DNA from: Carcharhinus longimanus
Taxonomy: Eukaryota
NCBI GenBank assembly: GCA_030264375.1
Contig: JASCQW010000162.1
Location: 41,583,786-41,647,785, forward strand
DNA: 64,000 nt
Reading direction: 5' to 3'
Made by a program: the position numbers and the translations under genes. Below the pieces are notes generated by a model that was not told the DNA's origin, ran no database searches, and was given only the letters and a program-made list of their open reading frames with translations. This document shows positions 1 through 64,000 of the stretch, piece by piece; position 1 is the stretch's first letter; every line of letters begins with the position of its first letter.

Positions 1-190
1 TCTTTGGATAATCTGAGGCAGAAGTGGATAGATTCTTGATAAGTAAGTGGAAGGGAGGGGAGTTGATAGGTTATCAGGAGCAAGTGGAATGCAGATTTGA
101 GGTCACTATCAGATCAGACATGATCTTAATAAATAGGGGGCAGGCTCAAGGGGTTGAACAGCCTACTCCTACTCTTGTTCGCAACATAGT
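1..190 (+). mobile_element. CR1/HER1-type LINE 3' end
   Basis: GATAGATTCTTGAT...ATCAGATCAGACATGATCTT...GCAGGCTCAAGGGGTTGAACAGCCTACTCCT matches the typical shark CR1 3' UTR; related copies at 6810-7210 and 48705-48956. Confidence 0.8.
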
Positions 191-614
191 TCTTAGAAAA
201 CCAGAGCCACAATTTGCTTTCTGATTGTGGAAATAGGTGGTCTTATTATTGGTATGGATGCCATAACTCCAACTAATGCTGTATTCCAAGGGGAATGCTT
301 ATTCCTACATCCAGATCTGGAAGCAACTTGTTTGTGCAGATCAGTAAAAATTGCTTTAACACCTGCCACATCACCCTCCTCGAGACTTGAAACAACGATA
401 GAAAGCATTAAATTGTAGCAAGTGCCAGAAGAAATCAGCCAGCAGCTAATCTGTAAATACTTGGTGATCCCTTTATTAGGCACTGGTGGGGGTTTACTTT
501 GTGTTGCTTAATGCATACTCAGTTGTGTATGTAGCAAGATAGAGTGTTAGCTGGTGTGTTTAGCTCTAAAATAACACCACTGGCATCAAATCAGTCTGTG
601 CTACATAATTCCAC

Positions 615-900
615 TAGATGTTAATTATGTCTGAAGTAATGCCTTCACCAAGATGGCATCTGTTATGACTCATGGCAGAAGTGTGTGCATATTTCTCAGT
701 CCATGTTGGTCCTCAAATGGCACCCATTGTGTCCAAGCAATGGGTGCTGCCAAGTGCAATTTGCATCATGTGGCTCTGCCCCCTCAGACCTGCAATGGAT
801 ATGCACAGGGTTATGTGTATATCACTGGAGTTCAGAAACATGTTGGTGCTCCAGCACTTAATCAGATGTGTACATGTCATAATGTCTGTGATCCAATGCT
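615..900 (+). mobile_element. Possible very old PIF/Harbinger transposase remnant
   Basis: Frameshifted pieces MSEV...MAEVC and IRCVHV loosely resemble the HARBI1-like motifs MSEEQCLRRLRL..V.ELC and IDCTHV. Heavily decayed. Confidence 0.3.
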
Positions 901-1419
901 CTGAATTTTGATTGGGAGAACCCAGTTGTGTGCAATGAGTATAAACTGACGGGCACAAGGGAGGCAGCATTACCTAATGCATCACCAATATTAACTACAG
1001 GTTAGGAACAGGACACGTTCTATTGCCATAAGTTTCTTAATCCTGAAAACTGTTGGCACTGACTACAACGCCAGTCATATCACAAAGTGCCTTTATTGTG
1101 AATGAATAATTGAATTGCTGGCTGCAAAGGCCAATTATTCAAGAGCAATCTGACACTACATTTGAGAACTCAAAGCTGAATTTATAGTATTATTCGTATA
1201 ACTCCTACAGACCTGCATCTAGGAAATCTACGGAATGAGGAAGCAGGCATGCTAGAAGGAGGGGTGGTTAGGTTACAGTGAGATTTAAGGACACAGAGAG
1301 TGAGAGACACAGAGAATAAGAATTTGGAAATCTCTAGGAAGCAACAGGGAAGGTTGGTGGGTGAGGATAGAAATGATAATAGATAGCAAGTCACCAATCA
1401 AGGTAATTTACAACTTAGG

Positions 1420-2526
1420 TCTTCTTTATATCGCTTGGTTCTATTTTTACCTATGTAATTGTAACCAGAGAATCACTTGCAATGGCTTCTCTTCCTGTTC
1501 CCTTCCTGGTATATTCCAAGGATATATCCTTGACCCCCTTTTATTTCTCAACTACATGCTTCATCTCGGTGACATCACCTGAAAACACAACTTCAGTTTC
1601 CACATGTACACCGATAACACCAGATTCTACTGGCCTACCTCCTCTCTCAACTCCATCATTGTCTGCAAATTATTAGACTGCCCGTCCAATGAGCGGAAAT
1701 TTGAATGTCTGACTGCGAGGTGAGAAGAAATTTCCTCCAATGAAATGCTGGGAAGCTTGAAGACAATGTTTTTGATCCCAGACAGAAACTCTGCTCCCTC
1801 GCCGCTGGCTCCATTCCTCTTCCTGACAACTGTCTGAGGCTGACAGACTGTTTGCAATCATGATGTCGCTTGATCCCAAGGTGAACTTCAGACCACATGT
1901 TGGTGCCATCATGAACAGTGCCCTTTTCTCCCCCTGTAATGTTGCTCGACTTTGCCCTTGCCTCAGTTTCATGCTGAAACTCTCATTCATGATTTTGCTA
2001 CTTTGAGACTGGACTATTTGATACACTCCTGTCAGTGATCCATGTTGTACACTCTGCAGCATGATGCTATCAAAAACTATCCTGTCTGTCCTAACTCACA
2101 CCAAGTCCAATTCCCCATCACCCCTGAGCCCCTAACCCACACTGGCTCTCAATATAGCAACGCCTTGAATTTAAAATTCTCACCCATGTTTTCAAATAAC
2201 TCTACGGCCTTGCTCCTCCCTGTATCTGTAATCTCTTCCAACCTTCAAACCCCCTGAGATATCTGCCTCTTGAGCATACCTGAATTTCATTTCTCCACCA
2301 CTGCCTTTAGCTGCGTGGACCCCAAGCTCTAGAATTCCTTCCCAAAAACTCTCCACCACTTTACCTCTCTTTCCTCCTTGAAGACAGTCCTCAAAGCCTA
2401 CCTCTGCCAGCAAGATTTTCATCATCTTATCAATATCTCATTATAGTGTCATATTTTCTTTTCGAATGTTCCTGTGAAGAATCTTGGATCATTAAAAACA
2501 TGATAGAAATACAAATTGTTGTGTTG
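1420..2526 (+). mobile_element. L2 LINE 3' fragment (RT C-terminus plus 3' UTR), degenerate
   Basis: GIFQGYILDPLLFLNYMLHLGDI resembles [31 protein letters not shown] resembles the YADD motif; ends AAATACAAATTGTTGTG (L2 tail). Confidence 0.9.
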
Positions 2527-4829
2527 ATTTAGTTATAGTAATTTCACCACTCCTGCGCCAACAGTGGCAAGTCACACTTGCAGGTCAGATGCAGGACCAC
2601 AATGTAGTATTGATTATTCTCAACCACACTCCCTTTGAGTACACTCTCCACTGGCAGATCAGTATTGGTGAATTTGCTCAAGTGTTTCCTTATTTGGGGA
2701 TGGCCATGCTCACAGAATATATGTGCCAAGAGGGAATATTTGTTCTGATTGGTTGAAAACAAATGGCACACAGCACCATCTTTCAGAGAAATAATTGGGG
2801 CACTTTTAGCACACATAATCAGCTGCTTGCCTGAGAGTTGTTGTTGTGGGCTCCATCCCATGAAATACATTAAGTGAGCAATTCTAATAATTGCTGTAAC
2901 TGGTACAGCATCTGCAAAAGCAACTCACAGCTGTATACTTGAGCGCGGTTGGCAAAGTGCCCCAGTTAATACCCTCTGCCCTAAACCAATCACTGGACTT
3001 TGTGTTACCAGCACACATTGCATGCAGGAACAGAGAGCATAACAAAATAGATTCCAGAACTAAGGGAGAATCGCTAACTTACGACTGAGTGAATAAGGTC
3101 CCTCTCCTAAGAGGGATAAATCAGTTACGTCATAAAATTATTTTCTGCCTAGAAACGATACTTGATTATAACAGCCTTACTACAGGCCTGTGAAAATAGT
3201 GCTCAGACAACAATGGTCTCTCCATTTAACCCTCCTCATTGTGTGTATAATTTACAACCAGGGAGACTGTTGTAATTCTTTCCTTCGTCATTGAACAAGC
3301 AATCCACCAACTTCCAGTACTCCGACTACAAGGATGAACAGAAAAGCAGTGCATCCTTCTTCATGGAGAATGAAAACAGCCTGTGCTCACTGCCCATTCC
3401 CTTATAACACTGCAATGACCAAAAAGACATTTTTGTGTTCTGAAGCAGTTTCTGAAAAATAGCTTCTGACACACTGACGGAAATATTTTTACACATGCGC
3501 GTTCATGCAAATCTTCATTTTCTGGTTTGTCAGTATTTATGTGATGGAGGAAAACAATAGGACTAATTCTGCAGCTCACTGGACATGTGTGATATCCATT
3601 GTGAATGCAGCAGTTGAATGCCAACTTCTGCACTTCATTTCATTTCTCAGTAAACACCAGATTAACCCCCAAATGTGAAAACCCTCAACCGTCTGGGCCC
3701 CTGTAGTGAACCTTCAACTTCGAACAGCCTTTCCACTGTGGACTGCACATGGGAGATTAGAAAGCTTTGTTCTGCCCCAAAACAGTCGTGCCTTTGGCTC
3801 AATACAATACTTTTGCAGAAGATTGCACTTAGCCACAAAACTTTCTTCATTCATCACTGAACAAAGGAAGCTGCAGCCCTTCAATTCACTGCCAGCAGCT
3901 GCTCCCTGCTGCACTCACATACACTCGGGAATAACTTTTAAAAAGACAACTAGCTACACAGGCTTCAGCAGGCACAACCAACAGCATACTAGCTGGTTTG
4001 GTTTTTTAATGAATACGAAGGCCTTTGTAAACCTCCCACTGTGTGTAGGTCCCAGCAATGAACAACGGAGGCGGCTGGTCTCACTGAACTGATCCAGTGT
4101 GCCCCACCTACAGATTCCCCCCTGAAAACTGTCGCTCCAGATGTCCAGTTAGTTCAAAGAAGCAGCACAGGAAAGGAAGAGAAACCAAGATGAGATTTTC
4201 CTGTTCATTAGCTGATTTATGCTAACGCACTGTTTGACAAGCATGCAGCTAAGGTGATGAGGCAATCTCCACCCACACACCACACCTCCCAGCATCTGCC
4301 ATATTCTCCAAGATGCCCTAATTAACATTTCAAGCAAATTGCATGCAGCAGTGTGTGAGGACAAATTAATTTATCCACAACATTTTCAAAAACATTTGTA
4401 GCAGTTTGGATTTGCTAAGTCAAACTAGCTTTGACCACACGCCGAATGGGCACAACTTGTTTGTACACTTTTGTCAATTTGTTCCTGATTAAATCATCTA
4501 TTCATTAAGAGTCAAGAGTTTCCAGCAACATTTTTTTCGTGCCATTCATTGTAATTCCCAAACCAGTTCTTCAAAAAAATTGTGAAGCCATTAACCAGCA
4601 GTAATCACATGTAAAAATCACTTCAAATGCAGCTAATCACGGTTCTCCAGCAAGTCTAAGAGAATTATAGTCTCTTGCAGAATTCAGTGCAGTGGAGAAT
4701 AAGAGCCACGGTCAAGTGGGTTGTGATTTATTCCTCCTGTGATGTGTGATAACGAAAGAATAAGAGCAACTAACTCACTCTAGAGCCACTTGTCAAAGGA
4801 AGGCATTACAAAACGATAAGCAGTTTTAA

Positions 4830-5286
4830 TTTTTTTAATTCATTCATGGGANNNNNNNNNNNNNNNNNNNNNNNNNNNNNNNNNNNNNNNNNNNNNNNNN
4901 NNNNNNNNNNNNNNNNNNNNNNNNNNNNNNNNNNNNNNNNNNNNNNNNNNNNNNNNNNNNNNNNNNNNNNNNNNNNNNNNNNNNNNNNNNNNNNNNNNNN
5001 NNNNNNNNNNNNNNNNNNNNNNNNNNNNNNNNNNNNNNNNNNNNNNNNNNNNNNNNNNNNNNNNNNNNNNNNNNNNNNNNNNNNNNNNNNNNNNNNNNNN
5101 NNNNNNNNNNNNNNNNNNNNNNNNNNNNNNNNNNGTTTCACTGTCATCAGTAGATTCTTAACTCCAGATTTTTTTTATTGAATTCAAATTCCACCATCTG
5201 CTGTGGCAGGATTAGAACCCGGGTCTCCGGAACAATAGCTGAGTTTTTGGATTAAATGTATAACAATAATACCAGTAGACCATCTC
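4830..5286 (-). mobile_element. tRNA-derived SINE (same family as 33768-34124 and 57222-57530), middle in N-gap
   Basis: Both gap flanks are reverse complements of the head (GGGTTCTAATCC B-box) and the tail (CCCATGAATGAATTAAAAAAA) of the copy at 33768. Confidence 0.8.
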
Positions 5287-5563
5287 ATTTCCATGTAAAG
5301 CAATGAGGTCAATTGTGATGAATGCTCTCTTTGCAGATCAATTTTAATTGTATGTTAATCAACTGTTCTTTTTACAGAACATTAATTTTTGTTTTGAAAC
5401 AATGAGAGCAACTAAGATCTAGTTCTACAGTGCCTGGATATCACTGAAGGAAGCAGCATTGACTCATCAGAGAGATATGCCATAATGCAGAAGGTGTTCA
5501 AAGGAAGTGCTATGTGGAGGGTAGGGAGTGAGGCTGTCCTGCCAAACTACGTAAGCACAAAAT

Positions 5564-5990
5564 GAGTTGGATTTTCTGGCTGGCATCTTAACCCCAACTT
5601 TGGGCCCAGGTGGAGATCTAGAGCTTGTTCATGTTACCAGTGAATCCTCTGGTGCAACCTTCCAGGAGGTTGCTGCCTCTGCGCTCACCATCTCAGACAG
5701 GGTGGGGGCTGTGTTCCTCACCATCTTATATAGGATGGTGGCGTGTTTGTGTTGCTGGAAATCCAGTCTGAGGGCCCGCAGCAATGTCAGGCAGCACCCT
5801 CTCTGGGCAGGTGACTTGGTGTCTAGCCCATCCATGGGAAAGTCTCCCTGAGGTCGGAATGCATCAGGAGAATCAGCAACACTGCTCCCCACCTCCAACC
5901 CCAATTCCACAGGGGCCTGGAACATCCAGCCTGGCTGTGCTATGGGTCACATCCTCCACATTCCCCTCCACCCTCCCCTGACTCCACTCC
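5564..5990. mobile_element. Harbinger-like non-autonomous DNA element remnant
   Basis: Starts GAGTTGGATTTT, a GGGCNGRATTTT-type terminus, with a GC-rich body like other such elements here. Right end not resolved. Confidence 0.4.
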
Positions 5991-6669
5991 TGCCATCCAA
6001 GCAAATGCGACGAAGGAGTCGACCATCTATTGGAGTATCTGCTTAGTATCTTACATTGTACAGTATAGTTCACACAAGATGCTGATGCTCAAAACAAGAC
6101 ACGAATTACAAAGCTAATACTTTCTAGGTGGATATTTTCATTCGTTTCTGGCAGATACATGTGTTGACCCACATCTTAATTCAGTACAGCAAGCTACTGG
6201 ATGTGCTGAATTTGTATCTAGTATTTATCTGTCTATATTAGATGACTCATGTGTGGCTGGAACCCACCCCAGGAATCGCACAACAGATGTATTGATATTT
6301 CAGTTTGCAGCATTTTGCTTTATGTTTGCCTTTTCCTTAATCATTATTTTGCTACTTGTTCTAAATGTTTCTAAATGTTCTGTTCTAAACAATCTCTATT
6401 TTCTGAATAAATACTAGTGGCAGTTTTACTTCGAGAAGGTGCAAGGGTGGTTGGTATCATAAAGGAAATGTCTACTGGCAAAGTATTGGAGGTTGGAACT
6501 TTAGCACAATGCTGGGCCTGTACTCTCCAGCTTTGCCATTATTCAATTTAATTAATGCTTTCAAATTTTACGCAGCAAAATTAATAAAAATCACTGATCC
6601 CAATAGGTCATTTCCAATGTTTTTGAATACAAAGGTTCACAATCTTTAAATTGGGCATTTGAAACATCT

Positions 6670-6766
6670 GGAGTGACATTCTATGGTCCCAGTGCAGTGG
6701 GCAGTAAAATGTGGTGAGGCATTCTAAAGTCTAGNNNNNNNNNNCGCCCCCATAAAATTCTGCTCC
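6670..6766. mobile_element. Short MITE (Harbinger-like)
   Basis: Terminal inverted repeats GGAGTGACATTCTATGG / CCATAAAATTCTGCTCC, CTG/CAG flanks; contains a 10-N gap. Confidence 0.6.
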
Positions 6767-6809
6767 AGGTGCTGTTTGGAACACAGGTGATACCAGGGCT
6801 TAAAAGCCT

Positions 6810-7210
6810 TAACTTATGAGACCAGGTTACTTAGAAGGTTGTGGGGAGAATTTCAGATGATAAAGGGATTTGATTAGGCAAAGACAGAAAAAAAATCACT
6901 TTGATGGGGGAATCCAGAACAAGAGGTCTTGATCTTAAAATTAGAACTTTGCTGTTGAACAAAATCAGGAAGAAGTTCTTCCACACAAAGTGGAATGGAT
7001 AGTTGGAACTTGTTTCCTTAAAAGGTTATAGATGTTGGATTAATCGAAGAGTCTAGATGCAAGACCACTAGGTTTTTGGTGGATAAGGCTATCATGGGGA
7101 ATGGAGCAAAGGCAAGCAAATGGGACTGCGGTAAAGATCAGCCATAGTCAAATTGCAAGGCTGAACTGGCTTGAGCAGTTGAATGGTCTGTTCCTTACCA
7201 CCACTTCTCT
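6810..7210 (+). mobile_element. CR1 LINE 3' fragment
   Basis: GGGGAATCCAGAACAAGAGG...AATCAGGAAGAAGTTCTTCCACAC...AGATCAGCCATAG, typical CR1 ORF2 end and 3' UTR. Confidence 0.75.
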
Positions 7211-7311
7211 CAAACCCTCCATTCTCTCTGATTTGCTATGTTGCTTGTCTGACATCAAGAATTCTGAGCATAAATTTTCTGTAACTAAATACCGGGAAGG
7301 CCAATCCCATT

Positions 7312-8120
7312 GGGTGGAATTCTCCCATTCCACACATGGTGGATTTGGTGATGGGCAGTAACAGAAAATCCAGCAGGAGCCAAAAAGTTAGATACCCACC
7401 GATGTAAAGTCACATTGCAGTTCTCCCAATGTCGGGTTGGTCTTCCTGCTAGCTAATGGCACGAACACCATTTGCATTCATTTGCATATCATAAATGCTC
7501 ATTAAAACATCTGCCGGTGGTGTCTCAAGAGGCCTTCCAATCTTGTGTCACACCAGCATGAAATTATGCTGATCGAAAGCGTGGTCCTCAGTTTGCAAGA
7601 GATTTTGAAGTGAGTGCACCAAATCCTTTCTGCCATCGTACTGCTTGCGCCTATTACGCTGTTTACCACTCTGCCACAGCAGACTGGTTCTTTGCTTCCA
7701 TCTACATGCCGACCTGGTCTTCATGGACAGCTTCATGCTACTAGGCCTATTGATCAGTACAGCGCCTGGGGTTGGTGAGTACAAGAGTCTCCTTGCCCTT
7801 GGTGCAGCACAGCATTTCTGAACACCACTGTGCTGTGTGACGCATGCAACTATCGCAAGAAAGGTCCAAAGTTTTGTCTGGGGTTGAGTGTGAGATGAGG
7901 AGAAGAGGGGTGCAGGCCTGATGAAGACAAGAGGGCAAGGTGGAAGGAGGGCTGTGTAAAGGAGGTGGCAGGTTTGATGAGGACTCATGATGCCAGGCCA
8001 AGGGGCAGGAAGGTGGATGAAGAAGATGAACAATGCAAGGCAGAGGGAAAACTGAGGGGAGGGAAGCTGGAATCTGACAACCCTACAAGAAAAGCTCACA
8101 AACCCGTGAGAATTTCAATG
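7312..8120 (+). mobile_element. Harbinger-like element with possible decayed Myb/SANT-like ORF
   Basis: GGGTGGAATTCTCCC left terminus; remnants HADLVFMD...AW...YRKK loosely resemble the Harbinger Myb/SANT motif FSDADL..L...AW...QCRKK. Confidence 0.45.
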
Positions 8121-8609
8121 CAACTTTAGAAGGAGGGATAATCAGAATTGACATTCGGGACACTAGTTTTAAAAATATTAATTTGCAGTTGCAAACTACT
8201 GACACTAATCAATAAATATTATGTTTAGTATCGTGGTATTGAAAATTGCATTTCGCGGCAGTGTTGTCACAGCACTTGTGCCAGAAGTGAAATTTGGCAC
8301 TCTGTGTATCCAACTACTTTCACTTCAGTCTGTTGTTACAGAATAACCTCTGCAAGGATGTATTTCTAGAAAAGATGAAAATAAAAATATGCAAAGTAAT
8401 TAAAACTGTCAGTTTTCCAGAAATGATCAATAATTCCTGTAGAGCATTTGTCATGCTTGATAACACGATTAGAAATTTAACATTGTTCCTGTAAATAATA
8501 GAAAGCTTCAGGCATTACCTACACTGATACCACTGAATTGTAATGGTTCCATATACTGTAAATCGATTGGATTGCTTAATGCATTGATCCATTTATTCTA
8601 CTGCAGTTC

Positions 8610-9490
8610 TTTGATGAGGACACGTCTGGAGTATTGTTCACAGTCTTGATCTCCTTTCCTGAGGAATAATATGCTTGTTTTTGAGGGAGAGTGATTAAGG
8701 TTCACTATACTGATTTTCAGGATGAGGGGATTATCTTACCTGGAGAGGTTATCTAGACTAGGCCTGAGAGTTTAGGGAGAATGAGAGGTGACCTCATTGA
8801 AAAAGATAAAAATTCTTAACAAGCTTGATATATTACAGTGCGGCACGGTGACACAATGGTTAGCACTGCTGTCTCACAGTGCCAGGGACCTGGGTTTGAT
8901 CCTTGGCTTGAGTCATTGTCTATGTGTAGTCTGCACATTCTCCCAGTGTCTGTGTGGGTTTCCTTCGGGTGCTCCAGTTTCTTCCTATAGTCCAAAAGAC
9001 GTGCTGGTTAGGTGCGTGGGCCACTCTAAATTCTCCCTTAATGTACATGAACAGCCACTGGAGTGTGGCGACTAGGGGATTTTATTTTCACAGTGACTAC
9101 ATTGCAGTGTTAATATAAGCCTACTTGTGACACTAATAAATAAACTTTAAACTATAGTAGGTGATGGGAAGATGTTTTCCCTGGATGGGAGTCTAAAAAC
9201 CAGGGGTCACAGCCTCAGACTAAAGGGTTTCCAATTCCGATTGTGTGAGGAAAAAAAATTTACTTGAAAGGGTTATGAAATTTTGGATTTCTCTACCACA
9301 GAGAATTGTGGCTATTCAGTTGCTGAGCATATTCAAGTCAGAGATTGATAAATGTTTGGGAACTAAAGGAATCAAGGAGGGCTGGGATGGAGATGGAAAG
9401 AAAGAGTTTAGGTAAAAGAATAGCCACAATCTTACGGAATGGCATGGCAAGCTCGAGGAACCAAATGATTTGTTCCTGTTTCTTATGTTC
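8610..9490 (+). mobile_element. CR1 LINE 3' fragment interrupted by an HE1-type SINE
   Basis: CTGGAGTATTGTTCACAGTCTTGATCTCC (LEYC.Q.WSP), ATGAGAGGTGACCTCATTGAA (RGDLIE); resumes after 9153 and ends GTTCCTGTTTCTTATGTTC. Confidence 0.8.
8838..9153 (+). mobile_element. HE1-type V-SINE, alternative-tail subfamily
   Basis: GCGGCACGGTGACACAATGGTTAGCACTGCTG head with A/B boxes, V-domain, tail GCCTACTTGTGACACTAATAAATAAACTTTA. Confidence 0.85.
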
Positions 9491-11309
9491 ATAATTGGTT
9501 CATGTGCCCTTTCCAGTTACTGTCCTGTAACTTACTGCTAAAAAGAAATGTATGCATGTGAAAATGGGGTGAAAACACAAATGTGCTTAGCTGGAATAAC
9601 CTCCCATGGCTCACTGTCTAGCCTTCCAAAGTGGGAAAAATATGGCCACACTGAGTGACGTTCCAGAGAGTGGCCAGCATCCGTGGAATCAGCATGGATA
9701 AGCATCTTCACACTAAGAGGAAAGAACTTGGATAGAAGAAGCACAAAGAGGAGGAAATGAGGAGTAGGTCCCAAAGCCTCTAATCGTCAAGCTGTGACAA
9801 AATTCCCTGAATATCCAGCATGGATAAGTCAGTTTTCTTCTCCGATCTTCTTTGGTTACTATGCCACATACCAGGAGATGAACAGAGCAAGAAAATTTCA
9901 CACTGGAATTACTCCAATCTAACAAAATCTTGGCTTACTACATATCAAACAGCAAACGTGTCAGTATTTGAAAGCTACTGAGCTCTTTTTTTACAAAGTT
10001 ATTGAAATTACTTGCTACAGGAAAAGTCAATTTCCTTAGGTACTTCTTGACAATGACAGCATGACTTCTAGTTAAAATGCTAAGTGAGGCATTTAGAAGA
10101 CACAAGAACAGATGGTGGAGATGGAATGACAAAGCAGAAATGGAAAATCTTGTGCTCTGAATTCCACCCAAAGCGTTTGTTAATTTTGAACACTAATTCC
10201 GTTCAAACTGAAAGGAATCATCACAAAGATTAATTTTAGTATGAATAGCAATATTGCAGACAAGGAGCTTTAACCTTTTACCTCAGGATATTTCTGTTTG
10301 GAATAAGCAACACATGCTGTCGTTCCCAATGATACTTGCATCCCGTAGACCTTAAATGTCTTCATAACTTGTAAAATAAAAGATATTTCCTATAGCCTAA
10401 TGCTAAAGGCCTCAGCCAGGGCAAAAGGCATAGTTGAAATTAACAACAGCACAAATCATACAACAGGTTATAAGGGAGAATTTGATTTCTTTCATTCATT
10501 CTTTTGAAAAATATATTATGGACTTATCTTTTCCTATATTAACAGCTGCAGAAATTTACATAGGTTTGTGGAATTGTACGATGAAGGCAGGTTTCAAAAG
10601 ATATCAGGACTATTTTCAACATTTCTTTGTTCCGGCTCAACTAAACTTACGTTGAAACAGGAAAAACACTCAAAAAATGTTTCCAAATGTAAGATCATTG
10701 AGGCATCACTGCACAGAAAATACAACTGCAATTGACAACTTCCCCCGTAAGATTTTTTTGATGCCTTTGCATAAGGACATATGTGATAGTATCTCTTGTA
10801 AACCCTTAGCAACCTGACAACCAACAACCTGCATCTTATGACGCGCCATCACTTGGTAATCTACTATGCTGGATGCAGTTTGCCACTGAAAAACAATCAT
10901 TGCTCATGTTGGTACAGACACAGATGCATGATTGATGACATATTCAGCTCGGATATGAAGTATTGATCAATCCATTAGATCACTGGAAGACAGAAGCCAA
11001 CATTTTCGTCTGGAGTAAATACATTTTTTGTGTATAACTGATGGCATTTGGCAAATCAACACAGCAGTCAGTCACTCAGTCATACTGTTTGACCTTTGTA
11101 GATGAGAATGACGCCCGGATCAGGACCAGAATAGAGCAATAGCTTGTGATGAAGACCACATTCAGAATATATCACAAAGCAATCATACATAACAAAAAGC
11201 AAGAAGTATCTTAATTCATCCTTCCGGAAGCACTCCATTGTACCATTGCTGCATCCTTCATTTGTCAATGATCCCAAATCGTTTTGCCTTCATTATTCTA
11301 TTTGAGAGA

Positions 11310-11910
11310 TAGTTTCAGGTGTTAATTATCCCGTATTAAAAATAATTTCCAGGTATCAATTGCAAATTTGCCTTTTATTAGTTTGATCCCATGTTTCCTG
11401 TCATACTCATAAATTTAAATAACTTTCTCAAATACTTGATTATCTCACATTTTTTATGTGATCACTTATCAGGTTTCTCCTGGCTGAAAATTTTGTTTGT
11501 CCTCATTACTCAGGCCTTTTGGATATAATCAGCCTTGTGGCTCTTCTCCACACCACCTCCAGTGTTTGAATTTCTCCCTTGTTTCTTAGCAACCAGAACT
11601 GGATACTGCATTTAAGAATATCTGACCAGAGCACTGTACAATTTGTTTTACAGTTTTATGTATTATTTATGTACTATTATTATGTGTTATTTTACAGTTT
11701 TAGCAATTTTGTTCAACATTTTACAGGCTTAGTTCATTGCTGCTCGACATTTTAGTCTGCATATTTGATACTGAAACTACAAAGAGTTGTAGATCACTTC
11801 AACTTCATTCTTAGCTATTTCAACTCATGTAGTAGGCATATTGCTTTTTCCTTCTCAAGTGCAGTATTTTATATTCGTCTGCATCAAATTCCGTTGTTCA
11901 TTCTTCTTCA
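11310..11910 (-). mobile_element. Old CR1-like LINE fragment
   Basis: Reverse strand GCAGTATCCAGTTCTGGTTGC (C.QFW.P) and TGTGGAGAAGAGCCACAAGGCTGAT (RRATRL). Confidence 0.6.
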
Positions 11911-12953
11911 GATTTAGTTTGTGTAGCTTTTTGTTAATAATTATCAAACACAGTAACATTACAAATTGGAGCGAACCATTACACCTCTTCTGACCTGCTC
12001 AGCTGTTCAATTTGCTCAAGAGCTGATTAGCATCATCTCACTTTTGCTCTATATTCCTTGGACCCTTACTAAACGACTGCTTAAAATCCTGCCAGACAAC
12101 GTCAGATTTTCTGCTGCTTCAAAGACTAATCCAGCCAAGAGCTAGCCATTCACCATAAGCATGTATTTGAAATGGGAGTGGTTGCAGTGGTACCACCAGC
12201 ATTGTCCTACCATCAGAATGAGATGTTTGCTGCAACTAAAATAGCTCAAAGATTGTGATGATAGAGATCAACAACCTTTTAAAAGAAATAAATCTCCACG
12301 AGACCAATGGATTGAAAACCAATGGACAAGATTTCACTTTTAAAAAATTTTACTGTGCCACATAAAGTGAATTATATCAAACATTATTTAACAGACAAAT
12401 GATACCTCAAAAGAAAAGGTAGATTTCACTTTAAATAGCCAATATGATGCACAGAACTACAAGCACCCAACTTCCTTGTCCACCAGCATATATTGCATTA
12501 AACTCAGCTAATAAGTCTCACAGGCCTCTATATCCCAGTTGGAGATTCCTTTACTCATTCAGGAAGTAGGCTCAAAGTCCCTTCAGAGAGCAGTCTCACC
12601 ACATCGGATTTCCATATGCTCCCAAAAGGCATGTCTTTCCCAGCTTTAATGCTTAGAACTCGCCTTTTTGGTTTCCTTTGCTATCAGACATGTCGTCCCA
12701 CCTCAGCTGCCTTACATGCAGTTTCACATGACCTATTCTCAGAGACTTCTCTCTGCTTCTTCACCAGGATCAATGTCTGTGTCTTTGTTCTCCACATGTG
12801 TCCTACTCTAAGCTGTAATTCAATATCCCAATTAGCTTTATTAGCTTTTTGTTTGAGCTTCCATCTCCATAGTAACCTCAGCCAGAGTTTAAGCAGTTGA
12901 ATGGCCTCATTGCCAGAATTATCTCAGTTTCACTTTCAATTTCAAAGGACCTT

Positions 12954-13229
12954 CATGGAATCATAGAAACTTTACAGTGCAAAAGAAGGCCATTTGGCCC
13001 ATCGAGCCTGCACTGACAACAATTCCACCCAGGCCCTATCGCTGTAACCCCACATATTTACACTGCTGATCCCTATGACAGTAAGGGTCAATTTGGCATG
13101 GCCTATCAACTTAATCCGCACATCTTTGAACTATAGGAGGAAACGGAACACCCAGAGGAAACTCACACAGACACAAGGAGTACATGCAAGCTCCACACAG
13201 ACAGACAGTCACCCAAGGCCAGAATTGAA
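12954..13229 (-). mobile_element. HE1 SINE, 5'-truncated, canonical tail
   Basis: CATAGAAAC..TACAGTGCAAAAGAAGGCCATTTGGCCCATC is the reverse complement of the HE1 tail; V-domain present. Confidence 0.85.
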
Positions 13230-14030
13230 AACTTCACAAAAAGAAAATACTGTACTGGCTTTTCCCAAAGCATAGTGTTCATCCCTGTATGTAGAAATGT
13301 ATTTAGCATTTCTGATATTGTTTGACAATTAAGATCTTTTCTGTTTGGAACTCCAGTCTAAAGATTATCTTTAAATTGTTCCCAGGTCCTTTGCCTCTGC
13401 TTGGAGTTTGGATTAGTAGGAAGGTGAGCCCCAGTAACTATACGTGACTGCACCATGCTTGGATGGAGAACAGTTTTACTGTGTGTTTAAGTGTGTCAGT
13501 GTATTGATTGTTGCATTTCATTTGCATTTGATGTCTGGCATATGTAAGACTTGCATTAATAAGAATCTGCAATCTAATTTTAGATATCCACCAATAATGC
13601 CTAAGCCATCATTAGATTAGATTTAATCAGACAAGTGGCTTACTGTCACTGTAACAGCACTGAAAGAATGAATAGAAATGATCATATTTTATACTCCTGT
13701 CTTTGTGAAAATATTTCATTTAGGTATTGTTCATTGAACTTAAAATTCTTCAGAGTTCCCTGTCAGTTGGAACAAAACAAAATATTCGTGCAATTCTATC
13801 TTTTCATTTCTGTTAAGATCACATACGGAGGGGTAAACATTGACTATCCTAATTTACCACTCCAGGTCTGACCGTAACAGGATTTATTTGTGCATTTAGA
13901 GAGGATGAGCTTTGCCAATACTGTAGGAGTCCCACTGCAAGATTTCAGATTAGAAAGAATTAATCAAATTTTCTGAGTCCAAATCAAAGAGCAAAATAAG
14001 TTTATTCAGCCTATTTTATGAATTTAGTAA

Positions 14031-14353
14031 ATCATAGAATTCCCTAGAGTGCGGAAGGAGCCCATTTGGCCCATCAAGCCTGTGCCAACAACAATCCCAC
14101 CCAGGCTCTATCCCCATAACCACATTTATTTACCCTGCTAATCCTCCTGACTCTAAGGGGCAATTTACCATGCCTGTTCAATCTAATCTGGACATCTTTG
14201 GAGTGTGGGGGGAAATTGGAGTCCCCAGAGGAAACCCACATAGACATGGAGAGAATGTGAAAATTCTACACAGACTCTCACCCAAGGCTGAAATTGAACC
14301 TGGGTCCAAGATGCTGTGAGACAGCAGTGCCAACCACTGTGCCACCGTGACCC
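14031..14353 (-). mobile_element. HE1 SINE, full length
   Basis: Reverse complement runs from CACGGTGGCACAGTGGTTGGCACTGCTG to ATTCTATGAT. Confidence 0.9.
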
Positions 14354-14625
14354 TCGTTCATATGTCACACACATTCCTGAGTCCCACATATACATGCACT
14401 AGTGCTGAATATGAGGGTGGACTCAAAGATATTTTACATTACATTAAAAAAAAATCAAAGGAATATATGGTTAACTCTCCTTTGGCTGCTCTCAATGTGG
14501 TGATTCCAGGTTGTGGTCCTTAATTCAGTTATCTTTCTGTGTACAGTGGATGGGTTTCTGCTGCACCCATTCTGAGTGGATTTACATGTTTTATCCACAA
14601 AGGATTTTGGTTTGCAGTAGATTTT

Positions 14626-14818
14626 CTGCCATTATGTTTTATGGGAATGAGATAGTCAGCCCCCATATTTTGTGGGAATAGTTTAGTGTACCAACCTGTT
14701 TTATGGGAATAGAATAATGTGCCACAATGTTTGGGAATAGGCTAATGTGCCAAATGGTCTTATGGGAATAGGATAGTCTGCCACTGTATTTCACAGGAAT
14801 GGAATCATGCACCACAAT
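14626..14818. repeat. Degenerate ~31-bp minisatellite, about 6 copies
   Basis: Unit approximately TGTTTTATGGGAATAGGATAGTGTGCCACAA; the GGGAAT/AGGAAT core recurs every 29-32 bp. Confidence 0.85.
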
Positions 14819-15889
14819 TTCCCTTTACCATCCAAATTATTATGCGGTTAGATCATAAGTAGGTTTTAGAGTATCGGATTGCTGTGTTCAGACTATGGCC
14901 AATGGAAAACTACTGACAAGAAAAGTGATTACAAAAACGCAGAAACACATAGAAACAGGTTATAGTAAAACAGTAATGATAAAATCAGTTTATAAGAGAC
15001 TAAAATCATGCTCAGATTGTATCTCACAAAATCTGGTAACTAGGAAGAGTTCTGGTGGGCACAGTAATTTATAAAGGACTCGATGTGAAGTCCATGTAGG
15101 GGTGATGTAATAGTACTGCTTAAAGCATCCAATGGAGCTTGCACCTTTACCATTACTAAAAAATGAACCACAAATTCCAGTATATATTCCCTGTTTCATT
15201 AGGTCTCTCAATAGAGAATAAATAGTTAATCAAGCAAGCTCAGAAATGAGTTTGCCTTTTATATCTGCTCCAGGCTTTGTGTATGTGATTGCTCTTTGGA
15301 TATTTGATTCGCTTTGTCTCCAGGACATGGCTCCTGCATTCTGGCTAACTTACAGATCAAAGAAATTTCCCAGTGTCTTGGAAACAACTTGGCATTGAAA
15401 CTTCATTTTCCATATTAGTTAGCACTGTAAATTTAAATGGTTCAAAATTTATCATAGTAACTATATACATGATATATAACAAACTATTGAAACAAAATAT
15501 AGAATTCTAGGTCTGTTGCAAGCTTTACATTTTTTTCAGCAAAGTTGACACCACTTTTACATTTTTGTAAGAGGCATTTTAAATGGAAAGTAGAGCCATT
15601 TTTTTCAAAAAAATTTAGATTGGCACAGATCATGGAGAAGATAAATATTTTATATTCTGACTTAAACAACTGATGTTCCCTTCATTATCAAATTTAGGGA
15701 CAATGCTGAAAAAGCAGCAAATAAATAGACATGCCCTAATCAACAGAAGTTACTACATTTGCAGGAATTTGCCATTATTCCTTTATCAATGAATAATGCA
15801 GGTTAGTGACCAACTACCCAATATACATTTTCCAACTGTAAAGTAAAAACTTAACATCAACCAGCGATAACTTCAGAAGAATCATTTAT

Positions 15890-15995
15890 GTTGGGTCTGT
15901 TACTCTCTCCCCAGATGCTGCCAGACCTGCTGACCTTATCCAGCATTTTCTGCTTTTATTTCAGATTTCCAGCATCCGCAGCATTTTACCTTTAT
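15890..15995 (+). mobile_element. Penelope-like element terminal fragment
   Basis: CTCTCTCCCCAGATGCTGCCAGACCTGCTGA...CAGCATTTTCTG...CAGATTTCCAGCATCCGCAG; same sequence as the end of the Penelope at 26378. Confidence 0.75.
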
Positions 15996-16269
15996 ATATT
16001 GTATTCTTAACCATATAATAGCTGTAGCAGAGTTTCTGTTCCAGAATGGAAAACAAACTAGAAAATTCATGTGATCAGAATTTGTTTAAAAAACAAAAAA
16101 CCTCTGATTAGGCACATCACAGGGTTTTGCATATTGCTCTGTGAATATTATCTTGGATAAGTACACAAGAAATCATTTTTGAGGTGTTATTTCACTGGAG
16201 CAGATACTGGTTACTCGCTGAGTAATTCTTCCTTCCAGAGTGAAATACTTTTGATTGGGGGTGGGGGGA

Positions 16270-16622
16270 ACCTCAATTTTATAATTCTGATCCTGGTTTT
16301 CAAATTCCTTCAAGATTTTATCCCTTCTTATCTCTCTAATCTCTTCCAGCCTCACAGCCTCTAAAATGTATGACTCTTCAACTGGCCCTAGTTTTTAATG
16401 GCTTCATTATTGGTGGTCATGTCTTCTGCTACTTGGCCCTCCCCACACCTTTCTTTCTTTCTTTCTTTAAGATGCTCCTTAAAGCCTATCTATTTGACCA
16501 AGCTGTGGATCAGCTGTCCTAATATGTGTACCTCAGTGTCACATTTTACTTATAACATTCCTGTAAAGTGCCTTGGGGCAATTTATTTTGGTACAGGTGC
16601 TACATAAGGTGTTGTTGTTGTT
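16270..16622 (+). mobile_element. L2 LINE 3' end
   Basis: Aligns by eye to 2165-2526; ends GGTGCTACATAAGGTGTTGTTGTTG. Confidence 0.75.
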
Positions 16623-17443
16623 AAAAATACAAATAATTTGAAAGCAATTTACAACAAAATAGAAGATTGTCAGAACAAATTACTTCAGCATATGTTGAAC
16701 TCATCTTTGAACATCAATGGAAAAGCACCAATTATAAGGGCCAGCTTGGTTTGGGGGGGGGGGGGGGGGGAGGCGGGGTCCATATATTCCTGTGGGAATA
16801 ACTTTAATTAAATTAAATGCAAGCCTTGACATTTGCATCAGGACATAAAGCCACATGCTCCAGCCATCATGCGTCAGACGTGCTGACAATTTTCAGAAGA
16901 GGACTAAATATACTTGAGGGCTGAGTCATCCCACTTACTACGCAAAATGGTTCCAACTTGCACACCTACGAGGCCAAATGTCATTGCTAGAGAAACCAAT
17001 TCCCCTCTTCCATTTACAAAAGTGTAGAGCTGGGAAGCATCTTAACAAAATAATTAAAATATGATTCACTGTATGTAACTTGCTGTACCTGGGTTAACAT
17101 TGCCTACAAAATATTGTTTCTGATTCAAATTTTTAAATGCTGTGAATACACCAAGAAATTAAGTGGCCTCCAACAATCTCCATCAGGATTGTAGAGAATT
17201 CCCTTGAAGTGGCAGCACAGAGGATCTTTACATCCACAAAAGCCCTTATGCACTCATTTGCCCTCCCAAATATTTCCTATTGTTTTAAATTAAATTTCCA
17301 TACCCACAATAAAGTAGGCCATCAAATATTAATGATACAAAATACTGGTATGAAAGATTAAGCATGGTTTTGTGTGGCTGTTCTACTTTTAAAGTAAACT
17401 GTTGAAATTGTGTTTATCACCCCATGTTGGGTGCTTTTTTTTT

Positions 17444-17734
17444 GGGCGGCACAGTGGTTAGCACTGATGCCTCACAGCACCAGGGTTCAATTCCAGCTTT
17501 GGGGGTCATTGTCTGTGTGGATTTCTTACAGGCGCTCTGGTTTTCTCCCGCAGTCCAGAGATGTGCAGGTTGGGTGGATTGCTAAATTGCCCCTTAATGT
17601 GAGGGGAATTAGTAGGGTAAATACATGGGTTTAAGGGGATAGGGCTTGGGTGGGATCATTGTCTGTGCAGGCTTGATGGGCCAAAAGACCTCCTTTTGTA
17701 CTGAAAGGATTTCAAGATTCTATGATTCTATTCT
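17444..17734 (+). mobile_element. HE1 SINE with internal deletions
   Basis: GGGCGGCACAGTGGTTAGCAC head; tail ATTCTATGATTCTA. Confidence 0.85.
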
Positions 17735-17761
17735 GCAATGAATCTTAAGATGCTTTCTGAT

Positions 17762-20700
17762 GATTGTCACCTTGCTGTGGTGGAGAGGCTTGTGTGCTCC
17801 AATGAACCCAGGAGTGATACTGCCCAGAGCTCATGCTCCTGGTAGGGTTTCTATGGTAGTGCGTCTGAGGTGAAGATTCCCGTCAGAGAACCAACCAAGA
17901 AGTCCTCAATGGCAGAGCAGATGGAGGAGGCCAGTGGCTCCAATAGCTGCAAAGGTGGAAAAAGGCTGCGGTGGGGAAGTGGCCCCTGCCATCGTGGTCC
18001 AACATGCCATTGAATCTGGCTACCAACTGCCAAGACCGTATGGAGCTTGGAAGCACACCGGAGTCCCTACACTTAATAACATCAGACTCAGACCTCTGTC
18101 AGGCAAAAGTAAAAGTCCTGAGGCAATGGAAAATTGGTTACAAGGGCAGGGCAGTGAAACCTAGATACCCCTGGCCAAGATTCTGCACACAGGTGGCAGA
18201 TGTGTGGTGGTCATTAGGTAACTGTCTTTTGGTAGCTGCATCAGCAACTGAACAGCCCTCTTCCGGATAACCTCTGCTCACCCCGCATCGGGGGGGGGCT
18301 AGAAAAGGTGCCTCAAAAATAGGCTGTTCCATTTCTCTTGGTTGGGAAAGTGCATCCAGTGGAGAGGCAGCTGAGGGAGGCCATTGGAGGGCAAACCTTC
18401 TTCTGGAAAGTGAAGTCAAATTGTAGCTTCTGCATCCATGAGGTTGGTTTCACCATAAGGAATACGATCTCCACCATGCTCTCAAATTCCCCTAGAATGT
18501 CAGTGAGAGAGTGATTACCCTATGCCTACATCTCAGCCATAACCGTAAAGTCAAGGAGAGGTTCTACTCCAATCTCAATGTCATCTTTGCTTCTATCCCC
18601 AGGGACGACAAGGTCATCCTGCTAGGTGACTTTCGTGCCCAGGTTGGATGTGACCATGAAATCTGAAGTAGGAAAATTAGCAAAAATGGAATGGAGAGGC
18701 CAATGCCAATGGCATTTTCCTCTTAATGAAGTGGCTCCCAATATGGACTGATCATGTTGAACACAGTCTTCCACCAGAAGAACCAACTTAAGACCATGTG
18801 GAGACACCCTAGGTCAGGGCATTGGCACCTCCTGGACCACATCATTGTCTGAGGCAGAGATCAGAAGGATGTGCTTGTCGCAAGAGCCATGTGGGTTCTG
18901 AATATCGACTTGTGCATTTAGTGATGAACATTTGCCTGGCAACAAGGCAATAGAAGGACCCAAAAAACCTCCTGGAGAAAGCTGAATGCTGCAGCACTGA
19001 AGGACCCAGGACAGTGGGAAGAGTTTTATGCTCAGTTGCATAGTGCGCCATAGCAAGTGATGCCACTTCCTTCCAGGTATACTGGGACCGACTCCTGCAG
19101 ATGGGTTGATGCCACAATGGAACCAGAACTGTTTTGATGCAAATGACACCGCAATCTGCAAGCTCCTCGATCAGATGTAAGCTGCCTTCACTGCCTGTCA
19201 AAGTCACCCATGTAGAAGATAGCAGTGCATTCCCAACTGAAGGCTGAGGTCCAGCATCACCTTCATGATATGAAGAACAACTGGTGGGTGGCAAAGACAC
19301 ATGTGATTCAGGCCTATGCTGATCAGCACAACATATGCAACTTCATCCAGGCTACCAAGACAATCACCACCCTACTCAACCAGATAAAACACAGAATGAC
19401 TTCTGGTTCTTCAAGGATGATGACAGCATCCATTCTTTGGATGGAGCACTTTAAGCTGCTCTTCAACTGACAGCTTGCTGTACAGGAGGAGACCATCCAA
19501 GCCATCCAACAATATCCTGTGGAAGATTGTTTTGACGATCTACCGATCAATACTGTAACAAAGTAAGCCATCCAACAGATGAAAGCAAACAAAATTTCTG
19601 GGCCAGATGTATACCCATAGATGTCTACTATGCCGGTGGCTATCAGCTCACCTCAAGACTCCATCAGCTCATCCTCCACCTCTGGCACGAAGAGAATTTC
19701 CCCTAGGATCTCGAGAACATGACTAGTATCAGTTTCCACAAGAAGACCACAGCGGAATTTCCCTGCTGTCCATCTTGGATAAGATACTGGCCCACATCCT
19801 CCTGACCCACCTTTGTCCTGTTGCTGAGGGGATCCTCCCAGAAATCCAGTGTAGCTTTCAACCATCCTGGGGACTGCGGACATTAACACCAGGAGCAAAA
19901 GCAAGAATTGTTTCTCGCTTTCATTGACCCGACCAAGGTATCTGGTTCTTTAAATTTTGAAGCTTTTTGAATTATCCTCCAACACTTGGTTATCCATTGA
20001 AGTTTGTCGCCACCTTGAGACTTCTGCATGAAAATATGACTGCCAGTTCCCAAGTGGAGGATCTGAAACTGATTCCTTTCACATCCAGACTGGGGTTAAA
20101 TAAGACTGTGTAGTCATCCCCACCCTTGTTCATCATTTACCCAACTGTCATTGTTCATTTCATCTGCGATGATCTGGGATTCAACCTCGGTCAAAATTGA
20201 CCACCGTGGACATCTATGACTCTCAGTTTATAGATGACTCCCGCTTAATGGCTCACTCTGTACAGAACATGCAAAGGACACTTGTTCTCTTCAACACTTT
20301 CTATAAGATGCTTGACCTAACTTTAAATATCACTAAGACAAAGTCCCCAAGATGAAAGCTCTTCATCAACCTTCCCCAGGCCAGATGGACATCCCCTATT
20401 TCATCCATGTAGATGGAGTAGTTCTGGAGTTTGGGAAGATTTAGACTTCCTAAATCTTGGCAGCCACCTCTCCCAAGGGATTATCATCAATGAGAAAGTG
20501 CAGTACTGTGCCAGCACCGCCTTCTTCAAGTTGCACAAAATTGTCTTTGACAGCAAGGACTTTTGAAAGTCAAAAAGGGTTCTGGTTTATAAGGCCATTG
20601 GGTTGACCACTCTCCTGTACTGTAGCAAAACCTGAACTGTCTATTAATGCCATCTTAAGATGCTGGAGAGCTTCCATTAGTGGTGCCTGCATCGAATCCT

Positions 20701-21169
20701 GGGATCATTTAGAAGAATCACTAGACCAACGCTGCATATACGTGCAAAGTCCTGCTCCTGCAGAACCAACTCCAATGGATGGGCCATTGTATCTAGATGC
20801 CCAGAAACTGTCCCCCTCAGCAAGTTCTCTTCTCCCAGTTTTCCACTTGATGGTCAAAGAAAAAGTTAGATGATATGCTTAAGGACACCTAAAGCATGGA
20901 GGCATTAACACTATTGACTGGGAGGAGAAGGCTATGGACCACTCAGCATGGTTTCACCTGGCCCATCAAGGTGCAAACTGCTTCAAGGCTCAGTGACTTG
21001 ACAGTGGGATAGAGCAACAACAGTACAGAGGAGAGCCAACCCAGGGTTGTGAATTCCATTCATCCGTGCATCAACACGCCCTCAATGCAGAAGAATTTTT
21101 GGATCCATTGGGTACCTCAGTCACCTGAAGACTCACGTAGCCTGACAGATGTCATGGACTGCCACTACT
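17762..21169 (+). mobile_element. Near full-length RTE-clade LINE, decayed (stops and frameshifts)
   Basis: RTE/BovB-like 5' end CACCTTGCTGTGGTGGAGAGGCTTG; APE motifs LGDFRAQVG (~18622) and WRHPRSGHWHLLDHIIV (~18800); RT motifs AFIDPTK (~19917), TGVK*DC (~20090), QFIDD (~20224); C-terminal C2H2-like PQCRR...SHLKTH; 3' end GGACTGCCACTACT. Confidence 0.92.
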
Positions 21170-21479
21170 GTGAATATGTTCCAAATATCAGCTTAATATT
21201 ATTGATAAGAAATATTCACAATTTTATGTAATTGTGTGACATTGTTCTTTCTTCCAAAGTTGATTATTATTTATCCATCTGTACCTCTGCTATCTTGTAT
21301 TATGCATTAACTTAGCCATTACAATTGCATTGATTAAATGAATTTGAGTGTATGCATTTATGACCATTTTTAGAGAATGCTTTTTAGAATTAAATAAATG
21401 TGTGATCAACCTTCTTTCTTACATTTTCAAGTTGACTTGCTTCACCACTGTGATCCTACTGTTATGAGGCTTCCCTTCA

Positions 21480-22380
21480 AATCATCTGTGTACACTGCCT
21501 CCTTTCACCCCAGATAACTTTGGACTTCTTGCCAAGGCTATGGAACCTTACTTTTATTGATACGTTTGAACATTTCAATTGTACATTCCAACAGGAGTCA
21601 TCATCATCAATGTATGTCTGCTCCATGTCTATTTAAGTGTCTGTTAATGCTGATATGGGCATCTTTGATGTCCTAGAAATCAGCCATGCAGTTACGGGGA
21701 TGCTAGTGTCATTCAGGATTATGTTGTTTGGGCTTTGTACATTTACATGGTTTCTCTCCCTGAAATCATTGTCACATTATTAGATTGGAAATCTCTCCTA
21801 TTCACTGATGCTACTGAGCTGTTGGTAGTCATTTGCATGGCAGGAATGAGGCCTGCCACTTTGGAAAGCTTGCTGCTTGGTAATACTCTCACTTTGTTCC
21901 TATGGGGAAAACAATAAAAAGGAATGTTCCTCTTGCTCATGTGTTTTATGAACAAATCCTTAATAGACTAAAGACTGATTGATGCAGCAAATGGCACTCA
22001 TATTTACTTTTAAGAGCACAGTTGCATTAAACTTAACGCTGTGATAACCTTTACAGCTCTGCAGGGCTGTCCCTGTGGTACATCTTGTTTGTCAGTTGAA
22101 GGAGATGCAACAGCATAACTTTACTATCATCTCCCCCTTGAAACACAAATGATGAAAGCAGGTCTCTTCAAGCATTCCCAAGTAGGTGTGTCTTTGTTTG
22201 AAGACTCGACATCTGGAATGAAGCCAAGTGTGGCCCAGATGCCAGAGGAGAAAGTGCACCTGCTTTGGTCCCTTTGCCTCAGCTCCTGTTCCTCCTCCAA
22301 ATCCATCATTGCAACAGGAATTCCCACATTGAACACAGATGGTTGCTGCTAATGAAGCAGTTGTCGGCAGCAACAGTTCT
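21480..22380 (-). mobile_element. PIF/Harbinger (HARBI1-like) transposase remnant
   Basis: RVFKQRHTYLGMLEETCFHHLCFKGEMIVKLC resembles RVYRQR.SYL.MSEEQCLRRLRF.RE.V.ELC; AVKVITAL; ICCINQSLVY; FSKVAG; VNRRDFQSNNV resembles NRKGFHSLNV. Confidence 0.75.
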
Positions 22381-23039
22381 AAGGGGCAAAGATATCTGCC
22401 AAAGGAATACTGCTGTGCAAAGCAAACAGCGATAGCAACTTATGTATCAAAGGTAATACAGGTATGCAAAAAGCAAAAGGAGAATTTTAAAATGCTTTGG
22501 CGAACAGTGAATCATACTTTTAACAATAAATACTCAAGAGGCTTGCCTACAAAATTTTGACAATTTTTAATCCACAAGTAGTGCTTTAGGAACAAAAGAT
22601 TGAAAAAAATATGGATTTTGGCACTGGAGCAAATTGCATGCGATTAATTATATTACAAAGTGTAATGAAGCTTCACAAATGCTTTTAAATAGTGACTAAA
22701 TTCAGCAACTCATAAATCAGCAAGTCACACTCCTGGAATGTGCAAGTGTCTTAAAGACTGCAAATGTTAACCACAACAAGCCAGAAATATTCAACATTAT
22801 GTGAAGGGGAGAAAAGAAATTGAGAGGGACTACATTATTATTTGAAGTATTTAGAAATTAAAAATTCAAAACAGGCAAACACTACAGTACAAACTGAATA
22901 AATAAAAGCACCAAGAAATATGTTAGTTTGCAACCTAATGGAGGGATGGAATTTGCTTTCATGAGTTCGTAATTATATTAAATTATTGTTTAACTTAGCT
23001 TGAAGGGACACATAACAAAAGACTGAACTTTTATTTAAG

Positions 23040-23600
23040 CCTACAAATTAGCTTTTGATGTCTATGATTTAAGTTGGGCAATCTTCATTATAATTACAAG
23101 GACCATTGACTTCTACCTCCATTATCCCAATTATATTGGCCTCTGCACCAGCCCCAACTTCTGCTAAAACCTTCACCAAGCTTTTGTTATCTATAGACTT
23201 GACAAACTTAATGTTCTCCTGGACAGCCTTCCACCTTCTACCCACCGTAAACTTAAACTCATTTACTTCTTTGCTGACCATATCCAAACTCGTATCAAGT
23301 CCTGTTCATGCAGCAAGTCTGTGCTCACTCACTTCCATTGACTCATGGTGCATTGTGATTTTAAAGTTCATGTATTAGCACTCAAATTCTTCTATGGCTT
23401 GTCTCCCAAGGTCCCACCCTCCACCCCCAACACTGATGCCCTAAGATCTTTCAAGAACATTGTGATCACCATACAATTATAGCTTCTATGCATTTTCTCA
23501 CTTCCTATGCCCAACCATTTGTAACTATGTCTTCAGCTATCAAGGTTTATAGTCATTGAATTACTGTCCCAGTCATCATCATCTCCCTTGTAAAGGTATT
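23040..23600 (+). mobile_element. L2 LINE fragment
   Basis: Frameshifted SAKTF..AFVIYRLDKLNVLLDSLPPST resembles AETLIHAFVTSRLDYSNALLAGLP. Confidence 0.7.
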
Positions 23601-23794
23601 GTAATATTTCTTCAAGGAAAATGTGGAGCTGTTATTAGAACTCTGAAAGACAGTTTCAGGTGACACCCAGGTTATGACAGAAACTTTAAATATTTATTTT
23701 GCATCAACCTTTCCTCCAACAGATTACACTTAATTGCCATTCAAGAAATATGAGTTTAAGCTAATGTTGTAAATGTCAAAATAGATGCAAATAT

Positions 23795-24625
23795 AGGCTG
23801 GGCTTCTCTCAAAAAAAATTTACGTCCCCAATTTGTGTGAAAATGGGAGTAACTCCCACTGATTTTTTTTAAGCACGATTTTCAGATTGAATCTCCCATA
23901 CTCTGTGCCTCACAGAGTACCCTAGTGGGATTCACTCTGAAAATCAGGGGGTGGGCCCAATTCCCACCCAGTAGGCCAGTAGCATAGCCGCTGAGTAGGC
24001 CACTGCACACGCAGCGATCTGTCAGCGACAAGTTCGGCATATGCAGAGGGCCCTGCATTGCCAGCCTCCTGATCACTAGCCAGCCCGCAACCACCCATCG
24101 ATGCTCTTCTGATCCCCAGTTCCCCGATTGCTAGCCGCTTCGAACTCTCCAGGCCAGCTCTAGTGCTGCCCCACCCTCCTGTCCAGACCGGATCTCCCCA
24201 TCCAGTCTCCCATCCCTGTCCCCCCGTCCCTCCAGCAGTCCACCCCCCCATCCCTCCAGCATTCCAGCCCACCCTTCTGCAGCCCCAACCATTTCACACT
24301 GATGGCCAGCCCCGATCACTGTCTTCCCTCTGCCTGTGATCCCTGTGCAGAGTGGCAGCAGGGCCCCCCCAGACTCCCTATAGATTGGATCCCTCCAATA
24401 GGCCATGTTCCCTCTGGCCCAACCCCTTTGGCACTGCCCAATGTCTGATGGGCAGTGCCAAGATGCCCCTTGGGCAGTGCTGGGTGCAGCTATTCCCAGC
24501 AAGTAGTGAAGGGGGAGGAACGCTAGCGGGCCCGAAGACTTCAGTCCTGATTTCCATATTATAATCAGCTCCGTGCCGATGTCTGATGTGGATCTGATTA
24601 CGTGGAGATTGGGAGAATTACACTC
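23795..24625. mobile_element. Harbinger-like non-autonomous element with C-rich body
   Basis: Imperfect termini GGCTGGGCTTCTCTC / GGGAGAATTACACTC; GGCACTGCCC / GGGCAGTGCC internal inverted motifs, also seen at 36310-36716. Confidence 0.6.
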
Positions 24626-24659
24626 AATCTCAAATCAGATCAGGCTGCTGGTACAATTG

Positions 24660-24945
24660 TTTAAAGTTTATTTATTAGTGTCACAAGTAGGCTTATATTA
24701 ACACTGCAATGAAGTTACTGTGAAAATCCCTAGTCAGCACATTCTGGTGCCTGTTCGGGTACACTAAGAGAGAATTTAGCATGGCCAATTCATGGTCTTT
24801 CGGGCTGTGGCAATAAAGCAGAACACACGGAGGAAACCCGCACAGACATGGGGAGAACATGCAGACTCCGCACAGAGACCCAAGCCGGGAATCCAACCCG
24901 GGTTCCTGGCATTGTGAGGCAGCAGTGCTAACCACTATGCCAATG
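24660..24945 (-). mobile_element. HE1-type SINE, alternative-tail subfamily
   Basis: TTTATTAGTGTCACAAGTAGGC...GAGGCAGCAGTGCTAACCAC is the reverse complement of 8838-9153. Confidence 0.85.
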
Positions 24946-25039
24946 TTGACATTCACTCAAGAGTAATTAAAAAAAAATGAGAGCTGTGCCTATGAGCGCT
25001 TTGCTTTAAGCATTATATGATGGATCTTTAAAGTTTCAT

Positions 25040-25420
25040 GATTAGCAATGTGATGCTATCATAAAAGTGTATTGTTAAGGCTAATGAATATAAAGAAAAG
25101 AGCAGAATGGTGTAATACTACGACATTTGCTTTATATAGAATACTGTATCCAGTTCTGGTCCACTCACACAGTTGGTGATATAGAGGCCCTAGAAAAGAT
25201 TCAAAAGAGGGTCAATCAATTGCTTTTTAATTTAAACATCCTCACCTTGACAAGTTTAGAGAACTATATCTTTTTACTGCAGGAAAGCATAGGCTTCAGT
25301 GAGATATGATTGACATCCTTAAAGAAATGAAAGGGCTTAATTGTGCCCATGTGCATTGAGCATTTGAATTTAAAAAAACTGGAAATTTTTGTTGTGTAGT
25401 AAGCCAATGTTAATTAAGAA
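25040..25420 (+). mobile_element. Old CR1-like LINE fragment
   Basis: IEYCIQFWSTHTVGDIEALEKIQKR is a CR1 ORF2 C-terminal motif. Confidence 0.7.
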
Positions 25421-25446
25421 AGGAGATACATTGGATAACCTACATA

Positions 25447-25735
25447 TAAAGTCTATTTATTAGAGTCACCAGTAGGCTTACATTAACACTGCAATGAAGT
25501 TACTGTGAAAATCCCCTCGCCGCCACACTCCGGCGCCTGTTCGGGTATGTTGAGAGAAAGTTTAGCATGGCCAATCACCAAACCAGCACTTCTTTCGGAC
25601 TGTGGGAGGAAACTGGAGCACCCAAAGGAAACCCACGCGACACTATGCAGACTCCACACAGACGGTGACCCAGGCCGGGAATCGAACCCGGATTCCTGGC
25701 TCTGTGAGGCAGCAGTGCTAACTACCATGCTGCCC
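25447..25735 (-). mobile_element. HE1-type SINE, alternative-tail subfamily
   Basis: Same structure as 24660-24945; CpGs retained, so relatively young. Confidence 0.85.
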
Positions 25736-26477
25736 ACTGCTGAAAGTAGGGAACATTTAGAGGGAATGCAGTAAATGAGAGAGACAGATTATTCGGTGTT
25801 TCAAACAGTATTATTACGCATCATGTTCTCTCCCCTCCTTTCCCCAAGGAAGCTGGATCAGGGCTGCAAATAAATATGCGGCGCCTCTGGCATGATGCAC
25901 CCGTAAGTGGTTCTTTACAGTAGTTGCTGAACACCAGACGTAGCAGCTCGCTGAAACTAAACACCAGATAGTGAAAGCTGAAGATGAGAAGAGGATTGAA
26001 TTGCAAATGAGATCGGTGAAGGAGATAAATTGTTGCACTAGAGAAACAGTGAGAGCATGTTACCATCCTTGAACTTATTGAATCTGTGCTAGAAACTGAT
26101 TTGATTTGTTTAGTGGAACTGGATCATTCAACAATCAATCAATGTCCAAGTTCTCTTCCCCTTTTAGTGATAACATTGGAGTTGGAATCATGAAATAATG
26201 CAATCGTCTACAGGGAATAATAAAGGCTTCAAACCCAGCAGCTCTGCTCAAATTCCAAATTGGCAGGAACCTGCCTTGGTTTCAGACACTGACAGCATGA
26301 AATAGTGCACTATCTTGATACATTAATCCAGTACATAAATTCCATTCCCTGAACCCAGACAACTAGAATCATTTCAACAAAAGGCAAAGTAGTGTGAGTG
26401 CTGGAAATCTGAAATCAAAACAGAAAATGCTGGAAACACCCAGCAGGTCAGGCAGCATCCTTCAAATGCAAGTTAAT

Positions 26478-27058
26478 AGGCTGAATTCTTGTTCTATGGT
26501 GGGAATCCCGACATCCGGTGCATTTTTAAAACCCAAGCCCCCATCGTGTCAGCATCTAATGGCAGATGTGATTTTCAACAGCGTGATGGTGGGGTCCTGA
26601 AGTTAGAAGGTCAGTGGGATGTCCTTCAGCAGAGAGATCAGCTGCCTGTCAGAGGTGAGTACTGCCAATGTGGATAATCTCAAGACGGAAGTGACCTTTG
26701 AAGAGCATTTATAAATTTGTAAATTCAGGTCACCCATGACAACATCTGTAGCCCTATGTCTATGGCAGGTGTGGAGGAGGAGGGTTCCTTAGTGGGATGG
26801 AGAGCAGGCCCTTTCCCAGTCCTTCATCTCTTGTCAATGTTTCAGCCTCAGTGGGGGCCCATATGCGGTCTGTAAGATTCCAGTTGGTGTCTGCGCTATC
26901 GCCTTAAGAGAATCTTTACTGGCCGACTGAGTTATCAACCCTGGTCCTCCCTGAACAAAAATGGTCTGAAGACAGGGCTGTGGCATTCCGATTGGCAACA
27001 GGATATTGCGCCACATCCCCTGTGACCGCACCTCCTCAGGTGATCAAAAATTCTGTCC
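26478..27058. mobile_element. Harbinger-like MITE nested in the Penelope terminus
   Basis: Termini AGGCTGAATT / AATTCTGTCC; 3-bp flanks AAT (26475-26477) and AAC (27059-27061). Confidence 0.7.
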
Positions 27059-27092
27059 AACATTTCAGGACGATAACTTTCATCAGAGCTGG
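27059..27092 (-). ncRNA. Degenerate minimal hammerhead ribozyme of the Penelope terminus
   Basis: Minus strand AGCT-CTGATGA-AAGTTATCGTCCT-GAAA-TGTT: CUGAUGA and GAAA core boxes flank a decayed stem II. Confidence 0.6.
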
Positions 27093-28458
27093 AAATATTG
27101 AGAAATGCTATCGGATTCAAACAAAGTAAAGGCAAGGAAATGGAGGGGGCCAAAAGAACAAAGGGGAAGGTCTGTGAAGGGGTGAAAGCAGGAAAGATTA
27201 AATGACAAAAGCAATGATGTTCCAAGGAAAAATAAGATGTTAATGGGATAAAGTAAAGAAATAAAAGATGGACCATGAGGAGGAGTAAATGGGAAAAGCC
27301 AAATCATCATAAACAGAGGTTATGATCTGAAATTGCTCAGCTCAATGTTGAATGCAGAAGGCTACAAAGGGCCTAACCAGAAGATGAAGTGCTTTTCCTC
27401 AAGCTTACATTAAACTCCATTGAAACAAGAAAGGAGGCGGAAAGCAGAGAGGACAGAATGAGAAAGGGGTGAAGAATTAAAAAGATAGGCAACTGGAGGC
27501 TCAGGGTCATGCTTGCAGACTGAATGGAGGCATTCTACAAAACAACCACCCAAACTGTGTTTAGCATCCCAAATGTAGTGGTAACAGCGTGGTAAATAGT
27601 GAATACAGTATACTAAATTGAAAGAGACCCACTGCCATTTTGGATGTTGGAAAAGGAAGAGGTAAAAAGGCTGGTGTTGCATCTCCTATACTTGCATGGA
27701 AAGGTGCCATGGGAAGGAGAATGGTTGTTGGCAGTGATTGAGGGGTGGATCATTGTGAGGGAACAATCTCTTCAGAATCTGAACGGGAAGGTGAATAACG
27801 ATTTGGTGGCAGCATCCCACTGGTATTTGGGGAGGATGATCTATTTAATATGGAGGTCATTGGGTGGAAAGTGAGAGCAACGGGAATCCTATCATGGTTC
27901 TGGGAAGGAAGGGACAGGGAGTGAGCAGTCATGAGGCAAATGGAGTGGACACAGTCGAGGACCCTGTCAACCACAGTGAAGCAGAATGTTTTGGTTGAGG
28001 GAGAAATGAAGACACATTGGAAACATTGGTGTGGAAGATAACATTGCCAGGACAAAAGCAACAGAGACAGAGAAACTGGGAGAACGGAATAAAACCATTA
28101 GAGGAAGCAGGGTGGGAAGGTATCGAGTCAGGATAGCTGTAGGAATCAGAGGTTTATAGTTGATATTGGTCAGTAACTTACCTATGGGAATGGAGACAGA
28201 GAATCAAAAATGGAAGATGGACCATATGAAGGTGAGGGAGGTTTGGAGAAGTTGATGAAATTTTCCATTTTAGAGTAAGAGCAGGACTTTGTACTGATAC
28301 AGTCATCAAACATTTCTACTTTCTCTCCCCTCCAACTACTTCTACTTTTCCACATTAGATTATTAATGCTGATTTACTTAGCCAGAGTGTGTGTATAACT
28401 CTATAAAGATATATATTTTTTTAAAAAGGCAAGCATCATTTTTGCTTTATCTCGGCAC

Positions 28459-28768
28459 GGGCGGCACGGTGGCACAGTGGTTAGCACTGCTGCCTCACAG
28501 CACCAAATATCTGTCTCTGTGGAGCTTGCACATTCTCCCCGTATCTGCATGGACTTCCTGTGAGTACTCTGGTTTGCTCCCAAAGTCCAAAGATGTGTAG
28601 GTTAGGTGAATTGGCCATGCTAAATTGCCCCTTAGTGTCAGCGTGACTAGCTAGGATAAATGCATAGGATTATGGGAATAGGGCCTGGGTGGAATTGTGG
28701 TTGGTGCAGACCCAATGGGCCAAATGGCCTTCTTCTGCACTGTAGGGATTCTTTGATTTGATGATTCT
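28459..28768 (+). mobile_element. HE1 SINE
   Basis: GGGCGGCACGGTGGCACAGTGGTTAGCACTGCTGCCTCACAGC...CTTCTGCACTGTAGGGATTCT; B-box region deleted. Confidence 0.9.
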
Positions 28769-29186
28769 CTGACTTATTAGGTTAGTCTGATATCCAATAG
28801 TAGAAACCTGTGAGGATTAAGAAGTGACAATATAGTAACAACCAGCATTTTTGGTTGTTCTTTATGGAATTCTAATATAACGTGATCCAAATGAGACAAT
28901 TCACCATTTATAAAAAAGGCCTTTTGTATTCATAAGTCAAACACCAAGCATGTCGCAAATCAAGAAATTAATGAAATATTACAAATTTAAAACTGATAAT
29001 TGCAAACAAAAAAGTATGATACATTCATTAAAGTTAGGAATTTTCCTCCAGTGGTAACAATTAGCCTTGAATTGTATGACCGTAAATAATGTATAACTAA
29101 GTGACACTGGAGCAATGAGTTCCGACAGTCCTCACTACTCTTAGCCCAACTGCACGTTTTTTTCCATACAGGTGCATTTAATGGTA

Positions 29187-29512
29187 GGAGGCCTTTTAGT
29201 GCAGTGGGTAATGTCCCTGCTTCTGCGATAGAAGCTCTGGGTTCCAGTTCTACTTCAGGAACTGATAGACAGGAAGCTGTGTTCATAACATGGCCAATTG
29301 GTTGATTACTTGCGTATCATCCTGCAAAATCCATCCAACACACAGCTGGCAATAAGAGCGGGAGAGATTCCTGGTCAGCCAAGCTTGATGAAGAATGGTG
29401 GCCCTCAAGCATAACATCTGGTAACAGGCTAGTGAGCCTGCTCTAGGAAAAAACCTTGCAATGGGAACAGATGAAAGTCTGCCTTGTGCGCCATTAGGCT
29501 TGGGAAGAGAAA
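29187..29512 (+). mobile_element. tRNA-derived SINE (head and body shared with 31850-32155)
   Basis: A-box-like TAGTGCAGTGG, B-box-like GGGTTCCAGTTC, shared body to GAGAGATTCCTGGTCAG. Confidence 0.7.
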
Positions 29513-29983
29513 CCATATTTCACACTCTTTACAACTGCATCAAACTTTTCAGACCTCTGCTTCCACATTTCCAAGTGATCCTGCACCTCTGTCATCTCAC
29601 TTAAATTCTGAAAGGAGCTTAGACTATCTCAAGGCTAAGATGAATTGAAATGGGATAATTATAACCTCCAGCAATGTAAATTATACTATCCTCATAAATA
29701 CTAGGTTTCAGTTACGTGAAGCATTTTCCTTCTGGAACCCTGGTTATAATTCTTCACGCTCATTTCTCAGCCAAGCATTTCATGTGATAAAAGGTGTTAT
29801 CGATGATGGTTGTGATTTCACAGTAATATGGTGAAAAGATCTGAATATTTAAAGCTCAAGGCTTCTGAAAAGATTTGGATACATGATAGAAAATGCATTG
29901 GTCAATTTTCCAGTCCTGGTGCCTTCAGCAGAGCTGGATCACTTCACATGGCAGAGTGGATTGGATTTTGAATTATTGCAGTA

Positions 29984-30118
29984 CCACAACAATTTTCATT
30001 TGTGTGCTATCTTTAAAGTAGCAAGATGTCCCAAATCAATCCACTGCGATGTCATCAAAAACATTAAACACTGAGCTACCGAAGGAGATGTTAGAGTAGG
30101 TGACCAAAGGCTTTGTTA
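29984..30118 (-). mobile_element. L2 LINE extreme 3' tail
   Basis: Reverse complement AAAGCCTTTGGTCACC...TTTGGGACATCTTGCTACTTTAAAGATAGCACACAAATGAAAATTGTTG matches the L2 tails at ~2400-2526 and ~16490-16622. Confidence 0.7.
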
Positions 30119-30307
30119 GTGATCTGTGCACGGATGCAATAATGGTCATGAGCGTAGTTGTTGGCAGCATCGTCCTTGCCAGTGAAGAGGGCGGAACTGT
30201 TGATGATAGATTCCAGTACGGATTTCGTCAATCACAATTGATTCCAAATCTACAAAGACTGTCCTGGGCACATGTTTCCCAGCTCCCCTCTCACAGAAGA
30301 CAGTGTT
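30115..30307 (-). pseudogene. TUBA: Processed alpha-tubulin pseudogene fragment (about residues 50-116)
   Basis: Translates [39 protein letters not shown]/(8-nt deletion, frameshift)/[23 protein letters not shown] versus alpha-tubulin [65 protein letters not shown]; continuous across codon 76, where vertebrate TUBA genes have an intron. Confidence 0.93.
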
Positions 30308-31849
30308 AATGTAATTAATATGTATAGCCAGTTAAGCTGTGATAGGATGGCAGCAAAAATTGTGGGGAATACTTTGGAAAGCTACGGAGAAAGTGATACA
30401 ACCATGATAATATATGTTTGAAAACTTGCTGAAGAACTGGAAATAGTCCAAAATGTTTGACAGTCATTGCATATGTTGAGGGGAGAGAAATAGATGAAAA
30501 ATCCTTTGCAGAGGAAATAAAACCTCTTTGCTTAAGAGTGTAGGGCAGCAATCGGCTCATGTTTAGAACGAATTAGCTATTATTTAAGATGGATTTAAGG
30601 AGGGCTCCCTTATCTTGGCACTCCAAAAGACAACAAAACAGCTTGCCTGGCAGGTGGGAAAACTCAACAATGTGTTCAATACCTGCCTGATCTGGAAACA
30701 GGAGAGGGAGAGAATGGAAGACATTTAAAAATCTATTCTCTTGGGATTATCCAATAATACCACAGAGCAGATTGATGGCAGAAAAATATATGGTCTGAAG
30801 TGTTGTGTGCCAATGCATCCTTATTTACTGTTTACTCATGCTATGTCCACACACACTTTCCAGCCTCTTCCATGTATCTCCTGCATAACTAGTATCTGAG
30901 CTGAACGCTTTGATGCGATTTACAACTGAATGCTTTGAAGCAATTACATTTTCCAAGTGCCTCCCATCACCACCACCCACCCCACCTCCCCAAAGAAATC
31001 ATTGAAATCCAACCTTCTTAGGTACTCAAGATAGGCTACTGGTTGGTCACAATTGTCATTATTTAATTGCCCTTCAGCTTACAACACTGCAAAATTAATT
31101 TTCTGCCTTCACTCACACTGTCATACAGTACCAATGGAAGAGTCATGAACTATATGTTGTGACTTGGAGAGTAAGTGCAGCTGAGCAAATTACACTTTTG
31201 TAACTGATGCTCAAGAGAAAAACCAAATGAAACTATTCTCTGCCTGTTACAGTTGCTTAATTTGAAAGTAGATTTGGAGAACAGGTTAGAGGGGAATTTG
31301 ACCTTGTCCCAAGTTTTAAAATCCTGAGATATTGTTCTATTCATGTTACTGGAAAGGAACAGGATTCAGTTGTGGATTCAAATATTTTATTTAACAAGAA
31401 AGTGGCTTTAACTAAATGCTACTTAACTAGCTGAGTCCTTGCCCTTGTAGATGGTCTTTACCTTTCTGCCAGCAGAGGCCAGTAAACCTGGCTACCAAAC
31501 CATCAAACTTCACTGAATATTTATTATTTAGTTATACTATCACCTTCTTTGACACAGAACCTGTTGTTTAAAGTACACCTGCAATATTTTACTCCAAAAG
31601 AGATAGATCATTAAAATAGAATATTGACACATGCTCATAGCATAGTTCAGGTCACAAAGGAATCAACTTCTTGCTCAATCTTTATTGACTTATAGTCCAA
31701 CCCTAATTAGGCTGAACTTTAACCAGTAATAGTTATTTCAACAATCAGAATAAAATGAGGAGAGAACTCTGATCTAAACTAAAATCTTCCACCATTTAAG
31801 TTTTTGAATCAACTATTTAATTTAGCTGATTAAAAAAACACACTTTCAT

Positions 31850-32155
31850 GGAGGTCTTATGGCACAGTGGGTAGCATCCTTGCCTCTGGGTTGGAAGCTC
31901 TGGTTCAGGCCCAAGTCCAGGACTTGATAACCAAGGAAGATGCATCCATAACATGGTCAAACAGGATAAACATCAACCTGCAAATCATTTTAACATCTGC
32001 CAATAGCAGGTGGTAAGAGCAGGAGAGATTCCTGGTCAGTCATGTGATGGAAAGAAAGTTTGAGTTTCAACCATGACTATCCATAGCTCCAGGCTACAAC
32101 ATGCAAGTACACGTTGCCACAACAATCTGGCCTCTCCAAGTTACACACTACTACC
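31850..32155 (+). mobile_element. tRNA-derived SINE (head shared with 29187, different tail)
   Basis: GGAGGTCTTATGGCACAGTGGGTAGCATCC...GAAGCTCTGGTTCAGG...GAGAGATTCCTGGTCAG. Confidence 0.7.
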
Positions 32156-32349
32156 TTCAAACACCATAGTCGTTTGTAAACTCTTTAAATATAGAATGTG
32201 AAAATATTTTTCAACAAAACTTTAGATAAGAGGTGAAGGAAAAGTAATGCACATTAATTTGCAACAAACACACTCAGTAAGTTTTCCAACAGCTGAGAAG
32301 TAACTTAGGGACAAGTAACATTAAGATCTGTATTGGCGCTAAATTATAA

Positions 32350-33307
32350 TTAGCTGGATTTGTTGAGTAGTGGGGCATTGAACACAACCTGCCATCAGAC
32401 TTATACCTGTATCTTTCAGGTCAAAATATTTTTGTATTTAAAGTTGCCAGAAGATTGAGTTTTTCTGAGTTCAGTAAGTGAAATGAATGTCTGCGATAAA
32501 AGTGTACAGGATGACCAAATATCTTCTTATCATGAGACGCAAAGATTAGGAAATAAACCTACAAAGAATTAAAAGAGTTGACTTCAGTGTCAAATCAAGA
32601 ATAAAGTAAAGTTTATTAACATTGCAATGAAGTTACTGTGAAGTTCTCCTAGTCGCCATACTCTGGAATCTGTTCTGGTCAATGCACCAAAGCAGCACAT
32701 CTTTCAGACTGTGGGAAGAAACCAGAACACTCGGAAGAAACCCACGCAGACATGGAGAACGTGCAAACTCCACACACATAGTGACTCAAGCTGGGAATCT
32801 AACCCAAGTCCCTGGCACCATGCCACTGTGCCGCACCACAGAAAGGTGAAATAAAATGAGGGGGAGAAAGATTAGATTAAAGGAGGGAAAAACAATATAG
32901 AAAGACACTTAAAAATGATTGATTTTGTTAAAAATCTTAAAATTGCCTCCAGAAGTTCAAAACCTTAAGAATGAGACTCTGCATTTGTCATAGTTAATTT
33001 TGGGTGTCAGAGAGACTCAATAGCTGTCATTAATACTTATCACATTGACAAAAGAATACTTACACTTGTAACAGCAAGGCTTAATTTTCTGTAGCAAGAT
33101 TAATGGGCAAGGATAGCAAGTTCTTTAAAAAAAGACAGACTAAGGAGTTGCTGTTACTCTCAGGAAGCAAAAGAGAGATGTGACACAAAAATCAATGTTT
33201 GGATACCCACATTTAATGCATCTGCTCCTTGCCTATAGTTACTGCATAGCTTCTCGTAAAGGCAAGCACTATTACCTTACTGTTAGCTCATGAGCAAAAT
33301 CTGGCCC
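32350..33307. mobile_element. Probable Harbinger-like non-autonomous element containing an HE1 insertion
   Basis: Left TAGCTGGATTTG and right GCAAAATCTGGCCC form imperfect inverted termini. Confidence 0.4.
32603..32835 (-). mobile_element. HE1-type SINE, alternative-tail subfamily, deleted
   Basis: AAAGTTTATTAACATTGCAATGAAGTTACTGTG...GAAACCCACGCAGAC. Confidence 0.8.
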
Positions 33308-33464
33308 TATGAATGAATTTCAAATCACATACTCCTTACTTGGATATCACCATCTCTGTCACTCCTCCAGTAACATACTTCTACCATTAAGTTAGAGCCT
33401 TATGAGTTCAGAAAACTTTAGAATTCCCACTTGTATGCATGATGTCATTAACATATTCAAGATA

Positions 33465-34185
33465 AGGTTGAAGAGAAAATTTACCTGGACTTCGAGAGTG
33501 TCTTGGCATGGAGGTGTCCTCTGCCTTCTCAGCAGTGGCCACCTCTCAGTGATATTACTGAAACTAACAAGTTCCTGTCCTTCTGATTTGCCTCTTAATT
33601 GGTCACCCCTGTTAAAATCCCACCCAGGGTCTCACTGCCCAGTGCAGCAAGGCTAGATCTTGCTTTCAGTTTTGGCACCGGACTTCTTGCCTGTTTGTAA
33701 AATTTAGCTGTTAACCTTGTCTCTCTCTCTCTGTCTCTCTCTTTTTCCACAGATGTTGCCTGACCTGGGCAAACAATGGTCCTTGTGGTATTATGATAGT
33801 CTATAAATCCAGAAACTCAGCTAATGTTCTGGACAGCCAGGTGTGAATCCTGTCACAACAGATGGTGAAATTTGAATTCATTAAAAAATATCCCGAATTA
33901 AGAGCCTACTGATGGCCATGAAACCATTGTCAATTGTTGGAAAAAATCATCTGATTCGCTAATATCCTTTAGGGAAGGAAATCTGCTGTCCTTATCTAGT
34001 GTGGCCTACATGTGACTCCAGATCCACAGCAATGCGGTTGACTCTGAACTGTACGGGAAACTAGGGATGGGCAATAAATACTGGCAGGCCAGCAATGTCC
34101 ATGTTCCACGAATGAATAAAAAAAACCTGCTGAATATATCCAGTGTTTACTGTTTGTATTACTTGACTGCATAACCTGGATGAAA
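33465..34185 (+). repeat. Local duplication, copy 1 (SINE-filled) of 35303-35635
   Basis: Collinear blocks TTGAAGAGAAAA, CTTGGCATGGA, GCAGTGGCCACCTCTCA, TGAAACTAACAAGTT, GACTTCTTGCCTGTTTG and TAACCTGGATGAA in both copies. Confidence 0.9.
33768..34124 (+). mobile_element. Full-length tRNA-derived SINE with CR1-group LINE tail and ACCTG target-site duplication
   Basis: ACCTG at 33763-33767 and 34125-34129; tail GGGCAATAAATACTGGC...CCACGAATGAATAAAAAAA matches the LINE end at ~61915-61978. Confidence 0.9.
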
Positions 34186-35302
34186 TTTATTACGATCATT
34201 TGCTAAAAACTATGAGAAATCAGAACAGAGAAGTGAAGCCTCATTAATTCACTGGATGTTTGACAGTCACTTTAACTGACGAGGAAAATCAGCACTTGTT
34301 CAATATTGAAGGTTAAATAATTGGAGAAAACCTAATGCAGGTGGTTGATAACTAAGATAGTTACATTCAGGACAGTAATTTCACGGAGTTATCAACTCTG
34401 GTTGGACATTGTTCTGGAGATTTCATCGCAATGTTCTACTTCAATTACCCCATCTGGTCATAGACTTTTACAGCACAGAAAAACAGCCAATTTTCCCTAT
34501 CTACAATACTCCTATAATTAATAAATGCTGGTGTTCAAATAACATCAATAAATGGACAATGTTTTAAAGTGTTTTTCCAGGTACAATTTACAGCAGTACA
34601 AGGGAGATTAATTGTTAATCCCTGGGGATAATCCTCCAGATTTGGCCACTTCAGCACTTCTGACATGTTTTCAAAATCACATAATTTCTTTTCACATTTC
34701 TTATTGTACAGGAATAAAATAAAGCATTCAGTTCCATATACAAATATAATCTGAATATCCTGACTTACCAATGTCATTGTGTAGCCCAGTATGAGGCTCA
34801 GTGATGATAACCAGGCTATTCACTTATCTTCCAGTGAAAACATGTAATTTTAGCTGCCAACAAAACTGTCAACATTACAATTGATATCAGCAGGTTTTCC
34901 ATTGTCTTATATGTATTCACTGCAAACAATATAAAACAACCGTACTAGATAGATGTCATGTCCCATCCCAGACACTTCAGCCCCAGTTCTGATTGACCCA
35001 AGATGTTAGCCTCAGTATTACTTGCCCTTTAAAGATGGATTACAAGGCGAGAAGGCTGATAAAATGTTGGCAGAAAGCAAAGGTAAGGAGTTCATCTTTC
35101 TTCCAAATGCCACCACATGTTACAAACCACAATGGTGTGGCTGCCCACTGAACAGCAAACTGTGGCAATTAAATGTCTGATTAAGATTTTTCATGGCTGC
35201 TCCATGGCACTCCTCTGGAAGCAATGGCGATACAGAGGAGATGGTGCTACTGATGAAAAAAAGATGCTCTTTAAGGCTAGGGCTTTCCTGCCTGATCCCG
35301 AC

Positions 35303-35635
35303 AGGATTGAAGAGAAAACTTACCTTGACTTCAAGTGTGCTTGGCATGGACGCATCCTCTCCTTCCTGGCAGTGGCCACCTCTCATAGTGAAACTAACAA
35401 GTTGCCACCCTCTGATTGATCTTTTAATTGGCTAGCCCCGGTAAAATCTCATTCAAGTATCCCACCGTCCAATGACGTGAGGCCAGCTCTCGTTTTGGTC
35501 TCCGCACCAGACTTCTTGCCTGTTTGCAAAATACAGCCGATTAATGCTGTTTCTTTTTCCACATATGTTTCTTGACCTGCCAAATATATCCACTATTTTC
35601 TGTTTATGTTACCTGAGTGCGTAACCTGGATGAAT
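35303..35635 (+). repeat. Local duplication, copy 2 (empty site): MITE end plus Penelope tail plus shared flank
   Basis: See 33465-34185; carries a single ACCTG where copy 1 has the SINE. Confidence 0.9.
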
Positions 35636-35639
35636 TGTT

Positions 35640-35960
35640 CAGTACAGTGTCAGAGCCTTTAGGGATACATTAAATTGAGGACCAGTCTTTCCTTTCAGGT
35701 GGAAATAAAATAATTCCACAGTCAAAAAAGAGCAGAGGAGTCATCCTGGCATCAAGTCAACATTTATTCCTCAACCAGCATCAAGTTATCTGGTTAATTA
35801 TTTCTTTGCTATGTACACACTATGCTGTGTGCAAATTAGCTTCAGTGTTTCCTATGTTACAACATTTTGTCACATTTTGAAATAAGATGTACCAAAACAT
35901 TTTCTAGCCAAAGGGATTGTGTAAGATACTTTTAGAAATTAGGTCTATCCAAATGCATAA
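35640..35960 (+). mobile_element. SacSINE1-like Deu-domain SINE, old
   Basis: AAGAGCAGAGGAGTCATCCTGG...CAACATTTATTCCTCAACC...GCTGTGTGCAAATTAGCT...GTTTCCTA, Deu-like core. Confidence 0.65.
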
Positions 35961-36309
35961 AATATAATTACATCATCTGCAAGATGTGGACTCACTATGC
36001 TTTTAAAATATCCAAGTGGGAGAGATATATTAAATTACTCAACTCAAAATTCTAATGACAGGGCAGGAAAATTATAGCAGCAGAAAACATAACTATTTTA
36101 TGTCAGTAATGAGGCTTGCAATATACTGATTGAAAATCATTTTCTCACTTATCAACCTAGTCTTTAGCTATTCCAAAGCCATAATTTTAGTGGACAATTC
36201 AAGATCTCAAGAATGAAAGAGCAGATAATCTACTTTTGGTAGCATTGGCTGTGACACATGTTGCCCAGGACGCTGGGAGATCTACCAATTTTCAATTAAT
36301 ACCATGTGT

Positions 36310-36716
36310 CAGGCTAAGGTGTCAGTGCCAGGGTGCCAGTGCACTGTTGGCACTGCCAAGGATATGAGGTGGGGGGGGAGGGAGTGTGGGTCATATAAAC
36401 CTTATGCCTGGATGGGTGAGGGTGGAGGATACCTCTCATTGTGAGGAATGGGTAGTGTTTCCTCGACCCAGGGGGTCCTGTGCAAAAGCCTGTCCACTGC
36501 AGATCCTGGTTGGGTGAACAGCGAGAGCTATTTGACTCAGACGGTAATTGTACTTAAATTCATCATTTTCAACGTGCATCGGAACCCGATCAGTGCAGCC
36601 TGGAAGGATTGCAGCAGGTTTGGCAGCCTATGCTAAACTTACTTGCCTGCCGACTCCAGATTCTCCGGTCCATCGCGATTTGCGATTGGACCTAGTGGGC
36701 CCGAAGAATACCCCCC
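36310..36716. mobile_element. Harbinger-like non-autonomous fragment
   Basis: GTGCCAGGGTGCCAG motifs; right terminus GAAGAATACCCCC. Confidence 0.5.
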
Positions 36717-36719
36717 ACT

Positions 36720-37070
36720 ATTCGTTAATCCTAAGAGTTTATGCATTATTCTGGCCTTCCCCTCAAAGTCAATATGTCCTTGCTAAGGTGTGGTACTCAG
36801 TACTGTTCGCAGTATTCCAGGTGTGACCTAGCCAGAACTTTGTATAGCTGAAGTATGACTTTTACATCCTGGCATTCTATTTCTTTAGATTATAAAAGAC
36901 AGCATTCCATTAGCCTCCTGATTATTTTCTACACCTCTTCATGATGTTTTAATGGGTTGCATACTTGGGCCCCAAGTTTCTTTCGGCCTTCATTGTCTTC
37001 AATCTTAAGAAGTAACCTATTCCCTTTCATCTTAGGTCACACTTTCTTACATTAAAATCCAATTGCCATT
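36720..37070 (-). mobile_element. CR1 LINE fragment
   Basis: Reverse strand CACCTGGAATACTGCGAACAGTACTGAGTACCACACCTTAGCAAGGACATA (HLEYCEQY*VPHLSKDI). Confidence 0.75.
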
Positions 37071-38444
37071 TTATAATTGCTGAATATGCTGCTCCAAGAC
37101 AACACTAAGTATTTAACTTCCTTCATATTTCTAGTTAAAGATGGTGTGAGATTGAGCTGATGATAAATGCATTAGGTTTTTCAATGAAATAGAACCAACT
37201 GGCAGATGTATCAATAAAACTTCAAGTTCTCCATTTCCTGTGATCCTTCTGATTAAGTCTGGAAGTGTCAGTCAGCCAGGCATCACCTTTTGACCTTTTC
37301 TCGCATGGCAAAGCAAAATGCCCGTTCTGGCAATTCTTTTTAAATCCAAAATTCACATTGAAATGGCTGCTATATAATTAGGGATACAAATTACAAGGAA
37401 ACTCAGAGCAGTCAATCAATATCACACAACAATTGATGCACGGCAAGCTTATTTATAGAATAATTTACAATAATTATCGGTATGTGTTTCTGTGTAAAAA
37501 GTGCTTCAGTATCTCTCCCCACCTCCCCCACTGCTTTCCTCCCCACAGCCCCCACTGAAACAGCAGCTGAAATACTATTGCTCTGGCAACAATGGGAGAA
37601 AAACCTCTATTAAAGGCTGAGAGGGAATAAGATTGGCTGAAACAGGAGGGTGATGCTGCCTTGCTTTTGCTTTTGGTGGAGATGTTACGTCGTTTCTCAG
37701 AGCTATCTCCAGGACTAAACATGTCAAGCCAGTCATTAACGGAGGTCATAGGATTCATTTCTGGCTGTTAAAGCCTTTTAACTTGCATAAATTCACTGAA
37801 CATTCCTCTGGATGGCTACAATGTGCCATCTGTAATGCATTTAAATGCAAAAATTGCACATAGCAATTTGGATAATGAATTCTTATTCCATTGTGATGGC
37901 TGTGTTCAAGCCAATTCGAACTGAAATCTTTAATCCATAAATTACATGGCACACCAGTCAGTTCGTTATTATCTAATTATATTTTCCCAGGTACAATAAT
38001 TGCTTCAAAAAAAAGCTCCATGGGAATGAATGAATGAATGAGAAATGGAAGATTTTCTTTGATGCTTTCATTGATATGGTTTGGAAAACCAGGCTCTCAT
38101 TTCCTAAGAAAAATAACATTTAAGCTTCTGGTTTAGAAACTGCAGCTCTCACATTTTATAAATTTTGATGTGCAACAATGATGATCGTCTAATATTTTAT
38201 GGTTTTCAGTTCGCTCACTGCATTGGAAGTTCACTTGCAAAATTCCCCAATTATCCAACTGCTTGACAATGCAGATTAAAGAAGTCACCTGAAACTGTGC
38301 CTTGGTTGGGAAGACTTGGGAGGCTCAGTGTTTAGGAGTTTTCTTGGCTAAGAACAGTATCAAATATTCATTAGAGTATAACTGAAATTCATTTTGATTG
38401 CAACAAACTTGGATTAAGGTAACCCAAAAACTTAAAAAATATTC

Positions 38445-39423
38445 AGGTCGGTATTTCAAAATCGAAATTTTTAACCCCTGAATTATTGACGTTCAGGGAG
38501 GACCTTTACTTACCTGACCTGCAAATTGGAATTTGTCCACAGCATGTCACAGATCTCAGTTATCAGTCTCCTGCCCAGATACCAACCTGACTGATAGATT
38601 TGGCCTCTGTTTGGATGGGGATCTGGTCAGTCAATAAAGGCTGCAAGAACAGGCAAATCTGAGCTGGTTAGATGGGAGTTAGGTGTGAGGTTTCAGTAAA
38701 GGTTGAGATCAATTGGGGACAACGAGGTAAGGTGGGGGTTAGGGCAACTGGGCCCACTGACCCTGGTCACCCAAGTTCAGGGAGGTCATAGGCCTTGTGG
38801 TAATGAGGGCTTGGGGATGGGCGCGATCTGAGGTCGGAGGGCTCATGGGGGGAGGGAGTCAGTATCTGTGATGGAGGCGGTGGGAAGGGGAATGTCAGCT
38901 GGCTGGTGATGGCAGGAGTGGTATCATTGCTGGGGGAACGGAAGCCTTGAAGGTTGGGGTTGGAGGCTGATACCACTGGCTCCACAGGCAGACAACTGGA
39001 CCAAGGAGGTAGCTGTAAAGACATTTATCTCCTCAATTGACCAAATCCTTGTTTCAATGAAGCTACCAGGATACCTGATTTTTAGGAAACCAAGCTGCCG
39101 GCAGTCGATTTCAAAGAGGAATGGTTAAAAGGCCGATTAAAATGTACCAATATGTCTGTCAGGAGCATGTTGGTCACCTGTCCACTGATAATCCCTTTTC
39201 AGAAGTTACACTGGTGACTTTGTTGTGCAGCCAGCATATGCAGCAATTTAAAGAAAGGTACTGCTGTTGTCCTGTGGTCCACATTAACAGAGAACACCTC
39301 CCAGCCTGATTTGAAGTTAGAAACAGATGGGTTAGGGGCTGGTTTGGATTCGGAAACCAATTCCTCAGGCTTTTAATCCCCCCAGCACAAACATAACCCT
39401 TCTTCTTCAGTCAAAATTATCTC
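38445..39423. mobile_element. Probable Harbinger-like non-autonomous element with G-rich body
   Basis: G-rich central tract as in other such elements here; right end CAAAATTATCTC; termini degenerate. Confidence 0.4.
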
Positions 39424-40004
39424 TTTACTTTCTTTCTCCTGCAATTTTTTCTGCACCATACCACATTTGAAAGATTATCACAGGTGCAGTTGCTTTCCAA
39501 TGTAACATCCCTGCCTGTAATGACTTCAATGTGGCCATTGAGGATGGCCTCTTAGAATATGAACTCCCTGATTGGACTCTTTCCGTGCCTTGTAACACTC
39601 AATGAACTTAAATAGTGCTTGTAAATAAAAGGGAATCTGGTGAAGGAATACTAGCCTCTGCTGACTTATTTCACTACCCATATCCAATTTTACTTCCTTC
39701 TGCTTTGTTCAGTCAGTTCCTTCAATGATATGCCTGGTCATATGGGGAATCATGTCTCCAAACCTGCTTCAGGTCATTCCATGGCTTGTGAGATCTTATG
39801 ACTAGCAATGGACCACCACTTTAGCCCCTAAATAACAACAATATTGCATGTTAGATACAATTTTGAGGCATTTCAGATACTAATTTATAAATGTAAAAGA
39901 AAATCAAGCATAATATGCTTAACTGATGGCAGTATGAAGGAGAAACACCGCTCCACAGAACAACATAAATCCAAATTGTTGATAATGTTGATCCTGATGA
40001 TTTT

Positions 40005-40298
40005 TATTTTTTTTTAACTAGTGTCACAAGTAGGCTTACATTAACACTGCAATGAAGTTACTGTGAAAGTCCCCTAGTCGCCACACTTCGGCGCCTCTTT
40101 GGGTACACTGAGGGAGAATTTAGCATAACCAATAAACCTAATCAGTACATCTTTTGGACTGTGGAAGCAAACCACAGCATCCTACGGAAACCCACACAGG
40201 CACATGGAGAGTGTGCTGACTCTGCACAGACAATGACCCAAGCTGGGAATCGGAACCGGGCCCCTGACGCTGCGAGGTAGCAGTGCCAGGCACTGTGA
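40005..40298 (-). mobile_element. HE1-type SINE, alternative-tail subfamily
   Basis: TAGTGTCACAAGTAGGCTTACATTAACACTGCAATGAAG...GCAGTGC. Confidence 0.85.
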
Positions 40299-41687
40299 TT
40301 TCACGTATTATATTGATGCAAAGCAGCTTTGTACTGAAGCATATTACTCAGCTTGAAGTTCAGAGCTCACATTGTTTTACAATGGTATAATCATTTCTCT
40401 CACTATTAATAACAGTTCAATGACTTCCTATTAACCACAAGAATTGCTGATTGTTGCCATAATGTTGAGTACTTGAACGATTCAAACCCTTTGTCAGAAA
40501 CATCAAAGCTTTTCCAAACAATTTTGTGTATGCTAAGAAATTGTTCCAAAAAACAATAGCAACTTGAATTTTTACAACCTTTGGCAATGAATCCATTTTA
40601 ATAAGATACAAATTAAATAAAAGTCATAAGCACATAATATTTGGGCTGTACAGATACAGCTGCAGGCAATCGAAGGGTGGAAAACAAGGTTGCAACTGGT
40701 AAGTTGCAGAAATTTCGATTTCTCAATCTAAAAAATTAGTTTTTTTACTCACAGATGTATTATTACGAATGACCCGACTCTCGGGCAGTCCCATTTCTTC
40801 CAGTATATTTGGAGCAACATTCAACCTGTCAGTCAAAATGAAGCATTTCTTTCTACACAGCATTTCCTGCGTCAACAAATTTGATGTCACAACCAGATTA
40901 AACTACTTACTCCTCCATTATTTATTATTGTCTTGTGATTCAGTCACAGGTACTGAACATGCTTTATTATTTGACACCCACACTAACGTCAGCTCTAGTC
41001 TGGGCTCACAGCTGTTTTGAATTCAAATATAGCAATAAAGTGGTGCAAATGAACTAACTGAGGTGTGAATCCACAGAAAAGGAATGTTTGCCACCAAATA
41101 AAATGTATTTCAAAGAAGCTAGAAACAGCGTTGCTGATAGAAATTAGGCCGATTCAGTTAACTTAAAGTGGACATTTTATAATGGCACATTGTAACGAGT
41201 ATGGACAAACATCCACAGTGAACGCTCTCACACCTGTGTAGTCTTCCAGCAGTACTGGAAGTTGGAACATGTTTCACAGTATAGTGGCCTCAAAGCAGCC
41301 TTCACTAATGTGCAGGTCACATGTCTGTTCTTTAGTGGGAATGAAACCTCTGGTCCTCTGTGGGTAGGAATAGTAATTGAACGACCTAGAGCTCAAATTT
41401 AGGATGATTCAATCCCCACACACTGTTCAGCTTTGGTTGCTGCAGAACAAGAGGGGTTAGAGGGCTGTGGGTGCAAGCTCTGCGATGGTGCTTGGTGGAA
41501 TCCACCCTCACAGTTCCAAGATGTACAAGACTACCAGAGCAAGAGTGACAACTTGTCCATGTTCTATGTTTCGGTGACCAATTTACATGAAGCTTTCTGT
41601 GCCCGATTGGTGAACACTGATTGCTAAATTGATATTAATTTCTAAATCCATATGGCCATGTGTTAGGCAAGTAATGTTTGTTTGCTT

Positions 41688-41822
41688 GCTCTGATGAAGG
41701 GCCATCCAGACTCAAGGTGTTGGCTCTATTCTCTCTCTGCAGGTGCTTTCAGACCTGCTGGACTTTTCAGCATTTTCTGTTTTTGTTTTGGATTCCATCA
41801 TCTGCTATATTTTGCCTTTGTT
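41688..41822 (+). mobile_element. Penelope-like terminus with decayed hammerhead core
   Basis: GCT-CTGATGA-AGGGCCATCCAGACTC-AAGG-TGTTGGCT (GAAA box lost), followed by CAGACCTGCTG..CAGCATTTTCTG. Confidence 0.75.
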
Positions 41823-44029
41823 TGTGCTGCCTTTCTTCAAGGGGGCTACTTGAGTTTGAGTGCAGGTGAAGGCTGGTGCACTAATAAAAGTAAAATTCTG
41901 GGGATAACTTAGATCTTGTGCAAAAGTATAAAGGAGCAAGTGGGTGGCACATTGTCTCACACTGTACGAGACAAAATGTTAGAGATTTAAGACAACACAA
42001 TTTGTTTTAGTCAGATAATTGTATGGTTGCTGAATGCATTATTGGAGTTGGTGATTGAAACAGAGACGATGATTCAGGTCTTCCTGTCTATGTAGGGGAT
42101 ATTTGCATCTATGTTATGAGCATTGACCTTGCCCACGAGAATTTCTGTGACCTGTCCTTTTACAATTTTTCAGCCGGTGCATCCGACAGCATCGATAAAT
42201 TGGTGCATCCTTTCAAGGGGAAACCAATGAGCGCAAGAAAAGATACACAAAGCAAAGACATACCCACTTGCTGTGATATTAGCTGCTGCCTTCCTGTCAC
42301 AAGCTCTTAAAGGTCTCAAATCTTTGAGTAAGTGGGTGGTTAGGTAAGTGAGTGAGTGGAAGAGTAAGTGGGATGAGTGAAAATTGATGTTTGGGTAAAT
42401 GGGTGAGTGGATAATCGTTTGGGGGGATAGTTGAGNNNNNNNNNNNNNNNNNNNNNNNNNNNNNNNNNNNNNNNNNNNNNNNNNNNNNNNNNNNNNNNNN
42501 NNNNNNNNNNNNNNNNNNNNNNNNNNNNNNNNNNNNNNNNNNNNNNNNNNNNNNNNNNNNNNNNNNNNNNNNNNNNNNNCCAGGTCTCCAACACTGAACT
42601 CAGAGTGGGAGGCATTCAAGGAAGGGCCAGGGCCGCGGAAATCAACCAATGAAGTTTCAATTTCCCAGGAAATTTCAAAGCCTGAGTGTACATCAGGACC
42701 TCCGCTGGATCCTGACGTGCATCTCCCAGCTTCCATCCAATCTCAGACAATCCAGGTACAGGAAGATATGGGCCAATGTCAGCCTTATGAACATGCCAAG
42801 TAGGACATTGTAAGGAAAAAGGTAAGAGCGATAGATGTGGGAACAGTGTGGACACATTGGATTGCATCTACTGTTGGTAACGGAAACAAACACCAACATA
42901 GTTTGGTTAGCTCAAATGGCTAGCTTCCATGTTATCACTTCAAAGTAACTCTAAATACATTTAGATTGTCTGGAAGAGGAAAGGACTCATTGTAGTTGAG
43001 CCCAGATAAAACTCTTTGACTTGACTGAAACAATATGGCCCTGACACTCTCTGAAACATCATTTAATTCAAACTTCAATTAGTGTCCACATTTTACTCGA
43101 TGATCTATTATTTCATATTTCAAGGCTTCAAATTGCCTGTGCTCTACAATTGATTATTCTTTTAGGATGTGTGTGAATCAAATTCCATTTACTAAAATAC
43201 ACAAGGCTAATCAGAATGACAATTCACATCTCATTGCCCTTTCTACAAAGGGCACACATTCTAGACAGCATCATCTTTTATTCCTTGGAGGTCAGTCACC
43301 ATGGCTTTGCTTGCATGCTGATATCTGCTTGATATTGATAAAGAACAATGGAACAAGGATGAGTCATCTGTCATTTAGTGTGGCTACTATAGCTACTGGC
43401 AATCAGCAGATTGCATGTCATCCAGTCTGCTGTGCAACTAAATCAAAATAACAAACAGTTGGCAATGACCAAACCTGTTATTATTGCTTCTGTAAAGCAA
43501 ATATATAATTTTGCTTACTTAAGCAATCCCTAATTACTTTTCTTCAATAAAAATTACATGCACAATATTAAATTCTGGTTTGTATGCCAAGCATTTAATA
43601 CGGAAGAAAGGTTAGCTGCGATTTGCAGTTATGAACCATAGTCCTGGTATACTTTGTCGTACCAATAACGTCAATATGGTTTAAAGCAGCGAGCTGTGTC
43701 TTGTTGTATGGGCCATAGGGGACAACCAAGTGGCGTTAATATATTCTGCTCTCTCTTAACCTCCATATCTTCCTCTTCCTTTAATTACAGCCTGTTTAGC
43801 TGAGATTGAAAACCAGGAGGAAGCAAGGCACTATTTGAGAGAAAGGAATATCCATAACTGGATTTAAATTCCTCTATGAAAGCTATTGAATTAGTTTTAA
43901 TTGGAGGGCTCTCAGTATCACAATGAATGCTTAGATAAGCTCCCAAAGCATTCTTATTCTCCCTTAATTTCCGAAGAGGGAAAGAGAGAGAAATGCCTAC
44001 CAATCGCCTTTCCATTCTTAACATTTTTA

Positions 44030-44510
44030 AAAATTCATTTTACCAAATATGGGTATTACTGGCTAGACCAGCATGTAATGCGGATCCCTAATTGCCCTTA
44101 AGAAGGTGACGGTGAGCTTCCTGAACTCTGAGGTGTACATACACTCACAGTGCTGTTAGGAGAATTCCAGCTTTTTGACCCAGCGACAAGGAAAGAATGG
44201 TGATATATTTCCAAGTCAGGATGGTGAATGATTTGGAGGGGAAACCACAGGTGGTGGTATTCCCAAGCATCTCTTGCTCTCGTCCTTCTAGATGTTAGTG
44301 GTCATGGATTTGCAAGGTGCTGCCAAAGGAATCTTGGTGAGTCCCTGCAGTGCATCTTGTAAATGGCACATACTACTGCCACTGTGTGTTAGTGATGGAG
44401 GGAATAATATTGAAGATAGTGCATGGGGTAGCAACTAAGCAGGCTGCTTTGTCCTGGATGGTATCAAGCTTCTTGAGAGTTGTTGGTGCCGCACTCATCC
44501 AGGCAACATG
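44030..44510 (-). mobile_element. CR1-group LINE 3' end (family donating the GGGCAATAAATGCTGG tail)
   Basis: Reverse complement of 61365-61978 (TTCCAAGTCAGGATGGTG, TGCAGTGCATCTTGTA). Confidence 0.8.
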
Positions 44511-45164
44511 AATGTCCGGTTTTAAGTTGCTAGATCTATTTTAAGATTCTCAAAGCTGAAGGGGGAAGAGCTGAAGCCTGCCATTGCAGGAGGAGAGCAG
44601 GAGTGGCCTTCTATCTTAATTATTTAGAATTTTTAAAGAATGGCTACAATTGCCGGGGAGAGGGACCCACTCCACAGGGTGTGTGATGAGATGAGTGGAG
44701 AGGGCTTCAAAGACTACCTGGCCTGCTACCCAAGGATATGTCAGACAGCTGACCAACCCCCAATTCAATGGGGTAATTTTACAGGTCTCTGAATGCACTT
44801 TTACTTGTCTTAATTAGTTACTTACAGCTTACAGGCTAATAAAACCTTCAGCACTGATTTCTCTTTGGCCAGGAAAATTACTCCAGGGCAGGATGATGTG
44901 GCATACCAGCATGTGACTGATGGCCAATGGCACTAATTTCCACACCTGGCCAACTTTGTATTTGCTTCCCCCTCATGGGGGCATGAATTTTGTCCAAGAT
45001 TTCACAAAACTCTAGTGTGAAATTCAGGAGAGTTAGCAGGCTAATTTAGATTCCTCCCTTGCTTATTTGATGATTATACTTTGTGTTGTCTATGGTCCTC
45101 AAGTAATATTTACTGTAACTGGATGATAACTGGTTATTACTTGACTATTAATGGATTTTGCTTC

Positions 45165-47530
45165 ACTGCAGTAGTTGGAAAACCGTGTCTAATTACATAG
45201 AGTTCTTTGAATAGATAACAGACAACGGTAACACAGTTGATGTGGTGTATATGGACTTCTAAAAGGCATTTGATAAAGTGCCACATAGTAAGTTTCTCAG
45301 CACAGTTGAAGCTAATAGAATAAACAGGATTGTAGTAGAATGGGTTAGAAGTTGGCTGAGTGACAGGAAACAAAAAGTGGTGGTGAATGATTGCTTTTTA
45401 GACTGGAGGAATTATAGTCTTTTTCTGCAGCAGTCAGTGCTAGGAGCCCTGACTTTTCTTGATATATATTAACAAGTTATATTTCATTTGCAGTGTATAA
45501 TTTCAAAATTTGCTGCTGACACAGAAGTGGAAGTATTGTGAACTGTGAGGAGGATAGTAATAGACTTTATGAGGACAGAGGCTGATAGATCAGGTGGACA
45601 CATGGCAGATGAAATTTATTGCAGAGAAGTGCAAAATGATGCATTTTGTTTTTTTAGAAAGAAAGAGAGGCAAGATAAATTAAAGGGTGGAATTATAAAG
45701 GTGGTGCAGAAATAGATAGACCTGGGATCTGTGGGCAAAATCATGAAGCTAGCACTGCAGGTTGATAAAGTGATTAAAAAGCATACTGGATCCTGGGCTT
45801 TTTTAAAAATGTATTTCATGAGATGTATGCATTGCTGACAAGGTCAACATTTGTTGCTAATTCCTAAATGCCCATGAGAAGGTGGTGGCAAGAGGCTTCT
45901 TGAATCACTACAGTCTATGTGGTGCAGGTCCATCCACAATGCTCTTAGGAAGGATTTTTGACTCAGTGATAGTGAATGATGTCATTCCAAGTCAGGATGG
46001 TATGTAGTTTGGAGGGGAACTTGCAAGTGATGGTAATGTCATGCTTCTGCTGACCTTGTCCTTAGGATACTAGAGGTTGCAAGTTTGAAAAGCGTTGCTG
46101 AAAGTGATTTGGCAAATTGCTGCAATGCATCTTGTATATGGTACACACTGCTGCATCAGTGGTGGGGAAATGAATGTTTAAAATGGTTGATTAGGTGTCG
46201 GTCAATTGGCTTGTTTGTCCTTGATGATGTCAAACTTCTTGAGTGGAGTTGGAGTTGCATTCATCAGAGTATTCCATGGCACTCTGACTTGTACCTTGTA
46301 GAAAGTGATCAGGCTTTGCAGAGTCAGGAGGTGAGATACTTGCCACAGAATTCCCAGCACCTGGCCTGCTTATGTAGCACAGGGCGATATGGCTGGTCCA
46401 GTTCAGTTTCTGGTTAGGCTGTTGATAACGATGCTAGTGAATGACAATGGCCTGGGCGGATGGTTAGATTCCCATTTGTTAGAGATGGTCATTGCCTAGT
46501 ACTGTGTGATGCAAATGCCACTTGCCATTTAGTCTGAAAGTTGTCCAGGTCTTGCTGTATGTGGACACAGGCTGAATCAGGATCTGAGGAGTACTGAACA
46601 TTGTGCAATCATCAGCAAACATCCCCACTTCTGGCGTCATGACTGAGAGAAGGTCATTAATGAAACAGCCAAAGATGATTTGAGTCTATGTTACTCTGAA
46701 CAACACTTGCAGTACTGCTCTAGAGTTGAGGTGACACACTTCCAACGATTACAACCATTTTCCTTTCTGCTAGATATGATTCCAACCAGTGGAGAACTTT
46801 CTCCCCTAAATCCAGTTGACTCCAGTTTTGCTTGGGCTCCTTACTGCCATATTTGGTCAAATGGTGCCTTGATGCCAAGGGCATTCACTCACACCTCACT
46901 GCCTGAATTCAGCTCTTTGGTCCATGTTTGAATCAAGGCTATAAATGAGTCAAGTGCTGAGTTGTCCTGGTGGAAGCCAAACTGAGAATCAGTGTGAAGG
47001 TTATTGCTGTGTAAGTGCCTTTTGATAACACTGTCGACAACAATTTCCATTGCTTTTAGAAATTATAAAGACTAATTAGGAAGGATATGAAAATTTTCAA
47101 GAGGGTACAAACAAGATTTATAAGAATGCTCCAAGGGAACCATTCAGTTATAAGGATGGGTTGAAGACATTGGGGTTGTTTTATAGAGAAGGTTGAAAAG
47201 AGGTTTGAGATGCTTAAAAATCACAAAGAGTTTGGACAGAAAAGATAGAGAGAAACTATTCCCTCTGTCACAACAGTCAAGAACCAGAGGACATAGGTTG
47301 AAGGTGACTAACAAAAGAACCAAAGGTCACATCAGAAAACTTCTGTTTTATTCAGTGGTTAGAATCTGGAATTCACTACCTGAGGGGCTGGTAGATTTAA
47401 TTGTGGCTTTCACAAGTAATTGGATAAGAAAAGGGCCATGGGAAAGGGTGGGGTAATGGGTCCAACTGAATTACTCTTGTAGAGAGCCAAGACTGAATGC
47501 TCTCCTGTGTTGTAATCATTCTCTGATTCA
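45165..47530 (+). mobile_element. CR1 LINE (RT region to 3' end) split by an antisense LINE at ~45800-47055
   Basis: VDVVYMDF*KAFDKVPH...WLSDRKQKVVVN; SKFAADT (FADD-like); resumes at ~47056 with QSRTRGHRLK and the CR1 tail. Confidence 0.85.
45800..47055 (-). mobile_element. CR1-group LINE, 5'-truncated, nested
   Basis: Same family as 44030-44510 and 59965-60555; reverse of CAATCATCAGCAAACATCCCC gives GMFADDC. Confidence 0.8.
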
Positions 47531-47564
47531 ATAAACAGAGGCAGACAATCACCTGATGGCACAC

Positions 47565-47765
47565 AATTAGCCGTTGTCACAAGGGACCATAGGCATGTCT
47601 TCATCAGAGAGAGAGGGAATTGTTCATATAGTTTGAGGGGCTCCATGTCAAATATGGGGCAAGGTAAGGAGGCAAAAACAACCACAGTCAGTACAGGGAT
47701 TGAACTAGTGCTGTTGGTATCATCCTGCATCACACTCACCACATAGCCGATTGAGCTAACCGATT
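47565..47765 (-). mobile_element. tRNA-derived SINE (separate family)
   Basis: Reverse strand GGTTAGCTCAATCGG (A-box) ... AGTTCAATCCC (B-box) followed by a non-tRNA body. Confidence 0.65.
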
Positions 47766-48109
47766 GCGACGGCCATTGCGATGGATGATAAGGAAATGCT
47801 GGTGAGTATAATTAAACTGTAAGTGGGGGCGGGGACAGGATATCATACGAGAGAAGTACCTTTCTAGCATTTCCAATAAATAATTTGTACACACAGCTGC
47901 AGCCTTCTCATCCAGTGGATAACTCCAGTTATGTACAAGAGCTAAGGGAGTTTTTCCAATGTATTTTTTTAAAATTGCAGTGACACTATTGTTGTAGCTG
48001 ACATTTAACAATAGAAAAGTCAGGAGGCATGTCAACAGTCCCATCATCCCACCCCTGATTGTTTTATTCTAAAAACATTACTATTAGTGACAGAGACAAT
48101 TTCAATAAC

Positions 48110-48520
48110 CCACCACAAAAGTATCAGCCCATGTGAGAGACTACACCACACAAACCAGACTAGCACTTCAGTCCAGAATTTAGCATACTGCACAGTTGGA
48201 AGTGCCGTATTTTGGATGAGGTGTGAAAACTAGGACACTTTCTCTGCCTCATGCAGACCTAAAATAGGCAGTAGCACTACTTTGAGGAAGAGCAGGGCAA
48301 TTCTCCCAGTGTCTTGACCAACGTTATTCCAACCACTGTCACTAAAACTGTTCATTTATTTAATTTCCTTTTCTAAGACTTGCCTGCATGCATAATAGCT
48401 GCTTTGTTTTGGAGGTTACAAATGTGGCTATATTTGACATAGTATTTTGTTGGCTGTTAATTGCGTTGGGACATCCTTAAGATTGTGAAAGGTGCTATAT
48501 AAATGCAAGTTCTTTGTTTC
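48110..48520 (+). mobile_element. SacSINE1-like Deu-domain SINE with L2-type tail
   Basis: GGAAGTGCCGTATTTTGGATGAG...GAAGAGCAGGG...TTGGGACATCC..TGTGAAAGGTGCTATATAAATGCAAGTTCTT. Confidence 0.75.
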
Positions 48521-48704
48521 TTATATTATCACATACAAGACAATGGAATATTACACAATGTGCTTTCTACATGAAGAATATCAGGGTTTTTATTATTGAA
48601 CTGCTCAAATAAATATTGTCAGAGAAGCAGATCTCTATAGATGTTGTCTTAAAATTTATCATTTTTTAACTTTGATATTGCTGGATACATAAAGATGACT
48701 CATA

Positions 48705-48956
48705 TAGACGTGGGTTGATGGGTTTTTGATAAGAGAGGGGATTAAGGGTTATGGGGAGAGGGCGGGAATGTGGAACTGAGCCNNNNNNNNNNNNNNNNNN
48801 NNNNNNNNNNNNNNNNNNNNNNNNNNNNNNNNNNNNNNNNNNNNNNNNNNNNNNNNNNNNNNNNNNNNNNNNNNNNNNNNNNATTGAATGGCGGGGCAGG
48901 CTCGAAGGGCTAGATGGCCAACTCCTGCTCCTATTTCTTATGTTCTTATGTTCTTA
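48705..48956 (+). mobile_element. CR1 3' end spanning a 100-N gap
   Basis: ATTGAATGGCGGGGCAGGCTCGAAGGGC...CTCCTATTTCTTATGTTCTTATGTTCTT. Confidence 0.8.
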
Positions 48957-49933
48957 TATACGAATCAAACTGCCCTGGCATTGTGTTTAGGGACTTGAGA
49001 CCAAGTACAGTCCTCCACGCAGACTGAGTCAAAAGGAATCAAATAATGGGGCAAGTCTTTGCAGAAATAATTCAGTCAACATTTTCATGTAATGTATTCT
49101 GTCCTTATTTTTGTCTGATTTTTACATTATGTACAAATAAATGGCAACACTGATAGTACTTTGGAAAGCAGGGAAGTTGAGTTGACTAGAATATAGGAGT
49201 TTCTCTGTGGTATCAAGTGAGGAGTCAGGAAGTGCAAGGTAGGAAAGGGGATTTGATGTGCAGATGGATTGCAGAATTGCAACAATTATAGCTATATAAA
49301 TATACAAATGAAAATGTTCAAAAACTACTGGAAATATATAGGTTAGTCTGCATCTGTAAAGGGAAAGGCAGATTAATGCTAAGGGTGTAAGCATCGGAAC
49401 TGAAAACTGAGCAGTAAACAAATCCACACGGAGAAGATGGAAAAAGGGTGAGAAGAGAAAGTTGCAAGAGAGACAAATGGAAGAAGTTAGTCGATTTAAC
49501 GTGAAAATTGTATAATGGAGAAGCAGGTACATATTAAATGCCACAAAGATTATCCGAGAGAAGTAAAGAAAATATATTTGCCCCAGTTGAGCATCTTGCA
49601 GTGCCTGCCACTAGTTCAGATTTTTAATTTTTTTCCACCCAATAAGTTTCTGATAATAGTGCAGTAGGGAAACAGTGCACTTGTGCCCTTGGACAACGGG
49701 ACAAAAGTATATCTTCTTAACTAATGAGACTTAAAGATTGAGAAATAAACTAAGAGGGGCCTTAGAAAGGGTATGAATTACAACTGGTGAATGCAATATC
49801 AAATCAAGTCCAGAAGAAGCTGCTCCTCCAAATGTCACATTTGATTAAGTATGTTGTCCAAAACTTAGCACTTTGATGGTAGCTGTGAAGTTAGGCCTCG
49901 TGTGGAAACCCCTCTTCCTGAATGCAGACGGCC

Positions 49934-49949
49934 TAGCGCCACCTGCTTA
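49934..49949 (-). promoter_or_regulatory. Candidate CTCF site
   Basis: Minus strand TAAGCAGGTGGCGCTA versus consensus-type CCAGCAGGTGGCGCTA (14/16) in apparently unique sequence. Confidence 0.35.
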
Positions 49950-51203
49950 CAGATCAAACCAATTTGGGAAAAGGGCCATTAGGATCCTTAATTGCACATG
50001 GAAAGAAACACGAGCCAGTGTTAGGTGCAGATCCTGAAGGCCTTTCTTGATGCCTAAAACAATTTGGCTGATGGCACACAGGTCAAACTGACATTAAATT
50101 TTTGGGCCAGAATTTCAATTTCTATTTTTACTATTTTCAAGTATAAATAGATCAATATATAAATGTAATTTTTTTTCTCCTTCTCTCTGGAATGCCAAGT
50201 CCATATGCTATACTCATGCTGAGGGGGCAAAAAGGATAACTGCTAGGCCTTTGCTATTGTTCAAGGGAAGCCAGTTATTAAATTGTGACCTTAGGTAACT
50301 AAGGCCTTAGTTTAGCTGTTCCTCCCCTCCCTCATTGCGTGGAAGTTGGTGGCATCTGCTGGGTTTTGACCCAACAACACTGCTGACAGTCAAGTATAAC
50401 TGAATTATCAGGAGATCCGTCTATTAACCTGTTTTCCCCAGAATACTTCGTGGTGTGGAAGGATATAACAGCTAATGGCAACATATCTTCTCAATTTCTA
50501 TTTTGTTTAAAAATACTGGGTGCAAAATTCATCTGCCCCAAATTTTAGGTGCAAGGACCATGATTAATCATATGCCCCATGTCCACAAAAAAGGCAATGG
50601 AAAACATGTAAAATTTGTCTATCATCTCATTACTTTGCTATTAGGAGCGATTCCTGCATAACCCCGGTCTCNNNNNNNNNNNNNNNNNNNNNNNNNNNNN
50701 NNNNNNNNNNNNNNNNNNNNNNNNNNNNNNNNNNNNNNNNNNNNNNNNNNNNNNNNNNNNNNNNNNNNNNNTGCATAACCCCGGTCTCCACTGTTCCTCC
50801 GGCCTTCTCTGCACACTGCACGGAATCAAGAGGCCTCATGAGCAGGCCTCGTGTGCTCCAGGCAACTCCCCTTTCTTTTAAACAAAGTGCTGTCCCCTTA
50901 AAGTTAGAGCTGCAGCATCGCACTGCCGTCTGCTGGACAATGGTATTTTGACACTGAGGGGAAAGGCAGATGGTGTGGCAGGGAAAGGAAAGGGCTCCCC
51001 ACTTCAGTGACCATTGTCCAGAGCAATGGAGATCAGGAAGGAGGCCATGTTTCCACAGGGTGGGGGCAGGAGCTATCAGGATTGAGCTTCTGCAGATAAT
51101 GGGAGCACATGGCTAATGCCCAAAGCATGACTCCCAGAACATGGCAACAGTTTCAGAAAAAATTGGCAAGGTGTATACAAAACTGGCTTGGTCAAAAAAT
51201 AAT

Positions 51204-51314
51204 AAGAAGTCTTGCAACAGCAGGTTAAAGTCCAACTGGTTTATTTGGTAGTAAATGCCACTAGCTTTTGGAATGTTGTTCCTTCATCAGGTGAGCGGAG
51301 AGTTCTGATCACAA
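51204..51314 (-). mobile_element. Terminus of a second Penelope-like family with minimal hammerhead
   Basis: Minus strand CAC-CTGATGA-A-GGAA-CAACA-TTCC-AAAA-GCTA-GTG...AATAAACCAGTTGGACTTTAACCTGCTG. Confidence 0.7.
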
Positions 51315-52550
51315 GGTTTATTCTCCCTGGAGAGACGAAGGTTGAGGGGCGACTTGATAGGAGTCTACAATATTATGAGAGGCATGGACAGAGTGGGTAG
51401 TCAGAAGCTTTTACCCAGGGTGGAAGAGTCAATTACTAGGGAGCACAGGTTTAAGGTGNNNNNNNNNNNNNNNNNNNNNNNNNNNNNNNNNNNNNNNNNN
51501 NNNNNNNNNNNNNNNNNNNNNNNNNNNNNNNNNNNNNNNNNNNNNNNNNNNNNNNNNNNNNNNNNNNNNNNNNNNNNNNNNNNNNNNNNNNNNNNNNNNN
51601 NNNNNNNNNNNNNNNNNNNNNNNNNNNNNNNNNNNNNNNNNNNNNNNNNNNNNNNNNNNNNNNNNNNNNNNNNNNNNNNNNNNNNNNNNNNNNNNNNNNN
51701 NNNNNNNNNNNNNNNNNNNNNNNNNNNNNNNNNNNNNNNNNNNNNNNNNNNNNNNNNNNNNNNNNNNNNNNNNNNNNNNNNNNNNNNNNNNNNNNNNNNN
51801 NNNNNNNNNNNNNNNNNNNNNNNNNNNNNNNNNNNNNNNNNNNNNNNNNNNNNNNNNNNNNNNNNNNNNNNNNNNNNNNNNNNNNNNNNNNNNNNNNNNN
51901 NNNNNNNNNNNNNNNNNNNNNNNNNNNNNNNNNNNNNNNNNNNNNNNNNNNNNNNNNNNNNNNNNNNNNNNNNNNNNNNNNNNNNNNNNNNNNNNNNNNN
52001 NNNNNNNNNNNNNNNNNNNNNNNNNNNNNNNNNNNNNNNNNNNNNNNNNNNNNNNNNNNNNNNNNNNNNNNNNNNNNNNNNNNNNNNNNNNNNNNNNNNN
52101 NNNNNNNNNNNNNNNNNNNNNNNNNNNNNNNNNNNNNNNNNNNNNNNNNNNNNNNNNNNNNNNNNNNNNNNNNNNNNNNNNNNNNNNNNNNNNNNNNNNN
52201 NNNNNNNNNNNNNNNNNNNNNNNNNNNNNNNNNNNNNNNNNNNNNNNNNNNNNNNNNNNNNNNNNNNNNNNNNNNNNNNNNNNNNNNNNNNNNNNNNNNN
52301 NNNNNNNNNNNNNNNNNNNNNNNNNNNNNNNNNNNNNNNNNNNNNNNNNNNNNNNNNNNNNNNNNNNNNNTGCCGGGGGAGGTAGTGGAAGCGGATACAG
52401 TAGTGACTTTTGAGGGTGTCTTGACAAATACATGAATAGAATGGGAATAGAGGGATATGGTTCCCAGAAGGATAGGGGGTTTTAGTTCAGTCAAGCAGCA
52501 TGGTCGGTGCAGGCTTGGAGACTTGAAGGGCCTGTTCCTGTGTTCTTTGT
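51315..52550 (+). mobile_element. CR1/HER1 LINE 3' fragment spanning a 912-N gap
   Basis: LRGDLIGVYNIMRGMDRV..QKLLPRVEESITREHRFKV; tail GAAGGGCCTGTTCCTGTGTTCTTTG. Confidence 0.9.
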
Positions 52551-52574
52551 ACTCCATTGGTTTTTGATGCTTTA

Positions 52575-53000
52575 ATGACTTTTATTGAAGACTCTCTGAC
52601 CTATGTGTTGGGATGACATAAGGGGGGTCAGCTGCCTTGTCATCAAGCAACCATGTCCAGTGCTAGTCCTTGGAGGCTCCTCTTATGAACTGGTGCAAAA
52701 TAAAGTATTGTATAAGCAGGCTGTTTTAGCAGGCAATTACCAAAGTGACCTTCTCATCATGGTCAAACACAAAGTGCACACAGAGAGAGTTGGAGACCCT
52801 GTGATTGTGGTGTTGCTTCCACTGACATTGGGGACCCACAGAGCTGTCCAAACCCTGGTTTAAGGCTACAGGCAAAGGAGGTGGCACAATTCTGTCACTA
52901 CCCCTTTTGTGAAGTAAAGCCTCCTGATTCTGTGTTCCTTGCTCATTGTAACAGAAAGATCCTCTTGGACTATGCCCTTCAAAGGAGTGCTCCCTTTCTC
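52575..53000 (-). mobile_element. Internally deleted PIF/Harbinger transposase remnant
   Basis: MSKEHRIRRLYFTKGVVTELCHLL; GFGQLCG; NHRVSNSLCVHFVFDH resembles NRKGFHSLNVQLVCDH; WLLDDK..LTPLCHPNT resembles WLLGDKGY...LMTPLRNP. Confidence 0.8.
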
Positions 53001-53894
53001 TTTGCCCCTCTCTATATCTAGATCACATTATAGTGCAGGTGACACTGCACCCACTACTTCTGTGTCAAACATCTGCCTTGCACATCTTTAAACCTTGCCC
53101 CACACCTATGCACGGCAATGTTATTTTCTGCTTCCCATGGCTAGCAACAAGTTCCAAATTCCTCCAGAATCTGAGCAAGATGTTTCCACCAATACTGCTT
53201 GAGCACAAGTAAATCAAAAACATCCAGCTTGTTTAAATAATCCCACAACATGACTCATTTTGGTTCATACATTGCTTATTTCAGGAGTAAATAAGGAAAA
53301 CGTTGCTAGCACATTCATCGACCAATTTTGGTATCCTGGCATCGCATCAGTGCCGCCCACGATGACGTATGTTCAGGGATGTGCCTGCATGCACCATCCC
53401 AACAATGCTGTGCAGGCAAAGGCCATTCCGCCTCACATGCTGCAAATGTTCAGAAGAGTGTTCACAACAACACAACTGTTCATTATTTAAACTCTGACTT
53501 TATTATAATGCTAATCCAGTCTGTTTAACATTTACACAACTGCTTGGATTAATTCTTTCTAGTTCACATGGTGCAATTTGCAGATAGCTGTACAATCGCT
53601 TCAGTCACGCATTGAACCCTATCCCTGATCTGTGAAAAAAAGATTGAGCAGCCGGACATTGTACAGAGGCGACAGGCAAAAAAAGTAAAATAAAATCACA
53701 GACAACCCTTACTCTGGAGACATCGCCCTGGTAAGAGAAGGCTGTCTACAGTGATCAATTTGACATTTAGCCTCAAGCAACCTCCACTACATTTGACATG
53801 CACTCAAGGAGAAACAGCTTATTTTGACCTAAACTATGTTTACCACCTATCAACTCTGGAACACCATAATCTGATGCAAATGTCTGGCCTTCTG

Positions 53895-54445
53895 AGAGGT
53901 CGGGCAGTTCCAGTTATGATGTGCACTGTTGCATTCATTTGAGAGCCTGCAAGATGTGTGTGCGTGATGACCTTTGCCAGACAAATATACTGTATTCTGC
54001 TGTGGAGGATGATAGGGCAGATGCTGAGGTCTGGAATGTTGTGGCACATAAATCTAGCAAGTTTGGTTTGTAGGTTGTTTCTGGTTTTGACCTTTGCTAC
54101 TATTACCCTCAGATGTTCCTGGAGTCCCAACTAGGTTGGATTGGGATCATGTTTTAGTCTCTGGTCATCTATGTAGATATGTAATTCTTTTAAGGCACTG
54201 ACATTGTGGAGGTAGAATACACTGGGTGTGGTTTGAGAGGGACTCAGTATGAGACGCCATGTGTTGCAGTAGTCTGTTAATTTTGTACGGTCTTTATTAA
54301 GGATCTGGCCCAGGGTGCAGGAGGATGGAGCTTGGGTGGCACAACAGATACCATCAGCATAGATGGGCTTGTAGGATCTGTTTGTTGGCAGGTCATTGGT
54401 AGATATGTTGAACAGGGTTGGGACTAACACTAAGCACTGTGGTGT
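53895..54445 (-). mobile_element. Vingi/Ingi-like (I-group) LINE RT fragment
   Basis: VLVPTLFNISTNDLP...IYADGIC...YCNTWRLILSPSQTTPSVFYLHN...LKHDPNPT*LG...AKVKTRNNL..KLA...IITG, a Vingi-type RT/thumb region. Confidence 0.75.
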
Positions 54446-54721
54446 ATGGTGGTTATCTTCTCCATGAACTTCTCCCTCACCCAGGACAGACTCTGGATCA
54501 TTTGTTGCATATGAGTGCTTCAACAACTGTCCCACACTAGGTTGGAAACAGAGTGGACAACTTTAGCAGCAGGCCAGTGTGCTCCCCTGTACTGAAGCTA
54601 GCTGTGGGGTCCCGTAGAACTATGCTAATCTTCAGGTTCTTTTGGAAGGTACTTTTGATGTAGGTGGTGAGTGCCAGACCTGTGCTGCATCTCTTGTGGA
54701 AACCAACTCGTTTAACATTAA

Positions 54722-54888
54722 AGTTGTGTGGGTTAGGTGGATTGGCCTCACTAAATTGCCCCTTAGTGTCAGAGGGACTAGCTAGGGTAAATGCATGGAG
54801 TTATGGGGATGGGGCCTGCGTGGGATTGTGGTTGGTGTGGACTCGATGGGCTGAATAGCCTCCTTCTGCACTGTAGGATTCTATGATG
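54722..54888 (+). mobile_element. HE1 SINE 3' half
   Basis: GGTTAGGTGGATTGG..CTAAATTGCCCCTTAGTGTC...CTTCTGCACTGTAGGATTCTATGAT. Confidence 0.85.
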
Positions 54889-55302
54889 CCATGCTTTCTA
54901 CTTCCAGAGGCATGCATTGTAGCACAAAGCACTCAATGATCTTAAAGCACACAGAAAGTAATGAAATTGATCGCTAGCTAGCCACCAACCTAAGACCCTT
55001 TTAAGGTTTGAAATGATAATGTTTTTTGCCATATGCCACAGGAGTGTGTTTAAGCTGATGATTCCTACGTTGAACTGAATACCACTATTATAGCCTGGGT
55101 ACTGATAGATGTTGGAATATGAATGCTGATCCATTGCACCCCATTGTTAGTTACTAAAACTGTACTATTCAAATACTAATGTTTGCAGATCAATAGTGGC
55201 ACATAACTGAAGTCTGATTTGATTTTTTTTTTCTCTAGTGAAGTGTCATCAATTGCAAATAATGAATGGCAAACTTCTAACTTACAGCATAAGGGGCATA
55301 TC

Positions 55303-56168
55303 GGGCCCTATTTTACCATTTTGATTCTAAATGCTGGGCGGACTTGAAACTGGGAGTGTTTCAGATCTGGCTTTTAGACCTGTTCTCAGGTGCCCCCATA
55401 CGCACTCTGTGTACACATTGGCGAGTCCGAATCGTGCTACACATGCCTGTGGGTGGGGCTTAACGCATCTGAAACCCTACAGCTCTGAAAAGCACCTCCA
55501 ACTGCACATGCGCAGAAAGAAAAGATTGAATAACGATCCCCTGCTACATCCCTCCCAGGCCGGAAAGTGCCACCCCTGGCCCCCACATACATTGCCTCAT
55601 CCCCATATCTTTACTGACTCCTTTATCCCCCCACTCCCTCCCCTCACTACCCACACTGATCGCAGGCCCCTCCCCACTTACTGATCACAGGAAGAGTGGC
55701 AGCAGACCCTCCTTTCTCCTTCACCGATCATAGGCAGAGTGAAAGCGGACCACCCCCGCACCACCACCACCACCACCACCCCCACCCCTACCACCACCAC
55801 CCCTGATCTCAAGAAGACAGCCATTCAATGCTCGGCACTTACTTCCTCACTAGCTGGAGCGCCTGAATCAGACTTTTGTAGACCATGTCTGTTTCACACC
55901 AAATCTGGATGGGCAAACACAGTGGTAAAGGGCGAAGTGCCGGGAAGGTTGGGCATGCAGATCATTAAGTCAATTTAAATGCATGCAAATGCATTTAAAT
56001 GGCTGTCACGCACATTTTGGGCATGGTCCCGATCGTGGATATTTTCAGGCCTTGGTAGAGGGGGATCCAGCGCAGAGGTGGGCACGGATTGTGCTACTCG
56101 CCTCTCGACAAACTTTACCAAGTTTTTGCGCCTGAAAACACGCGCAACACAATGGTTAAAACAGGTCC
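55303..56168. mobile_element. Harbinger-like non-autonomous element (~866 bp)
   Basis: Imperfect TIRs GGGCCCTATTTTACCATT / AATGGTTAAAACAGGTCC; flanks ATC/ATT; contains an (ACC)n tract at ~55760-55800. Confidence 0.7.
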
Positions 56169-56427
56169 ATTGTCACCAAATATGATTCTGGTGTAATTCA
56201 GATAATGGCTGGAGTTCTCTAGTCTCACATATCACACTATGGCTGTCAGTAAGAATGGACAATTTGGCGTTAAGCCAGATAATCCCATCCATAGGCCAGA
56301 AAATTCTGGACTACGTTTTGTCAGCAGGTTTGTGAATGTTTATGTGTGAGGAAGCATCAAACTCAGAATTAGGGCAGGAAGGTTTAAAGCTTGGGACAGA
56401 GGGTGTGGCCCAGAAGAGAAACTACGC

Positions 56428-56574
56428 GATCAGAATTTTTCTGTCTCACCCGCCACAGAAATTGTAGTGAACGGGCGGTGGGGGAGTGGGGGCACGGGTG
56501 GACCATGCATAGGTCCATTGAATTCGGGCAGGATTTTCCAGTTTTGGGCTGAGCGCTGCAGAAAAATCCTGCCC
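56428..56574. mobile_element. 147-bp MITE, probably nested in an older element (~56294-56759)
   Basis: TIRs GATCAGAATTTTTCTG / CAGAAAAATCCTGCCC; flanks CGC/TGC. Confidence 0.65.
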
Positions 56575-57221
56575 TGCATCTCTTGGCCCTGGAAAGGCCA
56601 AGGAAAAAATATTACCCTCTTCTCACATTGCCTCCTCCTCTGGTCAAAAGAGCAGATTAAAATAATAAATTGAGGTAAATCAGCAGGACTGGAGGAGGAA
56701 AGATGGCTTAATTGCCTGCCTGTTTATTTTCTGCTGGCAGACAGGGGTAAAATTGGCCCTGTTGAGTCACAATAGTTTAAAACATCACGCTAATAATAAT
56801 AATGTTTTACAAAGATAGACAGAATGCCAGGCTTTACACTGAATTACTGCTGTAATAATAGAATTGTCATCAGATTGATACAAATGACACTACATTCAAT
56901 TAACATCAGTGTATTTAATCGTAGCTTCATAGAAACCAAAGCTCAATTATTTATTGTCTTCCACCTGCTGGCAAAACATGTGTATATTCTTAACCTTGCA
57001 AAAACTCACAAGAAATTCAATTACAATAGCACTCTGTACAGTTAGAAGTTCAAACTAATAACCAAATATAAACATATTTTTTCACAAAGCACACCCACCA
57101 GAGACGTTTTCCCTTCCTAAACTCCAAAACAACTAATTTTAAAATAGTACCTTATTGCTTTTCTCCCCCTCCCCCAATATTGGAAATAGTTTCTTTGGCC
57201 TAAACTTTCACAGAGATAGAT

Positions 57222-57530
57222 GGGAGATGGTGGCCTAATGGTATTATTGTTAGACTATTAATTCTGAAGCTCAGCCAATGTTCTGGGTACACTGGTTCGA
57301 ATCCCAACTTGGCAGATAGTGGCAATGCTGATTGTTGGGGAAAAAAAACACCACTTAGTTCACTAATGCCTGTTAGGGAAGGAAATTAGCGTCTTTACGT
57401 GGTCTGGCCTATATGTGACTCCAGAGCCACAGCAATGTGATTGATTTTCGATTGTCCTCAGGCAACTAGGGATGGGCAATTAATGCTGGCCAGCCAGTGA
57501 GGTACATGTCCCACAAATGAATGAAAAAAA
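57222..57530 (+). mobile_element. tRNA-derived SINE (family of 33768), internal deletion
   Basis: GGTGGCCTAATGG A-box, GGTTCGAATCCC B-box, tail GGGCAATTAATGCTGGCC...ATGAATGAAAAAAA. Confidence 0.88.
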
Positions 57531-57926
57531 GAGGACTTGAGCCAAAATGATGCTGGATTCATGGGAATCTACCATTTATCTCTGAGGGGTGGGAGCAGAG
57601 ATATGGAGAAAATTACAGTTGCAGGTGCCTTCAAATAGATCAAATTTTCATTAATGGGTTTTCTAAAACACAGCTTGTAGGCTTTAGACATTTAAGAAAA
57701 AGGTCTAAATCTGCCAGAGTTATTTGGAGAATTAAGGTACACATTTGAAGGTGCCCTTTGGGTGAAATCAAATGCCCTCTTTGGATTGTTAATAGTAGTG
57801 TCAAAGATGGATTGGCTCTGTTGAACTGTTAAGTCAATTAAATTCGCAGGCACTTCAAGTTTAAGAAACATCCAGCCGACTATTAAAAAAAAAGGTGCTT
57901 GCTATTTTAATGTTTGCTGACACAAG

Positions 57927-58093
57927 TAGAATCCCTACAGTGCAGGAAGCCATTCGGCCCATCAAGCCTGCACTGACCACAATCCCATCAAGGCCCTTAT
58001 CCCCATAACCCCATGCATTTACTCTAGCTAGTTCCTCTGACACTAAGGGGCAATTTAGCATGGTCAATCCCCCTAACCTGCACAGCTTTGGAG
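57927..58093 (-). mobile_element. HE1 SINE 3' half
   Basis: Reverse complement of 54722-54888. Confidence 0.85.
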
Positions 58094-58329
58094 TGAGAAT
58101 GAATGTTTCTTAAAAGCTTCTGTATTCTATCATTATTACAGTAGAGAGCTATAAATTCAAAGTTTAATTGAAGTTCCAGTGGTTTTAAAGAGGTTAGTTG
58201 TATTTGGTGCAGATTTTCATGAAGTGAAGAAATGTTTGTTTTTATAACTGATGAAGTACTTGAAACTATGTTATTAATCAGGGTGCACTTTTAAAATATA
58301 GTGAAGTCTGAAATTCCATCTCACCATGA

Positions 58330-58960
58330 CCCATTATGAATATTGGGTGACTTGTTATGGGTCGGGAGGTAGTAACGGCAAAGGATGATATGTGGGGACA
58401 ACATCGGTTGGCATGAGTTGGCACTAAGTTTCCATAATGGCTATAAAAGGCCATGGGGATGTGTGGGAAGTCATAGGTTGGAATAAGTTTGGCATAAGAT
58501 TAAGGATCATTATTTTGAATGGGGTCATGAGTTATGGGCATGGGAAATAGGTAGAAGGGCAGAGGTTGGCATGAGGGATTTGAGGCACTGTAGGGGAACC
58601 AGGGGGGTGGATAGGGGCATGAGGTGGCATGCGTTGGCATTGATGAAGCATGCGGTGTGTGTGTGTGTGTATGNNNNNATGGATTGGGGGGGGGGGTGGG
58701 GGAGGGGGTTGGTGGGAGATGAGCTGTTTATTGTTGCATTGTTTTTATTGTAACTGGAACAAACTCCCAGAGTATCAAGGTGAACCTTTAAAACAGGCCG
58801 TCTCAGCGCCCAGCAGATCTTGTGGTTTCCTCTGAACTTTCTCCATAGTCAGTGAGCCTGCCCTCACTCCTAAAATTAAAATCCGACAGCACAGAGCACT
58901 TCTTAAGTCAATTTTGTGGAATTGGGAATTTTCCCGACTTGGGACTGAAAAATTCAGTCC
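58330..58960. mobile_element. Harbinger-like non-autonomous remnant with GGCAT-rich degenerate repeats
   Basis: Recurrent GGCATGAG/GGCATAAG motifs; right terminus AAAATTCAGTCC. Confidence 0.45.
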
Positions 58961-59821
58961 TCTGAATCTACATTATAGAATCCCTTTGTCATTTCAAATA
59001 CCTTGACTAGATCACTCCATCAACTTCCTAATTTGACTGGAAACACAAGCCAAATTTATATGTGTTGTCACTGGTGCGTGAAGATCATTCCTGATAACTT
59101 GCTCCCTGTTAAGCTAAAATTTCCAATTGTTCAATAAAGGTATTCAATTTCACTCCATTGTTATGGATAGTTCTGCAATCCTGTTTAAAATACTCTGCAG
59201 AAGATTGTACACCAACACAAATTCATCACACTTAGAACTTTTAGATTTTCCCTCTAATAGTTTTCCAGTTAACATTAAAACTTCAACCTGATAATGATTA
59301 TATAGAAATAATAGGAAGCCTATGAATTAGTAAATATTTCTTTCCATATGAGATAAATCTTTCACCCATCCACAGATTGTTCCTGGTGGGAAGGATGTAA
59401 AATTTAATAGAGTAGCACAGACATGATGGGCTGAACGACCATCTCTGTCCGATGACTTCTGTTCATTGAATAAATGAATGTATAATTTATCGGCCCTTTT
59501 ATCTTTCTTTTTAGATTTGATGACAATTAGATATGGTTCAGCCAGGTGTTGTGGTTCTGATATTTATGAGGAGGCTGTAGTGCAAGGACATTGGGGAATG
59601 GAACTACTGCTGCATTTAATGGCACATCCTCATTATCATAGATTTCTTCTTTTTCCCATCTGGCAGCCAGCCAAGTTGTCAGGTTGCCATAGTGGCTGAG
59701 GGGGAAAATCAGCCGCAGGAGACTGCAGTCAGAGATCCCTTTAAAAGGGGAGGCCTTGGTGAAAGCAGAGAAAGTGTCATGAGAGACTGAGAGAGAGAGA
59801 GAAAGACCATTGTGAGAGGGA

Positions 59822-59852
<31 letters not shown>

Positions 59853-59964
59853 CATCGGAAAAGGGAGGAATGGAGAGAAGGCAACATGTAGAGGTTACTA
59901 TCAAGACCTATTTCCTGACAAGCACCCTGCCTGATCAAATCAAATTAAGAGCATCTGTTATAAG

Positions 59965-60555
59965 GAGGTGAGTTACTCGCCACAAGATTTTTAGCCTCTG
60001 ATTTGTCCTTCTAGCCATTTATATGGCTAGTCCAGATTAGCTTCCGGTCAATAGTAAGCCCCTAGGATGTTGACAGTAGGGTATTCATTGACGGTATTAC
60101 CATTGAATGTCAAGGGGTTGTAGTCAGATTTTCTCCTGTTAGAGATGGTCATTGCTTGCCACTTGTGTGGCAGGACTTTTACTTGCCAGCTGTCAGCCCA
60201 AGCCTGGACATTGTCCAGATCTTGTTGCATTTGAACATGCATTGCTTCTGTATCTGAGGAGTCATGCATGGTGCTGAACATTGTGAAATTATCAGCAAAT
60301 ATCCTCACTTTTCTAATGGAGGGAAGGTGATTGATGAGACAGTGGAAGACCATTGGGCCTAGGACACTACCTGAACAATTTCTGCAGTGATGTCTTAGAA
60401 CTGAGATGAATGTCTACCAACAATCACAACCAATTTCCTACATGCCAAATATGGCTCCAACCATCAGACAGATTTCCCACTGATTCTCAATGACTCCAGT
60501 TTCGCTGGGACACCTGGATATCTTGCTGTCCAAGGGCAGTCACTATTACTTCACT
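59965..60555 (-). mobile_element. CR1-group LINE RT fragment
   Basis: IFADNFTMF...MQQDLDNVQAWADSWQV...PHKWQAMTISN (ORF 60048-60353). Confidence 0.85.
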
Positions 60556-60713
60556 GAGTCCAGGCTACGAGCTAATTTCATGCTTACTTCTACACAGGTT
60601 TCTGCAAATGCTTAAACTTACCCAGGTCCCTTGTCATGTGATCCTTTAAATCACATTGTTGACAGTACTGTTCTCCTGTCCCACAGTTCCACATATGCTA
60701 AACACTCTTAGTA

Positions 60714-61091
60714 CAATAGCATCCAAACATCCTTAATATGCAGCCCCCAAACACCCTTGCAATACAGCATCTAAATATTCTAACGGTTCAGCCCACAATC
60801 ATCCTTATAATACAGCATCCAAATACCCTTACAATATAGCCCCCAATCACCCTTACGATATAACATCCAAATACTCTTATAATACAGCATCCAAATACCT
60901 TACAATACAGCCCCCAATCACCCTTACAATACAGCCCCAATCACCCTTATAATACAGCATCTAATTACCCTTACAATACAGCTCCAATCACCCTTACAAT
61001 ACAGCATCCACTTATCCTTACAATACAGCCCCAATTACCCTTTCATAACAGCATCCAAATACCTTTACAATACAGCCCACAATCACCCGTA
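60714..61091. repeat. Minisatellite of 16 units of about 22-24 bp, mostly alternating A/B variants
   Basis: A = CAATACAGCATCCAAATACCCTTA, B = CAATACAGCCCCCAATCACCCTTA. Confidence 0.92.
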
Positions 61092-61364
61092 TAGTACAAT
61101 CATGTAATATTGCCAACTGAACAAAAGCTTTGTTCCTTGCATGGTCTATTGCCATACAGCATCTCTTCCCCTGCCTCATTATATCCCTCCTTTCCCCATC
61201 CCTTACATGCAAACACCCTTGTTTTTTTCCCATTAGAACGGAAGACAGAGGAACTCTACCCACACACCTTCTCAGATTTGTTGACAATATAGCTTGATAG
61301 GAAACAGTTTACATATTATAAACAAGATGCTGCAGCAATCACTCCTGCAATGTGAAACACTGTT

Positions 61365-61978
61365 GCTCAATGACTTAACCATAAAGTTTCCTCGACTGCC
61401 CATATGAATACTGTGGCTACAAGAATAGGTCAGTAACTAGGTATGCTGTGGTGAGTAATTCATCTCCTGACTCCTCAAGGCCTGTCTGCCATCTACAAGG
61501 CACCAATCAGGAGTGTGATGGATACGCTCCACTTGCCTGAATACATGGAGCTTGATGCCATTCAAGACAAAGGATCCCACTTGATTGGCACCCCATCCAA
61601 GGCCTTAAACATTAGCTCCCTCCACTGCCAACACACAATGGCAGCAGTGCATACCATCTGAAAGTTGCACTGTACTAAGGCCCTATCAACAAGGATCCTC
61701 CAAGCCTTTTATTTCTACCACCTCAAAAGGCAATGGCAACAGATGCATAGGAACACTATTACCTATAAGGTCCCCTTCACAGCCACGTATCATCCTGACT
61801 TGGAACTATATTGTCATTCCTTTACTGTTGCTGGGTCAATCTTGGATCTCCTTCCCTTATTGTGGGTGTACCTGCACCACATGGACTGCTACCTTTCAGT
61901 AAAGGGTAATAGAAATGAGCAATAAATGCTGGCCTTGATAGTTATGCCTACACCTCATGAAAGAATACATTTAAAAAA
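61365..61978 (+). mobile_element. CR1-group LINE 3' end
   Basis: ATCTACAAGGCACCAATCAGGAGTGTGATGG (IYKA.IRSVM); tail GAGCAATAAATGCTGGCCTT...ATGAAAGAATACATTTAAAAAA. Confidence 0.85.
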
Positions 61979-62177
61979 GCAAACGAGATTATAGAGTAGC
62001 CAAAACTTTGTTTGATCTCATGGTCAACACTTTTCCTTCCAGAATTTCCTCATAACTTCATTAAGTTATGAACAATTAGATGCTGTACATCTTGTGTTTG
62101 CCATTGCTTAGCAACTTTGTATTTTATAATTTCTGGAAAGTTTAATAGTAGTCAGCTATATTTTTGTTTAATAATAC

Positions 62178-62461
62178 AGGTGGCATGGTGGCACAGTGGT
62201 TAGCCCTGTTGCCACGCAGCGCCAGGGACTCAAGTTCAATTCCGGCCTTGGGTGACTGTGTGGAGTTTGTATGGTTTTCCCATGTTTGTGTGGGTTTCTT
62301 CAGGGTGCTCTAGTTCCTCCCACAGAATAAAGATGTATAGGTTCGGTGGATTGCCATGGTAAATGCGTGGGTTTGAGGTGAGAGCTTTGGTAGGATGGCT
62401 CTTTTGGAGATTGATGGGCCAAATGGCCTCTTTCTCAACTGTAGGGAATCGATTGTTCTAT
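62178..62461 (+). mobile_element. HE1 SINE
   Basis: GGTGGCATGGTGGCACAGTGGTTAGC...GTTCAATTCC...GGGCCAAATGGCCTC. Confidence 0.85.
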
Positions 62462-62984
62462 CGTGTTATCATCTTACGAATAATTTTCTGAAGAACTGTG
62501 TGTTTGCATTCTAGAACAAACCCATGTAAAATTGTGCTCTTCGCCAAGTGATTTTACAAGAAAATAAATAATCTATTAACCTACCTTGGCTCTGAGTATC
62601 AGATACCTTTTCCCTCATGTCTCGCCTAACAGGCAAATTGCTGCTCTAAATAATTTTCCCTTTCAGTGCACACCCTCAGCGATATTCGCAGCCCTACCTG
62701 ACATACCTCCTGCCCACAATCCAAATTTCCATATTATTTTCTTTCTTGTGTGTGTTTTTTTTTGTTTTGAAAGCATACTTCCTTTCCCAAGTGTCTGTTA
62801 CGTTTTGTAAATCCCAGTTTAATTACTCAATTAGTTCTTTCCAAAACATTCATGGTCTTGTTGGTAAATTAGAGATAAACATTAAAGTACCTGCATGAAA
62901 AAGCAGCATGATTTTACACAGAGCTAAGTGACCCCACAATCAACAAAGTAGATTAAAGCTCTACAAGTCCTTTCATATCCTGTT

Positions 62985-63535
62985 ATGAATGGTGGTGAAC
63001 AACTGGAAGAGGAGGATCCACGAATATCCCTAGCCTCAATGATGGGGCAGCCAAGAAGACAAACATTTGGGGAGAATTCTCCAGCAGTTCATGCTGGCCA
63101 TATTCTTTGGTCCCACTGGCAGCACACCCCTGCCACTTGGTTCGTGACAGCATGGGGTGACATCAATAGCAAATCCCATTAACGGTGGCGAGACCAGGGA
63201 ATCCCACTGCCAGTAACCAGTGTGCCACTCCTGCTGCTGAGAAACACATGGGCTGGGAAGCTGGAGAATTCCCCCCACTTGTTATCATTTTCATTCAGTT
63301 GTGCTGAGTGAGTGATTCATCTCAGCCTCCTCCTGAGGTCCCCAGCATCAGAGATAATAATCTTCGGTTCATTTGCTTCACTCTACATTTTCTGCAATAC
63401 AACAGTGGTTGCACTTAAAAAATGCTTAATTGGCTGTCAAGAGTTATATAAATTCAAGCATTTCTTTTCTCTAAATATGAAGAAGCAGCTGGAAGCAATG
63501 GATACAGAAAAGACTGTGGGCCCTAACAGTATCTG
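62985..63535 (+). mobile_element. CR1-group LINE internal fragment split by a MITE and a Deu-SINE tail
   Basis: GGGSTNIPSLNDG (~63010), PPEVP (~63330) and KKQLEAMDTEKTVGPNSI (~63480), resembling K.L..LDT.KAMGPDNI, are collinear pieces. Confidence 0.6.
63069..63276. mobile_element. 208-bp Harbinger-like MITE
   Basis: TIRs GGGGAGAATTCTCCAGC / GCTGGAGAATTCCCCCC (16/17 match). Confidence 0.8.
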
Positions 63536-64000
63536 AATAGTTTTGTGCAATGAAGTAAAGAATTAAACTTGAAACTTACTTCATAAATGGTTACAAATCT
63601 ACTTGCAACAAAATACTTGCTTGATGCTGCATATTGAACACTAATAACTCAATTGGATCTGACCGAATTTTTCTAAGACAATTTGTTATAACAGAGGTGT
63701 AATATTTTACACTTTTTAATACAGGAGATGGAAGAAATTATGTTCAGGCAGGTGAAAGGTTATCATGACATGCAACTGTGTTGTTGACCTCGCAATATTT
63801 GTGTTCCATGAGCTATTGTTAAAACTGGTACTGGGACAGAGATGTAACATGATCAGTGTACAAACTAGGAATTAGATCAAAGCCATTAGATATGGGAAAT
63901 TTTCTCACATGAGAGGTAAGAAAACTGAATATCCCCACAAAAATCTATTGGCCCCAGAAAAAAAAGTCAATATTTACCATTCCAACTATTTACCAAATGA

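Follow-up and report, generated by a model that had tools for sequence, protein, structure and literature searches.

An mRNA-derived alpha-tubulin fragment joined flush to an L2-type LINE tail in the genome of Carcharhinus longimanus

Results

A spliced alpha-tubulin fragment runs directly into an L2-type tail

The window, a 64,000-nucleotide stretch of Carcharhinus longimanus DNA (contig JASCQW010000162.1, positions 41,583,786 to 41,647,785), contains a short piece of alpha-tubulin coding sequence joined on the same strand to the 3′ end of a LINE. The features of this locus, in window coordinates, are as follows.

30310..31850, no strand assigned: upstream flank, free of repeat matches and of any L2 5′ remainder
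30229..30309, minus strand: exon-2-derived tubulin part, codons ~49/50-76 (E=1e-18; 67/78 nt identical to exon 2 of C5761)
30228..30229, minus strand: splice junction between exons 2 and 3 in codon 76, without intron (own-genome genes are intron-bearing at codon 76)
30115..30228, minus strand: exon-3-derived tubulin part, codons 76-116, in which an 8-nt deletion near 30190/30189 shifts the frame (84/112 nt identical to exon 3 of C18287)
30115..30119, minus strand: junction overlap, reading CTAAC in the window, TTGAT in the tubulin parent and TTGAC in the L2 family, with both frames in register (from alignment)
29984..30119, minus strand: 5′-truncated L2-type LINE 3′ end (profile match E=3e-21; 26-28% from the family majority)
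29523..29983, no strand assigned: downstream flank, free of repeat matches and of any tubulin remainder

Alpha-tubulin codons ~50-116 are encoded at 30309-30115 (minus strand), over about 190 nt, in agreement with the original prediction of a frameshifted minus-strand segment. The first 40 residues read from 30307 correspond to alpha-tubulin residues 50-89 (PDB search, E=3e-13), and residues ~92-116 (25 residues) are read in a changed frame past the 8-nt deletion, which was located by alignment to tubulin exons of the same genome. The 5′ edge of the fragment is fuzzy, and its true position may be up to ~25 nt further out. The fragment is unbroken over codon 76, where the alpha-tubulin genes of this genome have a phase-1 intron; for example, exon 2 ends in GATCG/GT in one gene (L002) and GATTG/GT in another (L003), and exon 3 starts AG/AT. 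Because it has no intron at this position, unlike those genes, the fragment is derived from a spliced mRNA, as had been proposed. Both of its ends are cut, it comprises only two partial exons, and it has no 3′ UTR, no poly(A) and no detectable target site duplication (TSD). The frameshift and the missing start make a function unlikely, and the fragment is dead.

The six CpGs to which attention had been drawn are indeed present, but they do not appear to be a legacy of the source gene: none of the six sits at a CpG of the parent, and all five parent CpGs have been lost. Compared with the paralogs, one (Arg79) is clearly ancestral, one is possibly so, and the remaining ones are apparently new. 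At least six CpGs occur in 17 of 315 equal-sized bins of the window, and we see no sign in these counts of special protection.

The best-matching parent is a divergent paralog

Nine paralogs were compared over exon 2, and C5761 matched best, with 67/78 identical nucleotides against 53-60/78 for the 8 others. Over exon 3, where 11 were compared, C18287 was best with 84/112 nt, against 69-79 for the other 10. In codons 105-114 C18287 matches 23/30 nt and the other paralogs 13-17, and the diagnostic GCA CAG ATC is common to the fragment and C18287 alone among the 11 exon-3 sequences. The best match is a divergent, intron-bearing paralog located elsewhere in the same genome, and the window copy itself suggests that C5761 and C18287 are parts of one gene. 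This candidate has open frames and intact splice sites. An intron-bearing host parent had been predicted, and the best matches are indeed exons of the shark's own genome that are flanked by introns. A parasite or contaminant tubulin was rejected on these matches, and because the locus is part of a 136-Mb scaffold and recurs in 4/4 sequencing runs of other organisms.

The candidate parent reads RYCFGAQ at residues 107-113. The contig C18287 stops at ATT GAT, in codon 116, which is also the junction codon (L020:1473-1478); this is probably a coincidence of assembly breaks. Two further small contigs, C12261 and C40315, also end within tubulin exons. A pattern search of the assembly gave no contig overlapping the C18287 end (codon 117 on), and no link was found between C18287 and gaps in the examined part of the C32 cluster. 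At residues ~34-48, several alpha-tubulin paralogs (L002:1359-1581, L036, L038 and L040) have loops that diverge strongly.

The tail belongs to a dispersed family of LINE stubs

The tail contains the last ~9 ORF2 codons, a stop at 30093-30091, and a 3′ UTR with a decayed stem and a GTT-type end. Positions 30113-29964 match a profile of 30 other family copies with E=3e-21, a value that serves as an internal check because the motif from which the profile was built resembles the window tail. The prediction of an L2-type tail on the same strand and without spacer is upheld; in fact the two halves overlap by 4-5 bases. The family is dispersed (140 and 340 exact motif matches in two genome searches), and 12 strong and 13 weak other matches occur in 404 kb fetched for other reasons. 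Longer copies reach back into the C-terminus of an endonuclease plus RT ORF2; one of them (L080) shares 40% identity with the C-terminal end of P0126, a sequence with RVT_1 and Exo_endo_phos_2 domains. We provisionally take the family to be L2 from the pattern of the ORF2 C-terminus and tail.

Short stubs are common, since 14 of 30 copies (picked by their 3′ motif) start further 3′ than the window tail. A SINE with a shared head was rejected, as 15 short copies had no head in common. The family-majority 3′ end has complementary arms, which fold in two of three other copies with z of only -0.8 and -1.2; in the window tail the stem is lost (z 0.1).

The halves share a short word at the junction, and no remainder lies nearby

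At the junction the tubulin sequence reads ATC ATT GAT, the family CTC TTT GAC CAA G and the window ATC ACT AAC AAA G, so that the overlap TTGA(C) consists of 4-5 decayed bases, with two mismatches in the window. The TTGACC microhomology originally proposed survives as a shorter word: the candidate parent reads ATT GAT, and the word that it has in common with the family sequence TTTGACCAAG is TTGA (4 nt; 5 if the ancestral codon was GAC). Random joins of tubulin and L2 sequences give an exact overlap of at least 4 in 1.6% of cases and of at least 5 in 0.5%. The overlap points to a homology-guided join and is compatible with template switching, break repair and deletion alike. As a by-product of the overlap, the final ORF2 codons of L2 are read in the same frame as tubulin (AQITNKAFGHLL and a stop, 30121-30091, minus strand).

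Tubulin resuming past the tail, or L2 resuming upstream, was looked for in the flanks, and neither was found. For tubulin, 10 kb of each flank was searched with a complete retrocopy and a contig carrying exon 4, without a match; the 1.5 kb upstream of the unit likewise contains nothing of the L2 5′ part. Around the 325-nt unit, the best shared word that might represent a TSD is 5 nt, which is equalled by 78% of random pairs. L2 TSDs are described as short, 1-9 bp (PMC4476161), and would not outlast 15% decay, so that an absent TSD is weak evidence. Splicing into L2 was rejected, because the junction lies in the middle of exon 3 (codon 116; the exon ends at 125). A multi-copy composite element was likewise rejected, with no second tubulin-plus-tail copy among the 5 and 14 matches listed (both lower bounds).

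An ESM Atlas search returned unnamed clusters only. No host-gene Pfam match was obtained from 59 of 80 long open frames submitted, a survey in which short exons could be missed; the one match was a piece of RT (RVT_1, E=7e-6) at 60051-60413 (minus strand), which adjoins a short internally repeated stretch at 60700-61100. Elsewhere in the window, ~1.1 kb within 51309-52581 is AT-rich and open in six frames, and is probably a simple tandem array.

The fused unit predates the separation of the relatives sampled

Contigs from 4/4 sequencing runs of other organisms (C, D, G and H), at most 8% diverged, bridge the junction. In organism G the full 1.4 kb is covered by a single contig that differs at 114 letters (8%). 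The 40 substitutions listed, of 199 in these relatives, include none at the junction. Within this divergence reach of ~8%, neither an empty site nor an L2-alone site was found in the four runs, and none had one half only; the halves thus stay together in relatives, as had been anticipated. Therefore, the fused unit predates the splits of C, D, G and H. Organisms G and H have 13 extra bases at 29943, and in organism D a 19-base stretch is missing from the L2 tail at 30100.

The tail appears older than the tubulin half

The fragment and its candidate parent differ at 37/187 sites, with 18/122 at non-degenerate and 19/65 at degenerate positions. Polarisation by the paralogs assigned 26 changes to the copy and 7 to the parent, with 3 ties, and from this asymmetry the candidate parent looks constrained. 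Changes on the copy lineage amount to 29/184 over all sites (15.8%, CI 11-22%) and 25/172 (14.5%) once CpG sites are set aside. The tail, for which CpG-type columns were excluded throughout, differs from the family column majority at 34/120 sites with 41 other copies, at 31/114 with 58 other copies, and at 28/108 (26%) with ambiguous columns dropped. The 58-copy set leaves out 11 of 30 first-search loci whose 3′ part is missing or interrupted; several of these are in the 41-copy set, where they score high. Tests of half against half gave p=0.009-0.046 (Fisher p=0.009, 0.025 and 0.028, the last for 28/108 versus 25/172).

The family itself gives a second yardstick. In a middle region unused for selection, its divergence is 297/1214 and 147/588 (24.5-25%), or 22% once gap-adjacent columns are dropped. 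None of 58 copies is less than 17% diverged, and the motif with both CpGs kept was absent among 100 matches listed. The family therefore looks like one old wave, ~22-25% diverged. At the per-base rates of the family, the tubulin half should have gathered 39 non-CpG changes, where 25 were seen (P=0.005); with parent changes included, 29 non-CpG differences stand against the 39 predicted (P=0.035).

By these measures the tubulin half is ~55-65% as diverged as the tail and the tail's family (p 0.005-0.05 by test), and the tail looks clearly older than the tubulin half, a difference of moderate strength that depends on the family majority. The comparison draws on ~180 and ~110 sites, with the pooled majority standing in for the source element; counting 4-7 tail differences as subfamily letters raises p to 0.05-0.17, and setting the family age at 20% gives P=0.09. 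An L2 subfamily matching the window letters was sought, and 7 other matches to a window-biased motif were not united by any clear group of letters. The original prediction had named an equal age of the two halves as its own test, and this is not supported at 14.5% for tubulin against 26% for the tail (p=0.005-0.05). Past purifying selection could lower the tubulin figure, although this would call for a longer working retrocopy and hence would again imply two steps.

Other retrocopies in this genome end without an L2 tail

None of five other intron-less copies in the fetched loci (3 alpha-tubulin and 2 EF1A) carries an L2 tail. For example, a full-length intron-less alpha-tubulin copy (C171, L049:4380-5850, minus strand) extends from the 5′ UTR to AATAAA without such a tail, and has a 277-codon open stretch followed by frameshifts. 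Another (C122, L223:4300-7300, plus strand) is broken by insertions, and a third is a fragment between assembly gaps (C1, L050:4875-5221, minus strand). An intron-less, frameshifted EF1A copy (L213:1402-2640, minus strand, and L218; C162 near 120.96 Mb) lies ~3.5 kb from an intron-bearing EF1A on the same strand, and a further intron-less EF1A copy is on a small contig (L215). The corresponding search for the GAPDH family yielded a single match and revealed no retrocopy. Retrocopies clearly form in this genome without L2 tails. The wider suggestion of an L1-independent route to retrocopies in sharks is not borne out by this sample, in which 0/5 are L2-tailed and one copy is full length, ending after AATAAA. 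The sample is small and the searches favour best matches, so that a rare L2 route is still compatible with these data.

Discussion

How the two halves came together

Since the tail appears older than the tubulin piece, a two-step join is likelier than joint copying. We estimate a probability of roughly 0.6 that microhomology attached a younger tubulin cDNA to an L2 stub that was old by then; the L2 stub would have inserted first, an order suggested by the divergences, and the cDNA would have been attached later through the 4-5 shared bases. How this second step took place can be proposed only tentatively. The route we favour, at distinctly less than even odds, is RNA-templated repair of a germline break, in which a broken end within the old stub would have annealed to the TTGA(C) of a tubulin mRNA or cDNA, ~190 nt would have been copied, and the far end would have been joined upstream with loss of any L2 5′ part. 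Features of such a patch are found in the fragment, namely two cut ends, no poly(A), no TSD (weak at such age) and microhomology. A longer ordinary retrocopy that landed upstream of the stub and was later clipped by microhomology-mediated deletion is a less probable version of the two-step join. We roughly estimate, from the density of 12 strong and 13 weak matches per 404 kb, that a random break would fall in a co-oriented tail ~0.5-1% of the time. LINE chimeras are counted in tens per hundreds of thousands to millions of copies in published sets (PMC4476161, PMC13174262). Set against each other, these figures make one-step and two-step origins about equally likely beforehand, as a rough estimate, and with the age gap added two steps are favoured several-fold. 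Against the two-step join, its scenario must assume a clean deletion, because no L2 5′ or tubulin remainder is nearby; the shape of the unit, a 5′-truncated cellular RNA on a short same-strand L2 stub, resembles the platypus U6-L2 chimeras; and 4/4 relatives carry both halves, none L2 alone.

These same features are what a one-step chimera would explain, and it was this origin that the original prediction put forward. Starting from the tail of its own RNA, the L2 RT would have copied ~135 nt, moved at TTGA(C) onto a tubulin mRNA and added ~190 nt of it, and the product would have integrated as a single unit; a stringent L2 RT would then have left its own tail for a protein-coding mRNA and established a piece of spliced tubulin in the germline with no need for L1. 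The mRNA origin, the same-strand tail without spacer and the microhomology (1.6% by chance) all stand, as do an intact-looking GTT end, the lack of either half's remainder nearby and the presence of both halves in 4/4 runs, and there is a precedent in the 5′-truncated U6 on short L2 of platypus (40 copies) and lizard (PMC4476161). We nevertheless regard it as doubtful. The ages it would make equal are unequal (25/172 versus 28/108, or 14.5% against 26%, P=0.005-0.05), 0/58 family copies are as young as the tubulin half, and no clear subfamily accounts for the extra differences of the tail, the closest copy, itself picked by similarity, sharing 10/34. Moreover, no TSD is detectable, and none of the five other retrocopies is L2-tailed. 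Two other orders of events seem very unlikely. A 5′-truncated L2 might have inserted into an existing retrocopy with microhomology at its 5′ junction, the tubulin 3′ part being removed at or after insertion; 5′-truncated LINEs are described as often having microhomology with the target, and target truncations occur (PMC4245944), yet this requires tubulin older than L2, the opposite of the measurement, and no tubulin resumes beyond the tail. Hardly more can be said for a transduction, in which a parent gene or allele with an L2 in exon 3 would have given a spliced, L2-tailed transcript that was retroposed whole (5′ transduction). This would yield an old tail with a younger tubulin half, and C18287 covers the parent exactly as far as codon 116, the junction codon. 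However, the parent looks constrained (7 changes on its lineage, 26 on that of the copy, 3 ties; open frames, intact splice sites), two other contigs end inside tubulin exons as well, and a decayed tail would presumably be a poor substrate for a stringent RT, with no young family member found.

Significance and comparison with known systems

The fused unit is a real structure, single-copy as far as searched, and dead. As the product of a two-step join it would matter little, being an ordinary genomic fossil that shows spliced mRNA pieces entering the germline. It also illustrates that a flush, co-oriented junction of mRNA and LINE with microhomology is no proof of template switching unless the halves are dated. 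Should the one-step origin be true, L2 template switching would extend from U6 snRNA to mRNA, and exon capture in L2-rich, L1-poor genomes would be worth a genome-wide screen. A single dead 190-nt fragment is insufficient to establish a retrogene route.

L2 template switching onto cellular RNA has already been described for U6 (Doucet et al. 2015, PMC4476161). Like the U6-L2 and U6-Mon-1 chimeras of platypus and lizard in that report, the window unit has a 5′-truncated cellular RNA immediately followed by a short L2 3′ end in the same orientation; unlike them as described there, its partner is a protein-coding mRNA, no TSD was found and the halves are unequally diverged. Searches of main texts in the open-access literature turned up no mRNA-L2 chimera. 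In the mRNA/LINE-1 chimeras (Law and Burns 2026, PMC13174262; a GPD2 fragment on L1, PMC1920257) an mRNA fragment likewise lies 5′ of a co-oriented LINE, but as presented in these sources they involve L1 and mostly splice-site joins and first exons, whereas the window has L2 and a join in mid-exon 3. With ordinary processed pseudogenes the fragment shares intron loss, decay and a parent elsewhere in the genome; it differs in having no 3′ UTR, poly(A) or detectable TSD and only two partial exons. Break patches provide the remaining comparison. Spliced-mRNA patches at double-strand breaks in mouse zygotes have been attributed to RT-product-mediated repair (Ono et al. 2015, PMC4516963), and class 2 templated sequence insertions have also been described (PMC5110952). 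As portrayed in these accounts, such patches resemble the window fragment in being an internal mRNA piece cut at both ends, with the intron skipped, no poly(A) or TSD and short microhomology. Unlike them, the window event is ancient and fixed in the germline.
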